Assembly (NCBI GenBank): GCA_037137395.1
Contig: JBAXKK010000001.1
Location: 78,108-142,107, forward strand
Origin: Elusimicrobiota bacterium
Lineage (GTDB): Bacteria; Elusimicrobiota; Elusimicrobia; Elusimicrobiales; UBA9959
Direction: 5' to 3'
DNA length: 64,000 bases
In this document: one piece after another, positions 1 through 64,000 of the stretch
How the letters are laid out: every line of letters starts with the position of its first letter
Position numbering within the stretch: the first letter of the stretch is position 1
Notes under the pieces: model-generated
The model's input: only the letters and a program-made list of their open reading frames with translations
Database searches by the model: none
Told to the model about the DNA's origin: nothing
Program-made: the position numbers and the translations under genes

Positions 1-3
1 ATA

Positions 4-969
4 GTGGCCAATATCAGGAACCACATTCTTGAGCGGGGCGGCGAGATACAATACGGCGCAAAAATGACGGACATCATCATCTTTGAGGGTAAAGCTGAGG
101 GCGTTGTAATAAATGATTCTGCGCGCTACCTTTGTTCGGGCGTGTACCTGGCTATCGGCCATTCTGCGCGCGACACCTTTGAGCTGCTGCATAAAAAAAG
201 CGTCAGCCTTGAGGCTAAGCCCATCTCGGTCGGAGTGAGAGTTGAGCACCCGGCCGCGACTATTAACCTTATCAGATACGGCGACAAATATAGGGACTTT
301 CCCGGCATAGGGGCCGCCACCTATTCTTTTAACTGCACGAACCGTAAAACAGGCCGGGGCGCGTACACCTTCTGCATGTGCCCCGGCGGCGAGGTCGTGA
401 ACGCGTCCTCCGAGGAAGGCGGGCTTGCGCTGAACGGCATGAGTTACTCGGCAAGAGACTCGGCATTCTCAAACTCCGCCATCGCTGTAACCTGTCGCGT
501 GGCGGATTATGGATCGGCGCATCCGCTGGCTGGTATTGAATTCCAGAAGGATATTGAGCGTAAAGCCTTCGCGGCGGGCGGGGGAAACTGGAAAGCGCCG
601 GCGCAGAACCTTAGGGATTTCTTAAAAGGAACAATTTCGGCCGCGCTAAATAATAATTCCTGCAAAATGGGGACGCAGAGCGCTGACATCAGCGCTATCT
701 TTCCGGACTTCATCGGCGAAACGCTCCGCGCCGCTTTTAGTCAGTGGGAAACAGAATGCCCCTTATTCGCGGGTGATGACGCGATACTGATGGGGCCGGA
801 AACAAGAACCTCCTCGCCCGTAAGACTGAGGCGGAGGAAAAATTTTGAATCTTTAAATATACGAAACCTCTACCCGATCGGAGAAGGGTCGGGGTATAGC
901 GGGGGGATAACCAGCTCCGCCGCGGACGCAATAAAAGCCGTGGAGACCGCGCTGTATTCTTTGAATTGA
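4..969 (+). CDS. FAD-dependent oxidoreductase (COG2509-like), 5'-truncated by window edge
   Basis: Motifs LAIGHSARDT, YTFCMCPGG, ETRTSSPVR and YPIGEGSGYSGGITSSAADA are typical of this flavoprotein family; the N-terminus is missing. Confidence 0.85.
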   Translation: MANIRNHILERGGEIQYGAKMTDIIIFEGKAEGVVINDSARYLCSGVYLAIGHSARDTFELLHKKSVSLEAKPISVGVRVEHPAATINLIRYGDKYRDFPGIGAATYSFNCTNRKTGRGAYTFCMCPGGEVVNASSEEGGLALNGMSYSARDSAFSNSAIAVTCRVADYGSAHPLAGIEFQKDIERKAFAAGGGNWKAPAQNLRDFLKGTISAALNNNSCKMGTQSADISAIFPDFIGETLRAAFSQWETECPLFAGDDAILMGPETRTSSPVRLRRRKNFESLNIRNLYPIGEGSGYSGGITSSAADAIKAVETALYSLN

Positions 970-996
970 TATAATTAAGATCCGTATGAAAGCCTT

Positions 997-2046
997 ATGA
1001 AAGCCTTCCGCGTTTTTGCCGTGCCGGTTCTCCTGCTGCCCGTGGTTTTCGCGGTGACGCTCCTGCTGTCTTTACAATGGGAAAGAGAGTTTGTTGTTTA
1101 TCCTGCGGGGCCGGATCTGCCCCGCTTTCAGTCCGCAGATGAAGAGGAAGCGGGAGAGGTTGACGGATCAGAGGCGGCGGAAGAAGAAAGCTCTGTACAG
1201 AACAGAGAAGAAAAGGGAACGGCGCAGAGGATACGACGCGCGAGCGGTAAGCTGGAGGCTACATATCGTTTTCTCAATTTTAACAAAGACAAACTTAATA
1301 TCTCTTTTTCCATGGCCGAGGAGGAATACCGTGAGTATCTGTCCGGCTACGGTTACTCCGACGATAAACTGTCAAACCTGAACCAATGGCGGGAGAGCGC
1401 CCGCCGTAAGGAATGGGACAAAGCCGTAAAAAAGGGCGGGGAGGCAGCGGGTAAAGAGGCGTTGAAGGCGGTGGAATGGGAATATAAAGTCCGATTAAAT
1501 GAATTTTTTAATTCCCGCGGATTTGCGCTTCTGCCCGGCAATATTATTGTCTGCGACATCCCGGCCATTGTAAAGCGCAACATTCCGTTTTTAAAACCCA
1601 TGGCCCTGGCTTTTCAGAAGATATCAGAGGCCAGGGGGTATGGACCCGAGGAGACGGTTGGGGCGGTTCTCTCAATGGCGCAGACGGCCCTGCTCTATAA
1701 AATACCGGCGATGATGGAGGGCGGCCTTCACACCGGCGGCTTATTGCCCCCGGGCAGAGCGCTGCTCAGCGGCTGGGGGGACTGCGACACCAAAACAGCG
1801 CTGGCGGCTTCAATTCTCGGGAGCTGGAGCGGGATGCGCCTGGTTGGGGTTTCCGTGCCGGGCCACTACCTTATGGCAATAAGAAGAATCCCGGCCAAAG
1901 GCGACTTGTTTGTAAGATATGACGGACTTGAATATGTGCTGATAGAGCCGGCGGGTCCCGCGTGGCTTGAGCCGGGCACAGTGGGAAGAAACACCTCCGC
2001 GCTGTTGCAAGGGGCGGAGGGATATAAAATTGAGCCATTTTTTTAA
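997..2046 (+). CDS. Membrane-anchored protein with C-terminal transglutaminase-like domain
   Basis: N-terminal hydrophobic helix and acidic linker. GDCDTK...VPGHY...LIEP gives a Cys-His-Glu arrangement. Confidence 0.6.
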   Translation: MKAFRVFAVPVLLLPVVFAVTLLLSLQWEREFVVYPAGPDLPRFQSADEEEAGEVDGSEAAEEESSVQNREEKGTAQRIRRASGKLEATYRFLNFNKDKLNISFSMAEEEYREYLSGYGYSDDKLSNLNQWRESARRKEWDKAVKKGGEAAGKEALKAVEWEYKVRLNEFFNSRGFALLPGNIIVCDIPAIVKRNIPFLKPMALAFQKISEARGYGPEETVGAVLSMAQTALLYKIPAMMEGGLHTGGLLPPGRALLSGWGDCDTKTALAASILGSWSGMRLVGVSVPGHYLMAIRRIPAKGDLFVRYDGLEYVLIEPAGPAWLEPGTVGRNTSALLQGAEGYKIEPFF

Positions 2047-2102
2047 AAGCGACTGACGCGAATCCGGCGGCCTTTCGCGCCGGCCGCGCAAATGGAGGAA
2101 GC

Positions 2103-2642
2103 ATGTTTAACACAAGAGTGATAGTCAGCCTGTTTGAATTCGCGCTCGCGGTGGCGATGTCCGGGTTGATAATAGCCCTGACTTACAAGGTGTTTATAAG
2201 GGCAAATCCGGACTTTGACATGGAGGCAGAAATAAAAAAAGGCAACACCGCGGTAGGCGCGCTGATGGCGGCGATACTTTTATCAGCCTCCATGATAGTT
2301 CAGAAGGGTATGGGCGCCGTGGTCAGTATGTTTCGTCTCTATATTTCCGCTCCCGGCGAGAGCCAGTTCGGATTGGGGAAACTGACGCTGCTCTGTCTCG
2401 GCCATCTTGGCATTTCAATGCTGCTTGCCGTGATCACTATTTCGGTCACGCTGAGGCTTTTCGGCAGGTTGGATAAAAGCCTGCATGCCGGCAAAGAACT
2501 CCAGAAGGGAAACCTGGCGGTGGGAATACTGCTCGCGGGCGTCGTGTTGGTGGCAGCGCTTTACGTGGGGGAGGGAGTCAGTTCCATTTCAAAAGCCATG
2601 GTCCCACAGCCGTCTATAGGCCGCATAGAGATAATGAAATAG
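2103..2642 (+). CDS. DUF350-family membrane protein
   Basis: Two internal repeats EI/ELxKGNxAVG between hydrophobic helices; GGAGG RBS. Confidence 0.75.
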   Translation: MFNTRVIVSLFEFALAVAMSGLIIALTYKVFIRANPDFDMEAEIKKGNTAVGALMAAILLSASMIVQKGMGAVVSMFRLYISAPGESQFGLGKLTLLCLGHLGISMLLAVITISVTLRLFGRLDKSLHAGKELQKGNLAVGILLAGVVLVAALYVGEGVSSISKAMVPQPSIGRIEIMK

Positions 2643-2687
2643 CGGGCGCGGCCGCTTTGTCTTAAATACTTTACCCCGGAGGCATAA

Positions 2688-3200
2688 ATGGAGCAGATTA
2701 TATTGGACGTCAGAGAGCAGGACGAATTCGCGGCCGAGCATATCCCGGGGTCTATCTGGGTGCCGCTCTCTCAATTCGGCCATACTGCCCCTGGTGTCCT
2801 GCAGTCAATGCTGGGCAGGAAAATAATTATTATGTGCCGGAGCGGGAGCAGAGCGAAGCTCGCCCTTGAACAGATTTCGCAACTGGGCTTCGGCGCCCAG
2901 CTCTCAGCTGAGGTTTATGCCGGCGGAATACTGGAGTGGGCCAGGCAGGGGCGGCCGCTGGTGACTAGTAGGAGCGCGCGCCTGCCTATCATGCGGCAGG
3001 TGCAGGTAGCCGCGGGTTTTGGGGTGCTGGCGTCCGTGCTGCTTGGTTTCAGCGTGGACCAGCGGCTGGCCTGGGTGGCCGCTTTTATCGGGGCCGGGCT
3101 AATATTCGCGGGGATAACCGGTTTCTGCGGGTTGGCGAAGCTGCTCGCGCTCATGCCCTGGAATAAAACGGGGTCATCGCAGGATTGCAGCTGCGGATAA
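2688..3200 (+). CDS. Rhodanese domain + DUF2892 membrane protein (YgaP-like)
   Basis: LDVRE..EF...HIPG and the CRSGSR active-site loop; C-terminal RQVQ...GFCG..LL..MPWN. Confidence 0.85.
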   Translation: MEQIILDVREQDEFAAEHIPGSIWVPLSQFGHTAPGVLQSMLGRKIIIMCRSGSRAKLALEQISQLGFGAQLSAEVYAGGILEWARQGRPLVTSRSARLPIMRQVQVAAGFGVLASVLLGFSVDQRLAWVAAFIGAGLIFAGITGFCGLAKLLALMPWNKTGSSQDCSCG

Positions 3201-3234
3201 GCTGGTAAAGTTTATATATTTCAGAAGAGACGCG

Positions 3235-3268
3235 CCGCCGGGATCGTACGCCCGGCGGTTTTTGTTTT
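3235..3268 (+). terminator. Intrinsic terminator
   Basis: CCGCCGGG-loop-CCCGGCGG followed by a T-run, between convergent genes. Confidence 0.7.
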
Positions 3269-3321
3269 CAGGGTGAGGGTAAAAATATTTATCGCGGAAA
3301 GCTGTAACTGCAGCTTTCAGG

Positions 3322-4386
3322 CTAGCGGGTTATCTTTTGGTCCGCGCCGAAGATGTGGGCTATGAGCGCGGCCCTGGCCCACATGCCGTTGCGCTCCTGC
3401 CGCCAGAAAACGGCCCGCGGATCCGCGTCCACCGATATCTCTATCTCGTTTCTTCTGGGCAGGGGATGCATTATGACGCAGGTCTTTTTGATAAGCTTCA
3501 GGTGCTCGGACCTGAAATAAAAAGGTGAGTAGTCCACGGCTTTGGATTCGCCGGAGTGGTCGTGCTCGTCCTGAATGCGGGTCATGTAGATGGCGTCGGC
3601 TTCGCCCATGACAGATCTGAAGTCCCCGGTTTCCGTAAAAGGAATATGGTGGCGCTTCAGAAACTCCAGGATATCAGGCTCCATGCGGAACTCCTCGGGG
3701 GAAACAAAAGCCAGCGAGATATTCTTATAGTTCTTCATCAGATAAGTGAGCGAACGCACGGTCCTGCCGCGCTTCAGATCTCCGACCATTACTATCTTCT
3801 TGTTATCCATGTCTCCGTTGAAGCTGCGGTAAAGCGTGTAAGAGTCCAGAAGGGCCTGGGTGGGATGCTGGTCCTTGCCTGAGCCGCCGTTTATTATGGG
3901 GACGGGCCGGTTGGTGAGGTTCATCAGCCACGCGGTTTTTTCTACGAAGCCGGGGGTGGGATGGCGCATTATTATCATGTCCACGTAACTGGAGAAGGTG
4001 CGCACGGTGTCTTCCGGACTTTCGCCTTTAACCTCTGAGGAGGTGGAGGTGTCCCGTATCTCGGAAGTTTTTACGCCGAGTATGTGGCAGGCGTTCAGGA
4101 ACGAGAGGAAAGTTCTGGTGGACGGCTGGACGAAATAAAGCATGGCGCGCGTGTGCGAGAGAAGGCTGCCGGCGTGATCCATGCCTTCTTTTTTTTGCGT
4201 TATATCCCTTAGCGTGTCGGCGGTTTTGAAAAGGCTGGTCAGAAGTTTCCGGTCAAACTGCTGGGCGAAAAGACAATCATAAAGCCGGCCGTCCCGGCTG
4301 AAGAAAGGGATCTTCTCGGACACATTCTTTTTATAGAAATCGTCCCAGTTCGCGTTCACGCTGGTCATTTTCAGAGTTCTTTCCAT
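3322..4386 (-). CDS. pyrB: Aspartate carbamoyltransferase catalytic subunit
   Basis: PSTRT, QHPTQALLD, GDLKRGRTVRSL, YMTRIQ and MHPLPR motifs. Start reassigned to ATG 4386 (GGAAGG RBS); the longer ORF overlaps the upstream gene. Confidence 0.93.
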   Translation of the reverse strand: MERTLKMTSVNANWDDFYKKNVSEKIPFFSRDGRLYDCLFAQQFDRKLLTSLFKTADTLRDITQKKEGMDHAGSLLSHTRAMLYFVQPSTRTFLSFLNACHILGVKTSEIRDTSTSSEVKGESPEDTVRTFSSYVDMIIMRHPTPGFVEKTAWLMNLTNRPVPIINGGSGKDQHPTQALLDSYTLYRSFNGDMDNKKIVMVGDLKRGRTVRSLTYLMKNYKNISLAFVSPEEFRMEPDILEFLKRHHIPFTETGDFRSVMGEADAIYMTRIQDEHDHSGESKAVDYSPFYFRSEHLKLIKKTCVIMHPLPRRNEIEISVDADPRAVFWRQERNGMWARAALIAHIFGADQKITR

Positions 4387-4403
4387 ATGGTCCTTCCGGT
4401 GAT

Positions 4404-4940
4404 TTAATTTTCGTCTTTTTTGAGCAAAGCTTCGATGTGCAGGTTGTTCGCCCTGTCGAGCTTGACCTTTGCCGTTACCGAGCCGCTGCGCGCGTCCTTG
4501 AGCGGGTCGTTCTCGTTCAGGAAGAATTTCTCGATGCCGTAATATATGCGCGGGCCGCGCCAGGAGTCCGCCTGGACTCTGCCGCGGGCCCATAGGCTGT
4601 CCGGGGAGGACGGCGGGCGGGGCGCGCAGTTAGCGGCCTCGTAGATCGGCAGGACTTTGCCCTGCGCAGTTACGGTCCGGGTGCTTTTCCGCAGGTTGAC
4701 GTAGAGGGTTTCCCAGCCCTGAATTTTCAATAAGTCCCGGCAGTCGCCGGTCTGAGGGTCCCCTATGGCGTAATTCAGGGCCACATAGGTGCCGCTAAGG
4801 AGGTCGCGTGGGTCCACGGGTTCGGTCTCAAGATATATTTCATCGGGGCCGGCGGTCTTGTCCATGGTGAGCAGATAGCCGCCCCAGATCGTGAAGAACG
4901 CAAGTTGTATTATAAGCGCCGCGCGGAGTTTGCTCGTCAT
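4404..4940 (-). CDS. GDYXXLXY-domain membrane-anchored protein
   Basis: PVDPRDLLSGTYVALNY and YGIEKFF motifs; paired with a DUF2157 gene as is usual. Confidence 0.8.
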   Translation of the reverse strand: MTSKLRAALIIQLAFFTIWGGYLLTMDKTAGPDEIYLETEPVDPRDLLSGTYVALNYAIGDPQTGDCRDLLKIQGWETLYVNLRKSTRTVTAQGKVLPIYEAANCAPRPPSSPDSLWARGRVQADSWRGPRIYYGIEKFFLNENDPLKDARSGSVTAKVKLDRANNLHIEALLKKDEN

Positions 4941-6307
4941 TTTTTCACCGCCGCGTCTATCAGGGCTTTCCTGCCCTTATTCATGATATAGGCCAGGCCG
5001 GCGAACGCGAGCCCCGCCGTTATGAAGGCCACGCCGCTCCTCAGCAGGTTGCCGAAAATATCCACGAACCTCGTGACTATTATAAGGAAGATCAGCGCCA
5101 CGCCGGAGTTTATCCGCTTTTCATTCGAGCCGCCTGAGCCGTCCGTGATCAGGGCCAGGCCGGTTAGCAGGAGCAGCAGGTTGGCGCCCACCGCTATTAT
5201 TTTAGCGCTGGATTCGCTGGCGTCAAAGAGGAGGAAGACCATGACCATAGAGGCCACCAGTCCCGTTTTAGCGGCGGTTTCACGCCAGGTTTCCCCGCCG
5301 AAGATCTTGAAAGGCAGGCCCACAGTAAGCGTCACGGCCGCGGCGAAGACCAGCCAGACTCCCGCCACCCCCGCCGCGGCGTCGTTGTGATAGGCGACTT
5401 CGTGCGACGAGTAGTGCCAGAAAAAAGTCATGGCGTAGACTGCCGCGATCCAGGCCAGGGCCGGGAGCCTGGAGCCGCCCTCGTCATCCTGGCTTAAAGT
5501 CAGCCAGATCACGGTCAAGGAGATGAGGGCCAGCATTACGAAAACCAGGCTCTTGAGCTGGAGGGTCGTGGGGCTTATGAAAGCGAAGAACAGCCAGGCA
5601 AGCGCCAGGCCGGTGAGGCGGGCCAGCCCTCCAGTTTTGATCTTGTAAAAATACATGGCGAACGCGGTGCCGAGGAGCAAAGGCGGCCAGCACCAGTGTA
5701 GAAGCGGGGCTTCGGCTGAGCCGCGCGCGTAGGATCCTACCAGGGAGATCATGTTAACAGAGTTGAAGCTGCCGTAATACAGGATAACGAAGGAAAGGAT
5801 AGAAGCCAGTACGGCATAGATCCTGCGGGGCGAGAAAATGGCAAGCGGCAGGACCAGGGCCAGCCAGACCAGGTAGGGCTTTACGGGGTCTCCGCTGAGG
5901 TTGAAGATCTGGGCGTAAAGGCCTATGCCTATCACAGGCATGAAGAACCACAGGACTCCGGCGGGCATAGAAACGGCAGGCTTATCCTCGCAGCGGATGG
6001 CGGCTTCCGCTACGGCGGCGAAAACCGCCAGGTAGGCCAGCATCTTGGCGGCCGCGCCGATCTTGTCCCAGTTGGAGGCCACTACCAGCGAGATGCCGGT
6101 GGATATCATGAGCCCGGCCATGAGGCCTATCCAGTGGGCGGCTTTGAAAGAGGCGAACAGGCGTTTGGAATAGATATTTTCGTAAAGAGCGTCCGATTGC
6201 TGCGGAGTGATGAGTCCGTCGGCGGAGGCCGCGGCCAGATCTGTTTTAAGGCGTTTATAATATGAAGCCATTGCGTGTGCAGGTGCCGTATCTGGAGCTG
6301 CGCTCAA
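4937..6307 (-). CDS. DUF2157-domain polytopic membrane protein
   Basis: GLIT..Q and G....VASNW..I...AK motifs, AQIFNL, many TM helices; overlaps the GDYXXLXY gene by 4 nt. Confidence 0.8.
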   Translation of the reverse strand: MSAAPDTAPAHAMASYYKRLKTDLAAASADGLITPQQSDALYENIYSKRLFASFKAAHWIGLMAGLMISTGISLVVASNWDKIGAAAKMLAYLAVFAAVAEAAIRCEDKPAVSMPAGVLWFFMPVIGIGLYAQIFNLSGDPVKPYLVWLALVLPLAIFSPRRIYAVLASILSFVILYYGSFNSVNMISLVGSYARGSAEAPLLHWCWPPLLLGTAFAMYFYKIKTGGLARLTGLALAWLFFAFISPTTLQLKSLVFVMLALISLTVIWLTLSQDDEGGSRLPALAWIAAVYAMTFFWHYSSHEVAYHNDAAAGVAGVWLVFAAAVTLTVGLPFKIFGGETWRETAAKTGLVASMVMVFLLFDASESSAKIIAVGANLLLLLTGLALITDGSGGSNEKRINSGVALIFLIIVTRFVDIFGNLLRSGVAFITAGLAFAGLAYIMNKGRKALIDAAVKK

Positions 6308-6406
6308 CGGACGGCCATGTTTCCCCTTATACTATGGATTATATTAATTATTATCAAATATTACTAAAGATTGTGAACACGCCTGATGTTTTATAGAATC
6401 TAGGCC

Positions 6407-8176
6407 GTGAATATCGATAAAGAACGACTGCGGAAGATGGGGTGGTTCGCGGGGTTTGCCCTGGCTTTATCGGCTTTTTTTTTACCTGTCATCAATCCTG
6501 ACATCTTCTGGCACTTTTCAGCCGCCCGCTATATTACTGAACATTTGAGCGTGCCGCGTACCGATTTTCTGGCCTGGACTATGCCGGGCAGGGAGTGGGT
6601 GGATTTTGAATGGCTGAGCCAGCTTATACTGTACGCTCTGTACAAACTTGGCGGGTTCAGGTTGTTGGTGCTGTTTAAAGGCGCGCTGCTGGCCGCGACT
6701 GCGGTTATCTCCTGGCGCACCGCCGCCTTAGGCGGCCGGAACAGAGGGGCCTGGCTTTATATGCCGCTCTTCGCCGCTGGTATAATAACCAACAGCGATC
6801 TGCGGCCGGAGAACTTCTCGCTGCTCTTTTTCGCTTTACTGCTTTACAGGCTGGAGCGCGAGCGGGTGTGTGGCGCGCCCCGGTTTAATTTTCGCGACGG
6901 GGCCCTGACCGCTCTTTTCTTCTCCGTCTGGACCAACCTGCACGCCGGCTATCTATACGGGCTGGTGCTGCTGGCTATTTACTTCCTGGGAGGGTTTGCA
7001 AGCGCGGCCCTGCCCTTTATACAAGGCCGGGGCGCCGGCCTCCTGCCGGGGCGGTATAGCGCGTATCTGAAATACGCCATCATAGGCCTGGCCGCCACCC
7101 TGGTTAACCCTTACGGCTGGAGGATATACGGCGTCATCCTCAACCATCAGAAATATATCGGACTGCTGCAGGATTATATACAAGAGTGGAATACTTTTGA
7201 CCTGACCAATCTTTACCAGGCGCCCTATATCATAACCCTCGCGGGAGTATTTGGGCTTTTCCTGTGGCGTTTCATCAGGACCAGGGAGATAGTTTACGAG
7301 CACTTCGGGGCGCTTATCTTCTTCGCCTACGCCTCGTCTAATCATTCCAGGCATATCCCGTTCTTTATGATGACCGCGCTGCCGTATTCCGTGGCGATGC
7401 TCAGTCCGGACGCGGTGGAAGGCATGCGTAAATATTCGCTGCGCGCGTTTCAGTCCTTGGCTATGGTTGCGGTAATTCTTTACTACAACGCCCTGATCTG
7501 GCCCCGGTACACCGGCGGCTCCACGATGTTTGAATCATATTCAGAAGGGGTTTCCGATTTTCTTAAAGCCAATAAAGTCCGGCTTTCGGGCCTGCGGCTC
7601 TTCAATTATTGGGGCTGGGGGGGATTTCTGGGCTATAAACTCTATCCTGACTATAAGGTTTTTATAGACGGACGGTATCTTTTTCACGAGAAGCTTGAGG
7701 AGGCTGTTAGCGTGGGATCTTCTCCCGAATTGTGGGGAAAGTTTATTGAAAAATATAAATTTGACCTCGCGGTAATCACTCTCGATAATAATAAGATCAC
7801 GGTCAAACGCAAACTGCCCGGCGGTCGCGAGGTCATCTTCTGGCGTCCGGCTTATCTTTTTTACCTCCCTAAAAAAGAGTGGGCCGTAATCTACTGGGAT
7901 TACCGCGCGGCCGTTCTGGTGCGCAGGCAGGCGGTGGACCCGGTCTGGCTCTCGGGTATGGAATACAGGTATTTCAGGCCCGCTGATTCAGTGAATATCG
8001 TCCTGCCGGTACTTGAAGGTGAGATCCGCCTTTCCGAGCTGGATACGGAGATAAGGCGCTATCTTAAAAGCAATACTGTTTACCACGAGCAGAGCAGCGT
8101 AACCGCGGAGGTTCTGAAGTATCAGAACGCCATAAAGAAGCTCTGCAGGGAGAATACCGCAAAATGCCGGCCCTGA
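6407..8176 (+). CDS. Polytopic membrane protein, putative GT-C-fold glycosyltransferase
   Basis: PDIFWH in the first external loop, EWLSQL, LRPE, WTNLHAG, NPYG, I.EW and FIDGR; about 11 TM segments. Confidence 0.55.
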   Translation: MNIDKERLRKMGWFAGFALALSAFFLPVINPDIFWHFSAARYITEHLSVPRTDFLAWTMPGREWVDFEWLSQLILYALYKLGGFRLLVLFKGALLAATAVISWRTAALGGRNRGAWLYMPLFAAGIITNSDLRPENFSLLFFALLLYRLERERVCGAPRFNFRDGALTALFFSVWTNLHAGYLYGLVLLAIYFLGGFASAALPFIQGRGAGLLPGRYSAYLKYAIIGLAATLVNPYGWRIYGVILNHQKYIGLLQDYIQEWNTFDLTNLYQAPYIITLAGVFGLFLWRFIRTREIVYEHFGALIFFAYASSNHSRHIPFFMMTALPYSVAMLSPDAVEGMRKYSLRAFQSLAMVAVILYYNALIWPRYTGGSTMFESYSEGVSDFLKANKVRLSGLRLFNYWGWGGFLGYKLYPDYKVFIDGRYLFHEKLEEAVSVGSSPELWGKFIEKYKFDLAVITLDNNKITVKRKLPGGREVIFWRPAYLFYLPKKEWAVIYWDYRAAVLVRRQAVDPVWLSGMEYRYFRPADSVNIVLPVLEGEIRLSELDTEIRRYLKSNTVYHEQSSVTAEVLKYQNAIKKLCRENTAKCRP

Positions 8177-9393
8177 TCACCGAGCTGAAAAAACATCCGC
8201 TGGCCCTCTTCGCCGATTTCAGGCGGCTGTTCGCCGGCCGCGTCGTTTCGGCCGTGGGGGATAAGTTTTTTTCAATAGCTATAGCCTGGTGGGTTCTGAC
8301 GAAAGCGGGTGAAGATTCCAGATTCCAACTTGGTCTTATAATGGCGGTTAATGTCATTCCTGTCATTATTTTCGGACCCTTCCTGGGAACGCTGGCTGAT
8401 CGTTCCGACAAGCGGCGCGTTATGCTGGCGGCCGACGCCGCGCGCGCGGCGCTGATGCTGGTCCTGGCCGGATTTTTATGGGCGGACCGGCTTACGCTCG
8501 GCTGGCTTTACGCTCTTTGTTTTTTAATTTCGGCTTTCGGGCCGCTTTTTGAGTCCGCGGTGGCCGCGTCTATCGCGCGCCTCACCTCTCCTGAGAAGCT
8601 GCCGGCTGCGGTGGCGGCGGATTCCTCTGTGATGCAGCTGTCAAACGTCGTGGGTTCGGCTTTGGGCAGCATCCTGATGGCCGCGGCCGGCGTGGCCGGG
8701 GCTTTCTTTTTTAACGCCGCTTCTTATCTGGTTTCTTTCGGGGCGGTGTGGATGGTTAAAACTCCGCTGACGCCTGAGCCGCGCGGCGGAGCGACCTTCG
8801 CGGATGAATTCCGCGGGGGGCTGGCGTATATCTTCGGCAATAAGCCGGTCAGGGCGCTTATACTTGCCTTTGCCGCTTTTAATTTTTTTGTGGGGCCGAT
8901 CCTTATTCTGATACCTATGATAGTCAGATTCACGCTTAACGAGTCGGTAACCTGGCTTGCGGTGTTCGAGACTTTTTTCGCTCTGGGTTCGGCCGCCCTG
9001 GCTGTCGGTCTGAGTTTTAAAAAGGAGTATGGAAATATTTACGGGTGGTTCTTCGCTTCGCTGCTGATGGTGGGGTTTTCTTTCGGAGGACTTTATTTCA
9101 CCGTTAATAAAACTCTTATCTGCGCGCTGCTTTTCGCCGCCGGAGCGGCGCTGGGGGCGGGCAACGCGGTCGCGCTGACGCTGTTCCAGTCTACTGTGCC
9201 AGAAAAAATGAAGGGGCGCTTCTTCGCGGTGCTAACCACGCTGGCCTACGCAGTCCTGCCTTTGACCTTTATGCTTAACGGCGCGCTGGCGGAAAAATTC
9301 TCCATCGGGTTCTCGATAGCGCTCAACGCCTCGGCGGTTCTGGCGCTTTCCTTCGCAGTTCTGCTGCTTCCCAGAATAGAGTATAAAAGTTGA
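8164..9393 (+). CDS. MFS transporter (MFS_3/macrolide-efflux-like)
   Basis: GTLADRSDKRRVML (motif A); about 12 TM helices. Confidence 0.88.
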   Translation: MPALITELKKHPLALFADFRRLFAGRVVSAVGDKFFSIAIAWWVLTKAGEDSRFQLGLIMAVNVIPVIIFGPFLGTLADRSDKRRVMLAADAARAALMLVLAGFLWADRLTLGWLYALCFLISAFGPLFESAVAASIARLTSPEKLPAAVAADSSVMQLSNVVGSALGSILMAAAGVAGAFFFNAASYLVSFGAVWMVKTPLTPEPRGGATFADEFRGGLAYIFGNKPVRALILAFAAFNFFVGPILILIPMIVRFTLNESVTWLAVFETFFALGSAALAVGLSFKKEYGNIYGWFFASLLMVGFSFGGLYFTVNKTLICALLFAAGAALGAGNAVALTLFQSTVPEKMKGRFFAVLTTLAYAVLPLTFMLNGALAEKFSIGFSIALNASAVLALSFAVLLLPRIEYKS

Positions 9394-9404
9394 GGATTAA
9401 GGAA

Positions 9405-10304
9405 CTACCACGAGGATGTTGAAATTGAAATAGCCTCAAAACCATTTAATATCTCCTGGCGCCACTTTTCCCCCCAGCCGTCGATAGATGACAATACTTT
9501 CCCGTTTCTCATGAAGTAAAAGTATGGGGAAATGGTGAAATTAAATTCCGGGAGCCTGCTTGCCTTATAGGCGATATATATATTGCGAAAATTAAACTGC
9601 TCGCGCCATCTTAAAACTCCCATAACATCGAACTTAACCGTTAATAATACTCCATTCTTCTTAAATACGGGGGCCAATTCGGGGTCGGCCAAAATTGCTT
9701 TCATCGCGCGCTCGGCTATGGGGCAACCCGCAGATATTGAAACAATTACTTTTGGCCCGGCTTCAAGATGGAGCTCTTTAAGTTCGATTTTTTTCCCCTC
9801 TTCAAAAACATCATAAACGGGCCACCTGGCCGTCGCGGTTTCCGTATCGATGGCTATCACTTCGGGGACAGCGGGGTAATTCGCTGCGGGGAACCGCTCA
9901 CGAATCTCCGCAGCCCTGTCAAACATTCTTGTGTTGATGTAAGCCCAGTGCATATCCGAAATGTTGTGATCGGTGAAGTCGTTTCGCCGCGCCTTTTCAT
10001 TAAAAGTGTTTTGTTCCCATTCGATATAGTTCTGGTTTTCAGGGAAGTAAAAAGTAAGACTTTCGGAGACATTGTACAGTAGATTAAGCGTTTTAAGAGA
10101 ATACTTCTTAAGCCGCTTTTCCGAAAAATATTCTCCCTGTAAATTTCCGGGCAAAAAGCCTGCCTTTCTTGTCCCAAAGCCCCGCTGCGACACTTCTTTA
10201 TAGACTTCATCGGCAATTTTAACCGTCCTGATTTCCGATCGGGAACACCCGACCAGCGTTGCGGCGCAAAAAATATGAAAGCAGAAAAATAATTTATTTT
10301 TCAT
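9405..10304 (-). CDS. Hypothetical lipoprotein with C-terminal thioredoxin-like region
   Basis: Lipobox-like LVGC; SAGCP and SPYFYFMRNGKV..IDGW resemble the thioredoxin fold; AT-richer than neighbours. Confidence 0.5.
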   Translation of the reverse strand: MKNKLFFCFHIFCAATLVGCSRSEIRTVKIADEVYKEVSQRGFGTRKAGFLPGNLQGEYFSEKRLKKYSLKTLNLLYNVSESLTFYFPENQNYIEWEQNTFNEKARRNDFTDHNISDMHWAYINTRMFDRAAEIRERFPAANYPAVPEVIAIDTETATARWPVYDVFEEGKKIELKELHLEAGPKVIVSISAGCPIAERAMKAILADPELAPVFKKNGVLLTVKFDVMGVLRWREQFNFRNIYIAYKASRLPEFNFTISPYFYFMRNGKVLSSIDGWGEKWRQEILNGFEAISISTSSW

Positions 10305-10309
10305 TGATT

Positions 10310-11062
10310 CTATACCGGGTTCGGGATGTCTATGAATTCCGTCTTTACATTGAATTTAGAGCGCGCAAGTTTTTCGAGCGCCCGGACGCCGGGCTTTTCG
10401 GTGTTGTAATGGCCGGCCGAGATAAAATTGGCGCCGTGCTCCCGCGCCGTTTCCTGCACGAATTCGGAAACCTCTCCGGTGATATAAAGATCCAGTCCGG
10501 CCGCTATGGCCTGGTCGAACATCCGCTGCCCGCCGCCGCTGATGACGCCGACCGTTTTTATCTTCTTTGTCCCGAAATTGAAAGAGAGTATATCTGCTGA
10601 AAGCTCGTTCTGGAGAATTTTTATCACCTCCGCTACGGTTTTGGGCCGGCGGAACGAGCCTTTGAAACCGATGGTTTCTCCGTCATAAGTCCCGAAAGGC
10701 CGCGGATTTACGGCCTCTAAAAAATTAAGGATCCGGGCGTTGTTGCCCGCGGTCCGGTGTTTATCCAGCGGCAGATGCCAGGCGGCCAGCGTCATGCCGC
10801 TATCCAGCAGGGTTTCCAATTTTTTCTTGAAAGGGCCCCTCACAGGCTCCGAGCGGCCCCAGAGCAGGCCGTGATGCACGATCGCCATGTCGGCGCCGGA
10901 CGCGGCCGCGCGTTTTAAAAACTCAAGCGAAGCGGAAACGCCGAACGCGATTTTTTTCACTTCAGCCTTCCCTTCCACCTGCAGCCCGTTCTGGGACGCG
11001 TCCTTTATGTTCCCGGAGTCCAGATAGTTGTTTATAAATTCTATTATCTTATCTCTTTGCAT
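10310..11062 (-). CDS. ybgI: Nif3-like dinuclear metal-centre protein
   Basis: NGLQVEG, IVHHGL, HLPLD.H...GNN, GHYNTE and IPNP motifs. Confidence 0.92.
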   Translation of the reverse strand: MQRDKIIEFINNYLDSGNIKDASQNGLQVEGKAEVKKIAFGVSASLEFLKRAAASGADMAIVHHGLLWGRSEPVRGPFKKKLETLLDSGMTLAAWHLPLDKHRTAGNNARILNFLEAVNPRPFGTYDGETIGFKGSFRRPKTVAEVIKILQNELSADILSFNFGTKKIKTVGVISGGGQRMFDQAIAAGLDLYITGEVSEFVQETAREHGANFISAGHYNTEKPGVRALEKLARSKFNVKTEFIDIPNPV

Positions 11063-11132
11063 TTGAATATTCCTTAATGGTTACGAGATTCAAATTCGCG
11101 GATATGCCGCCCTGTCTGCAGGATCGCCGCTT

Positions 11133-12818
11133 CTATTTTTTTCCGGGCCGGACGGCGTAATAATAACCGTTGGAGAAGTCTTCCGCCAGGAAGTCCGATA
11201 TTGAGAAAGTTTTATTGTCGGGCGTGTGCAGCATAAACGCGCAGTAGCTCCACAGCATCGGATTGCCACGGAGCGCTGTCCTTGGCACGCGCACGATGAA
11301 AGCTCCGTTTTCAAAGTTGGTCTTCAGGGCCGCCGTTTCCTGCGGGCCCTTGGCTGTGGCGGTGTAGAGCGTCGCTGTTTTGGGGGACGCTTCTAACGCG
11401 TATTCCCAGGCGTTGTCGGGGAATATCCTGCCGGCGCGGCCGTTCAGGAGCCTGGTCGAGCCGGCTCTTGGACGGTTGTTGATGTCTATGTACAGGTCAA
11501 AGCGGGTTTCGGATAAGGCTGCGTTCGCGGCCGGCCCCGCGGCTTCCAGCGGCGCGAAAGAAAAAAATATGTCGCTGTCCGTCCATGAGACATCCAGCCG
11601 CGCCAGCTTCCAGAGTTTATAAGGGCCCGTTCCTTTAGCGGCAGCCGGCGCTCCGTCAGGTGGCAGGGGTTGTCGGATCGTGTTGTTGAGCGTGAAAGAG
11701 GAGGAACTTTTTTTTACGATTATCTTATCGGCGCCTTCCGCTTCCTCTTTCATGTCGGATAAAGTGGAGAAAAGCCAGCCCGGCGGAGCCTTTTCCATCA
11801 GCCGGTAAGCGTTGACCAGGGCGCCCTGTATTTCTATTTCCGTTTCTTTAGCTGTTTCCTGGTCAGGGTCGGCAAGTTTAAGCAGCTTTGGCCCGGATTC
11901 CACTGAGAAGTATTCCGCGAAAGCGGCTTTGGCGGCTTTATAATCACCCTGCTTGGTGTTGAGGTAAGCCATGAGTTCGGCACGGGTCCTGGCGAAAGCT
12001 GTCAGCGTGCCAGCCTGAGTCGGCAATCCGGCCCATGGCGTATAATCTCCGCTCCAGGGAACTGTGAGCTGAGCGGCCTGGGCCGCCGGCATAGAGGTGG
12101 AGACGGCGCTGGCAAGCGCCTCGGACACAGTCAGGTATGGCTGAGCCGTCCCGTCCGAAAGGAACTTGAGTAAAGCGGCCCTTGAATCCGCCCCGGAGAG
12201 GCCCAGCGTTTCGTCAAAGATTAAAAATTGCGGGGCTTCGGACCGCGCTGCCTCGGCCGGGGCAAAGGAAAAGGGGATAAGCGTGACGCCTTCGGCGTTT
12301 ATGACGCTAAACGGCGCGGTGGAGACAAGCGGTCCGGCCGCCAGCCACTTAAACCCCAGCGCTTTAGCCAGTGGGATATATTCCGGAGTTATTCCGCCCG
12401 GCGCGCAGGCGAAACTTATAGGCGGCCGCTTGAAGTTTTTAGCGTAAGAGTCGCGGGCGTCGCTCATTCTGAGAGCGATGAAAAAAGGGTCGCCGGTAAA
12501 AGCGGCGCTGGAGGGTTTATTCTGCCAGATCACCGTGTCGTGAACGGCATAGTAGAAAAGCGGGATAAGGGGATCTCCGGCTGGCCTTGCCGCCAGTTCC
12601 AGGCGTCCTTTGGATTCAAGGTCCTTTATTCTTTCCGCCAGCGGGGCGGGAAGCTCGCCGAGGGCAGCGGTTAATTTAAGATCTTTGTCATCCTCAAGGC
12701 GCGCAATCACGTCGTCTATCGGCGCATGCTCGCGCGGGATCCAGAGCGGCGCCGTGCCGGCGCGCAGCGGGCTCGCGGACAGAATCAAAAGCAGATTTAA
12801 TATTAGTATCCGGGGCAT
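11133..12818 (-). CDS. Secreted GH57 amylopullulanase-like protein (degenerate) with C-terminal DOMON-like domain
   Basis: Signal peptide; GH57-like blocks (DPLIPL, PWSGDYTPWAG, LVNAY...APP); C-terminal FDLYIDIN...G...LL.GR...WEYA resembles a glucodextranase-type DOMON domain. Confidence 0.5.
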   Translation of the reverse strand: MPRILILNLLLILSASPLRAGTAPLWIPREHAPIDDVIARLEDDKDLKLTAALGELPAPLAERIKDLESKGRLELAARPAGDPLIPLFYYAVHDTVIWQNKPSSAAFTGDPFFIALRMSDARDSYAKNFKRPPISFACAPGGITPEYIPLAKALGFKWLAAGPLVSTAPFSVINAEGVTLIPFSFAPAEAARSEAPQFLIFDETLGLSGADSRAALLKFLSDGTAQPYLTVSEALASAVSTSMPAAQAAQLTVPWSGDYTPWAGLPTQAGTLTAFARTRAELMAYLNTKQGDYKAAKAAFAEYFSVESGPKLLKLADPDQETAKETEIEIQGALVNAYRLMEKAPPGWLFSTLSDMKEEAEGADKIIVKKSSSSFTLNNTIRQPLPPDGAPAAAKGTGPYKLWKLARLDVSWTDSDIFFSFAPLEAAGPAANAALSETRFDLYIDINNRPRAGSTRLLNGRAGRIFPDNAWEYALEASPKTATLYTATAKGPQETAALKTNFENGAFIVRVPRTALRGNPMLWSYCAFMLHTPDNKTFSISDFLAEDFSNGYYYAVRPGKK

Positions 12819-12854
12819 ATTATTTCAGGATGGATGGTATGTCCAAGCGTAACT

Positions 12855-13322
12855 CTATTTAACAAGAACGACCGAAACTTTTTTGTCGCCGAGCATGGCC
12901 GTGTCGGGGTTGAGCGGGTCCAGCATCAGCTGGCCGTCTATGTTGTAAAGATATTGATATGTTCCGGGTGGCAGGGGTACAATGGTTCCCCAGATATTGG
13001 TGTCGCGTTTTATAAGCCCGAGTGAGTCCACGCTCCACTTGTTGAAATCCCCGGCCAGCCTGACCGTTTTGGCGTTAGCTATTTTGACCGTGAATTTTAC
13101 GAAGCGCAATTCCGGCTGGGGATTGTCCGCTCTCTGCGCCGAAGTCCGGGGGTGCATCGGCGGAAGCTGGGCGTTTCGCGATGGCCGAACGGCGGCCACG
13201 TTCCAGTTTCCCATAAAGTTGATGTATCTTGAAAGCGCTGTGTGGAATAGTACGCTGGGAACGCTGACAAAGATCAGCGCCGCGAGCGCGATAGCCGTCA
13301 GAACGGATTTTTTTTCCATCAT
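12855..13322 (-). CDS. Membrane-anchored CBM48/isoamylase early-set domain protein
   Basis: AKTVRLAGDFNKW...W...LPPGTYQY.Y.IDG...DPLN; N-terminal TM helix. Confidence 0.85.
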   Translation of the reverse strand: MMEKKSVLTAIALAALIFVSVPSVLFHTALSRYINFMGNWNVAAVRPSRNAQLPPMHPRTSAQRADNPQPELRFVKFTVKIANAKTVRLAGDFNKWSVDSLGLIKRDTNIWGTIVPLPPGTYQYLYNIDGQLMLDPLNPDTAMLGDKKVSVVLVK

Positions 13323-13324
13323 GT

Positions 13325-13969
13325 TTATATTTCCAGCCTCGCCCGTATCCTGGTTTTAACGCCAAGTTCTTTGGCCAGGGCTTCAAATTTTACAATGTCC
13401 ACGCCGGCGCCGTCTATGGCGGTCACAACCGTTTCCGGTATGACCCTGGCGGCGCCGCGCACGAATTCAAGCACGCTGTTAAAAGCTTTTTGCTCATATT
13501 CCGGTTTAGGCCGCATCAGGGCCAGCCATTGGAGCGGGTCCGGAGTATTGAGGCTTACGTGCACCGCGTCCACCAGACCTTTAAGCCGGGGGACGATATC
13601 TGTCCCGTTCACGAGTCCGCCCAGACCGTTGGTGTTCAGGCGCACGCGCAAACCCGCCGGTACAGGAGCCAGAGCGCCGGTTTTTACGGCTTTGGCTATG
13701 GCGATCAGCGTATCCAGCCGCATGGTCGGTTCACCATAACCGCAGAAAACGAGTTCATCAAAAGGCGTCAGTGTCCATTCCGTTTTTATCAGCGATGTAA
13801 CGGTTTTGGCGTCCGGTTCTGCGCCGCCCAGGTCCAGATTGCTACCCCGGTAGGCCATCTTCCATTTGCTCTTTATGCAGAAGACGCAAGCGGTCGGGCA
13901 GCAGTTTGTAAGGTTAACATAAAGTCCCGTTTTATAGCGATAAACTATTTCTGGTTTTGGAAATTCCAT
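13325..13969 (-). CDS. TatD-associated radical SAM protein
   Basis: LYVNLTN.CPTACVFC (CxxxCxxC), VFCGYGEP and RLNTNG. Start set to ATG 13969. Confidence 0.85.
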   Translation of the reverse strand: MEFPKPEIVYRYKTGLYVNLTNCCPTACVFCIKSKWKMAYRGSNLDLGGAEPDAKTVTSLIKTEWTLTPFDELVFCGYGEPTMRLDTLIAIAKAVKTGALAPVPAGLRVRLNTNGLGGLVNGTDIVPRLKGLVDAVHVSLNTPDPLQWLALMRPKPEYEQKAFNSVLEFVRGAARVIPETVVTAIDGAGVDIVKFEALAKELGVKTRIRARLEI

Positions 13970-13982
13970 GTTTTTCTTACTT

Positions 13983-14050
13983 CGTAAAGCGGAGAAAAGT
14001 AAAACATTCAAGTCTGCTGTTCACTTTTTACTAACCGCTATTCGCTACGC
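13983..14050. repeat. Degenerate heptamer-repeat hairpin (CGTAAAG/CGGAAAG family)
   Basis: cgtaaagcggag...agtaaa followed by the roughly complementary ttcacttttta...ccgctattcgctacg. Confidence 0.45.
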
Positions 14051-14077
14051 GGCCTCTCATTATTCTATCATTTAGAA

Positions 14078-15229
14078 ATGCGGATTTTAATAGCGCCTAA
14101 CGCGTTTAAGGGGACTTTAGGGCCTTTGGCGGCGGCGCGGGCGATGGCGCGCGCTGTCAGGGCGGTTGTGCCGGGCGCGGAGATTGACTTGTTTCCTGTA
14201 TCGGACGGAGGGGACGGGCTGTTGGAAGCTTTCATGTTCCACGGACACGGCAGTTACAGGGCGCTTACTGTCCCGGGACCGGTGTTTAAACCTGTGCGCG
14301 CCAGGTGGGTTATGGCCGGGGACAACGCGGTCATAGAGATGGCGCAGGCTTCAGGGCTCAAATATTTGTCCAAAAGCAGGCTTACTCCCCTCGATGCCGC
14401 CACATTTGGCGTTGGCCGCCTGATCCGGGCCGCCGCGCGCTCCGGCGCCCGGTCGGTGCTGGTCGGTTTAGGTGGCAGCGCCTCCAGCGACGGAGGAGCG
14501 GGCTGCGCCGAAGGTTTTGGTTACAGGCTTCTGGACAAGGCAGGCGCTCCTGTGCCGCCCGGAGCCAGGGGACTTCTAAAGCTTGAAAGGATAGTTCCGC
14601 CTCTTTTTTTAAAATCAAACAGGCGGGAGCGGACTGGAATAAAGATCACTGCTTTAACGGATGTTGATAATCCGCTTACGGGACCGCGCGGTTCGGCTAT
14701 TGTTTACGGCCCACAGAAAGGCGCGGGCCCGGCCGAGGTTGCCGTCATGGAGAGAGCGCTGATCCATTACGCCCGCGTAATTAAAAGGGAACTTGGGGTT
14801 GATGTAAGAAATATGAAAGGCGGCGCGGCGGCCGGGGGGCTTGGAGCGGGGCTTCACGCTTTTTTCGGGGCGGAACTGGTCCGCGGCGCCGCTTTCGTGC
14901 TTGAACGGTTGGGTTTTGAGGCCGCATTAAAAAGGTCCGATTTCATTATTACGGGGGAAGGACGGTTCGACCAGCAAAGTTTCTACGGCAAGGCGCCGGT
15001 AGCGGTCGCGCGGCTGGCCATGCGCCATAAAAAACCGACGCTTCTGGTATGCGGTTCCTGCGGTCTTAAAGACAGGCGCCGGTTCGCGGCGAACGGTATA
15101 AGCGGGGTCATAGCCCTGGATGAAGTCCTTCCTCTCGCTGAGCTTCTTGAGACGCCGGCCAAGGCGCTGACTAAGGGGCTGATGCTCTCAAGTGAAACGC
15201 TTTCCAGTTTCCTCGAATCGCGCCGATGA
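14078..15229 (+). CDS. glxK: Glycerate kinase
   Basis: APNAFKG, SDGGDG, IEMAQASG, GLGGSASSDGGAG, YGPQKGA and ITGEGRFD motifs. Confidence 0.92.
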   Translation: MRILIAPNAFKGTLGPLAAARAMARAVRAVVPGAEIDLFPVSDGGDGLLEAFMFHGHGSYRALTVPGPVFKPVRARWVMAGDNAVIEMAQASGLKYLSKSRLTPLDAATFGVGRLIRAAARSGARSVLVGLGGSASSDGGAGCAEGFGYRLLDKAGAPVPPGARGLLKLERIVPPLFLKSNRRERTGIKITALTDVDNPLTGPRGSAIVYGPQKGAGPAEVAVMERALIHYARVIKRELGVDVRNMKGGAAAGGLGAGLHAFFGAELVRGAAFVLERLGFEAALKRSDFIITGEGRFDQQSFYGKAPVAVARLAMRHKKPTLLVCGSCGLKDRRRFAANGISGVIALDEVLPLAELLETPAKALTKGLMLSSETLSSFLESRR

Positions 15230-15453
15230 TCTGCCGGGCCCAGGATGTAAATCGGGCAAAAAGTTGGACTAAACCTTCAATTTTTAATAGTATATACAAG
15301 CGGGCGAGTATAGGGATAAGCATCAAGGGTTTCGCCATGGCGCGCTTCTTGATGAATATTGCGGCGCAACACGGCATCCGGGGCCTGTAGTCATCAGACA
15401 GCCTGACGGCCTTCAGCCTGAACAATCTTGCTAATTACCGCAAAGGACATTTA

Positions 15454-16866
15454 ATGAGTTCGCATCCAAACCAGATAACTTTCGGCACGGACGGGTTTCG
15501 GGGCGTAATTTCACGCGATTTCACTTATGAAGCCGTGCGCAAGATAGCTCAGGGCCTGGCGGATTATATCGCCTATAAGAATATGCGCGTGGCAGAAAAG
15601 CCCAATGTTATTGTCGGCTATGACCGCCGCTTTATGTCAGACCGTTTCGCGGCCGCGGTTGCCGATGTGCTCACCGCAAACGGTATTGTGTGCGTGGTTT
15701 CCGATTCTCCCCTGCCCACGCAGGCGGTAAGCTGGCTCACCGCTTCCAAATTCGGGCTGGGCGTCATGATAACAGCTAGCCATAATAAATATTTCTATAA
15801 CGGCGTCAAGATAAAGCAGAACGGCCGTTCTGCCCCGCCCGCTGTCACGGCGGAGCTTGAGAATTACATTTCAAAAGCGGTGCCTATGCGCAACGCCGTC
15901 GCTCCCGCGCCACGGAAGTCTTTCAAAAAGGACTATGTGGATTATCTTAAGTCCCGGGTGCAGGTGGCCCAGATACTTTCAAAACTATCCGGTCCCGTGG
16001 TCGTGGACTTTATGTACGGCGCGGGGGCAGAGATAGCCGACGAGATCTTTAACTCGAAGAATATTATCAAAATCCGCGCGGCGGCCGATCCGCTGTTCGG
16101 CGGCATCACGCCGGAGCCGGTGGAAAACAATCTGGCCGAACTTATAAACGCGGTAAAGAAAAACAAGGCCGTCATGGGGATTGCCTTGGACGGCGACGCC
16201 GATCGGTTCGCTCTGGTCAGCGATAAGGGCGTCTATATGACCCCCTGCCAGATAGCGCCGATGCTACTTGAGTATCTGCTTAAGCGCAACGGCTTTAAGG
16301 GCAAGGTGGCCCAGACTGTCTCCATGGGCTACCTGACCAAGCGCATCGCCAAGGCGGCGAATCTGCAGTTTGAGGAAACCCCTGTTGGTTTTAAATACAT
16401 AGCCGAGAAGATGATCTCCGAGGATGTTTCGTTCGGGTCGGAGGAATCCGGCGGCTACGCCTGGAAAGGCAATATTCCGGAGCGCGACGGCGTCATTACC
16501 GCGCTGATGTTTATGGAAATGACGGTCAAAACCAGGCATACCATTTCTGATATTTATAAGGATGTTGAGGCGCGTTACGGTAAATCCGCTTTCATTCGCC
16601 GGGACCTGAAGCTGGAAAAGGCCATCCCTAACAAACACTCTTTCGCAGTAAAGCTCAAAAAGAAGCTGCCCAAGACTATCCTGGGCAGGAAAGTGCTGGA
16701 CACTAATACCATCGACGGCCTGAAGATCATCCTGGAGGATGACTGCTGGCTGCTCATGCGTCCTTCCGGCACCGAGCCCTTGTTGAGGACTTACGCGGAG
16801 ACCGAATCCCGGGAAAACACGATAAAGTTCCTTGAATTCGCGGCCAAGCTCATGAATCAGAGGTAG
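15454..16866 (+). CDS. Phosphoglucomutase/phosphomannomutase family protein
   Basis: FGTDG, ITASHN phosphoserine loop, DGDADR, EESGG and RPSGTEP. Confidence 0.92.
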
Positions 16867-16955
16867 GAAACGGCGGTATCCGGCGGCGCGCCGGGCCGTG
16901 GAAGTGTCGTATCAGGCCGGCTCTGTCAGGCGGCCAAATTAAATGGAGGAAATGT

Positions 16956-18155
16956 ATGAACTTTACAGGCAAAAGATTTGTATCTTCGGAGTCGGTAACC
17001 GAGGGGCATCCCGACAAGGTGTGCGACCAGATTTCGGATGCGGTGCTTGACGAGATCATGAGAAAAGATCCCGCCGGCCGCGTGGCCTGTGAGACTTTTA
17101 TCACGCGCGGCATGGTTATCGTGGGCGGAGAGATCACCACCAAAACCTACGTGGATGTTGACGCGCTGGCGCGCCAGGTTATAAAGGATATAGGTTACAC
17201 ACACACGAAATATGGCTTCAACTATGAGACGTGCGCGGTGATCAATGTGATCGGCCGCCAGTCACCGGATATAGCGCAGGGAGTGGACACCGGCGGCGCC
17301 GGCGACCAGGGCCTTATGGTTGGATACGCCTCCGACGAGACGCCCGAGCTTATGCCCCTGCCGCTCATGCTCGCTCAGAAGTTGGCCATGAGGCTCGCCG
17401 AGGTCCGCAAAAAATGCATTCTTCCCTACCTCGGCCCCGACGGCAAATCGCAGGTTACAGTTGAATATCACGACGGGAAACCCGCGCGCATAGAGACCAT
17501 CGTGATTTCCTCGCAGCATACCGAAGAAATCCTGGATAAATCCGGCCGCCAGATCACCGAGAAATCCAGAAAAGAGATCATAGACGCGGTCATCATGCCG
17601 GTTATAGACAGGAAGATGATAGATAAGAACACTAAGTTTCTCATCAACCCTACCGGCAAATTTGTGGTGGGCGGCCCTCAGTCTGATACCGGTGTTACAG
17701 GCCGCAAAATAATTGTGGACACTTACGGCGGCGTGGCCCCGCACGGCGGCGGCGCCTTCTCCGGCAAGGATCCGACGAAGGTTGACCGCTCCGCCGCTTA
17801 CATGGCGCGCTATGTGGCCAAAAACATCGTAGCGGCCAAGCTGGCCAAAGAGTGTACCGTGCAGGTTGCCTACGCCATAGGCGTGGCCGAGCCGGTGGGC
17901 TTGTATGTGGACACCCACGGCACCGGCGTCCTGGCCGACGAGAAGCTTGCAGCCATAGTGAAGGCGAGCTTTGATTTTACGCCTAAAGGCATAATTAAAA
18001 ATCTTAAGCTCCGCGCTCCTATATTTAGGAAGACCGCGGCTTACGGCCACTTCGGCCGGACCGGCTTCGAATGGGAAAAAACCAACGCGGCGGATATGCT
18101 CCGGAAAAAAGCGGCGGGGGTTCCCAAGGCTAAATGCGCCTGCTCTTGCTGCTGA
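16956..18155 (+). CDS. metK: S-adenosylmethionine synthetase
   Basis: [17 protein letters not shown] and [16 protein letters not shown]. Confidence 0.97.
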
Positions 18156-18200
18156 ACGGGAAAGGGATTAGGGATTTTTAAGTTAAGGGGGGAGGATGTT

Positions 18201-18557
18201 ATGAAGGCCTTGATAGTTGAGGATAACGCGCTGATGCGCTACACCATAAAGTCGCTCCTGCTTAAACTGGGGCACGAGGTGGTGGGCGAAGCCGGGGACG
18301 CGGAAAGCGCCATTAACGCTTATACCGCGCTTAAGCCGGAAGTGGTTTTCCTGGACTTAATCCTCCCCGGGAGGTCTGGCGTGGAGATTCTTGAAGTGCT
18401 GCGCGGGCTGGACCCGAAGATCAAGGTTGTTGTTGTAACGGCCATAGAGCAGACTGAGCTGGACCGCAAGCTTTCCAATAAGGGCGTCATGACCGTTATA
18501 CGTAAACCTTTTTCATATGAGGAGTTTAAGGAAGCCCTAAGCCATATAGTTCCGTGA
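18201..18557 (+). CDS. Single-domain response regulator (CheY-like)
   Basis: IVEDN, FLDLILP (phospho-Asp), VTA and RKPF. Confidence 0.88.
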   Translation: MKALIVEDNALMRYTIKSLLLKLGHEVVGEAGDAESAINAYTALKPEVVFLDLILPGRSGVEILEVLRGLDPKIKVVVVTAIEQTELDRKLSNKGVMTVIRKPFSYEEFKEALSHIVP

Positions 18558-19174
18558 TTAAAACTATGAGCGACAATGTGAATGAAATGCTCGGCCGCAT
18601 AGCGGTGGCAAGCCTTCAGAAATGCGTGGGAAAACTTTCAAGAGTTTCGGCGGGAGTATGGAGTATCGCCGGAGCGGAGGTTTCCACCGGAACCCTGGAG
18701 GAAACCATAAACCACCGGGGTCCGCAAGACGCGGAGGCTACGGCCGTTTATTTCGAAGTGAAGGGCGACCTGCCGTTCGTCGCTGTCATACTGTTCGACC
18801 CGCGCGATATAGACCGCATTTCCAAGTGCTTCCTGGGCTACTCTTTTTCCGTGTCCCCGGTCCTGACCCAGGCGGGGGAAATGCTCCTTTCCGAGCTGGG
18901 CAATATAATCCTTAATTCCTTTATTAGCGCGCTTTCCAACACTCTGAAGCGGGTATTCATGCCGTCCGCGCCTGAGTGTCTCAGCGGCCAGCCGCAAAGC
19001 CTGCTGGAGTCCATGAGCACGGCCGTTGATATCAGGCGAAGCTGCTACATCGTAAGGGTAAAGTTGGATTTGAAATGCGGAGAGAGCGTTACTCGTAGCG
19101 AGGTTTTGGGCCTGATACCGGAGAAGCTGGCGCAGGAACTTTTGGCGACTGAAGAAAAGGATAAACACCTATGA
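18554..19174 (+). CDS. CheC-like phosphatase family protein
   Basis: LSELGNIILNSF.SALSN (ExxN motif); overlaps the CheY-like gene. Confidence 0.7.
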   Translation: MIKTMSDNVNEMLGRIAVASLQKCVGKLSRVSAGVWSIAGAEVSTGTLEETINHRGPQDAEATAVYFEVKGDLPFVAVILFDPRDIDRISKCFLGYSFSVSPVLTQAGEMLLSELGNIILNSFISALSNTLKRVFMPSAPECLSGQPQSLLESMSTAVDIRRSCYIVRVKLDLKCGESVTRSEVLGLIPEKLAQELLATEEKDKHL

Positions 19175-19710
19175 CCAGAAATTACGGATTTGCCGCTATC
19201 TTGCTGATTGCCGCGACCGTTCCGTTTTTCAGCGCGCCGCTCCAGGCCCAGGTCCGGATAAATAAGATAGACTGGCAGGTCTCGCGCGTAGAGGGAAAAG
19301 CTAAACTGCCCTTTGAGCCTATACTGGACCTGAAACTTGAGCCGTACCAGAAATACCTGAACAAATTCCGCGCCTTAGTCAATATCCAGAATTCTTCCGC
19401 CAAGCCGGTAGAGGGACTAGTGCTCAGGTGCGCTTTAAGTCTGCACATTGTGAAGGTTGCCGACGCTGCTGACGTAGGTTTCTGGGCTGTTCCGTTCCAT
19501 GTTGAAGAACTTCGCGTGTCCCGGATCCGGGCTGGCGGAGTATATGACGCAAAGATTATACATTTCGTGCTCAATGAACAGCTTAAGAAACTAAAGAACA
19601 CCGGTTTTTGGGTGGACGCGCTTAAACTTCAGGTTATGTTGGACCCCAGGCTGGCGGATGAGCCCGCCAGTATAATGAAAGAAGCCGTAATAAATATCAA
19701 GAAACCGTAA
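19171..19710 (+). CDS. Hypothetical exported protein
   Basis: Signal peptide (LQA-Q); beta-rich sequence; translationally coupled to the upstream gene. Confidence 0.6.
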   Translation: MTRNYGFAAILLIAATVPFFSAPLQAQVRINKIDWQVSRVEGKAKLPFEPILDLKLEPYQKYLNKFRALVNIQNSSAKPVEGLVLRCALSLHIVKVADAADVGFWAVPFHVEELRVSRIRAGGVYDAKIIHFVLNEQLKKLKNTGFWVDALKLQVMLDPRLADEPASIMKEAVINIKKP

Positions 19711-19790
19711 TAGAGGATTGGAGGATTGGAAGACTAGAGGATTAGCTTTCGGAATACGGGAAGTTCCTTTAGCGGCCAATCCTCCGATCA
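19711..19790. repeat. Octamer-repeat hairpin (GAGGATTG)
   Basis: gaggattg gaggattg gaagacta gaggatta ... ccaatcctcc (complement). Confidence 0.6.
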
Positions 19791-19800
19791 TTTATCTCAT

Positions 19801-21087
19801 ATGCTTGACATCAAATTCATACGTTTAAACCAGGAAAAAGCCAGGGCCGGCCTCGGCGCCCGCGGTGGGCGTTACCTTCCGGCTTTGGAAAAAGTTATAG
19901 AGACGGATGGGGCCTACCGCGACATCCTGACCGAAACTGAAGCTCTGCGCTCCGGGCGCAATGAGGTTTCCAAAAAAATACAGGAATTTAAAATAGCCAA
20001 AAAAGAGGCCGAAGCCGCCGCGGTAATGGCCGAGGCTAATGCCATAAAAGAAGCCATCAAGTCCAAGGAAGAGCGCTTAGCCGCGCTTGAGCGCGAACTG
20101 AACGATCTTCTTTTGGGTATCCCCAACCTGCCGGCCGAGAAAGTTCCGCAGGGCGGCGGACCCCAGGATAATAAAGTGGCATATGAAGATTTAAGCGGCA
20201 AGCGCGAGTTCACTTTTAAGCCGCTGGATCACCATGCCGTAGGCGAGGGTCTGGGGATACTGGATTTTGTCGCGGCTACCAAGCTTTCCGGTTCGCGCTT
20301 CGCGCTTCTAAAAGGTCTCGGCGCGCGCCTCGAAAGGGCTATAACACAGCTGATGTTGGACACGCACACGCTTGAACACGGGTATATCGAAATATTCCCT
20401 CCTTTTCTCGTCAACGCGGAGAGCATGACCGGAACCGGGCAGCTCCCGAAGTTTGAGGAAGACCTTTATAAAATAGCCGCCGAGCCGCCGCTTTATCTTA
20501 TCCCCACGGCTGAAGTCCCGCTCACCAATCTGTGCCGGGGCGAGATTCTGAAGGAAGAGTCTCTGCCGCAGAAATTCACCGCAAGCACAGCCTGTTTCCG
20601 CCAGGAGGCCGGTTCTTACGGCAAGGACACGCGCGGGCTTATCCGCAACCACCAATTTAATAAAGTGGAGCTGGTCTGGATAACCAGACCTGAAGATTCC
20701 ATGGAGGCCCTTTTAAAATTGCGTTCCGACGCCGAGAAGATCCTTCAGCTGCTCAAGATACCTTACAGGGTGCTTGAGCTTTGCACCGGCGATCTCGGGT
20801 TTGGTTCAGCCATCACCTACGACCTTGAAGTCTGGATGCCTGGCGAAAATAAGTTCAGGGAAATCTCGTCGTGCTCCAACTGCACGGATTTTCAGGCCCG
20901 CCGCATGAACGCCAGATTTAAGCGCACGGATGGGAAAAAGACCGAGTTCGTCCATACGCTGAACGGCTCCGGGTTAGCGGTTGGCCGCACTTTCGCGGCT
21001 ATACTGGAAAACTATCAGGAGGAGGACGGCTCCGTGACTGTGCCCCAGGTTCTCAGAAAATATATGGGCGTGGATAAGATAGGGTGA
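19801..21087 (+). CDS. serS: Serine--tRNA ligase
   Basis: [22 protein letters not shown]...[15 protein letters not shown] and [11 protein letters not shown]. Confidence 0.97.
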
Positions 21088-21106
21088 AGCTTTTGCCTGT
21101 AACTTT

Positions 21107-22303
21107 ATGAAAAAAATTATAGCCTTTGCTATTTTTTCTTTTTTAACCGCGAATCTGCAGGCTGCCGCGGTAAAATCCGAGGCCCTTCCCGAAGAACTCC
21201 GGTTATTGTCCAAAAGCGGCATAGATTCCATCTACGCCGTGGACCTGCCCGAGGCTAAAAAAAATTTCGATCTGGCGGTGCTGAAATATCCGGATCATCC
21301 CTTTCCTCATTTCGGTATAGCTATGACCAAGTGGGCGGAGCTGGAATATCTGGAAGACGAATCAAACCCTAAGCTCTCGCAGGAATACGGGGCGCTGACC
21401 GACGATGCCATAAAGATCGCGCTGGCCTGGATAAAAAAACATCCCAACGACGCCAACGCGTACATGTGTCTGGGCGGGATGTACGGCCTGCGGGCGCGGC
21501 TGGCCGTTATGCAGCACCGCTGGATAAAAGCCTATTTTGACGGCAAGAAAGCCATCTCAAACACCCGCAAATCCCTGAAGGTGGATCCGGAAATATATGA
21601 CGCCTATCTGGGCCTGGGGATGTACGAATATTACGCCGGAACCTTGCCGGGCGTGATAAAAATACTGGCCAAGCTTTTCCTGAGCGGAGACGCCGAGCAG
21701 GGAGTGGAATACCTTAAGCTTTGTAAGGAAAAGGGCTATTTTAATTCTCTGGCCGCGGAACTTCTGCTAATAGAAGTTTTCACGGAGCCCGGTAACCAGT
21801 TCAAGGATCCAAAGACCGCGGTCAAGTGGTCCACGGAGCTCCGCAAGCTTTACCCGCTCCATCCCCAGATGCATTTTGTGCAGATAGTGTCGTTATTTGA
21901 AGACAAGCAATACGAGGTGACCCGCACGGAGGCGCTGGAATATCTAAAGCGTATAGAGACCGGCGTGCCGGCTTACCGGAAGAATTACCTGCCCCGCATT
22001 CTCACGGCCATAGGGGCTACCTATCTGGTGGAGAAGAATTACGGCGAGGCTTTGATATATTTTCAGAAAGCCGCCGCCACGCTCAAGGAAGACCCTAAAG
22101 CCCACCCCGCGCGCTGGGCCGTCTGGGCGCTGGTCAGGGTCGGAAACACTTTAGACCTTAAGGGCGACCGGGCGAAGGCTGTAGAGCTTTACAAAGAGGC
22201 CCGAACCTATAAGGACGAATGGGGCTTCTATGAGGCCATAGACGCCTATCTTAAGAAACCATTCAGCGAACTGGCGCTGCCAGGTCCGCTACCCCCGCCG
22301 TAG
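21107..22303 (+). CDS. Exported tetratricopeptide-repeat protein
   Basis: Signal peptide; TPR-like helices (DAYLGLGMYEY, ALIYFQKA, AVELYKEA). Confidence 0.75.
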   Translation: MKKIIAFAIFSFLTANLQAAAVKSEALPEELRLLSKSGIDSIYAVDLPEAKKNFDLAVLKYPDHPFPHFGIAMTKWAELEYLEDESNPKLSQEYGALTDDAIKIALAWIKKHPNDANAYMCLGGMYGLRARLAVMQHRWIKAYFDGKKAISNTRKSLKVDPEIYDAYLGLGMYEYYAGTLPGVIKILAKLFLSGDAEQGVEYLKLCKEKGYFNSLAAELLLIEVFTEPGNQFKDPKTAVKWSTELRKLYPLHPQMHFVQIVSLFEDKQYEVTRTEALEYLKRIETGVPAYRKNYLPRILTAIGATYLVEKNYGEALIYFQKAAATLKEDPKAHPARWAVWALVRVGNTLDLKGDRAKAVELYKEARTYKDEWGFYEAIDAYLKKPFSELALPGPLPPP

Positions 22304-22310
22304 AAGGGGC

Positions 22311-22406
22311 CGTAAAGCGGAAAGCGTAAAGAGTAAAGTGTAAATCGGAAAACGTAATATTGGTGTTACTCTTTCCGCTTTACGCTTCCCGCTTCACGAG
22401 CTTTAT
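22311..22406. repeat. Heptamer-repeat hairpin (CGTAAAG family)
   Basis: cgtaaag cggaaag cgtaaag agtaaag tgtaaat cggaaaa ... ctttccg ctttacg cttcccg cttcacg. Confidence 0.8.
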
Positions 22407-22418
22407 CACGCTGCCTTT

Positions 22419-22847
22419 ATGGATTCATCAACTATAACATTTCTTATTTTAGCCATTCTGTCCTGGGGGGCCGGCGCTTTTTTTGACAAAATGACGCTCA
22501 AATACATTGCCCCGGCCTCGGCTTTTTATCTCAGGACCCTCTTCATGCTGGTCTTGTTCATCCCTTTCCTGCTTTGGAAATTTATACCCACCAGGGATGC
22601 TCTTTTAGGTTCGCATAAACTGGCGTCTGCCTTCATCCTCTCCAGCGTGATAGTCACAATGGCCGGGGTGTTTTTCTATCTCCGCGCCATGTCCTCGGGC
22701 GAGGCGTCAAGGATCGTTCCTTTGAGTTCCACTTATCCATTCGTAACTTTTGTTCTGGTATACCTCTTTCTGGGAGAGACCTTTACCGCCAGCAAGTTCT
22801 TAGGCACGGCCCTAATCTCCTGCGGAATATATTTCATCTCAAAATAG
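22419..22847 (+). CDS. EamA/DMT family transporter (single domain)
   Basis: WG...FFDK and G..S...PL.S.YP.....L..LFLGE; five TM helices. Confidence 0.85.
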   Translation: MDSSTITFLILAILSWGAGAFFDKMTLKYIAPASAFYLRTLFMLVLFIPFLLWKFIPTRDALLGSHKLASAFILSSVIVTMAGVFFYLRAMSSGEASRIVPLSSTYPFVTFVLVYLFLGETFTASKFLGTALISCGIYFISK

Positions 22848-22865
22848 CGTGGCATGGCCGCGCTA

Positions 22866-22982
22866 TTGCCATAAGCCATACGCCTTAGGCCATATGCAGA
22901 AACATTTATAAAGCCTATAGCCTAGGGCCTAAAGCTTATGGCAGTCTTTCTGCGTATAGCTTACGGCATATGGCGTATGGCA
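22866..22982. repeat. Heptamer-repeat hairpin (GCCATAA/TATGGC family)
   Basis: gccataa gccatac gccttag gccatat ... cttatgg ... cttacgg catatgg cgtatgg. Confidence 0.8.
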
Positions 22983-22990
22983 ACAGATTT

Positions 22991-23347
22991 ATGACCTCTG
23001 AAGAATTCTCAAAACTGGCGGATAAGGCCGTGAGGGGCCTGCCGAAGTTTTTTAAAAACAAAATGCAAAATGTTGTTGTGGTGGTAGCCGGCTCGCCGGA
23101 CCGGGCGCAGGAGCGCAGGTTCGGCCGCGGCTTGCTTGGGCTGTACGAGGGCGTTCCGCTCCTGGATAGGGGGACTTATTACAGCGGGGCCATGCCCGAC
23201 AAAATAACTATTTTTCAGAAGAATATTGAGGCGCACTGCCCGGATCCGAAAGAGCTGGAGGGTGAAGTGCGGCACGTGGTGATGCATGAGATAGCCCACC
23301 ATTTCGGCATGACCGACGAAGAATTAAAGGCGAAAGGTTTATACTAA
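22991..23347 (+). CDS. Minimal zincin metallopeptidase (Zincin_1/DUF1025)
   Basis: LLGLYEGVP, PDKITIF and HEIAHHFG (HExxH). Start set to ATG 22991; the upstream ATG lies inside the repeat. Confidence 0.88.
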   Translation: MTSEEFSKLADKAVRGLPKFFKNKMQNVVVVVAGSPDRAQERRFGRGLLGLYEGVPLLDRGTYYSGAMPDKITIFQKNIEAHCPDPKELEGEVRHVVMHEIAHHFGMTDEELKAKGLY

Positions 23348-23400
23348 CTTGGTTAACTCCAGATATAGAATCCGCGTCGCTTATTTATACAACAAATACG

Positions 23401-23606
23401 GCTATCCCAAGAAAACAATAAGGCGACGGCGGGTTGGCAGGGGTCCTGCCAGCCATGGGACCCATCGGGCCTGCGGCCGGCCCGGCGACTTCGCGCCGGT
23501 TCCTCCTCGGCCCGATTCAACCCATGTCTGTCACCCCCTTAGCCCCCGCCGTACTTAAAATCGTCAAGGGAGACGTGTTTTTGTAATTATGGATTTGTGG
23601 GATAGC
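23401..23606. repeat. Long imperfect palindrome (23426-23552) inside short inverted repeats, MITE-like
   Basis: GCTATCCCA at 23401 and TGGGATAGC at 23598. Internal nested stems ACGGCGGG/CCCGCCGT, CATGGG/CCCATG, ATCGGGCC/GGCCCGAT and CCGGCG/CGCCGG. Confidence 0.5.
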
Positions 23607-23737
23607 ATCGTGGCAACATCGTTTTACTGTAAGGATGGATTGACCAGCAGATTGGTTAATCGTGCTTTATCTAAATTAAGGGTGGTATGTTATTTGTTGT
23701 AACGCGAAGGCGAAGCCCAATTAGACAGCGCGGATGA

Positions 23738-23951
23738 CGGGGAACCGGATAGCGAAACCGTACCGGAGTGGACTGGGCTACCAGAGGTTTGCTACGGACA
23801 CTGTTTTCGCTCGGCGCTTGCGTAAGCGCGCCGAGCGAGTGGAGCCTTGCGACACTGGGCCCGATCCGGAAGTGTGCCCCGACGCATGCAGTGTCCGATA
23901 GCCAAGCAAACTGCGGCAAAGTCCACCCTGATTTCGCGTTCCGGTTTTCCG
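23738..23951 (+). ncRNA. Candidate structured ncRNA or palindromic element, copy A
   Basis: Rod fold: CGGGGAACCGGA/TCCGGTTTTCCG, GCGAAA/TTTCGC, GTGGACT/AGTCCAC, GTTTGCT/AGCAAAC, CGGACACTG/CAGTGTCCG. Apex is shared with 40668-40809. Confidence 0.5.
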
Positions 23952-24136
23952 GCAGCCTCTACGCCAAATTATTGACTGACTAAACTTGGATAACCAAGAA
24001 CCGCAAGGCCTACTCCGGCCTAGGTCTTTTAAGTATGAATATTTACCCTTAAGACCCTTATTGAAATTTGCAAAATAAAATAACATATAAGTAGCGGCTT
24101 TTGAAAATGCCGCCGGGTATAATCAGGAGGAAATGC

Positions 24137-24724
24137 ATGAAGCTATTTTTTAAAGCAGTGGCGGTTGTTCTTATGGCGCTTAGCGGCGGCGTTCTTAATT
24201 CCAATGCAGGCGATATGGAAGCGGCTAGAGAGCTGTCTTTTTCCAAGCCAACCGTTAACTCCGATGTTTCCATCCCGGCGGTCAGTGAACCCGCGGTGAC
24301 TGATGAAGAGCCGGGAGAGGGGGAAGTTGCCAGGCAAAACAACACGGGAAAACTTCTGCCCGACGCCTTATATTGTAAAAAGGTGCGGTGTTACGATATA
24401 ATGCCGCCGGTCAACGACTCCAGCTGGTGCCAGGACGATACTCTTAAATCCGTAACGCTAACATCTCTCAATAAAATGCCTTTGTATCTGAGCGGCGATA
24501 AGCCGGTGTCCGGGGCAATTCATCTTGATGAGGCGAAAAATATTATTATCGATTTTGCTCCTCCGGGGGATCAGTATTCTTTTTTCACCTTCCCCTCCGC
24601 CGGTCTTGAAGAGCTTTATTTGGGAAGCCAGACCGAGGTTAAAGGGACGTACACCGACGCCTTTGACTGGGATGGGTATCACGAGCGCTTTAAAGTTGAT
24701 TTTACCTGCCGCAAAAGCCTGTAA
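24137..24724 (+). CDS. Hypothetical exported protein
   Basis: AGGAGG RBS before ATG 24137; signal peptide; four Cys; followed by a terminator. Confidence 0.65.
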   Translation: MKLFFKAVAVVLMALSGGVLNSNAGDMEAARELSFSKPTVNSDVSIPAVSEPAVTDEEPGEGEVARQNNTGKLLPDALYCKKVRCYDIMPPVNDSSWCQDDTLKSVTLTSLNKMPLYLSGDKPVSGAIHLDEAKNIIIDFAPPGDQYSFFTFPSAGLEELYLGSQTEVKGTYTDAFDWDGYHERFKVDFTCRKSL

Positions 24725-24745
24725 GCAGCTCTGAATAAAATGTAT

Positions 24746-24778
24746 AAAAGGCCCGCCGAAAGGCGGGCCTTTTGTTTT
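24746..24778. terminator. Bidirectional intrinsic terminator
   Basis: AAAAGGCCCGCC-GAAA-GGCGGGCCTTTT between convergent genes. Confidence 0.88.
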
Positions 24779-24795
24779 GAAAGGTGTGAAGGGAA

Positions 24796-25668
24796 CTATT
24801 TGCTTTTGGGTGATTCAGGCTGTTCTCCGCTCTTGGGGAGATTGCGGATCTTGACGCCGGCGGCGGTTATGTGGATCTCTTTCCCGCTTCCTGTCACGCG
24901 TATTTCGCCGTTGTCTATTTTTACTTTTCTCGGGCCGTTTCTGCCCTCATCTTCTATATCCACATTCCCCATAAGCCCGAATTTGCGCATAATTTTAAGA
25001 ATCCAGCCTGAAAACCACTGATGGCGCTGAAAAATTTCTTCTTCGCCTGGTTTTGCTTCTGGCTTTGGCGCGGCGCCAGCTTCCTGCGCCGGCTCTTGTC
25101 CGGATTTTTCTCCAGCGAAACCCGTGTCGGCCGGGCTTTGGGGGCTCACCGGATCTTCTCTGAGGACTTTGTAAACTTTAATTTTATCGGATATGCCCTT
25201 GAACTGCCTGTAGCCTATCTCGCTTGAGGGGACCTCGTTCTTATTCATGGACAGATAAATAGATTCGGTGAAGAAAACCTCGCCCGCCTCCGCTATGCCT
25301 TCTATTCTTGAGGTGATATTCACGGCGTCGCCAAAAATATCTCCGTCCTCCGCGATGGACACCTCGCCGGCGTTTATGGCTATGCGGATGTCTATGCGGT
25401 CATCCTGCGGCCTGTCCTTGTTGAAGGCGAGTAGCGCTTCCTGGATTGAAGTCCCGCAGAGCACGGCGTCCGTTGAGCTTTCAAAAGTGACCAGGAAGGC
25501 GTCGCCTATGGTTTTGACGACATGGCCGTGGTATTTCTCTATGGCCGGCAGGACCAGCTCATTGTGTTTTGTCAGAAGCTCTTTTATCTGGGCGCGCGAT
25601 TTCCTTGAGGTTTGATCCGTGAACCCTTTTATATCCGTCAGCATTACGGCTAGATTTCTGGCTTTCAT
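24796..25668 (-). CDS. Class III adenylate/guanylate cyclase domain protein
   Basis: LTDIKGFT, VKTIGDAF and DIFGDAVNITSRIE (metal Asp residues, Lys specificity residue, Asn/Arg). Start ATG 25668 with GGAG RBS. Confidence 0.88.
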   Translation of the reverse strand: MKARNLAVMLTDIKGFTDQTSRKSRAQIKELLTKHNELVLPAIEKYHGHVVKTIGDAFLVTFESSTDAVLCGTSIQEALLAFNKDRPQDDRIDIRIAINAGEVSIAEDGDIFGDAVNITSRIEGIAEAGEVFFTESIYLSMNKNEVPSSEIGYRQFKGISDKIKVYKVLREDPVSPQSPADTGFAGEKSGQEPAQEAGAAPKPEAKPGEEEIFQRHQWFSGWILKIMRKFGLMGNVDIEDEGRNGPRKVKIDNGEIRVTGSGKEIHITAAGVKIRNLPKSGEQPESPKSK

Positions 25669-25681
25669 ATAGTCGCTCCAT

Positions 25682-27106
25682 TTACTGAATGACCACGGCA
25701 CGCCGCTGATATCCCGAGGCGGATGTTATCTTTACATTCACAAAGTCGCCGGCCTTAAGCGAGGGAGGTGATTCCACGCTGCCATAGGCCATAGGCTTTA
25801 GGCTATAAGCTTTTTGGTTTTTTCTGTTTATGGCGTATGGCGTATGGCGTATGGCGCTGTTTTTAAATCTTAAATCTTCAATCTTGAATCTTGAATCTTG
25901 AATTATCTCTATCCTCCCGTCTATCTCCGGCGCGTCGCGGCCGGTGCGGCCAAAAGCGGAAGAATCCATCAGGACTTTTACGGTTTTGCCGATGAGGTTC
26001 GCGTTCTTTTTATCTACTACACGGCTTTGGACGCGTATAAGGGCGTTCATCCGCGCGAGCTTAACCTTTTCCGGTATCTGCCCCGGCAGGCTTGCAGCCG
26101 GAGTCCCCGGCTCGCGCGAATAGGCGAAAACGCCCACATTGTCTAAACCGGCTTCAGCGACGAATGAACTCAACTTTTTGAAGTCATTTTCCGTTTCTCC
26201 GGGGAAGCCCACGATAAAATTTGTCCGCAGGGCGATGTCCGGCACGATATTTCTTATTGAAGCTATTTTGGCCCTTATTGATTTTTCGGTGGAGCGGCGG
26301 TTCATTTTTTTTAGCACATTATCCGAGATATGCTGAAGCGGCATATCCAGGTAGCGGCAAATCTTGCTCTCGTCGCGCATCAGCTTTAGTATTTTCAAAG
26401 GCAGCTTTTCGGGATAGACATACATAAGCCGCAGCCAGTTCAGGCCGTCCAACTTTACCAGTTCTTTTAAGAGCTCATAAAGTTTTGCCCGACCGTAGAG
26501 GTCCATGCCGTATGAAGTTGTGTCCTGAGCTATGAGGGATATTTCCCGCGCGCCGGAGGCTATCAGGGTTTTGGCTTCCGTCACGACTTCTTTCAGCGGT
26601 TTGGATCTGAAGCGCCCGCGTATCATCGGGATAGCGCAGTAGGCGCAGCGGTTGTCACAGCCGTCGGCGATCTTCAGGTACGCGGTATGGGGGGCGGTGA
26701 GGCGGGCCTTAAGTTTGGGCGCGGCCAGCGGCGCCGTGGCGGGCAGGATATAATTAGTTTTGCCGGTCAGGGCTGAATTTATGCGCTCAAGCGCGTTTAT
26801 GCCCACCACCGCGTCTATCTGCGGGAATTTCTCCAGTAGCAGGCGCTTCTCGCGCTCCACCAGGCAACCAGTGACGGCTATTTTGGATATTTTGCCGCGC
26901 TCCTTGAGAGATATAAAGCGCCTGATTTCCGCTTCAGACTCTTTTACGGCGGAACTGAGGAAAGCGCAGGTGTTTATCAGAGCTATGTCGGCCTGTGTCT
27001 CGTCCGCGGTCAGCTCAAAACCCGCCGCCGCAAGCTGACCGGCCATAACTTCCGCGTCGGTCAGGTTTTTGGGGCAGCCCAGGGAGATGATAAATACTTT
27101 AGGCAT
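25682..27106 (-). CDS. rimO: Ribosomal protein S12 methylthiotransferase, with ~40-aa repeat-derived insertion in the TRAM domain
   Basis: SLGCPKN, NTCAF, GCDNRCAYCAIP..RG, YLDMPLQH and DAPEIDG. Confidence 0.95.
   Translation of the reverse strand: MPKVFIISLGCPKNLTDAEVMAGQLAAAGFELTADETQADIALINTCAFLSSAVKESEAEIRRFISLKERGKISKIAVTGCLVEREKRLLLEKFPQIDAVVGINALERINSALTGKTNYILPATAPLAAPKLKARLTAPHTAYLKIADGCDNRCAYCAIPMIRGRFRSKPLKEVVTEAKTLIASGAREISLIAQDTTSYGMDLYGRAKLYELLKELVKLDGLNWLRLMYVYPEKLPLKILKLMRDESKICRYLDMPLQHISDNVLKKMNRRSTEKSIRAKIASIRNIVPDIALRTNFIVGFPGETENDFKKLSSFVAEAGLDNVGVFAYSREPGTPAASLPGQIPEKVKLARMNALIRVQSRVVDKKNANLIGKTVKVLMDSSAFGRTGRDAPEIDGRIEIIQDSRFKIEDLRFKNSAIRHTPYAINRKNQKAYSLKPMAYGSVESPPSLKAGDFVNVKITSASGYQRRAVVIQ
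25779..25903. repeat. Compound heptamer repeat inside rimO CDS
   Basis: gccatag gccatag gctttag gctataa ... tatggcg x4, then aaatctt aaatctt caatctt gaatctt gaatctt. Confidence 0.85.
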
Positions 27107-27111
27107 AAATA

Positions 27112-27208
27112 TAGGGTACAGGGTACGGGGTACAGGGTACGGGGTACAAGGTCAGGAGTTATTCCTTAAACTTTACCCTAACCCCTAAGCCCTCTACCCT
27201 ATGCCCTG
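27112..27208. repeat. Heptamer-repeat hairpin (AGGGTAC family)
   Basis: agggtac agggtac ggggtac agggtac ggggtac ... ttaccct aacccct aagccct ctaccct atgccct. Confidence 0.85.
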
Positions 27209-27213
27209 CTGTT

Positions 27214-28140
27214 TTAGTGTCTTTCTACCCGTTTGATGATCCAGTAGGTTATCAGGCCGATAATTGCCATTATCCCCACAAAAGCCAGAAAAGCCAGTCG
27301 GGGGTTTGATATCCCGGTAACCGTGCAGAGCTCGGACATTCCGCCGACCCCGGCGAAGAAGCTTGGCACCGCCACCGCGATGACGACGGCGTTAAGGTTC
27401 TTCATCATCACATTGAGGTTGTTGCTGACGATGGAAGCTCTGGCGTCCATCAGGCCTGCCAGGATGTTGGAGTAGATCTCGGCCTGGCGCGCGCACTGGT
27501 TATTTTCGATTATTATATCGTCCAGAAATTCCGCGCTGCGCTGCGAAAACCCTATTTTCTCGCTGTTGTGTTTCAGGCGGTCAATGGCGTATGTGTTGGA
27601 GTTTGTCGCGTTCAGATAGTAAACCAGACTTTTCTCCAGCGTGAAAAGGTTCAGGAGATGCTTGTTTTCCATGGAGGAATTAATCTTGTGCTCTATCTCA
27701 TCGGCTATCATATTGATAACCTTTAAATGTTCCATGAAGTGGAAGATGGAATTATAGATAAGCTTAAGAAAGATCTCCTTTATCCCGGTGACATTCTTAA
27801 AGTACTTGCCGGCGAACAGGTTCAGATCTTCCGAGATGGCTATTATCAGCTTATCCTTGAACAGGAATAGGCCCATGGACGAGACTTTGAACAGGAACTG
27901 GTCCTTGGAGGAATAGTTCTTGGGGCGCTTAAATATTATTTCCAGATGGTCCGGCTCAAACTCCATCCGGGCCGGCTCTTCAGGGTCAAAGGCCGAGGCG
28001 AGGTTATGATCGTCAAGGTTGAAGTTGCTGACTACCCATTTTTTTTCGTCCTCGGTGGGGTCTATAAGCAGCCAGACCAGCGGCGTTTCCGCCTCGGTCT
28101 GCACCAGCTGATTGTTTTCCAACACATATCGTTTTATCAT
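27214..28140 (-). CDS. corA: CorA-family divalent cation transporter
   Basis: DPEEPARME, LEKSLVYY, DARASIVSNNLN.MK; two C-terminal TM helices with GGMS in place of GMN. Confidence 0.82.
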   Translation of the reverse strand: MIKRYVLENNQLVQTEAETPLVWLLIDPTEDEKKWVVSNFNLDDHNLASAFDPEEPARMEFEPDHLEIIFKRPKNYSSKDQFLFKVSSMGLFLFKDKLIIAISEDLNLFAGKYFKNVTGIKEIFLKLIYNSIFHFMEHLKVINMIADEIEHKINSSMENKHLLNLFTLEKSLVYYLNATNSNTYAIDRLKHNSEKIGFSQRSAEFLDDIIIENNQCARQAEIYSNILAGLMDARASIVSNNLNVMMKNLNAVVIAVAVPSFFAGVGGMSELCTVTGISNPRLAFLAFVGIMAIIGLITYWIIKRVERH

Positions 28141-28170
28141 ATTCCGGTTCCTGGTCTGGGGGTTTGAATG

Positions 28171-29073
28171 TTATTTTTTTCCGGCTTTAACCTTTGTTTT
28201 AAGCGCGACGGTCTCGCCCATCAGTGAGAGATTTTCAACCACGGTGACGCCTGCGGCCGCGAGAGCTTCAACTTTGGAAGCGTGAGTCCCGGAGGCTCCT
28301 TCCACGATGGCCCCGGCGTGTCCCATTCGGCGGCCGGGAGGGGCGGTCTTGCCTGCCACGAAGGAGAAGACCGGTTTGGTCATATGGGCTTTTATATAGC
28401 GGGCCGCGTCTTCCTCAGCTGAGCCGCCTATCTCGCCGATCATCACTACGGCGTGAGTGTCATTGTCGGCCTCGAACATTTTGAGAACATCCACGAAGTT
28501 TACGCCCTGCACAGGGTCGCCGCCTATGCCGACCACGGTGGATTGGCCGAGGCCCTGGCTGGTCAGCTGCCAGACCGCCTCATAGGTAAGCGTGCCGGAC
28601 CGCGAGACGATGCCGACATTGCCCTTTTTGTGGATATAGCCGGGCATGATGCCGGCCTTGCATTCGCCGGGAGTTATAACTCCGGGGCAGTTGGGCCCGA
28701 TCAGCGTGACGCCGCGTCCTTCCAGCTCCAGGCGGAGAAGATGCCGCTTGACCCGCACCATATCCAGCACGGGGATGCCCTCGGTGATGGCGATGACCAC
28801 CTTTATGCCGGCCTCGGCGGCTTCAAGGATTGAGTCGGCCGCGAAAGGCGGCGGCACGAAAATTAAAGAGGCGTCGGCCCCGGTCTCCCTGACCGCGTCC
28901 CTGGCGGTGTCGAATATGGGCGTGTCCAGATGTTTCGTTCCGCCTTTTCCGGGAGTCACCCCTGCCACTATATTTGAGCCGTACTCTATGCACTGCTGGG
29001 CGTGAAAAGAACCCTGCGCCCCAGTCATGCCGTGAACCACCAGCCTGGATTTTTTATTTAAAAGTATGGACAT
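28171..29073 (-). CDS. sucD: Succinyl-CoA ligase alpha subunit
   Basis: [24 protein letters not shown] and RMGHAGA. Confidence 0.96.
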
Positions 29074-29092
29074 GGTCTGTCTCCTTGTAAAA

Positions 29093-29200
29093 AAGGGTAT
29101 AGGGGTTAAGGTTTCCGCCGGTTGTTTGGCGGGCAGGGTTTAGGGTAAGGAAATTATTACTTCTTCACCCTATACCCTCTACCCTGCACCCTGTCCCCTG
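29093..29200. repeat. Heptamer-repeat hairpin (AGGGTA family)
   Basis: agggtat aggggtt ... agggttt agggtaa ... tcaccct ataccct ctaccct gcaccct gtcccct. Confidence 0.75.
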
Positions 29201-30358
29201 TCACTTGGCCGCTTTCACCGCTTTCTGGGCGGCTTCCCACAGGGAATCGGCCTGCTCTATCTTTATCCCGGAATCTTCTAAAATCTTTTTGCCTTCCTCA
29301 ACATTGGTCCCTTCAAGGCGTACGATCAGCGGCACGTTCAGCTTTACTTTTTTAGTAGCTTCCACTATTCCCAGGGCGATGTTATCGCACTTCATAATGC
29401 CGCCGAAGATATTTACCAGGACGGCGCGAACCTTCGCGTCCTTCAGAATTATCTGGAAGGCTTTGGTAATCTGTTCAACATTCGCTCCGCCGCCTACATC
29501 CAGGAAGTTGGCCGCGGACCCGCCGGCGAGCTTCACCGTGTCCAGCGTAGCCATGGCGAGGCCGGCTCCGTTCACCATGCAGCCTATGGATCCGTCCAGT
29601 CCGATGTAATTGATGCCGATAGCTTTGGCTTCCCGCTCTATTTCGGAAGCTTCGTGGTCGGCTTTGGCTTCCAGATCTTTATGTCGGAAAAGGGCGTTAT
29701 CGTCCGTGACTATCTTAGCGTCAACGGCTATCAGCTTTCCGTCTTTGGTGATCGCCAGCGGATTAATTTCCACAAGGCTGGCATCGTAATCCACAAATAA
29801 TTTGACGATGGCTTTGGCTACGGCAAGGAACTCGCGGAAATGTTCTTTGGGAATCTTCAGCCCGAAGGCCAGTTCCCTGGCCTGGAAGTCCAGCAGCCCC
29901 GTGTTGATATCAACGGGTAATTTTATGATAAATTCCGGTTTTGTGCGGGCCAGGTCCTCTATGGACATGCCGCCTTCCGCTGAGGCTATTATCATCGGCG
30001 TAGCCGTTTTGCGGTCAAGGACTACGGATATGTATATCTCGCGCTCTGGCGCGCAGGCGGCTTCCACCAGCACTTCCTCAACCGTGAGAGCTTGGCCCTG
30101 AGTTTGGTGGGTGATTATTTTCATGCCCAGCATGTTTTGTATATAGGTATGCGCTTCTTCTTTTGTGGCGGCTATTTTAACTCCGCCGGCCTTGCCGCGA
30201 CCGCCTGTCAAGACCTGGGCCTTAACGACCCAGGGCCCCGTGCCGTCCAGCTTAACTTTATCCGCGCTGTCGCCTATCCTGACCACGCCGAATCTGGCCT
30301 GTATCGGTATCTTATAAGCTTCAAATATATCCTTGCCCTCGTATTCAAGAAGTTTCAT
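29201..30358 (-). CDS. sucC: Succinyl-CoA ligase beta subunit
   Basis: KAQVLTGGRGKAGG, EINPL, NGAGLAMAT and NFLDVGG. Confidence 0.96.
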   Translation of the reverse strand: MKLLEYEGKDIFEAYKIPIQARFGVVRIGDSADKVKLDGTGPWVVKAQVLTGGRGKAGGVKIAATKEEAHTYIQNMLGMKIITHQTQGQALTVEEVLVEAACAPEREIYISVVLDRKTATPMIIASAEGGMSIEDLARTKPEFIIKLPVDINTGLLDFQARELAFGLKIPKEHFREFLAVAKAIVKLFVDYDASLVEINPLAITKDGKLIAVDAKIVTDDNALFRHKDLEAKADHEASEIEREAKAIGINYIGLDGSIGCMVNGAGLAMATLDTVKLAGGSAANFLDVGGGANVEQITKAFQIILKDAKVRAVLVNIFGGIMKCDNIALGIVEATKKVKLNVPLIVRLEGTNVEEGKKILEDSGIKIEQADSLWEAAQKAVKAAK

Positions 30359-30404
30359 AATATATTTTGTAGTATAATTTGAACAGGTAAGTCCAGTCCA
30401 TAAT

Positions 30405-30495
30405 CAGTAGCGCTTAGTAAACAGCGGCCAGTAGTTGGTAGCCGGTAGTAATTTTTTCCCGCTGATCACTATTCACTAAACACTATCCACTGCCA
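30405..30495. repeat. Degenerate heptamer-repeat hairpin (AGTGAAT/AGTAG family)
   Basis: agtaaac agcggcc agtagtt ggtagcc ... gatcact attcact aaacact atccact. Confidence 0.55.
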
Positions 30496-30513
30496 TTTAA
30501 GAGAGGCCCCCGG

Positions 30514-32364
30514 ATGATGAAATCCTCCAAGAATATAAAGGTCAGCGAGCTGGACTCGGTAACCATACGCTTCGCGGGTGATTCCGGCGACGGGATACAG
30601 CTGGTCGGAAGCCAGTTTGCCAACGCCACGGCCATTTCTGGCAATGATCTGAGCACCCTGCCGGACTACCCGGCCGAGATCCGCGCCCCGGCAGGATCGC
30701 TGGGCGGGGTAAGCGGTTTTCAGATAAGCTTCGGTGACGAATCCGTTCTGACTCCGGGCAATAAGCCGAATGTGCTTATAGTGATGAATCCCGCGGCTCT
30801 GGCTGTTAATATAAGGAATATAGATAAGGGCTCGGTAATTATTACCAACTCGGACGCTTTCACGCCCGCCGCGTTGGAGAAAGCCGGGTATGCGGCCAAT
30901 CCGCTGGAAGACGACACTCTTTCAAATTACCGCGTCATTGCCATCCCCGTCACCGCCCTGACCGAAAGCGCGCTTAAAGACTCTAAGCTCGCAAAATCAC
31001 AGATCGCGAAATGTAAAAATTTTTACATGCTGGGCATCATGTACTGGATGTACGGGCTGCCGCTCGCGCCGACAGTCAACTGGATAAAGACCAAATTCAA
31101 AAAGACCCCCGAGCTGGCCGAGGCCAATATAAATGTGCTGACGGCCGGCCGCAACTACGCGGACGCCACCGAGATCTTTGACGCGCGCTTCCAGATAAAG
31201 AAGAGCCCCGTGACTCCGGGCAAATACCGCAACCTGACCGGCAACGAGGCCGCGGCCTACGCCCTTATCACGGCGGCGAAACTGCTGAAGCGCAAACTTT
31301 TCTACGGCTCTTATCCTATAACTCCGGCTTCCGAGATACTTCACACTCTGGCCAAGCATAAGGCAAACGATGTCGTTGTTTACCAGGCCGAAGACGAGAT
31401 AGCCGCGGCCTGCGCCTCCATCGGCGCGTCCTTCGCCGGCTGCATGGCGGCCACCGGCACCAGCGGTCCCGGCCTCTCGCTTAAGATCGAAGCGCTCGGC
31501 CTTGCCGTGATCGCTGAGCTGCCGCTGGTAGTTGTTAATGTTCAGCGCGGCGGGCCGTCCACCGGCCTGCCCACCAAGACCGAGCAGTCGGATCTGCTGC
31601 AGGCCGTCTACGGCCGCCATGGCGAGTCGCCTCTGGTGGTCATGGCCGCCTCAAGTCCGGCCGATTGTTTCACCACTACGCTGGAGGCCGCGCGCATAGC
31701 CGTAAAATACATGACGCCGGTGATAGTTCTTTCCAATTCCTATCTGTCTAACGGCTCCGAGCCGTTCAGGATCCCGAAGCTCGGCGAGCTGCCGAAGTTT
31801 GAGCTGCCGCCCATGCCGCGCTCCGAAGACTTTAAGCCGTATATGCGTGACAGCGACACTCTTGGACGTCCCTGGGCCAGCCCCGGCATGAAAGGCTATG
31901 AACACCGCACCGGCGGTCTGGAGAAGGCGGAAAATTCAGGCGCCATAAGCTACGACGCCGAGAATCATGAGAAGATGACGAAGATCCGCGACGAGAAAGT
32001 TGCCCGCGTGGTCAGGGAGATACCGCCGACAAAAATATACGGCGCAGCGGAAGGTGAACTGCTGGTGGTCGGCTGGGGTTCCACTTTCGGCGCCATAACA
32101 CAAGCCGTAAGCGAGGCCCGCAAGACAGGACTTAACGTCTCGGCCATACATATCAAATTCGTTAATCCGCTCCCGGCGGACCTTGGCACCATCATGCGGC
32201 GCTTCCGCAAGGTGCTTGTGCCTGAGGAGAACACGGGACAGTTTAGGATGATGCTGCGCTCGGCTTACGCTCTTGAGCCTATAGGCTTAAACAAGGTGCA
32301 GGGCCAGCCGCTGAACGCCGAAGAAGTTCTGGGCAAGATAAAAGAAATCCTGAGGGGAAATTAA
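30514..32364 (+). CDS. korA: 2-oxoacid:ferredoxin oxidoreductase alpha subunit (gamma-alpha fusion)
   Basis: AGDSGDG, YPAEIRAP, YPITPAS, QAEDEIA and QRGGPSTGLPTK; divergent from sucCD. Confidence 0.92.
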   Translation: MMKSSKNIKVSELDSVTIRFAGDSGDGIQLVGSQFANATAISGNDLSTLPDYPAEIRAPAGSLGGVSGFQISFGDESVLTPGNKPNVLIVMNPAALAVNIRNIDKGSVIITNSDAFTPAALEKAGYAANPLEDDTLSNYRVIAIPVTALTESALKDSKLAKSQIAKCKNFYMLGIMYWMYGLPLAPTVNWIKTKFKKTPELAEANINVLTAGRNYADATEIFDARFQIKKSPVTPGKYRNLTGNEAAAYALITAAKLLKRKLFYGSYPITPASEILHTLAKHKANDVVVYQAEDEIAAACASIGASFAGCMAATGTSGPGLSLKIEALGLAVIAELPLVVVNVQRGGPSTGLPTKTEQSDLLQAVYGRHGESPLVVMAASSPADCFTTTLEAARIAVKYMTPVIVLSNSYLSNGSEPFRIPKLGELPKFELPPMPRSEDFKPYMRDSDTLGRPWASPGMKGYEHRTGGLEKAENSGAISYDAENHEKMTKIRDEKVARVVREIPPTKIYGAAEGELLVVGWGSTFGAITQAVSEARKTGLNVSAIHIKFVNPLPADLGTIMRRFRKVLVPEENTGQFRMMLRSAYALEPIGLNKVQGQPLNAEEVLGKIKEILRGN

Positions 32365-32367
32365 AAA

Positions 32368-33369
32368 ATGGAAAACGCTAAACTTACCGCTAAAGATTTT
32401 GCCTCCACCCTCCCGGTCAAGTGGTGCCCCGGCTGCGGCGACTTTGCCATACTAAACCAGCTGCAGAAGGTTATGGCCGGCATGGGGTTACCGCACGAAA
32501 AATACGTGGTGGTCTCCGGCATCGGCTGCTCCAGCCGCTTTCCGTATTATGTAAACACCTACGGTTTCCATTCCATCCATGGCCGGGCCTGCGCTATCGC
32601 CACTGGCGTAAAGCTTTCTAACCCGGAGCTGGCCGTATGGGTTATCACCGGCGACGGGGACGGCCTCTCTATCGGCGGCAACCACACCATGCATTCCATC
32701 CGCCGCAACATCGGCCTGAAGATAGTGCTGTTTAATAACCGCATCTACGCGCTGACCAAGGGCCAGGCCAGCCCCACCACGCAATTGGGCGCAAAGACCA
32801 AGTCTTCGCCCATGGGTACGATAGACTTTCCGTTTAATCCGGCGCGGTTCGCCATCGGCCTGGACTGCACTTTTGTCGCGCGCGGCATCGATACCGATAT
32901 GGCCGGAACTACCGCCATACTGGAGAGGGCGGCCAAACATAAAGGCACTACGTTCGTGGAGATCCTGCAGAAATGCGTGCCGTTCACCGATAAAGAATTT
33001 GACGCCCTCAAGGATCCGGAAAATAAGGAGGATTCGATAATCAGGGTGGCGCACGGCAAACCGCTTGTCTTTGGAAAGAATAAAAATAAAGGCATAGCGT
33101 TTAATAACTTCAGGCCCGAGATACTGGAGTTTAAAGCCGGTGACGTTCCGGGCGAGGTGGCTGTTTACGACGAGACCAACGCGGAGATGGCTTATCTGAT
33201 AAGCGGCTTTCAGGCTCCTGAATTTCCGATCCCGCTCGGCGTGTTCCGCGCGACGCAAAAGCCTTCGTATGAAGAACTTTATTACGACCAGGTGGCGGCG
33301 ATAGGCGACACAAAAGATAATGAACTGGAGTCGCTGCTATCCGGCCCGGACGCGTGGGAAGTCAAATAA
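32368..33369 (+). CDS. korB: 2-oxoacid:ferredoxin oxidoreductase beta subunit
   Basis: WCPGCGD, SGIGCSSR and GDGD...IGGNH TPP motif. Confidence 0.92.
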   Translation: MENAKLTAKDFASTLPVKWCPGCGDFAILNQLQKVMAGMGLPHEKYVVVSGIGCSSRFPYYVNTYGFHSIHGRACAIATGVKLSNPELAVWVITGDGDGLSIGGNHTMHSIRRNIGLKIVLFNNRIYALTKGQASPTTQLGAKTKSSPMGTIDFPFNPARFAIGLDCTFVARGIDTDMAGTTAILERAAKHKGTTFVEILQKCVPFTDKEFDALKDPENKEDSIIRVAHGKPLVFGKNKNKGIAFNNFRPEILEFKAGDVPGEVAVYDETNAEMAYLISGFQAPEFPIPLGVFRATQKPSYEELYYDQVAAIGDTKDNELESLLSGPDAWEVK

Positions 33370-33420
33370 ACGCGGCAGAGCGCACCAGAATAGCAAGACG
33401 GGAACGGGCGCAGCAACTTT

Positions 33421-33495
33421 AAAAATAAAAAGAAGAAAAATAAATAAAATAAAAATAAAAAAACTATTGCATTTTTTTTATGCATGATGTAAACT
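33421..33495 (+). promoter_or_regulatory. Sigma70-type promoter with A-rich UP element
   Basis: A-tract 33421-33463; TTGCAT (33467), 17 nt, TAAACT (33490). Confidence 0.7.
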
Positions 33496-33529
33496 CAATA
33501 AGCAGCGTTAAATAGTAAAGGAGACAACA

Positions 33530-33613
33530 ATGGCAAAGAAAGCTAAAAAAGCGGTGAAGAAAGCCGTAAAGAAAGTCGCGAAGAAAGTCGCGAAGAAAGC
33601 GAAACGGAAATAA
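33530..33613 (+). CDS. 27-aa Lys/Ala/Val-rich basic peptide (MAKKAKKAVKKAVKKVAKKVAKKAKRK)
   Basis: Translated by hand. AAAGGAG RBS upstream, own promoter and terminator; below the ORF-track size cutoff. Confidence 0.7.
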   Translation: MAKKAKKAVKKAVKKVAKKVAKKAKRK

Positions 33614-33637
33614 TTCGTCCGCTTGTAGTTCGTGAGC

Positions 33638-33672
33638 GAAGGCCCTTTAGTTCAAAGGGCCTTTTCTTTTTC
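33638..33672. terminator. Intrinsic terminator
   Basis: AAGGCCCTTT-AGTTC-AAAGGGCCTT followed by TTCTTTTT. Confidence 0.85.
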
Positions 33673-33700
33673 TCCTGGGGGAATGTTGATGTGGGGTTGT

Positions 33701-35869
33701 TTAGTTCAGCGTCTGAAGGGAGTGCGTAGCGGCGGTTGTCGCCGCCGGCCGCCGGGTTTCCCGCGCCGCCGCGGACTTTTTTTTAACATATTTAATTTTT
33801 TTAATTTTTGTGCCGGGAAAATAGAACTCAATTATTTCGCGGTAGCTCTTTCCGTATTTTCCGGCCAGCCCCGCCGCGCCCGACTGACACATTCCGATGC
33901 CGTGACCCCAGCCCCCGCCGTAGATCCAGTAGTTCCGCACCTTCCCGTTTTTGAAACGGTTCACCTCTATGAAAAACAAAGTGCTCTTTATGGAACTGAA
34001 GCCCAGAATATTTCGGATGAGATGTTCGCGCTCAACGGTGACGGTTTTTTTAGAGCCTACCATCTTCAGGGAATTAACATTTCCCGACGGGCTGCGTTTA
34101 ATGGCGATCAGGTCCAGCAGCGTCCCGATATTGTAGCTCTTGTTTATTCGGAACTCTATATCTTTCTGCTTAATGATGCGCACCCAGCGGAATTCGGCGG
34201 CGCGCACCCGGCCCGGATAATTGCAGTTGGCCGGCGGATCTCCGGTTATCCACTGGTGAAACTTCCAGGGGGAGTCTATCGGTTTGGCAATATCAGGCGG
34301 CAGATCCTGGTGAGTGGTGAGATAAGGGGAGTCGCCCCAGCCCGTCACCTCCGACGAGGCCTGGATGTAACCGCCGCAATTGGAGTGATAGAAAGTGTAG
34401 GCGGGTTTGGCGTGATAAGTGAGGAGCTCTCCTTCCGTCTCAAGCACCGCCCTGTCGGTAGTGTTGGCCTCGGTCATAACGCCCTTGTACGCCTGGCAAT
34501 GCTGTCCGTCGCACATGTGGTACCCGTCAGCCTTGTGCGTGCCGCCTCTGGCGCGGCGTATAATGGCCTGCGTGCGGGCCAGGACCGCCTGAGCCTTCAG
34601 CGACTCGTAAGGCCACTGAGCCGCGACCTCGCTCGGGACCACGCCCAGCAGGTAGACCTCCATGTCCACGATATTCACTATACCCAGGCCGCGTCCGGGT
34701 ATGGGGTAGATTTCCATTAAGCCGCGGTATTCCCGGTCTGAATACCTGACCCAGGGATTCTGGGCGGTCCTGACGTTTTCAAAAATTATGGTGCCGCGCT
34801 TCAGGTTTCCGGACCTGATGATCAGCGCCTCGCTGAAGCTGCCAAAGGCCGCTCCGTTTGAATCCGTCAGCGCCAGCTTCCCGTTTTTAAATACAGCTGT
34901 CCAGATCTCGTCGGGAGGAATCCTCGCGTGAACTTTCCCGCTGGCCTTGCTCCGTATTATCAGGCCTTCGTACGATTTAAATTTCAGGATATTATTTCTG
35001 CCCTGCCTGCCGGTATTGCCGGTGCCTATACCCACGCGAACCGTGACCGCGCTGGTGAGCTCGTCTAAAACTGGGACCGGCGCCATTTTCAGCGGCTTCA
35101 CGATCCGGAAAGGAGGCCGTATCTCTTCTGGCTGTTTTGAAAGTTTGCCTTCCAGCACTTTCATCATTTTGGAGGCGAGGGGGTGGTTGGGGGCGTAGTC
35201 CAGAACGCGGTAATACTGGTTCCACGCCTCGTTAAACTTGCCTTCCCGGGTGTAGATGCCGGCCAGCGGCAGGCGCGCCTCTGTAAAAGAGGCATCTTTG
35301 CGCAGGGCTTCTATAAGGCTTTCCTGAGCCTCTTTATACATCTTAAAATTCATGTAATTCCAGGCCATGACATAATCCACTCCGGCGAAATCCGGGCGCA
35401 GCTTCCGGTAGCGGTCCAGGTACTCAAGAGTTTTTTCTTTATCTCCGAGATTGGAATAGACGCTGGTAAGGCCCAGGATGCCGCGGACATGCAGCGGCTG
35501 GATGCGCAAAGCCCGCTCAAAACAGGCCTTGGCTCCCTCGTAATCGGCCTGATGGAATTTGAGCCAGCCCAGTTCCGAGAGAATATCGCTTTGGTAGGGA
35601 TCGAGCCGCAGAGCTTGTTCAAGCGCGGCGGTGCCGGCGGCGTAGCGGCCCAACTGCTTATATACCATGGCCGCGTCCATGAGGGGTTCGATGGTCCCGG
35701 TTGGTGCCGCGGCCAGTTCCATGTAGGCGGATGCCGACTTTGACAGGTTGCCGTCAAGGTAAAGCCGGTATGCCTGCGAGGCGTCTGCGGCCGCAACGCT
35801 GCCGGGAAAAAGGCAGAGCGCAAGAAGCAGGCCGGAGAACATTGAAACCCGGTAAATTGTTTTTTTCAT
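33701..35869 (-). CDS. TPR + SpoIID/LytB domain peptidoglycan-remodelling protein
   Basis: Signal peptide and TPRs; YLLGVVPSE, LKAQAVLART, CQAY and GWGHGIGMCQ.GA. Confidence 0.9.
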   Translation of the reverse strand: MKKTIYRVSMFSGLLLALCLFPGSVAAADASQAYRLYLDGNLSKSASAYMELAAAPTGTIEPLMDAAMVYKQLGRYAAGTAALEQALRLDPYQSDILSELGWLKFHQADYEGAKACFERALRIQPLHVRGILGLTSVYSNLGDKEKTLEYLDRYRKLRPDFAGVDYVMAWNYMNFKMYKEAQESLIEALRKDASFTEARLPLAGIYTREGKFNEAWNQYYRVLDYAPNHPLASKMMKVLEGKLSKQPEEIRPPFRIVKPLKMAPVPVLDELTSAVTVRVGIGTGNTGRQGRNNILKFKSYEGLIIRSKASGKVHARIPPDEIWTAVFKNGKLALTDSNGAAFGSFSEALIIRSGNLKRGTIIFENVRTAQNPWVRYSDREYRGLMEIYPIPGRGLGIVNIVDMEVYLLGVVPSEVAAQWPYESLKAQAVLARTQAIIRRARGGTHKADGYHMCDGQHCQAYKGVMTEANTTDRAVLETEGELLTYHAKPAYTFYHSNCGGYIQASSEVTGWGDSPYLTTHQDLPPDIAKPIDSPWKFHQWITGDPPANCNYPGRVRAAEFRWVRIIKQKDIEFRINKSYNIGTLLDLIAIKRSPSGNVNSLKMVGSKKTVTVEREHLIRNILGFSSIKSTLFFIEVNRFKNGKVRNYWIYGGGWGHGIGMCQSGAAGLAGKYGKSYREIIEFYFPGTKIKKIKYVKKKSAAARETRRPAATTAATHSLQTLN

Positions 35870-35950
35870 CTGGGGCCGGTAAAATTATAGAATCTATTTT
35901 ATATCGTATGAAATTATAGGGCGCTGAACAAAAAAATATAAAGGAGCGGA

Positions 35951-36511
35951 ATGGATATTGCTGACGCCGAGCTGGTAAAAGCCTTCAAAGAAGGCGACGC
36001 CGGTGCTTTGGACGAATTGATAAGCAGGTACAAAGACCGGCTTTACGCCTATATCCTCAGGCTTTCACGCGACCGCGACGCGGCCGACGACCTGCTTCAG
36101 GAAGTTTTTATTAAGGTAATAAAGAAAATTAATTCCTACGGAGAGCGTGAAAAGTTCTCCGCCTGGCTGTTCACCGTGGCCCATCACGCGGCAATGGATC
36201 ATTTTCGCTCCGGTTCCCGCCGGCATGAAGAATCGCTGGACGCGGCCGGAGAGGGCGGGGTCCCGCTGGCGGATATGCTGGCTTCCCCTGAACCGGGGCC
36301 GGATAAACTCCTTGAGGAAGGTGAGCGCGCCGCCGCGCTTCAGGCTGCGTTTGATCATCTTTCCGCTGAACAGCGCGAGATCTTCCTGATGCGACATTAT
36401 TCCGGCCTGTCATTTAAGGAGATAGCTGATATTCTGGGAGTGCCTATCGGCACCGTTCTGGCCCGCATGTCGCGAGCGATGGCTAAAGTGCGGTCGGAAC
36501 TGAAAGACTGA
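35951..36511 (+). CDS. ECF RNA polymerase sigma factor
   Basis: ADDLLQEVF, FSAWLFTVA and SFKEIADILGVPIGTV.ARM.RA. Confidence 0.92.
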   Translation: MDIADAELVKAFKEGDAGALDELISRYKDRLYAYILRLSRDRDAADDLLQEVFIKVIKKINSYGEREKFSAWLFTVAHHAAMDHFRSGSRRHEESLDAAGEGGVPLADMLASPEPGPDKLLEEGERAAALQAAFDHLSAEQREIFLMRHYSGLSFKEIADILGVPIGTVLARMSRAMAKVRSELKD

Positions 36512-36605
36512 GAGCGGAGGACAGACAGATAAGGAAATGTTTTCTCGGCTATTGATGCAATAAAAACCGGCCCTGCCGCGTTATACTAGTGAGAAGGTAA
36601 ATGTT

Positions 36606-37079
36606 ATGAACTGCGGATATAAAGAAAAGACCATACTCTACTTCTACGGAGAACTGTCAGGATCCGCCGCGGAGCTTGAGGCTCATCTGGCCGGTTGCGC
36701 CGAATGCGCGGCTGATTTGGCCGTGCTCAAAAACCTTTCGGCGGATTTCTCGGCTTTCAAGCCTGAGGCTCCCGCGCTTAGGGCCTTTGAGTTGGTTCAG
36801 GCCGCGCGCGGCGCGCCGTTGGCAGAGCGGTTTATGGCCGGGTTCAGGCGCCTGTCCCTGGCCGGGGCAGTCACCGCGGCGTTCCTGCTGGCGTTCCAGG
36901 CCCTGGCGCCAAGGGGCGGAGGCGTCGGCCTGGGCGATATGGAATCGCGGTTGGACACTATGGAATATGGTATTTACAACCTGCAGGACGACATCGTTTA
37001 TTCTTCTTCGGCGGATTTTGATTACGGCTATGCTGACATAGAGAATCAAAAAGAGCAGGCGGCTGAAAAAGCCGCCTAA
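36606..37079 (+). CDS. Zinc-finger (ZAS, zf-HC2) membrane anti-sigma factor
   Basis: HLAGCAEC (HxxxCxxC) and a single TM helix; directly downstream of the ECF gene. Confidence 0.78.
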   Translation: MNCGYKEKTILYFYGELSGSAAELEAHLAGCAECAADLAVLKNLSADFSAFKPEAPALRAFELVQAARGAPLAERFMAGFRRLSLAGAVTAAFLLAFQALAPRGGGVGLGDMESRLDTMEYGIYNLQDDIVYSSSADFDYGYADIENQKEQAAEKAA

Positions 37080-37110
37080 AGGCTGATGACGCAATAATAA
37101 GGGAGGCTAT

Positions 37111-37809
37111 ATGAAAAAGAAACTGATAACTCTGTTCGGGACACTGGCGCTGGCGGTGATGCCGGCCATATACGCGGCCGCGCAGGATATGGATGAGCCC
37201 AGGGACATTGGCGAGGCGCCAGGCTGGCATGGCCAGTCAGAGCAGCCCGGAGGTAAGGGCGCGATAGATGAGGCGCGGGGGAAGGAAAAGCAGCGGATTG
37301 ATGGCATGAATGAGATGAGGGAGATGAAGGGGGCCAGGGAGCGCGGGGGCGGCCTCGGGTTAATATCGGAAGACGCAACCATAGCCGTGATTAAAAAACA
37401 CGACGCTGGCTTCGCCGAGAAACTGGCCGGTTTCAAAACCGCGGCTCCGGGTAAATATAAGATGCTGCTTATGATGGGCGGCAAGATGCTCTCCGGCGCT
37501 AGGTTTGAGGCTGACGCGAATATGGAGCGTGACGCTGTCAGGGAATTATCGCTTGAATTCGCCACAAAAGAGCTGGGGCTGAAATACGATAAAGCCACGG
37601 ACTCCGAAAAACCGGCCATCAAAGCGGAGCTTAGAACCAAGGTTTCAGAGCTCTTTGACCTGCGCCTGAAGGGTCAGGAGATAAGGATAGGCCGGATGGA
37701 GAAGGACCTGGCCAAACTTAAGAAGAACCTTGAAAACAGAAAAGCCAATAAGGCCAAGATCGTGGATGAGCGGCTCAGCCAGATGACCGGAGAGGGCTAC
37801 GGTTGGTAG
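37111..37809 (+). CDS. Exported helical/coiled-coil protein (Spy/CpxP-like position in ECF locus)
   Basis: GGAGG RBS, signal peptide, Met/Gly-rich segment and charged coiled coil. Confidence 0.55.
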   Translation: MKKKLITLFGTLALAVMPAIYAAAQDMDEPRDIGEAPGWHGQSEQPGGKGAIDEARGKEKQRIDGMNEMREMKGARERGGGLGLISEDATIAVIKKHDAGFAEKLAGFKTAAPGKYKMLLMMGGKMLSGARFEADANMERDAVRELSLEFATKELGLKYDKATDSEKPAIKAELRTKVSELFDLRLKGQEIRIGRMEKDLAKLKKNLENRKANKAKIVDERLSQMTGEGYGW

Positions 37810-37842
37810 AAAAGACAGGGTTTAGGGGTGAGGGTACAGGGG

Positions 37843-37885
37843 AAAGAAAAAGTCCCGCGGAATTATTCCGCGGGACTTTTTCTTT
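37843..37885. terminator. Bidirectional intrinsic terminator, preceded by an AGGGT heptamer tract at 37817-37843
   Basis: AAAGAAAAAGTCCCGCGGAA-TTA-TTCCGCGGGACTTTTTCTTT. Confidence 0.9.
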
Positions 37886-37904
37886 GATTATTTGTCCAAT
37901 CTTT

Positions 37905-39116
37905 TTATTTTCCGGCGAGTTTGGCCGCGTCTATCATTCCCGCGCCCTCTTCGGTCGGCTTCATGCCGAGGCTTGAGGCGGCTTTATTAAGGGCCGCTCT
38001 TACTTTTGCCGGGGTGTTCGCGCCGCCGGCTACAGCGATCACCGCCAGGCCCGCCACATGGGGGGAAGCCATGGAGGTTCCGGACGCTGTTTTGTAGGCG
38101 GAGCCCTTATAGGTTGAGGGGACATCCACTCCGGGAGCTATAAAAGCTATTTCAGCGCCTCTGGAGGAGAAATAAGCCAATTTGTCCATGGAGTCGGACG
38201 CCGATACCGCTATGGCCTGAGGATACTTGGCCGGGTAGTTGACCGGTCCTGAGTCGTTGCCAGCCGCGCAGACTATGGTCACGCCCGCTTTATCCGCCGC
38301 TTCCATGACTTTTTGGAGAGCGGGTGTGCCGGATCCGCCGCCCAGGCTCATGTTGATGACCTGCATTTTATTATTCACGGCCCACTGTATGCCATCTACG
38401 ATATTGGAGTACGAGCCCGAACCGTTGGCGTCAAGAACTTTTACCGCGTAAAGCTGGACTCTGGGGGCGATACCTACTACGCCTTTCGCGTCCCTTACGG
38501 CCGCGATGGTGCCGGACACATGCGTGCCGTGGCCCTGGTCGTCAAGAGGGGTCTTCGTGGAAACTATGGCGTTGTAGCCGCCGGCATAAACGGCTTTAAG
38601 GTCGGGGTGATTATAGTCTATCCCGGTGTCGATCACTGCCACCTTTACGCCTTCGCCCATGGTTGTGTTCCAGACGCCGGGAGCGTTGACCCGTTTAACG
38701 CCCCAGGGAATCTCGGTTTCCTCGGGCGTGAGCGCCGGCTTAGCCGGGATCTGGAGAGATTCCTGCGTCTCCACTCCTTCATTTTTTATGCTGCTGAGTC
38801 CGTCCGTCACATAGGAAAGGGGGAGGGCCGCGGGGGTCTCCTCTATCCACTTCAGGTAGAGGTCTTCTTCAACACCGGTGACGCCTTTCAGTGATTTGAT
38901 GTCAGCGTCTGTTACATTGTCGGCGAAGACGGCGACGACCGCTTCTATGATGCGTAAATCCTTGGTTACTCTGCCGCCCATCCGCTCTATGCCGACGATT
39001 CTGTCCGCCGCTTTAAAGGAAGAATCAAAAGTTACTATCTTCTGACTGGCGGAAGCGTAGGCCGCGCCTGAGATAAGCAACGCCGCCGCTAAACCTAATA
39101 TTTTAGTCCGATTCAT
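37905..39116 (-). CDS. Secreted subtilisin-family (S8) serine protease with propeptide
   Basis: VIDTG, HGTHVSG and GTSMASPHV catalytic triad motifs; signal peptide. Confidence 0.95.
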   Translation of the reverse strand: MNRTKILGLAAALLISGAAYASASQKIVTFDSSFKAADRIVGIERMGGRVTKDLRIIEAVVAVFADNVTDADIKSLKGVTGVEEDLYLKWIEETPAALPLSYVTDGLSSIKNEGVETQESLQIPAKPALTPEETEIPWGVKRVNAPGVWNTTMGEGVKVAVIDTGIDYNHPDLKAVYAGGYNAIVSTKTPLDDQGHGTHVSGTIAAVRDAKGVVGIAPRVQLYAVKVLDANGSGSYSNIVDGIQWAVNNKMQVINMSLGGGSGTPALQKVMEAADKAGVTIVCAAGNDSGPVNYPAKYPQAIAVSASDSMDKLAYFSSRGAEIAFIAPGVDVPSTYKGSAYKTASGTSMASPHVAGLAVIAVAGGANTPAKVRAALNKAASSLGMKPTEEGAGMIDAAKLAGK

Positions 39117-39204
39117 TTACTGCCTCCTGTAACTTATGCTAAAGCGCTGAAGTCGTGAAGCGTAGCGAATAAAAAACTCAGCCCTAGCCTTATAGTATAA
39201 GCCC

Positions 39205-39234
39205 AATATAGGAATTTTATTTGATAATTGTCAA
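39205..39234 (-). promoter_or_regulatory. Sigma70-type promoter for subtilisin
   Basis: TTGACA, 18 nt, TATATT on the minus strand. Confidence 0.5.
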
Positions 39235-39259
39235 CCAAAATAAAACCGCGCAGCGGATA

Positions 39260-40516
39260 TCAGGAAACACTCTGAGGTTCCACTAGGTCCGCTATGCCTA
39301 CCTGGCTGGAATGTTCAGTTCTTCCCCATACCGCGTCGCGGCGAAGCAGTCCGCCGAAAAGAACAGGGAACCGTAAAACGCCCAGCACCGGCGTCAGGAA
39401 GTATCCGATGTATAAATTGAAATTAGCCCGCTCTACCGCCAATGCCGGAACAGGGTAAAAAAACAGCGGCAGCATCGCCAGGAATTTCTCTCCGAAGTTG
39501 GCTCCGGGCAGCTTGTGGTAAAGCCAAAAATAAAAAATAAAAGGATCCGTGGTCAGGAGAAGAAGGACGCTGGTGAAAATTATCATCGCGATCAGCTTAT
39601 AAACGCCGCCGCAGTAAAGCACCCCTTCAAAAGCTTTAAGATCCCGGTGTTTCAGCATTCTCGTCAGCAAGCCGTTGAAATGCCGCTTGGCGACGACCAT
39701 TGAGCCCCGTGTCCAGCGGATGTTCCTTTTCAGGTATTGCCTTATGGTGACGGGCTCCTCGTTGTAGACCACGGCGCCCTCCGCCCAGGTTATGCGAACC
39801 CCGTGGCGTATAAGGCGCATTTGCATTTCGATATCTTCAGTAAGGCAGGTCTCGTCCCAGGAAAAATTCTCGGTGATGCGTTTTGAAAAACACATGCCTT
39901 TGCCGTGCAGCGTCGCTGATAGGCCGCTCATATATTTAGGGATCTGCAGCAGTCTGTTCATTAAAATCTGGCTGGAGGAAAGTATTATTGAGAGCCAGAC
40001 ATCCTCGTTCTTTGTAAGCTGTCGGCCCTGAATCGCCTCTTCACCCATGGAGAGGTGGTCGTTCATCACGTTCAGGAAATCGGGATGCGCCAGCGAATCG
40101 GCGTCAAAGTAGCAGAAACCGTCATAGCATCCGTTCTTCAGTATTTCGGCCACCGCCCACTTTAACGCGCGGCCCTTGCCGGCCCTCCTGCCGGGCCCGG
40201 AATGGTTCAGGATGCAGGCGCCCAGCCCCTGAGCTATCTCTTCGGTGGCGTCCGTGCAGTGGTCGGTGACTACGAACACGTCAAAAAGCTCACGCGGATA
40301 GTTTATCTTAAGGAGGCTCTCGGTTGAAAATCTGATTACTTTTTCCTCATTGTAAGCGGGTAGAATAAGGGCGAAACGGAGTTTTTTTGACGCTCGCAGC
40401 GGCGGGGTTGGGACGCCGCGGAAACCGCGCAAGCTTAGGAACGCGTAAAAAATGCCGATCAAAAAAAACAGGATTTGGGCCGAATTTGAAACAAAAGAAA
40501 GGGATGTCTGCCACAT
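39260..40516 (-). CDS. Membrane GT2 glycosyltransferase (cellulose synthase/PgaC-like)
   Basis: LPAYNEE, FDADS, LTEDIE and RNIRW (QxxRW-like); N- and C-terminal TM helices. Confidence 0.88.
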   Translation of the reverse strand: MWQTSLSFVSNSAQILFFLIGIFYAFLSLRGFRGVPTPPLRASKKLRFALILPAYNEEKVIRFSTESLLKINYPRELFDVFVVTDHCTDATEEIAQGLGACILNHSGPGRRAGKGRALKWAVAEILKNGCYDGFCYFDADSLAHPDFLNVMNDHLSMGEEAIQGRQLTKNEDVWLSIILSSSQILMNRLLQIPKYMSGLSATLHGKGMCFSKRITENFSWDETCLTEDIEMQMRLIRHGVRITWAEGAVVYNEEPVTIRQYLKRNIRWTRGSMVVAKRHFNGLLTRMLKHRDLKAFEGVLYCGGVYKLIAMIIFTSVLLLLTTDPFIFYFWLYHKLPGANFGEKFLAMLPLFFYPVPALAVERANFNLYIGYFLTPVLGVLRFPVLFGGLLRRDAVWGRTEHSSQVGIADLVEPQSVS

Positions 40517-40667
40517 AGTAAATCTGCTCCCCGCTATGTATAGGATTTAATTATTATAACATAAAACCGGAATGGGCCCGGTTACCGGTAAACGTCGCGC
40601 CCGGGCCCCGGTTTTCCTGCCCCGGTAGCGTCAAGACTTGTGTGTGTGTTGACAATGTAGGGTTTGC

Positions 40668-40809
40668 GGGTCCTGTCAGGGGCCCGGAACGCGGAACCGG
40701 CGTCGCGCACTTCCGTTGCGGGCCCAGTGTCGCAAAAGCTCCACCCAGCCTCCGCGCTCCGTATGCTCGGCTTCCGGACGGTTCCGCTTATCCGGTTCCC
40801 CTGCCACCC
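40668..40809 (-). ncRNA. Candidate structured ncRNA or palindromic element, copy B
   Basis: Minus-strand rod CAGGGG/CCCCTG, CCGGA/TCCGG, GCGGAACCG/CGGTTCCGC. Apex GTGGAGCTTTTGCGACACTGGGCCCGCAACGGAAGTGCGC is nearly identical to copy A. Confidence 0.5.
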
Positions 40810-40870
40810 ACTCCACCGGCATCGCCAGAGGTTTATCCTTTCAAATCATACTTTGCCTGCCCGCGTTCCG

Positions 40871-40900
40871 TTGACAGGGGCAGGCTCATATCGCTATATT
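40871..40900 (+). promoter_or_regulatory. Sigma70-type promoter for the GT2/GT-C operon
   Basis: TTGACA (40871), 18 nt, TATATT (40895). Confidence 0.55.
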
Positions 40901-40949
40901 ATCAGTGCGCTTGCTATTTGGCGAAATTGAAAATGCCGGGTAAAAAGCG

Positions 40950-41822
40950 GTGAGTCCCGAAAAGCGCGCAGGAACATACCGACCAGGGGGGAATTTGCTA
41001 AGGAAAACAATAAGCGTTATTATCCCGACCCGCAATCAGGCGGAAAAAATAGGGGAAACTATCGATCACATTAAGGCTGAGTCTCAAAAGCTCAGGAATT
41101 TCAATATTGAAATAGTTTTTGTGAACGATCGTTCCACTGATAATTCGGTTGGGATCGCCGCGGAGCGGTTAAAAGATTACCCCGATTATCAAATTTTAAA
41201 TACTGACGAAAAGTGTGTCGGAAACGGGAAGGGTCTGGCCGTAGAGCTGGGGATGGCTAAAGCGCGCGGAGACTTCCGGATTTTTATGGATGCCGATAAT
41301 TCAACCAGGTTTGAAGAGGTTGAAAAACTGCTTCCGTTCTTGGACAACTACGATATTGTGCTGGGGACCAGATACTCTGACGAGGCGGTCATTCCTTCCG
41401 GAAACTGGTTTAAGTCATTTTGGCTTGCGGTGGGGGATGTTGTTGAGGTTGTAATTTACGGCCACGCCCTTCGTTACACCGCGAAAATGAAACAGGGCCG
41501 CTTCAGAGCGCTGGTTTCCCGCGGCGGAAACCTGGCTTTCACGGTTCTTCTGGGTCAAAGCTTCACCGACAGCCGTTGCGGCTTTAAGATGTGTTCAAAA
41601 GAAGCCGCGGAGAAGATTTTTCCTAAGTGCCGGATAAAAACCTGGGATTTTGATTCGGAAGTTTTGGTTCTGGCGAAGATTTTCGGGTTTTCCATGATTG
41701 AGGTTCCGGTGGTCTGGTATGATGACGCCGGCGCTTCCAATTTTAAGATCAGTGATATGATGAGTTCATTCAAGGCTATTTTTTTGATCCGGTGGAATCA
41801 GTTAACCGGAAAGTATAAATAA
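40950..41822 (+). CDS. Polyprenyl-phosphate glycosyltransferase (dolichyl-P-glucose synthase-like GT2)
   Basis: VNDRSTD, GKG.AV..GM, FMDAD, DSRCGFK and WDFDSE. The true start may be TTG 40995. Confidence 0.85.
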   Translation: MSPEKRAGTYRPGGNLLRKTISVIIPTRNQAEKIGETIDHIKAESQKLRNFNIEIVFVNDRSTDNSVGIAAERLKDYPDYQILNTDEKCVGNGKGLAVELGMAKARGDFRIFMDADNSTRFEEVEKLLPFLDNYDIVLGTRYSDEAVIPSGNWFKSFWLAVGDVVEVVIYGHALRYTAKMKQGRFRALVSRGGNLAFTVLLGQSFTDSRCGFKMCSKEAAEKIFPKCRIKTWDFDSEVLVLAKIFGFSMIEVPVVWYDDAGASNFKISDMMSSFKAIFLIRWNQLTGKYK

Positions 41823-41846
41823 GAATCTGCCGGGCCGGGAGCGGAA

Positions 41847-43628
41847 ATGTTCGGATTTATCAGTAAGAATCGGATTAGGCTGAGTGTCGCGGCTATCCTT
41901 ATCGTGATGGCCGGATTAATGTTTTTTTCATCCAAAGGCGATTCTAATATCGTTGACGAGGCGGCGCATATTCCTTCCGGCTTTTCATATGTAACCCGCG
42001 GCGACTATCGGCTTAATCCCGAGCATCCGCCGCTCATTAAAGATCTGGCGGCCCTGCCGCTTTTGGCGATCGGAGTGAAATTCCCTTACGCCTATTGGCA
42101 GGCTAATGATCCGGTGGTCAACAACCAGTGGGAGATAGGCTGGAGATTTTTATATCAACTGGGCAACGATCCCGACCAGCTTAATATCCTGGCCCGCGTT
42201 CCGGTCATGTCCATTTCGCTCATGTTAGGCTATTTTGTTTTTTTGTGGTCCCGGAAGCTTTATGGCGATAAGGCGGGGATTTTAGCCCTGACGCTCTACG
42301 CGTTTAATACGGCGATCATCGCTCACTCGCGATTTGTCACTACGGATCTAGGGGTGTCATTCGCCTTTTTTGTGAATATGATGGCGCTCTATTACTATCT
42401 TCAGCAACCGGGCTGGAAAAGACTTCTGGGGACGGGGCTGACCTTCGGGCTCGTTCTTGTCACAAAATTTTCGGCCGCTGTTTGCCTGCCGGTTTATTTC
42501 CTTGTTTTAATTATGCTTGTTTTCAGGGAGCGCGGACAAAAGCCGGAGACCTTCCTTCAGGAGATAAACGGGCCGGACAGACGGAAAAGGTTTTTCGCGG
42601 GCGTTTTTAGCTTCGCGATTATTTGTTTCGCGGGCGTAATAGTCGCCTGGATATTTTATTTCCCGCACACAATTAATATGCCTGCTGAGGTTCAGCGTGA
42701 GCTTATACGCCAATCTTTGCCGAATGAGGGGGTTTTAGCTAAATTTTTGCCTCTGCTTTCCGGCAATGTTTTCACCCGCCCTTTGGCCCAATATATTCTC
42801 GGGTTCGCCATGGTCACCGCGCGCGTGTCAGGCGGGCATGACGCGTATTTGCTGGGCATGGTGTCAAACCAAGGGTGGTGGTATTATTATCCGGTCGCGC
42901 TGGCTTTGAAAACCCAGATCGGATTATTTGTTTTATTTCTGCTGACAGCGGCGTTCTGGAAGAGAACAAATCACAAAGAGTGGTTTACGGAATGGTATTT
43001 CTGGACCTTGCCGGCCGCGCTGATGTATATCGGCATGAACGGGAAGTTGAACCTGGGTGTCCGCTATATGCTCCCGATTTACGCTTTCGCTATAGTTTAT
43101 GTTTCAAAAACGGCAAGCATGCTGGACTTTACCGCGGCGCGGATGCTTTGGAATAAAAAAGTCAATCCTTCCTCAGGGGCGTCGCTTTTGGCTTCGCTTC
43201 TGGTCGCCGTGTCGGTTGTCTGGTATGTGGCGGCCGGCATTTTTAGCTATCCGTATTACCTGTCCTACTATAACGAATTCGTCGGCGGGTATAAGAATGG
43301 TTACAAGTATCTTACCGACTCAAATACCGACTGGGGGCAGGACCTGAAAAGGCTTGCCGCGCGGGTTGAAGCGCTTGGAATAAAAAAAATATATATTGAT
43401 GTGTTCCCGGGTGTGCCGCCGGCGAAATATTATATTGGAGATAGCATGCTTGAATGGCATGTTCAGAACGGCCGGCCCCCGGAGGGCAGCTATCTGGCGG
43501 TTTCCGCCAACTTCTATCAGAATTCCCGGCTCAAAAAAACCCCCGAAAATCCTCTGGACTATTCATGGCTGGATAAACTTATTCCGATAGAAAACGTCGG
43601 CGGGTCAATTCTGATCTACAAGCTATAA
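41847..43628 (+). CDS. GT-C (GT39/ArnT/PMT-like) glycosyltransferase
   Basis: IVDEAAH, NPEHPPL, HSRFVTTD, TKFSA, GVRYMLP and DSNTDWGQDL; many TM helices. Confidence 0.82.
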   Translation: MFGFISKNRIRLSVAAILIVMAGLMFFSSKGDSNIVDEAAHIPSGFSYVTRGDYRLNPEHPPLIKDLAALPLLAIGVKFPYAYWQANDPVVNNQWEIGWRFLYQLGNDPDQLNILARVPVMSISLMLGYFVFLWSRKLYGDKAGILALTLYAFNTAIIAHSRFVTTDLGVSFAFFVNMMALYYYLQQPGWKRLLGTGLTFGLVLVTKFSAAVCLPVYFLVLIMLVFRERGQKPETFLQEINGPDRRKRFFAGVFSFAIICFAGVIVAWIFYFPHTINMPAEVQRELIRQSLPNEGVLAKFLPLLSGNVFTRPLAQYILGFAMVTARVSGGHDAYLLGMVSNQGWWYYYPVALALKTQIGLFVLFLLTAAFWKRTNHKEWFTEWYFWTLPAALMYIGMNGKLNLGVRYMLPIYAFAIVYVSKTASMLDFTAARMLWNKKVNPSSGASLLASLLVAVSVVWYVAAGIFSYPYYLSYYNEFVGGYKNGYKYLTDSNTDWGQDLKRLAARVEALGIKKIYIDVFPGVPPAKYYIGDSMLEWHVQNGRPPEGSYLAVSANFYQNSRLKKTPENPLDYSWLDKLIPIENVGGSILIYKL

Positions 43629-43681
43629 AATATAAATAAAAACACGGAAACTTCGCTAAATTTGCGAAAACGTTCCGTGGT

Positions 43682-44524
43682 TTAGTGTTGTTTTTTTATG
43701 CTGCGCAGGTTGAACTTTTTCGCTATATCGGACACGTCTGGGTTGCCTTTAAGCATATTCATTATGCTTGGGTTGGACATAGCCATAGCCATAAGTTCCG
43801 GGTTGGATGTTACTAGTGCCCCAAGCGCGGAGGGGTCGTTCATAAGGGTTTTGCCGGCGGGGGTGTTCAGCAGGGCTGTGACAATGCCGCTGGTGGCCAC
43901 GGCGCTGACGACCTGCGGATTTTTCAGAGCCGCCCGGACAACCGGACTATTCATGAAATTGGTCGGCCCGTCGCCTTTCAGAAAATTATTGAGGCCCTGT
44001 GTGCTTCCGGTAGCCGCTTTTACCGTGTTCCTTGCCATGAAGCCGTTGATTACGTATTTATTGCTGAAAAGCGCGTTTACGGCCTTAGGATTATTCATGA
44101 TCCTTCGCGCCGCGGCCTCCAGGAAGCCGCTGGTGAAGCCGATAGATCGCTGTTCCTGCGCCTTTATCGGGTCCGTTACGTCCTGTTTTCCCCGTCCCTG
44201 GCTCGCGGTTGAGGGCTGCTTCCCGGACGACGCCTTTTTCTGTTCACGCTCTTCGGTAATGATATTTTCGTTCTCAGTCTTGCTTGGCTTTGATTTATAT
44301 CGAACGCCCATGATGCCGTCGTTGAATTCAGGCCTGGCGGGCGCGGCCGTCTTGCGGATCTCGCCGTCCTCGGAGTTGAAGAGCGAATAGTCATCTTGGG
44401 AAAGCTCAATATTACCGTTATTGGCCTTCTTCATCCACTGGAACGCGGGCCACGCGGCGAGGATGAAGACCGGGATCAGGTAGATCCAGAGGACTGAACT
44501 TTTTTGTTTGTTTTCTTCTTCCAT
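43682..44524 (-). CDS. Membrane-anchored hypothetical protein with STI1-like (NP/DP) helical repeats
   Basis: TM helix near the N-terminus; repeated MNNPK, MNSP, LKNPQ, MNDPS, SNPEL and SNPS. Start ATG 44524. Confidence 0.55.
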   Translation of the reverse strand: MEEENKQKSSVLWIYLIPVFILAAWPAFQWMKKANNGNIELSQDDYSLFNSEDGEIRKTAAPARPEFNDGIMGVRYKSKPSKTENENIITEEREQKKASSGKQPSTASQGRGKQDVTDPIKAQEQRSIGFTSGFLEAAARRIMNNPKAVNALFSNKYVINGFMARNTVKAATGSTQGLNNFLKGDGPTNFMNSPVVRAALKNPQVVSAVATSGIVTALLNTPAGKTLMNDPSALGALVTSNPELMAMAMSNPSIMNMLKGNPDVSDIAKKFNLRSIKKQH

Positions 44525-44566
44525 AAAAGCAGGTTCCGGGGACCGTAATTCAGTAAAGACATTAAT

Positions 44567-44595
44567 AATATAACAATGGCGGCGCGCAATGTCAA
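44567..44595 (-). promoter_or_regulatory. Sigma70-type promoter
   Basis: TTGACA, 17 nt, TATATT with extended TG; a divergent TGnTATAAT lies at 44611-44619 on the + strand. Confidence 0.6.
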
Positions 44596-44682
44596 TGTGC
44601 AAATATTTTATGTTATAATTGCAGTTTATACCGCTCCTGCTGAAAAGCGGAAGTGCGGTCGGATCATAGATATGGAGGCTTA

Positions 44683-45423
44683 ATGACCAGAAAAGTGATT
44701 ATTTGCGCGGCGTTGGCGCTGCTCGCGCCCTCAGTTAAGGCGGCTGACCAATTGTTGCCGGCGTTGCCCGGTATGGAGACTGCAATGTCCGCGCCGGCCG
44801 CGGAAGCCGATATCCAGAGGCCGGACTCTCAAAAGGTCCTGGCTGACCTAAGCGCCGACCTGCGCCTGAGCACCAAGCAGGAGCAGCGCATTAAATCGGC
44901 TGTGGACAAGAAGAGTAAAAATTTCGACAAGCTGTTCAAGGAATATGACAAGGCTTCCGCCGAAGAGAAAAAATGGCGGTTCAAGGTCAATGAGTTAAAA
45001 TATGAGATGACCAGGATAAGCAAGGATCTGCCGGACGCGATCCGCGAGTTCCTGGATGACGACCAGCGCCAGACTTACGACGCTATGCTTGCCGCCAGAA
45101 AGAAGCCGGCAGAAGCTTCCGTCGACGCTTCAAAGCCCGTAAAGAAGCGGAAAGTTATAAAGAGAAAGAAAGCCAAAGCCGGCGGTGAATCCGCCGCCCC
45201 TCTTCCCACGGATATAGACGAGGAAGCGGGACAGGTAGTGGTTGACAAGGCCCCGGCCGCGGACCAGGCCGCGCCCCGAAAGAAGCGCGCGCTGAAGAAA
45301 AAGGCCGCCCCCGCAGTTCAGGAGCCGGTAGATGATATAATGGCTGATGAACCGGCTGGCGCCAAGCCCACCGGGAAGGAATCCCCGGCCGAAGCGGATG
45401 AAGACGCGGGATCGTACCCGTAA
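44683..45423 (+). CDS. Hypothetical exported helical protein with Lys-rich/acidic disordered tail
   Basis: GGAGG RBS before ATG 44683; signal peptide; LxLSxxQ and LDDDQR..YD resemble Spy/CpxP motifs. Confidence 0.6.
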   Translation: MTRKVIICAALALLAPSVKAADQLLPALPGMETAMSAPAAEADIQRPDSQKVLADLSADLRLSTKQEQRIKSAVDKKSKNFDKLFKEYDKASAEEKKWRFKVNELKYEMTRISKDLPDAIREFLDDDQRQTYDAMLAARKKPAEASVDASKPVKKRKVIKRKKAKAGGESAAPLPTDIDEEAGQVVVDKAPAADQAAPRKKRALKKKAAPAVQEPVDDIMADEPAGAKPTGKESPAEADEDAGSYP

Positions 45424-45427
45424 TTGG

Positions 45428-45461
45428 GAAGTGGTTAGTGGACAGTGAATAGTGGTTAGTC
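45428..45461. repeat. Heptamer tract (AGTGGTT family)
   Basis: agtggtt agtggac agtgaat agtggtt. Confidence 0.6.
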
Positions 45462-45594
45462 TCTGCCGCGCTCAGCCGGCTTTTTGGCTCAGAACGCAAA
45501 GGGTGCGGATTTGCCGCGTGTTTATATGCGTTAAATTGCGGACCAGGGACGGGACTTCCAGACTGCCGCCGAGTGGTTTTACTAAGGATTAAAG

Positions 45595-48219
45595 ATGCGG
45601 TTATTGAACAAGCATTTCAGCCTGTGCCGGATATTCTCCGGCGGAGAAGGTTTGTTTTCGGGCGATAACTTCCCGGGCCGCCGCGGGTTCACGCTGGTGG
45701 AACTTATGATAGCGCTCGCTATCCTGACCATAGGCGTAGTCGGCATGATGGGCTCCTTCGAATATATACAAAAAACCGTGCAGCTTGCCAAAAACAAAAC
45801 GCTTGCTTCCAACCTGGCGCAGGAAAAGATGCAGATATTAAAGCAGAAGTCATACTACCAGGTAGTTGTGACTTCCAGCCCGGCCTATAATGTTGCTGAT
45901 TTTGCGCCTGAGTTCGTGGAATACGATGAAGGCTACTTTCCTCCGGAGCAGATCATGGAGGCTGGCGTTACCTATACGCGCTATACCTATGTGCAGGGGA
46001 TAAAAGAGGATTCTGGCGCGCTTGCAACGCTTGCGCCCAATATCGCGGATACAGGCATGAAGCGCATTACTATAACCGTGATGTGGGAGTCCGGAAGAGG
46101 TAAGAGAAAAGTGACAGTGCGCAGTATTCTGAGTAATCCGGACACTATAATAGCCAATGTCGTCTTTAACGGCGTAATCAGAACCACGTCTTCAGTGGCT
46201 ATCGGCGGGGCTCTGGTTCAGGTGGTTGAGGCCTCAGGCTGCAGCGATACCACCAGCTCTTCAGGGCTATATAATATAATTACCACCCCCGGGACTTATA
46301 CTCTTATGGTTTCCGCCACCGGTTATTACACAGCAACGAAGAGCGTGGTTGTAGCGGCCGGCAACACCCAGACGAATAATTTCGATATGGCGAAGATCGG
46401 CTCCGGAAGAATTACCGGTTATCCCTGGCTTAACGATCATCTTGTAATCAGCCAAGTGGTCGGCAGCACTATTGACGTTTCCGTCACTCCCAACTTTGAT
46501 CAGGAGTATATTGAGGTCTTTAATCCGACCACCTTCACCTGGACCCTGGGCGGAAATATAGGTCTTAAATTCCAGCGCGCCTCTGATTCATCGGAGAAGA
46601 CCATACAACTTAGTTATTACAACGACGAGATTCCAAGCCATGGTTACTACCTTTTCGCTAATACCGGCACCGTGGTCGCGGGCGGGGAGGTCGTGGACGC
46701 GGACGCCGTCTGGGCGCCCGGCAATCCGATTTCCAGCTTTCCTTATTTTGCGGCGCAAGGCAACATAGTCCCGGTTGACGGAGACGATGGAGTCATCCCC
46801 AGCAATGAGGGCGGCGGCGCCGTTAAGCTTTACATGATCTCGGATGGAACGGTGCTGGATAAGGTCGGCTGGAATAAAAGTTTACATCCAGCGCCGTTTT
46901 ATGAAGGAGCCGCCATCATCCAGACCATCGGGCTTTCCCGCAACGAGGCTTATACCCGTTTCACAAGCACAAGCGATTTCAGCGGCGTAAATGCGAACTA
47001 CGGCCCAGCGTATGATTCCAACAATAACAGCCTTGATTTTTACGATTACATGACCTTAGTGGATTCCCCTCCGCACGGTTCCTTTTCCGGAGTGAAGCCG
47101 GTGATATCGGGCACCCCGGCCGCGGGAGCCGTGATTTCCTGCGCTGACGGACTTTCCTCCTCTACCGAAGCCGTGATTTACGCTAATCCCTCCCCCAACG
47201 CGCAGTCCTACGCCTATTTTTCACTTGTGGATGTAGCCACCGGCTCCTGGACAACTCTTATTTCGAGCGGGATATACAGCCTGGAGCGGACTACCGTTCC
47301 CGTGCCCTCCCCGGGTTCGGTTTACATTTTTGACAGTACTTCCACTTTTCTTACGCAAAGCAACAACCAGGGTATAGTCGCCGGCCGTGTTGTCAATGTG
47401 AGTGGCGCGGCGCTAAACGGAATAACTGTCACTTCAGGCGGCGCGACATCAACCAACACCGGCACCGACGGCCGCTACAGGTTAAGGGTAACCCCCGGCA
47501 CGATGAATATAACTGCAAACCCGTCCGGCGGCTCCGCCACTTATGTGCAAGCCTCCTCCAATTCCATATCCGTTGACGCAGGGGAGATACATGGCGGGGT
47601 GGATTTTACGCTTTACCAGGGCGGCCGGGTGAGCGGAAAGGTTACCAGGGACGGCACTAACGGCCTGCCCGGAGTGGCCGTGGCCATATTTGATGCCAAC
47701 AGCGTCGCCAAAGACCAGCAGGTGAGCGGATCTGACGGGCGGTTTACTTCAGTGATACTGTCCACGGGGTATTATGTCGTTCAGCCGGAGATCGGCGCGC
47801 TTGAAGCCTCCAATCCCATCGCTTCCACGGTGACGATACTCGGAATGGGTTCCACCATGTTCTCATCCACTTTCACTATTACCGGAGCGCTGGGGGTTAT
47901 AACCGGCGCTGTGACCGCCGGCGGTCAACCTATAAAGACAGGTGTGCTTATAGTTGTTACCACCACCACGCTTACCGGTTCGCCGCCTGAGCCGCCTGCT
48001 CTAAGTTCCGCGACGCTTACCGGGCCGCCGTTTTATATGGTTTCCAGTATGGAGAACGGCACCTACCAGGTGGAGGTACGCGACGGTTCATTGTACCGCG
48101 TTTACGCATATTATCCTTCGGTAGGCAGCGCCAGCGCCGTAATCTATTCATCCAGTACGGCGGCCACTGTTTCTGTTACCGCTGGCCAGACCGTTTCGGG
48201 GGTGAACTTTTCATGGTAG
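45595..48219 (+). CDS. Large type IV prepilin-like protein with carboxypeptidase-regulatory-like beta domains and a lamin-tail-like domain
   Basis: RRG|FTLVELMIAL class III signal; repeated G.V......G..V..........T..DG.Y/F modules; LVISQV...EYIEVFNPT. Confidence 0.78.
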   Translation: MRLLNKHFSLCRIFSGGEGLFSGDNFPGRRGFTLVELMIALAILTIGVVGMMGSFEYIQKTVQLAKNKTLASNLAQEKMQILKQKSYYQVVVTSSPAYNVADFAPEFVEYDEGYFPPEQIMEAGVTYTRYTYVQGIKEDSGALATLAPNIADTGMKRITITVMWESGRGKRKVTVRSILSNPDTIIANVVFNGVIRTTSSVAIGGALVQVVEASGCSDTTSSSGLYNIITTPGTYTLMVSATGYYTATKSVVVAAGNTQTNNFDMAKIGSGRITGYPWLNDHLVISQVVGSTIDVSVTPNFDQEYIEVFNPTTFTWTLGGNIGLKFQRASDSSEKTIQLSYYNDEIPSHGYYLFANTGTVVAGGEVVDADAVWAPGNPISSFPYFAAQGNIVPVDGDDGVIPSNEGGGAVKLYMISDGTVLDKVGWNKSLHPAPFYEGAAIIQTIGLSRNEAYTRFTSTSDFSGVNANYGPAYDSNNNSLDFYDYMTLVDSPPHGSFSGVKPVISGTPAAGAVISCADGLSSSTEAVIYANPSPNAQSYAYFSLVDVATGSWTTLISSGIYSLERTTVPVPSPGSVYIFDSTSTFLTQSNNQGIVAGRVVNVSGAALNGITVTSGGATSTNTGTDGRYRLRVTPGTMNITANPSGGSATYVQASSNSISVDAGEIHGGVDFTLYQGGRVSGKVTRDGTNGLPGVAVAIFDANSVAKDQQVSGSDGRFTSVILSTGYYVVQPEIGALEASNPIASTVTILGMGSTMFSSTFTITGALGVITGAVTAGGQPIKTGVLIVVTTTTLTGSPPEPPALSSATLTGPPFYMVSSMENGTYQVEVRDGSLYRVYAYYPSVGSASAVIYSSSTAATVSVTAGQTVSGVNFSW

Positions 48220-48722
48220 CCCGCCGGAAAGGCTTTACTCTGATGGAAATGATGGTGGTGATGGGCATAGTGTCAGCCCTGTTCGCCGTGGCCGCGCCGC
48301 TTCTTATGCAGGCCAACCGGCAGTTTATACTCGTGCGCACCAAGCTGGAGCTGCAGCAGGAGGCGCGTGGGATCATGTATGTTCTGACGCGCAATCTGCG
48401 CCAGGCCCGGGCCGACACCATTACCATAAGCCAGGTCTCCGGCCAGCCTTTTTATTCCAAGATATCCTTCACCAAGCAGACGACCGCGGCCGGAGTTTCT
48501 TCAAGTCTGGTGTTTCAGCAGGAGGGAACGGTTTTATATCAGGTTATAGGCACAAGCAAGCGGGTGCTTAGCCGCAATCTGAATTACCTGGCTTTTACTT
48601 TTCCTCGGTCCGACGATATGGGTATAATTTCGGTTTCAATTACATTCAGGAAAAATATTTATGAGGGAAGAAACAAGGCCCTGCACATGGCTTCGGAAAA
48701 AGTGCGGATAATGAACGAGTGA
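48213..48722 (+). CDS. Type IV minor pilin (PilW/GspJ-like)
   Basis: RKG|FTLMEMMVVM prepilin motif; overlaps both neighbours. Confidence 0.82.
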   Translation: MVARRKGFTLMEMMVVMGIVSALFAVAAPLLMQANRQFILVRTKLELQQEARGIMYVLTRNLRQARADTITISQVSGQPFYSKISFTKQTTAAGVSSSLVFQQEGTVLYQVIGTSKRVLSRNLNYLAFTFPRSDDMGIISVSITFRKNIYEGRNKALHMASEKVRIMNE

Positions 48723-50491
48723 GGTTTGAGATGAAAAAAAGAAACGGGTTTCTGCTGGTGGGGGTGCTGTTCATTTTTATTTTTATGCTGATAATAGTTC
48801 CCGTGATGGTGCGGTGGGTGCAGGACGACACGAAAGTTTCGGTGAAGGACCAGAAATCAACGCTGGCGTTCAATCTGGCGGAGGCGGCTGTTGACCGCGG
48901 CTACTGGAAGGTTAAGAGTTCAACCGGCATTTACAATTCCGTGGCGCTGGGCAACGCCCTTACCGGCTATCATTTTGACTCCGTTTATACGGATGTTCCC
49001 GGCGGAAGTTACCGGGTTAACATATCTTCGGGTCCGGGTGAGGACCAGATAACGATTCTCGGAGAAGGACGCGACTCCGGTAATAATGAAATACGCACCG
49101 TCAAAGCTGTTTTTACCAATACCAGCGTGCCGGGCGCCATACTTTCAGCCGGCCAGTTGAACGCGAACGACATTGACAGTACCATACACTGGGGGCCCAT
49201 TATGGCAAAGGGGGATATAGTGCTGGCCACCGGCTATCCCACATATCCGCGCAAGCTCTCAATGCAGACGGTTAAGCCCCGCGACTCCACAAACGACACA
49301 AATCCCCCCAATACCGACAGTCTTGAATGGTGGTCAAACTACAATGTGCCTGACCTGCCGATATTTGACTTCAATACCATGAGATCCTCCGCCGCGCAGA
49401 CCGGCACGCTCAATTGTAAGGACGCGTACCCCGAAACTTATACCAATATTTATAACCCCTGTACCGGCACAGCCTGCACCGACCCCGGCGGCAGTTGCTC
49501 ATGTTCCAATACTACCACCGGCTCCGCTTGCGTTGACTCCGGCGGCAGTTGTTCATGCACGACCAAAGTCTGTTCCGGCAGCGGTTGTACAGACCCCGGC
49601 GGCGGCTGCAGTTGTACGGGCAGCGGCGCCTCCAAGGTATGCACGGGCAACTCCTGCCCTGACCCCGGGGCCAACTGCGATTGTTCAAGGACCTGCACCG
49701 GCAACGGTTGTACGGACAGCGATGGTTCCGGTTCCAATTGTATTCTCAATAAGACCTGCACCGGCACCGGTTGCGCCGACAGCGACGGCGCTGGCGGCAG
49801 CTGCACTTGTACAGTCACGGTTGCTACCACCACGGCTACCACCGCTGTCATGCAATGCTGCCATTCCGATACATACGGCGGAGCAATCACCTGTGATTAT
49901 GACCACAACGGCGACACCATTGTTGATTATTGTACTAACTGCACCCTGACGGATATTTTCCACCAGACCACCTACAGGGATAAGGACTATACCTGGTACT
50001 GGGATCAAAACGCCACCTGGGGTGGATACACCGGAGTTAAGGGAACCATTGTCGTGATGGGGAATATGACAATTGATACCGCCGGCCATGATGACAGATA
50101 TTGCCGGAGCGATGATACCACCAATTCCCTTCCCGCTAATCCTGGTTGTACCGTAGTGGTGCCGCCCAATGCCTGGCGGGAATATCAGAAGTTTGATACC
50201 TCTGCTACAAATCAGTATCCCGGGGATACGGGGTTAAGAAGCAATGTGCTGACCTATAAAATCGGCACAAGCTCCACCGAGAGCGGGGGGTCGGGCGGCG
50301 ACCTGGGCGTTTACGGGTTCCTGTACATAGGCGGCAACTTTACCCGCGCCGGAGCCTCGGATGTGTTCGGTTCCATGTGGGTGGTCGGCAATGTTTCGGG
50401 AACGGGCAACACCATGGTCTTTTACAACTCGAAACTTAATGTTCCCACTTTGAACGTGGTGCTGGTAAAAGATTCCTGGCTGGAGCAGTAG
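48719..50491 (+). CDS. PilX/GspK-like minor pilin with Cys-rich tandem repeat insert
   Basis: RNG|FLLVGVL lacking Glu5, AFNLAEAAV motif; about six CxGxxCxDxGGxCxC repeats at 49460-49810. Confidence 0.72.
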   Translation: MRFEMKKRNGFLLVGVLFIFIFMLIIVPVMVRWVQDDTKVSVKDQKSTLAFNLAEAAVDRGYWKVKSSTGIYNSVALGNALTGYHFDSVYTDVPGGSYRVNISSGPGEDQITILGEGRDSGNNEIRTVKAVFTNTSVPGAILSAGQLNANDIDSTIHWGPIMAKGDIVLATGYPTYPRKLSMQTVKPRDSTNDTNPPNTDSLEWWSNYNVPDLPIFDFNTMRSSAAQTGTLNCKDAYPETYTNIYNPCTGTACTDPGGSCSCSNTTTGSACVDSGGSCSCTTKVCSGSGCTDPGGGCSCTGSGASKVCTGNSCPDPGANCDCSRTCTGNGCTDSDGSGSNCILNKTCTGTGCADSDGAGGSCTCTVTVATTTATTAVMQCCHSDTYGGAITCDYDHNGDTIVDYCTNCTLTDIFHQTTYRDKDYTWYWDQNATWGGYTGVKGTIVVMGNMTIDTAGHDDRYCRSDDTTNSLPANPGCTVVVPPNAWREYQKFDTSATNQYPGDTGLRSNVLTYKIGTSSTESGGSGGDLGVYGFLYIGGNFTRAGASDVFGSMWVVGNVSGTGNTMVFYNSKLNVPTLNVVLVKDSWLEQ

Positions 50492-50671
50492 TACGGGGCC
50501 AGGCCCGCAGGGGTTAGCGCCCGCTTTAGTTTTTAGTTGAAAAAGACCGCTCAAATTGATTGAATATACATAGATAAGGTCCGGCTATGGCGCTTTTAAG
50601 GGCGCATGTACCGGGGCCGTCTTTTTTAACATATTTTGCCGTACCGTTCGCCAAAGTCTCCGGAGGAAAAA

Positions 50672-51193
50672 ATGAGAATACATATAGTAGCCAGAAAGGT
50701 CAAACTTACCCAGCCTATAAAAGATTTTATAGAAGCCAGGCTCGCCAAGCTGACGGAGTTCGTGGATAATATCGTCTGGGCGCAGGTCATCGTGAGCGTG
50801 GAGAAAAAAATTCACTCCGCCGAAGTTATCGTACACGCCGGCCATCAGACCATGAAGGCCGCGGGGGAATCCGACGAGCTCTATCCGGCCATCGACAAGG
50901 CCATGACCAAAATGGAATCCCAGGTTAAGAAATACAAAGAGAAATTTTCAGAACATCGCGGCCCCTCAAGCTCTGAAATGAGCGAGTTCTCGACTCTTGT
51001 GGGACCGCAGGTCGTTTTCTCGGTGGTTAAAAATGTCCCGATAAAACCCATGAACAGGGAGGAGGCCGTTAAGGAGATGGAGAAGCTCGGCTTCAACTTC
51101 TGGATGTTCGTGGAGAGGGATTCCAAACAGGTGCAGGTCGTCTTCAGGCGGTTGGACAGCACCTACGGCCTTCTGCTGCCGGTAAAGAAATAA
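50672..51193 (+). CDS. hpf: Ribosome hibernation promoting factor (long HPF/RaiA)
   Basis: LY.AID......Q.KKYKEK and KPM..EEA..EM...G..F...VVFRR.D..YGL. ATG 50672 with GGAGG RBS. Confidence 0.9.
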   Translation: MRIHIVARKVKLTQPIKDFIEARLAKLTEFVDNIVWAQVIVSVEKKIHSAEVIVHAGHQTMKAAGESDELYPAIDKAMTKMESQVKKYKEKFSEHRGPSSSEMSEFSTLVGPQVVFSVVKNVPIKPMNREEAVKEMEKLGFNFWMFVERDSKQVQVVFRRLDSTYGLLLPVKK

Positions 51194-51199
51194 CATCAT

Positions 51200-51288
51200 A
51201 GCGCGGCAGAAGGACAGCGCGGCAGAAGGACAGCGGGATAATTAATTTTGTAACTGCCGGGCTTTCTTGCTCTCTTGCTGCCGCGCCG
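51200..51288. repeat. Octamer-period repeat hairpin
   Basis: agcgcggcagaaggac x2 ... ctttcttg ctctcttg ctgccgcg. Confidence 0.6.
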
Positions 51289-51303
51289 CACAAAGGGAGT
51301 CTT

Positions 51304-52269
51304 ATGTCGGAAACGCAGACCAGCGCCAAGTCCATAACCGTAAGCGAACTTCTTAAATCCCGTGGAAAGATACTGGGACTCAAGGTTATAGCCGGGTCCA
51401 AGACCCTGTCCCGCAAAGTCACGGTCAGTGAGATCAACCGCCCCGGCCTGGCCATCGCCGGCCATCTTGAGCAGTTCCGCTCCGAGCGCATTCAGATCAT
51501 CGGCCAGGGCGAATACGCCTACTGCGTGAAAGAGGACTCAAAAAAAGTCATCGCCAGCCTGGCTAAAATGTTCGCGTATTCCGATATCCCCTGCGTAATA
51601 GTCACCGGGGGGCTTAAGCCGCTCCCGGTTATCAGGGAGGCCTGCCGCAAGGCCGGGATCCCCCTGCTCGCGACAAGCTTTGACACCTCATCCTTCATCC
51701 GCGAACTCACCATTTTTTTGGACGATAAACTGGCCGCTATCACTTACGCTCACGGCGTGCTGGTCAGCGTTTACGGACTGGGCGTCCTTATCCAGGGCGA
51801 TTCCGGGGTGGGAAAATCGGAATGCGCGCTGGAACTCCTTAAGCGCGGCCACATACTCATAGCAGACGATGTCGTGGAAATAAAGCGCCGCATCGGCTAC
51901 ATGCTGGTGGGTAATTCTCCCAAGAATATAAAACATTACATGGAGGTCCGCGGCCTCGGCATCATAGACGTGGAACTTCTTTTCGGCATCGGCTCCATTC
52001 TGGACCAGTCGCTGATAGAAATGCATGTGAAACTGGAAAGCGTGACAGGGGCGACCAACCTCTCCAACTACGATCGCACCGGCCTGCAGTCCAGCGAAGT
52101 TTCCATTCTGGAAGTGCAAGTGCCCTCTCTTCGCCTGCCGGTTACTCCGGGGCGGAATCTCGCGGTGCTTATAGAGGTGGCCTCGCTAAATCAGCGCCTG
52201 AAAAACCAGGGCTACTTTGTGGCCAAGAAATTTAACGAAAGCCTTATAAGGGAGATGGGGAAGAAGTAG
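51304..52269 (+). CDS. hprK: HPr kinase/phosphorylase
   Basis: NRPGL, GDSGVGKSE, LIADD, MEVRGLGII and PGRNLA. Confidence 0.96.
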   Translation: MSETQTSAKSITVSELLKSRGKILGLKVIAGSKTLSRKVTVSEINRPGLAIAGHLEQFRSERIQIIGQGEYAYCVKEDSKKVIASLAKMFAYSDIPCVIVTGGLKPLPVIREACRKAGIPLLATSFDTSSFIRELTIFLDDKLAAITYAHGVLVSVYGLGVLIQGDSGVGKSECALELLKRGHILIADDVVEIKRRIGYMLVGNSPKNIKHYMEVRGLGIIDVELLFGIGSILDQSLIEMHVKLESVTGATNLSNYDRTGLQSSEVSILEVQVPSLRLPVTPGRNLAVLIEVASLNQRLKNQGYFVAKKFNESLIREMGKK

Positions 52270-52279
52270 TGATAAATCT

Positions 52280-52414
52280 TCGTAAAGCGGAAAGCGTAAA
52301 TAGTAAATCGTTAAATATCAGCAGTGAACGGGATATAGTAAAAAATTTGGTATTGAAATCTGTTGTCAGCTGATTGCTGTTTACTCTTTACGCTTCACGT
52401 TTTCCGCTTTACGA
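52280..52414. repeat. Heptamer-repeat hairpin (CGTAAAG family)
   Basis: cgtaaag cggaaag cgtaaat agtaaat ... ctttacg cttcacg ttttccg ctttacg. Confidence 0.8.
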
Positions 52415-52424
52415 CTGTACTACT

Positions 52425-53288
52425 ATGAACTCTAAAAAAACTGACGGGAAAATATTTATTATCACCGGCATGTCCGGCGCCGGCAAGAGCCAGGCTCTCA
52501 AGTGCTTCGAGGACCTCGGTTTTTACTGCATAGACAACCTTCCCGTCGCCCTTATTCCGGCTTTTTCCGAACTGGTAAAAACAAACAGGCATTTCAGGCA
52601 AGTCGCCCTTGGCATAGATATAAGAGAGGGCCGTTTCTTTAAGGGTTTCGTGAAATCCCTGGATATCCTGCGCAAACTTGGCCTGGATTACAAAGTCATA
52701 TTCCTGGACGCCGCCGACCCCATAATTCTACAGCGGTTTTCTGAGACGCGCCATCGCCATCCGCTCGGTAAAAATATTTCCGAAGCGGTGAGGGAAGAGC
52801 GGAAAATTCTTTCCGGGCTGAAAGAGCGCGCCAACAAGGTTGTAGATACTTCCAAGCTGACGCTGGGAGAATTAAAAGAGATTCTTTCCGGGGCGCTTGA
52901 GCTTAAACGCTCCACTGAGATGAAGCTTACGGTGATATCCTTCGGCTACAAATACGGCATTCCGCTGGACGCTGACCTGGTAATGGACGTGCGATTCCTA
53001 CCCAACCCTAATTATATCCCGCGCTTAAAGCGCAGGACCGGCTTGGACCGCCCCGTAGGCGACTATATACGGAACAAACCGGGCTTTAAGACTTTCATTA
53101 AAGATTATACCGGCCAGATAAAGCATCTTCTGCCGCTTTATATCAAGGAGGGCAAGTCATACCTTACCATCGCTATAGGCTGCACCGGAGGCAGGCACCG
53201 CAGCGTTTTTATCGCCCACCAGGTCGCTGAAAGCCTTTCCAGATTCGGTTTCTCGGTCTCGGAATATCACAGGGATATCAGGAAGTAA
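52425..53288 (+). CDS. rapZ: RNase adapter RapZ/YvcJ P-loop protein
   Basis: GMSGAGKS, DNLP, RFSETRHRHP, DVRFLPNP and GCTGGRHRSV. Start ATG 52425. Confidence 0.95.
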   Translation: MNSKKTDGKIFIITGMSGAGKSQALKCFEDLGFYCIDNLPVALIPAFSELVKTNRHFRQVALGIDIREGRFFKGFVKSLDILRKLGLDYKVIFLDAADPIILQRFSETRHRHPLGKNISEAVREERKILSGLKERANKVVDTSKLTLGELKEILSGALELKRSTEMKLTVISFGYKYGIPLDADLVMDVRFLPNPNYIPRLKRRTGLDRPVGDYIRNKPGFKTFIKDYTGQIKHLLPLYIKEGKSYLTIAIGCTGGRHRSVFIAHQVAESLSRFGFSVSEYHRDIRK

Positions 53289-53293
53289 ATTGT

Positions 53294-53433
53294 TGCCATA
53301 CGCTTTAAGCCATATACCATAGGCAGAAAGGCTACCGCAGGCAAGACTGGTATACGCCATAAGCTTTTAAGGAGTTTCTGAAAGGGCTATTATAAGGTTT
53401 CTGCGTATAGCCTAAAGCATATGGCTTATGGCA
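53294..53433. repeat. Heptamer-repeat hairpin (GCCATA family)
   Basis: gccatac gctttaa gccatat accatag ... cgtatag cctaaag catatgg cttatgg. Confidence 0.8.
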
Positions 53434-53450
53434 GTAAAAGTGTTGAACAT

Positions 53451-53870
53451 ATGATCAATATCATCGTTATCACCCATGGCGAGTTCGGCGCCTATCTTAT
53501 TGAGGCGGCCGAGGGCATAGTGGGAGTTCAGCATGAAGGGGTGAAGAACATCTCCATCTCTCAGCGGATGTCGCTGGAGAAGATTAAAAACGCGATAGAG
53601 ACCGCCAGCGCGGAGATGCGCTCGGACGACGGACTGATCTTCCTTATAGATATGCCGGGCGGGACGCCAATGAATGTCGTGCTGCCGCTGGTTAAAGATA
53701 TCGTTAAAACCGCCGTGATCTGCGGCGTGAATATAAATATGATGACCTCAGCTTTTGCCTACCGGAAAAATCTGGATTTTGACGGACTCGTAAGTAAGAT
53801 CCTCGCGGACGGCAGGAAGGCCATCTGCGAGGTCAAGAGCATGCTGTTGCGGGGTCCGGCCGGTAAGTAG
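53451..53870 (+). CDS. PTS mannose-family EIIA
   Basis: IVITHG (phospho-His), DMPGGTP and GVNINM. Start ATG 53451. Confidence 0.9.
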   Translation: MINIIVITHGEFGAYLIEAAEGIVGVQHEGVKNISISQRMSLEKIKNAIETASAEMRSDDGLIFLIDMPGGTPMNVVLPLVKDIVKTAVICGVNINMMTSAFAYRKNLDFDGLVSKILADGRKAICEVKSMLLRGPAGK

Positions 53871-53896
53871 CTCCTATTCCTGAGTTAAATTACTTT

Positions 53897-54376
53897 ATGC
53901 CAATTACTTTATTTCGGATAGACGACAGGCTTATTCACGGCCAGGTGGTGGAGGCTTGGGTTCCCCATCTCAGGGCTGACGAAATAGTGGTGATCTCCGA
54001 TGAGATAGCGGCCGATGAGGTAAGGAGCACCATAATGCGTTTTTCCACTCCGGAAGGCGTGGATCTAAAGATCCTGGGAGTGGCTGACGCGTTTTCTTAT
54101 CTTAACGGCCACCCGTCCGCAGTAAGCATTCTGGTCCTGCTTCCAGGTCTGAAAGAGGCGGCGGACATGCTTTCTAAAGGTCTCAAGATCCCCTCGATCA
54201 ATATCGGCGGCATGCATTATTCCGCCGGTAAGAATGTTTCAATCGGTAAGGCGATATTTCTGAGTGAGGAGGATTGCAATTACCTCAAGTTCATATCCGG
54301 AGCCGGCGTGGAGCTGGAGGGCCGCGGGGTCCCCACCGATAAGCCGATAGACCTGATGGAAGCAATAAAACAGTAA
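53897..54376 (+). CDS. PTS mannose/sorbose-family EIIB
   Basis: RIDDRLIHGQV and NIGGM. Confidence 0.93.
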   Translation: MPITLFRIDDRLIHGQVVEAWVPHLRADEIVVISDEIAADEVRSTIMRFSTPEGVDLKILGVADAFSYLNGHPSAVSILVLLPGLKEAADMLSKGLKIPSINIGGMHYSAGKNVSIGKAIFLSEEDCNYLKFISGAGVELEGRGVPTDKPIDLMEAIKQ

Positions 54377-54512
54377 TCAGTGAATGGGAGGATTAAGGAG
54401 TAAGTGGTAAGGATTAAGGATTAAGTAGTAAGTAGTAAGGATTAAGGATTAAGGTTTAGGACGTTTCTTACAACTTACCACTTACAACTTATCACTTATA
54501 ACTTACCACTAT
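54372..54512. repeat. Heptamer-repeat hairpin (GATTAAG/GTAAGT family)
   Basis: gattaag gagtaag tggtaag gattaag gattaag tagtaag tagtaag ... cttacaa cttacca cttacaa cttatca cttataa cttacca. Confidence 0.85.
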
Positions 54513-54518
54513 CGTAAT

Positions 54519-55139
54519 ATGATTATAGTTCTGAAAGCCCTTATCTCCAGTCTTTTTGCCGGCCTGCTCCAGCTTGACAATGTTCAGGCCGGGCAGTTTC
54601 TTATCTCCAGGCCAGCTTTGGTGGGACCGGCGCTGGGATGGCTGAACGGTTGTCCGGCTGAGGGCGCCAGGATAGGCCTGCTGACCGAACTTATTTATCT
54701 CGACTTTATCCCAGTCGGCGGTGTCGTTCCGCCCTGCGGTCTTGTGGCGGCCGCGGTAGGGGTTTTGGGTTTCGCGTACGGCGGCCTGCCGGAATCTACC
54801 GCCTTTTTTTTCGGCATTCTGGCCGGGTTCTTGTACGCGAATCTTGAGTATCGTCTCCGCGTGCTGCGCTCGTCATGGATAGCGGGCATAGAGTCCCAGG
54901 CGAAGGGCGGGACTCTCAGACTGGAGCGCCGGCTCGCCGGCTCTCTCCTTGTTGAGAGCGCTATGACCGGATCTTATGTTTTCATTTTTTCATGTCTGCT
55001 CGCGCTGGTGTGCAGCTTGGGATTTTGCGCCGGTTTCAGCGCTTTGTTCCGCGCTTCGGATTTTGCATATTCGCTTATGCCCTGGTTGGGCCTAAGTGGA
55101 CTTTATTTCAGATTCAGTACGCAGATATATAAGAAATAG
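54519..55139 (+). CDS. PTS mannose-family EIIC (short)
   Basis: GQFLISRPALVG and ELIYL...PVGG.VPP. Confidence 0.8.
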   Translation: MIIVLKALISSLFAGLLQLDNVQAGQFLISRPALVGPALGWLNGCPAEGARIGLLTELIYLDFIPVGGVVPPCGLVAAAVGVLGFAYGGLPESTAFFFGILAGFLYANLEYRLRVLRSSWIAGIESQAKGGTLRLERRLAGSLLVESAMTGSYVFIFSCLLALVCSLGFCAGFSALFRASDFAYSLMPWLGLSGLYFRFSTQIYKK

Positions 55140-55159
55140 TGGCTAGTGAATAGTGGTAA

Positions 55160-56077
55160 GTGAAAGACAGTAAAAAAATTATGAGTATAGAATCGGATAA
55201 AAATCAGATTCCTGATTCGGGGCATGTCGCTAATAACTTGCCGCTAGCCACTGTTTTTTTTCGCTCATTCATGATACAGGCCGGCTGGAACTATGAGAGG
55301 CTGCAGAACCTCGGTTTCGCGTTCGCCATCACGCCCGCGCTCAGGCGGATTTACGCTTCAAGCGAAGCTTTTAACGCCGCAGTTCTGCGCCACCTTGGCC
55401 TTTTTAACACACAACCTTATATGGTCGGTTTCGTGCTCGGGAACGTTATTAAAATGGAAGAGGGGCTTGCCCGCTCTCCCGGGAACACCGAATTAGAGAA
55501 GAAGCTAATCGGGGTCAAGCAGGCCCTGTCTTCGGGTTTCGCCTCTATAGGTGACCGTGTTTTCTGGGGCCGACTTAAACCTATTACGACCCAGCTTTGC
55601 ATCGTGGTCTGGTTTTTGGCAGGTTTTTACGGTTGGCTTTTTACCGGCCATGGTTACCAGCCTTCCGCGCTGGTCTTGTTCGGCGGGCCTTTAGCCGGTA
55701 TAGTTATTTACGGAGCTTTTGCCGTTTATCTGCGCTGGATCGGGCTGAAAAGGGGGTACGCGTGCGGCGGTCAGGCTAATTGTGGCCTTGACGCCATGCG
55801 CTGGCCGGGACTTATACGGCTGCTCAGCGTTGCAGGTTTCGCATTTTCGCTGTCGATAGTCCTTGGGGCTTTCGGTCTGCTTATCGCTCACAACCTTCCG
55901 GGAGAGTCTAAAGGTGATCTGGCGATGAAACTCGCTTTGGTCTTATGTGTTATGGCGCTGCAGCGTGTCACCAGAAAATTCGGACGTTCTATATTTTTTG
56001 CCATGGGAATAATTGTCGCGGTTTCAGTGGCTGTGTTTACAATTTTTAATCCGGGGAAGTTTAATATATATTTATGA
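55160..56077 (+). CDS. PTS mannose-family EIID
   Basis: RSF.IQA.WNYERLQNLGF, FNTQP and A.IGD..FW. The start is uncertain because the N-terminus overlaps a repeat tract at 55137-55253. Confidence 0.88.
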   Translation: MKDSKKIMSIESDKNQIPDSGHVANNLPLATVFFRSFMIQAGWNYERLQNLGFAFAITPALRRIYASSEAFNAAVLRHLGLFNTQPYMVGFVLGNVIKMEEGLARSPGNTELEKKLIGVKQALSSGFASIGDRVFWGRLKPITTQLCIVVWFLAGFYGWLFTGHGYQPSALVLFGGPLAGIVIYGAFAVYLRWIGLKRGYACGGQANCGLDAMRWPGLIRLLSVAGFAFSLSIVLGAFGLLIAHNLPGESKGDLAMKLALVLCVMALQRVTRKFGRSIFFAMGIIVAVSVAVFTIFNPGKFNIYL

Positions 56078-56340
56078 CCAAAAATGACATCAAGATCACC
56101 AACGAACTGGGTATTCACGCGCGCCCGGCAGGCATGATAGCCAACACCGCGTCACGCTTCGCCTGCGATATTAAAATTGTAAAGGATAAAAGAGAAGTAA
56201 ACGCCAAGAGCATCATGGGTATTATGACACTGGCGGCGGGAAAGGGCTCCGTGATCACCATCGTCACTAACGGTGTCGACGAGGCGCAGGCCTTCGAGGC
56301 GATCCGGGAACTATTTGTTAAAAATTTCGATGAGGAGTAG
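56074..56340 (+). CDS. ptsH: Phosphocarrier protein HPr
   Basis: GIHARPA (His15) and NAKSIMG (Ser46). Confidence 0.95.
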   Translation: MTKNDIKITNELGIHARPAGMIANTASRFACDIKIVKDKREVNAKSIMGIMTLAAGKGSVITIVTNGVDEAQAFEAIRELFVKNFDEE

Positions 56341-56344
56341 GGAA

Positions 56345-56480
56345 TAAGAATTTAAGATTGAAGATTCAAGATTTAAGATTCAAGATTGAAGATTTAAGAT
56401 TTACGATTGACGATTTACGATTTACGAGTTGAAGATTGTTGGAATAGTCTTTAATCCGGAATCCGAAATGTTGAATCAGA
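56345..56480. repeat. Heptamer tandem repeat (AAGATTY family)
   Basis: aagattg aagattc aagattt aagattc aagattg aagattt aagattt acgattg acgattt acgattt ... aatccgg aatccga. Confidence 0.88.
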
Positions 56481-56501
56481 TTATTCAGGGATAATTTATT
56501 T

Positions 56502-58229
56502 ATGCTGATAAAAAAAGGTATCGCGGCAAGTCTCGGCATAGCCATAGGCAAAGCTCATATCGTCAAAGAGGAAAATATCCTTATAGAGCAGAAGGATATT
56601 CCGAAGGATAAGCTTAAAGCGGAAATAAAGCGCTTTAAGGACGCCTTGGGGAAGACCAAGCTTGACCTGGACGCCATCCGTTCAAAGGTGCTTAACGTGC
56701 TTGGTAAGCAACACGCCAAGCTTATAGACGCGCATCACCTGATACTGCAGGATCCGCTGATCACCAAGGAAGTTCCAAAGCTGATCGTAACCAAGGGCGT
56801 CAACGCTGAATTCGCGCTTTCGGAGATCCTGGACAAGGCTGAAGAGGAATTTGAGAAGATAGACGACGAATTTTTTCATGAGCGCAAGCATGACCTTTTC
56901 GACGTGGGTAAAAAAATACTTTCCAATCTAGTCAACCGCGAAAAAGTTACGCTTAAGGAGCTCAAGGAGCCGGTGATCATAGTCGCGCATAATCTGTACC
57001 CGTCCGACACCCTGCATATAAGAGAGTCCAATAAAGTGCTTGGTTTCTGCATGGATCTGGGGTCCAAATCCAGCCATACCGCCATCTTCGCGCAGAGCAT
57101 GGGCATTCCCGCGGTGGTCGGACTTTCGGATATCAGCCGTCAGATCGTCAGCGGCGATACCATTATCGTGGACGGCGAGCAGGGAATGGTCATCATCGCT
57201 CCAACTGCGGAGATAATCGAGAAGTATAAAGTGCGCAAAGAGGAGCTGCATAAACAGGAACATTTTTTTCTCCGCCTGAAAGGCCTGCCGGCCACTACGC
57301 GCGACGGGCACAAAATAAGCTTGATGTGCAATGTGGATTCCGCCGAGGACGCCGCCGAGCTGGCCGCCATAAAATCCGAAGGCGTGGGTCTTTTTCGGAC
57401 CGAGTCACTCTACATGAACCGCGAGTCGGTTCCTACTGAAGAGGAGCAGGTTAAATCATATTCCGCCATCGCCAAAGCCGTTCCGCATCTGCCGGTCACG
57501 ATCAGGACCGCGGATATAGGCGGAGACCGCGCCACTCAGCTCGGCATCAAGGGTCTCAAGGATGAGCGCAATCCGTTCATGGGGTTTCGCGGCATACGGC
57601 TGTTCATAAAGTATCCGGAACTGCTCAAGACCCAGCTCAGGGCTATCTATAAATCCAATACTGAAGCGAACATTAAAATTATGATTCCTATGCTCTCGTC
57701 TCTTGACGAGCTGTGCACGGTCAAAAAGATCGCCCAGAATGTCAAAACAGAGCTGGCCGAAGAGGGCTACGCCATAAATGGCAATCCGGAATTCGGCGTC
57801 ATGATAGAGATTCCGGCCGCGGCTATTATTCTTGATTCTCTCCTTAGCGAGATAGACTTCGTTTCCATCGGCACTAACGATCTGGTGCAGTACACGCTGG
57901 CGGTGGATCGCATAAACCAGTATGTTTCCGAGCTTTACGAGCCGTTCCATCCCGCGGTCCTGCGGCTTATTAATCTGGTGGTTCAGACCGCGCACAAAAA
58001 AGGAAAACCGGTCTCGGTTTGCGGAGAGATGGCTTCCGACCCTTACGCCATACCTGTGCTGGTGGGGTTGGGCGTGGACATCCTTTCTGTACCCATAAAG
58101 ATGCAGCTGCGCTCAAAATACGCGGTCCGCTCCATGAATTTTGAGAAATTTTCGGCTTTGGCGCAGCATCTGCTGGGGCTTCCCACCGCGGCGGAAATAC
58201 GCCGTATTATCGAGGAGGAAGTGAAATAA
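56502..58229 (+). CDS. ptsI: PTS enzyme I
   Basis: SHTAI phospho-His, GVGLFRTE, NPFMGFRG, GTNDLVQY and VCGEMA. Confidence 0.95.
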   Translation: MLIKKGIAASLGIAIGKAHIVKEENILIEQKDIPKDKLKAEIKRFKDALGKTKLDLDAIRSKVLNVLGKQHAKLIDAHHLILQDPLITKEVPKLIVTKGVNAEFALSEILDKAEEEFEKIDDEFFHERKHDLFDVGKKILSNLVNREKVTLKELKEPVIIVAHNLYPSDTLHIRESNKVLGFCMDLGSKSSHTAIFAQSMGIPAVVGLSDISRQIVSGDTIIVDGEQGMVIIAPTAEIIEKYKVRKEELHKQEHFFLRLKGLPATTRDGHKISLMCNVDSAEDAAELAAIKSEGVGLFRTESLYMNRESVPTEEEQVKSYSAIAKAVPHLPVTIRTADIGGDRATQLGIKGLKDERNPFMGFRGIRLFIKYPELLKTQLRAIYKSNTEANIKIMIPMLSSLDELCTVKKIAQNVKTELAEEGYAINGNPEFGVMIEIPAAAIILDSLLSEIDFVSIGTNDLVQYTLAVDRINQYVSELYEPFHPAVLRLINLVVQTAHKKGKPVSVCGEMASDPYAIPVLVGLGVDILSVPIKMQLRSKYAVRSMNFEKFSALAQHLLGLPTAAEIRRIIEEEVK

Positions 58230-58325
58230 CGCGGAAAGCGTAAAGAGTTTGAGACGATATTGCGCTTTTTCCCCTCTGGCAGTTTCATGTTTTACGCTTT
58301 GCGCTTTCCGTTTTCCGGTTTACGA
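58230..58325. repeat. Heptamer-repeat hairpin (CGTAAAG family)
   Basis: cggaaag cgtaaag ... ttttacg ctttgcg ctttccg ttttccg gtttacg. Confidence 0.75.
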
Positions 58326-58329
58326 ACTT

Positions 58330-60144
58330 ATGAATATCAGAAACTTCTCCATCATCGCCCACATAGACCACGGCAAATCCACGCTTGCCGACCGGTTTAT
58401 ACAGCTTACTAATACTATCCCGGAACGCCAGATGAAAGAGCAGTTCCTGGACGGCATGGAGCTTGAACGCGAGCGCGGCATCACTATCAAAGCCAAGGCT
58501 GTCAGGATGCTTTATAAGTCCGAAGCGGACGGCAAGGATTATATCCTTAATCTGATAGACACTCCCGGCCATGTGGACTTTTCCTATGAGGTTTCGCGCG
58601 CCATGGCCGCCTGCGAGGGCGCGATACTCTTGGTGGACGCCTCGCAGGGGGTGGAAGCGCAGACGCTGGCCCACGCGCATCTGGCTCAGTCGCTGGGCTT
58701 GACCATTATTCCCGTCATCAACAAGATAGATCTTGAGCACGCGAATCCGGACGCCACCGAGGAGCAGATATGGGAAGTGCTCAAAGATCCGAGAGACTCC
58801 TCGCGCATAAGCGCCAAGGACGGCCGCGGCGCCAGAGAAGTGCTTGAGCGCGTTATCAGCGAGGTTCCCGCGCCTGTGGGCGACCCCGCGGCGCCGTTTA
58901 AGGCTCTGGTTTTCGACTCTTTCTACGACATTTACAAAGGCGTTATCATCTTTACCAGGGTCGTGGACGGGGCCATTTCAGCGGGCAAGCATATTTCTTT
59001 CTATTCTAACGGAGCGACCTATAAGGTTGAGGAGGTCGGTTACCTCACGCCCAAGCTTGTTAAGGCCGAGTCCATAAAGACCGGGGAAGTGGGCTATATT
59101 ATCGCCGGGATCAGGGATATTCACGAGATCAAGATGGGCGACACAATGTTTGAGAAGGGGAAGCCTGTGGCCGAACCGCTGTCCGGCTATAAAGATGTCA
59201 ATCCGGTGGTTTTTGCCGGCTTTTATCCGGTGAACACCACTGATTACACCTCTCTAAAAACCGCCATAGAGAAGCTGAATCTGACGGACTCTTCTTTTAA
59301 TTTTCAGGGCGAGACTTCCAAGGCCCTGGGTTTCGGTTTCCGGCTTGGTTTTATGGGGCTGCTGCACATGGATATTATCCGTGAGCGCATCGAGCGCGAA
59401 TTTAACATCCCGCTTATCGCAACCAACCCGAACGTTATATACAAGGTTCTGGCCAAAACCCATTCCACATCGAAGGAAAGCAAATACCTGGAGGTCACCA
59501 ACCCCGCTGATTTTCCGCATTACGGGGATGTTATTGATATCATGGAGCCGTATGTGCGCGCCAATATTATCGCGCCGTTGGTTTACATGGAAGGTATAAT
59601 GAACCTGCTGAAGGAAAAGCGCGGCGAGCATGTGAAGATAGAATATATCTCCACCACCAGGGTGATAGTGGAATATTATCTGCCGCTGAGCGAGATTATC
59701 ATCGACTTTTACGACAAGCTTAAGTCTGTTTCAAAAGGCTACGCTTCTTTCGATTACGAGCCTTACGAGTACAGGTCCTCCGACATGGTAAAGATAGAGA
59801 TACTGCTGCACGCGGAAACGGTGGACGCTTTATCTTTCATCGTGCACCGCGCGAAGGCGCTTCAAAATTCCCGGCTGCTTTGCGAGAAGCTCAAAGATCT
59901 GATCCCCCGGCATATGTTTGAGATAGCTGTGCAGGCTCAGGTGGGCGGAAAGATTATAGCCAGGGAGACTATCGGCGCCATCCGCAAGGATGTTCTGGCA
60001 AAATGCTACGGCGGCGATATCACGCGCAAGCGCAAGCTGCTTGAGGCACAAAAAGAAGGCAAGCGAAAGATGAAGCTGCTGGGTTCCGTGGAGATTCCGC
60101 AGGAAGCTTTTATGTCGCTGTTAAAGATAAGTCAGAATAAGTGA
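58330..60144 (+). CDS. lepA: Translation elongation factor 4
   Basis: NIRNFSIIAHIDHGKST, DTPGHVDF and KCYGGDITRKRKLL. Start ATG 58330. Confidence 0.97.
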   Translation: MNIRNFSIIAHIDHGKSTLADRFIQLTNTIPERQMKEQFLDGMELERERGITIKAKAVRMLYKSEADGKDYILNLIDTPGHVDFSYEVSRAMAACEGAILLVDASQGVEAQTLAHAHLAQSLGLTIIPVINKIDLEHANPDATEEQIWEVLKDPRDSSRISAKDGRGAREVLERVISEVPAPVGDPAAPFKALVFDSFYDIYKGVIIFTRVVDGAISAGKHISFYSNGATYKVEEVGYLTPKLVKAESIKTGEVGYIIAGIRDIHEIKMGDTMFEKGKPVAEPLSGYKDVNPVVFAGFYPVNTTDYTSLKTAIEKLNLTDSSFNFQGETSKALGFGFRLGFMGLLHMDIIRERIEREFNIPLIATNPNVIYKVLAKTHSTSKESKYLEVTNPADFPHYGDVIDIMEPYVRANIIAPLVYMEGIMNLLKEKRGEHVKIEYISTTRVIVEYYLPLSEIIIDFYDKLKSVSKGYASFDYEPYEYRSSDMVKIEILLHAETVDALSFIVHRAKALQNSRLLCEKLKDLIPRHMFEIAVQAQVGGKIIARETIGAIRKDVLAKCYGGDITRKRKLLEAQKEGKRKMKLLGSVEIPQEAFMSLLKISQNK

Positions 60145-60297
60145 GAATCCGGCAAGCCGGATTCTCACGCCGTAGGCTATAAGCCATAGGCTATACGCGC
60201 CGTAGGATATAGGCAGAATAAAAACTAGCGTGTATCGCCTTATGGCGCGGCTGGAACAGCTGCATATAGCTTATGGCGGGCGCTGCGCCCTTATAGC
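60141..60297. repeat. Perfect short palindrome plus GCCATA-family heptamer hairpin
   Basis: GTGAGAATCCGGC-AA-GCCGGATTCTCAC, then gccgtag gctataa gccatag gctatac ... cttatgg ... cttatgg. Confidence 0.7.
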
Positions 60298-60339
60298 AGA
60301 CGATTTTAAATTCAGTGTCGACAATTAAGGAGAAAAATT

Positions 60340-61365
60340 GTGGAAGCAAAACTTTTTTGGATAGGCATTCTGGTGGGTGTATATCTGTTCCTTACCCATC
60401 AGTTTAATGAGAAAGGTAAGTTTAAGTCCGATAGATTTGTCCGCGTCTGGCACGCGGTGTTCATAGCCGTCGTGTCTTTTGCCGGCGCGCTGCTTCTGAT
60501 GGTGAGTTTGGATAACCGCAAGGGGGAAGTTGTGACCGCCGTGCTGTTCTCCCAAAAGCAGGTCATTTACGGGCTTATCGCCGGTCTGGTTTGCGGCCTG
60601 GCCGCGTATTTAAGGGGTGGCGGGAAACACGCAACCAGGGACGGGAAGACCTCCGCGGCTAAACACCACGCGCCAAAGACGGATGTTATAAAAGAGGATA
60701 TGGAATGGTCTGAAACCATTTTCTCGGCCGTGGTCCTGGCCTCCATTGTTATGTATCTCTTTGTTCAGGCGTTCAAGATCCCTTCCGGCTCTATGCGGGT
60801 CACTTTCCTTGAAGGCGACCATCTCTTTGTGAATAAATTCGTTTACGGGTTCAGGATCCCGTACACGCAGAAGAAGATATTGAATTTTAAAAAAATAAAC
60901 CGCGGGGATATCGTGGTCTTCCAGTTTCCGTCCTTTGACCCGACCGAGGAGCAATGCGGCGGCAGTCAATACGGAAAGGATTTTATAAAACGCGTCATCG
61001 GCCTGCCCGGAGAGACAGTTGAACTCAAAAACGGCGTGGTGTTCATTAACGGGGTTAAATTACCGTATGAGCCGTACGCCCAGTATCAGGATCCCGTGCG
61101 GTACCCAAGGCCGCATAGCAGCAAGGTGACGCCTGCCGACTATCAGCTCTTCTGGGAGAACCGCACGCTGGCCAAAAGAGTTTCAGAGCTGGTCAGGGAT
61201 AATTTCGGCCCTGTCACGGTGCCCCAAGGCCATTATATGATGATGGGCGATAACCGGGACCGATCGTGCGATTCACGCTACTGGGGACCGGTGCCGGCGT
61301 ATCTTATAAAGGGCAAGGCCTGGTTTATTTATTGGCCGCCGTCCAGAATGGGGCTGCCGGAGTAA
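60340..61365 (+). CDS. lepB: Signal peptidase I with extra N-terminal TM helices
   Basis: IPSGSM, FIKRVIGLPG and GDNRDRSCDSRYWG. Confidence 0.93.
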   Translation: MEAKLFWIGILVGVYLFLTHQFNEKGKFKSDRFVRVWHAVFIAVVSFAGALLLMVSLDNRKGEVVTAVLFSQKQVIYGLIAGLVCGLAAYLRGGGKHATRDGKTSAAKHHAPKTDVIKEDMEWSETIFSAVVLASIVMYLFVQAFKIPSGSMRVTFLEGDHLFVNKFVYGFRIPYTQKKILNFKKINRGDIVVFQFPSFDPTEEQCGGSQYGKDFIKRVIGLPGETVELKNGVVFINGVKLPYEPYAQYQDPVRYPRPHSSKVTPADYQLFWENRTLAKRVSELVRDNFGPVTVPQGHYMMMGDNRDRSCDSRYWGPVPAYLIKGKAWFIYWPPSRMGLPE

Positions 61366-61420
61366 CCTGGTAACCGGTAGATCAGTGGCCAGTAGCCGGT
61401 AATCAGCAACTGGTTGCCGG
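61365..61420. repeat. Degenerate heptamer tract (GGTAACC/AGTGGCC)
   Basis: ggtaacc ggtagat(c) agtggcc agtagcc ggtaatc agcaact ggttgcc. Confidence 0.5.
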
Positions 61421-61449
61421 CGGGCAATGAATAGCGGCTTTACGCATAC

Positions 61450-62304
61450 ATGAAAATAACGGAAAGACTCCAAAAACCTGGCAAAGTGTTTTCTTTTGAG
61501 TTCTATCCTCCCAAGACAAAGGATGATTCGGAAAAGCTTTTTGACACGATCAGAGACCTGAAATCTCTTGGGCCGGATTTTATTTCCATTACCAATTCTT
61601 CCGCCGGCGTCACGCCGTACCGGACCGTGGACCTTTCCGGTTTGATCAAGGCGGAGCTGGGGCTGGAGGTTATGGCCCATCTTACCTGCATAGGCCACAG
61701 TAAGGCGGAAATAAGGGGTATCGCCGAACGGCTGAAAGTCATGAATATTGAAAATGTTCTGGCCCTGCGCGGCGACATGCATAATATCGAAGGCCGTCCG
61801 CCCAAGAAGGATTACCGATACGCCAGCGAACTGGCCGCGGATTTGAAAGAAATAGGCGGTTTCAACATCGGCGGCGCGGGCTACCCTGAAAAGCATCCGG
61901 AAGCTACCGATCTGGACTCCGACATCCGGGCATTGAAGACGAAAATTGAAGCCGGGGTGGAATTTATCATCACTCAGCTGTTCTTTGAGAACAGGTTTTA
62001 TTTTGAGTTTGTGGAAAAAGCGCGTAAGACCGGGGTAAGCGTGCCGATCATTCCGGGCCTAATGCCGCTCACCAGCTACAAACAGCTTAATAATTTCCCC
62101 AATATGTTCAGCGTGCTGCTGCCGCTGGAAGTAAAGCAAAATATACAAAAATACGCCGACGATAAAGACTCGCTCTTAAAGTTCAGCGTGGAGTACGCTT
62201 CACGACAGGCTGAAGATTTGCTTAAGAACGGGGCGCCCGGAGTGCATTTTTATACCTTAAACCGCTCCAAAGCCACTAAAGAGATACTGAAAAATATCCG
62301 ATGA
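61450..62304 (+). CDS. metF: 5,10-methylenetetrahydrofolate reductase
   Basis: SFEFYPPK, AHLTC, LALRGD, GYPEKHP, ITQLFF and HFYTLN. Confidence 0.95.
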   Translation: MKITERLQKPGKVFSFEFYPPKTKDDSEKLFDTIRDLKSLGPDFISITNSSAGVTPYRTVDLSGLIKAELGLEVMAHLTCIGHSKAEIRGIAERLKVMNIENVLALRGDMHNIEGRPPKKDYRYASELAADLKEIGGFNIGGAGYPEKHPEATDLDSDIRALKTKIEAGVEFIITQLFFENRFYFEFVEKARKTGVSVPIIPGLMPLTSYKQLNNFPNMFSVLLPLEVKQNIQKYADDKDSLLKFSVEYASRQAEDLLKNGAPGVHFYTLNRSKATKEILKNIR

Positions 62305-63119
62305 CCGAAAAACCGGAAATTAAAAAACGGATTTTTATAAGCGACCTTGAACTGAGGCAAAACCCCGGAAATATACCGGAGAACGCTATCATCAGCCCGC
62401 TCTCGCGGGACTGGATGGATTATGAGGGGGAGGTCGCGGGGGGCAGGTCACAGGTTGCAGGGCGCAAGCCGGAAACGAGTGCGCGGCCTGAAGAAGAATT
62501 AAGAAAACAAATCGTTGAAATCGGGCGCAGACTTTACGCCCTCGGCTTTGTGCCGGCCACGGATGGTAATATCAGCGTCAGGCTGGGCGACGGTTCTATA
62601 CTTATCACTCCCGCGGGCGTTTCAAAGGGGGCGCTCGCTCCCGGCGATCTCACTAATCTTGGCATGGACGGCAGGGTTATAAGCGGAAAAAAGCCGTCTT
62701 CTGAGTATCGTCTGCACCTGTGCGTGTACAAGCAAAAACCCGGCGTGATGGCTGTGGTGCACGCGCACCCGCCGCTTGCCACCGGCCTCTCTTGCGCTGG
62801 CGTGGCGCTGGATCAACCGCTTACTTCCGAGATGGTCATAGCTCTGGGGGCGGTACCCCTGGCTGAATATGCTACTCCCGGCACCGATGAGGTGACCGAG
62901 TCCATAGCCGGGCTCCTTAAGGACCATGACGCCATACTGCTGGCCAACCACGGCGTTATGACCTGCGGACGAAACCTGGAAACAGCTTTTCAGCGCATGG
63001 AGACGGTAGAGCAGTCCGCTAAGATAACGCTGGCGGCATCGCTGGCAGGAGGCGGCCGGCTTATCCCTCCGGATAAAGTCAGGGAACTGGAAAAGATCCG
63101 CGCGCGCCTTGGGCTATAA
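62301..63119 (+). CDS. Class II aldolase/adducin family protein with N-terminal extension
   Basis: DGNISVR, ITPAG..KG, PSSE..LH, VVHAHPP and LLANHG. Confidence 0.9.
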   Translation: MTEKPEIKKRIFISDLELRQNPGNIPENAIISPLSRDWMDYEGEVAGGRSQVAGRKPETSARPEEELRKQIVEIGRRLYALGFVPATDGNISVRLGDGSILITPAGVSKGALAPGDLTNLGMDGRVISGKKPSSEYRLHLCVYKQKPGVMAVVHAHPPLATGLSCAGVALDQPLTSEMVIALGAVPLAEYATPGTDEVTESIAGLLKDHDAILLANHGVMTCGRNLETAFQRMETVEQSAKITLAASLAGGGRLIPPDKVRELEKIRARLGL

Positions 63120-63208
63120 TAGAAGAGCAGAAGACCGAAAGATCCGGTGTCAGGTTTGAATCTTTCCCCTCAAGTGTTTATTGGTATAATTTTACGGGCA
63201 AGGAAAAT

Positions 63209-63964
63209 ATGAATTTAATGCATACTACGGAAATAAAGTCTCTGATAGATCTCCAGGCCAGGGATAAAACCATAGACGACCTTGTCCGGAAGATCTCTTC
63301 GGTCCCGCTTGAAATTCAGGCACTTAACGACGCTTTTGATGAAAAAAGGGGCACCATGCAGACCGCCAAGGATACCCTTATCAAGCTTCAGGTTGAAAAA
63401 AAGTCCAAAGAATTATTGATAGCCGAAAAAGAGGAAGAGATAAGGAAGCATCAGCGCGACCTGAATATGGTTAAAGACAATAACGCCTTCAAAGCGCTTC
63501 TGACCGAGATAGAGCGGGCCAAGAAAGACCAAGACGACACGGAAACCGCTATCCTGGGGCTTATGGAGTCAGTGGATAAGGCCGCAGCGGAGGACCGCAG
63601 GCTTCAGCAGGAAGTGAAAAAGCTGGAGGAAGAGAAAAATTTGCGGATGAGAGATCTGTCGGATGAGAAAAAAAATATGGAAACCGCGCTTGAGGCCGAC
63701 AAGGCCGGTCGCGCCGATGCCGCCGGAAAGATAAGCGCTGAGATAATAGAGAAATACGAATTCATCAGGGCTCAGCGCAAAGGGCTGGCGATAGTTCATA
63801 TTAAAGAAGACAAGACCGGCCATATATCCTGCGGCGGTTGCAATATGGGGCTTACGGCGCAAAAAATAGTCGATATCAAAACCCCGGACGCACTGGTCTT
63901 CTGCGATAACTGCCAGCGGATGATCTATATGGGCAAGACTATTAACCTGAATCCTGCAGTTTAA
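63209..63964 (+). CDS. Coiled-coil + C4 zinc-ribbon protein (zf-RING_7/DUF164-like)
   Basis: Long coiled coil, then CGGC...CDNC.R; extended -10 TGGTATAAT at 63182-63190. Confidence 0.85.
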   Translation: MNLMHTTEIKSLIDLQARDKTIDDLVRKISSVPLEIQALNDAFDEKRGTMQTAKDTLIKLQVEKKSKELLIAEKEEEIRKHQRDLNMVKDNNAFKALLTEIERAKKDQDDTETAILGLMESVDKAAAEDRRLQQEVKKLEEEKNLRMRDLSDEKKNMETALEADKAGRADAAGKISAEIIEKYEFIRAQRKGLAIVHIKEDKTGHISCGGCNMGLTAQKIVDIKTPDALVFCDNCQRMIYMGKTINLNPAV

Positions 63965-64000
63965 GGTATATCTCATTGATAAAATCAAGGAACAGAATTA

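Follow-up and report, generated by a model that had tools for sequence, protein, structure and literature searches.

The two copies, A and B, of a folded repeat that lie in the window (the whole 64,000-nucleotide stretch of DNA analysed, on contig C1 of a 2.7-Mb Elusimicrobiales assembly) are, in the explanation that we prefer and consider somewhat probable, non-autonomous modular repeats that fold as ssDNA and hitchhike on the ends of insertion sequences (ISs), with a second route producing insertions and swaps. The working form would be a folded ssDNA in which a basal stem of 20-35 bp carries a three-way junction with a GGA/GA loop and two capped hairpins. IS-derived mini-elements would carry copies to new sites, with DDE transposases acting in trans, and a separate structure-reading enzyme or an ssDNA recombination route would account for the first insertions, the swaps and the selection on the fold. 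The family probably originated from hairpin elements that dock at tRNA tails, because its arm in this genus mirrors the tail of tRNA-Gly.

The initial annotation had described A and B as the two copies of an element. Their shared start, the 40-nt 'apex' and the common 3' end were all found where it had placed them, as was the swap of GCGAAA/TTTCGC in A for GCGGAA/TTCCGC in B. The count of two, however, was wrong: iterated HMM searches with nhmmer gave 44 matches in this genome to the family of A and B (F1), or 43 when one module-only match is removed. A sister family (F2), first discovered 190 bp upstream of copy A on the opposite strand, has 25 matches in this genome, a few of which are partial or of a shorter third type, and with one tandem F2 pair merged into a single match in the count; its basal stem and GA/GCA loop are the same and its core is different. 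A covariance model built from 24 short F1 copies matched 47 of 60 genomes of the Elusimicrobiales family, in 6 of 13 genera, often with at least 48 copies per positive genome (the best 48 candidates being scored in each), and 6 of 150 genomes from across the phylum, 5 of the 6 belonging to the same taxonomic family. Among at least 119 matches to the core pattern, the 80 listed records comprise 70 titled Elusimicrobia or a subgroup and 10 titled only 'bacterium'. Three patterns gave no matches in viral contigs, and the element had no match in plasmids and phages. In four DNA sequencing runs nothing but a peak of read depth appeared over the repeats.

The comparison with Rfam bore out the earlier statement that A and B are unlike known RNA families. 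With Rfam 15 there were no matches in the window at the gathering score and none there to ribozyme families; the copies themselves matched at chance level only, at E up to 10, and 12 related loci gave tRNAs and nothing else. Resemblances to tmRNA, SRP, cobalamin and Csr-type RNAs were considered and dropped, the genome's tmRNA being on another contig. A literature search of main texts, for the most part open-access, found no description of this family, and it is apparently undescribed in print; the supplements of PMC5737381 could bear on novelty. Copy number, paired two-sided changes and the range of the covariance model together strongly support the earlier view of a multicopy, structure-conserved and unrecognised element.

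It is the fold rather than the sequence that was shown to be conserved in the family, and this fold is not the rod with a conserved apex proposed initially: a long stem opens into a three-way junction. The 48-pair structure, drawn by hand from the 24 short F1 copies, has the basal stem leading to the junction, from which two branches leave: the left one holds the GGA/GA loop as well as hairpin H1, and the right one, capped by GGT, has a bulged A. In these training copies 92.9% of cells are paired and 25 of the 48 pairs show two-sided change, against 15.9 such pairs in shuffles and 14 or fewer in slid controls. For 55 distinct copies from other genomes the values are 95.3% and 42 of 48, against 28.7 in shuffles and 21-25 in slid controls, in an alignment that was fitted to the model and leans toward it. 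A and B are folded far beyond shuffles (z of -6.6 and -4.8), and stability favours the given strand in 38 of 40 copies under RNA parameters and in 37 of 40 under DNA parameters.

Paired changes would also be expected if the element were ordinary MITE cargo, i.e. a neutral palindrome that several families of IS have picked up and that is served by no dedicated enzyme, in which hairpin self-correction during replication produced the paired changes and homologous recombination the swaps. Self-correction should erase mismatches, yet the GGA/GA loop, the bulged A and the GGT cap persist while paired positions vary. Similarly, the basal arms, compared in 39 copies, show 44% similarity from copy to copy, yet 12.9 of 14 positions pair within a copy compared with 8.9 across copies. 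The invariant part of the element is the junction with its GGA/GA loop together with the GGT-capped hairpin, and not the apex.

Copy A (23728..23965, plus strand) is made up of the basal stem, the junction helix (23763-23767 paired with 23865-23869), H1 (23809-23836), a shortened H2 and three extra modules. The first is a long optional module of the GTGGA..GACAC type (23768..23803, plus), which also occurs alone and behind tRNA genes; the second is a short optional module (23839..23855, plus), for which gain or loss in place is seen at one orthologous site; and the third is another long module, inverted (23889..23926, minus), whose ends are able to pair with the first. The short module is the supposedly invariant apex, and by eye it can be read in 13 of the 44 matches. 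The two extra arms of A, described as mutually complementary, are complementary at their ends and nowhere else, and behave as separate modules: the copy at C1:77159 has the left arm alone, and a twin of A's unit on contig C26 has neither. The proposed CCG-NNN-CGG stem does appear in the single-sequence minimum-energy fold of A, but across copies the partner of this CGG is the upstream CCG that belongs to the junction helix (99% paired). Copy B (40661..40815, minus) has one short module (40727-40744) and a shortened H2; both A and B lack the H2 tip.

An IS1380, IS256 or IS4 end motif stands beside 27 of 68 copies as against 8 of 2000 random windows, the random windows being mostly coding and the motifs derived from the copies' own flanks. 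Copy A was left out of the 27 because its repeat is decayed. The first family of flanks corresponds to the terminal repeat that autonomous IS1380 elements have in relatives, and six pairs of this repeat in the genome enclose F1 or F2. The second is the right end of IS256 and holds copy B, with the IS256 right inverted repeat (40624..40645, minus) directly behind the copy and, as revealed by alignment with filled and empty IS256 elements, a remnant of the last codons of an IS256 transposase gene on its other side (40817..40859, minus). The filled element is an intact IS256 in a relative (G002), in which F2 follows the stop codon and precedes the right repeat, and it has an 8-bp target duplication; an empty homologue is present in another (G048). 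Copy B aligns on each side with both of them, and itself has one IS256 end only.

The third flank family is an IS4 repeat that borders the unit formed by F2, a spacer and copy A; the same repeat bounds elements of ~1290 bp with an IS4 transposase. In the window the left border is an IS4-family terminal inverted repeat identified by pattern match with 1 mismatch (23400..23415, plus), and the F2 element, overlooked in the initial annotation, stands back to back with copy A (23440..23538, minus). Between the two lies the spacer (23539..23727, unstranded), which holds a TGGTATGTT box. The C26 twin agrees with A's unit letter for letter over F2 and over almost the whole spacer, apart from 3 differences near the F1 end of the latter, and is without the three modules of A. 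A putative second IS4 repeat at 23983..23995 (plus) is read from the twin, where it is near-intact with 2 mismatches; both IS4 repeats are thus present in the unit shared by A and the twin, the second one being decayed in A. As a side observation, the IS4 element of these genomes (loci L417-L426) is found repeatedly beside short palindromic targets of the AAAGGCCTA type, and copy A's unit and its counterpart in a congener (G001) also adjoin such targets.

Autonomous IS1380, IS4 and IS256 elements with the cognate transposases exist in the group, as for MITEs, and this genome has a truncated IS1380 and another IS256. Target duplications are 8 bp for the F2-bearing IS256 and ~13 bp at C20:4733; none was seen for A or B, and no transposase link was found for the A-type spacer. 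The carriage of the element by three IS families suits the neutral-cargo alternative, as do direct repeats around some insertions that are absent in the congener. However, no IS end was detected in 41 of the 68 copies, and taking this together with the persistent unpaired bases we regard that alternative as improbable. The 41 copies weigh against the preferred explanation as well, as does the derivation of the end motifs from the copies' own flanks.

The congener was compared at 11 further sites besides those of A and B. It has no element at 5, keeps the element at 3 (once without a module) and has a truncated element at 1; of the remaining 2, one has F2 in place of F1 within the same IS256 flanks and the other has other cargo. 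At A's site it has the spacer and an inverted F2 without F1, and at B's site an F2 with different flanks. This comparison indicates that both whole units and their inner parts move within a genus, and shows that relatives differ by exchanges, at the same place, of cores (F1 or F2) and of small modules. Two other arrangements were observed. At C32:2747-3005 of this genome the left half of an F1 copy has given way to a pair of RAYT-type GGGGACAG repeats, and the truncated F1 has a different form in the congener. At five loci of one genome (G004; L399, L401, L403, L405 and L406) complete elements follow a conserved spacer of ~120 bp, accompanied by the variably truncated 3' tail of another element.

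The initial annotation offered either a novel ncRNA or an ssDNA hairpin element with a protein-binding apex. We prefer the ssDNA reading because of the loop types, the IS-end flanks and the swapping in place; the apex proposed as the protein-binding site is an optional module. The H1 loops of F1 in this genome are GTA (11), GTAA (10), ATAA (7), ATA (5), GCA (3), GGA (2) and other (2), with 4 unread; 38 of the 40 read begin with a purine and end with A, 3- and 4-nt forms are interchangeable and only 10 are of GNRA type. Those of F2 are GAA (12), GTA (4) and TCTA (4), with 5 unread, so that GAA and GTA triloops make up 16 of the 20 read. In the available text of PMC13037366, GCGNAGC/GCGNNAGC sequences are described as DNA mini-hairpins, the RNA version having been measured as much less stable, melting at 39 C. 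Interchangeable GNA/GNNA loops closed by C-G correspond to this DNA mini-hairpin motif, and the loop types therefore favour DNA as the working form, short of proof. ssDNA and ssRNA motifs are, according to the part of PMC5737381 seen, hard to separate computationally.

Several observations fit an RNA. In the corresponding alternative the element is a multicopy structured RNA (a 3'-UTR stabiliser, a terminator aid or an sRNA) that spread passively and whose RNA fold is under selection. The fold is strand-specific, and G-T pairs outnumber A-C by 52 to 18, an excess which fits RNA as well and which we counted against the DNA reading. The GGA/GA loop resembles a kink-turn with a one-base bulge, 10 of the 40 H1 loops read are GUAA tetraloops, copies are intergenic with many near stop codons, and in the one intact IS256 the F2 element occupies the 3' trailer of the transposase gene. 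Against this, triloops predominate and alternate with tetraloops, and the transcription signals proposed initially found no support. No sigma-70 site came up in scans of the element strand at either copy, nor a sigma-70 consensus site in the spacer with the TGGTATGTT box; the 'TATGAT' taken as the -10 box of B falls within the transposase coding remnant, and terminator-like sites near A and B are close to chance (2 against 1.2, and 1 against 0.7). The proposed direction toward envelope genes found no support either. Relative to neighbouring genes the copies lie in roughly random orientation (58/49/49/42 of 198 F1 matches), the gene behind B encodes a family-2 glycosyltransferase and the gene behind A has no Pfam match, and no common function emerged among the 76 and 108 neighbour ORFs scanned. 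We therefore consider a structured RNA fairly unlikely. No significant lagging-strand bias appeared (15 of 41 copies, p=0.12, with a weak GC skew), which we counted against the ssDNA reading. Separately, a near-consensus sigma-70 site (11/12; 40871-40900 of the window, plus) for the divergent glycosyltransferase gene begins ~12 bp from the outer edge of B's insertion.

For the folded-ssDNA reading a mobilising enzyme was sought, including the RAYT/HUH, integrase or RT neighbour that the initial annotation had proposed to look for, and none was found, a point against that reading. No family of mobile enzymes recurs in 386 clustered neighbour ORFs or in the 76 and 108 scanned. Among 44 loci of Y1, GIY-YIG, integrase or RT genes a single one has an F1 match, one gene from a RAYT. 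REPIN- or BIME-like elements mobilised by a RAYT (Y1 HUH) enzyme would explain why all 9 close pairs stand back to back, as inverted dimers, and this genome does have 4 Y1 genes. F1 copies start mostly with TTGG and sometimes with GTGG; the modules start with GTGG and end with CAC, like the 'double-foot' REPs described in the part of PMC6006769 available. However, the local RAYTs are flanked by other repeats, with no F1 module match nearby, and RAYT presence does not track F1: two genomes (G056 and G062) have 44 and 47 F1 matches among the best 48 candidates scored without a Y1 match, and several show the reverse. RAYT mobilisation is therefore, in our judgement, very unlikely.

Some other genes and boxes were noticed. 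The genome's single RT region (C52:12491-13186, L025) has an adenine-rich repeat upstream and by eye looks like a diversity-generating retroelement. A small GIY-YIG gene with an internal stop (C11:43842-44054, L016) lies upstream of tRNA-Ser, and another is directly behind tRNA-Asp on C20. About 20 palindromic CGACA-N6-TGTCGGGG boxes followed by a -10-like hexamer occur in this genome (contigs C2, C4, C5, C8, C12, C13, C15, C17, C20, C21, C47, C74, C93, C94 and C140), upstream of RAYT, ORF6N, DUF1016-like, RecQ-like and ComM-like genes (some of these names by eye), and are a candidate DNA-damage or competence operator. In G002 (L137, 1790-2700) such a box stands in front of a Gp49/HTH toxin-antitoxin pair, which itself is enclosed by F1 on one side and a short sister element on the other, the two being oriented alike.

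An arrangement of that kind is what would be expected if the elements were attC-like recombination sites bounding gene cassettes. Conserved structure with free sequence and fixed unpaired bases also agrees with such sites, and a branched attC is raised for another motif in the part of PMC5737381 seen. However, the toxin-antitoxin pair is the one such case: no cassette arrays were seen, no integrase is nearby and by eye there are no RYYYAAC/GTTRRRY core-site ends, and the copies lie mostly between housekeeping genes. We give this possibility hardly any credence.

Similar branched elements are linked to tRNA genes. At 12 of the 36 testable tRNA genes in the genome at least 10 bases of the gene's own tail recur no more than 260 nt away (10 of 1443 in the cross control; one of the 12 is an adjacent tRNA), and 8 of the 12 also have an inverted arm before the repeat. 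Several of these inserts have the GGA/GA junction and share their modules with A. Branched inserts whose two arms reproduce the tail of the tRNA in front, one inverted and one direct, lie behind tRNA genes on contigs C24, C26, C43, C59, C62, C65, C77, C113 and C130 and at loci L491-L609. Inserts of this kind are also widespread in metagenome contigs of 30-66% GC, several of them behind tmRNA-like ends. A junction pattern from two tRNA-linked inserts gave 119 metagenome matches; of the 103 testable, 75 are directly behind a tRNA on the same strand, and 62 of those 75 repeat its tail. The idea that the local target supplies the basal stem is borne out by 58 of 98 tRNA-linked elements (control 0.4%), but not by the dispersed F1 copies, of which 0 of 39 duplicate a flank. 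No integrase or RT was found among 71 ORFs near tRNA-linked elements; three small GIY-YIG genes, just upstream of such elements in metagenome loci, were included in this set because they clustered.

Is F1 related to these elements? Behind tRNA-Gly genes of relatives there are inverted tRNA-Gly tails whose beginning is like that of F1. In this genome 8 of 28 F1 arms match a reverse-complemented tRNA tail at 12 or more of 14 positions, 7 of them tRNA-Gly (controls 0 and 0); an earlier test of F1 arms against tRNA tails gave a weak result (13.1 against 11.4 of 20). The windowed test found 0 of 16 for F2 arms, and F1 arms of other genomes gave 4 of 73 (controls 1 and 5). A and B lie between protein genes, not behind tRNA genes, and neither classifies as a tRNA-tail element. 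The best score of the F1 model on tRNA-linked elements is a weak 17 bits, and with the absence of flank duplication in the 39 copies a common origin is only suggested. A tentative and broader proposal, which we think doubtful, is that F1, F2 and the tRNA-linked elements form one class of protein-less ssDNA parasites with target-tailored arms, F1 being an escaped tRNA-Gly member. An enzyme would read the junction, write the arms from the target as two copies of the tRNA tail, one inverted and one direct, and swap cores and modules; a tRNA-Gly-tailored member would have left its tRNA and colonised gene and transposon ends across the Elusimicrobiales family. If the tRNA-tailored link were true, an enzyme able to recognise branched ssDNA and to make its own target arms would be indicated. 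Such an insertion chemistry, so far undescribed, would bear on genome plasticity in uncultured phyla and might serve as a tool. The filled and empty alleles, the three carrier IS families and the precise fold make hitchhiking and self-mobility separable in tests.

Several known systems share parts of this behaviour. The E. coli rtT repeats are grouped with the tRNA-tail hairpin elements, which the family resembles through the GGA/GA junction and modules found in this genome and the F1 arm that mirrors the tRNA-Gly tail; A and B differ in standing away from tRNA genes without a target duplication, and in the 17-bit match. Correia, ERIC and RUP are examples of IS-derived MITEs and mobile insertion cassettes. 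The element is like these in that some copies have IS terminal repeats or target duplications and that IS1380, IS256 and IS4 exist as cognate autonomous elements, and unlike them in that the same cargo is on three unrelated IS families and swapped in place, that the 3' end faces the terminal repeat in the cases read and that most copies have no detected IS end. The folded attP of CTXphi type is another site recognised by ssDNA shape. With integron attC, as described in the available part of PMC5737381, the element shares variable sequence with fixed unpaired bases and a predicted recognition of ssDNA shape, but in contrast to attC and CTXphi attP it has a three-way junction and no core sites, cassette arrays or integrase link. 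Like REP/REPIN/BIME and CGTC-tagged REPs, so far as the available parts of PMC3733652 and PMC6006769 describe them, it is intergenic, patchy, mosaic and of high copy number, with head-to-head dimers, and the reverse strand of many F1 copies ends CGTC..CCA. It differs from REPs in its length (140-270 nt against 20-65), its branching, the free sequence of its stem and in that no flanked RAYT gene was found. The CGTC families are also without a known transposase, large bacterial palindromic-repeat families without a known mobiliser being reported for these repeats in the part of PMC3733652 available. The element, for which the RAYT, attC and Rfam comparisons came out negative and the MITE comparison partly positive, works like a REPIN/MITE hybrid with attC-like conservation of structure.
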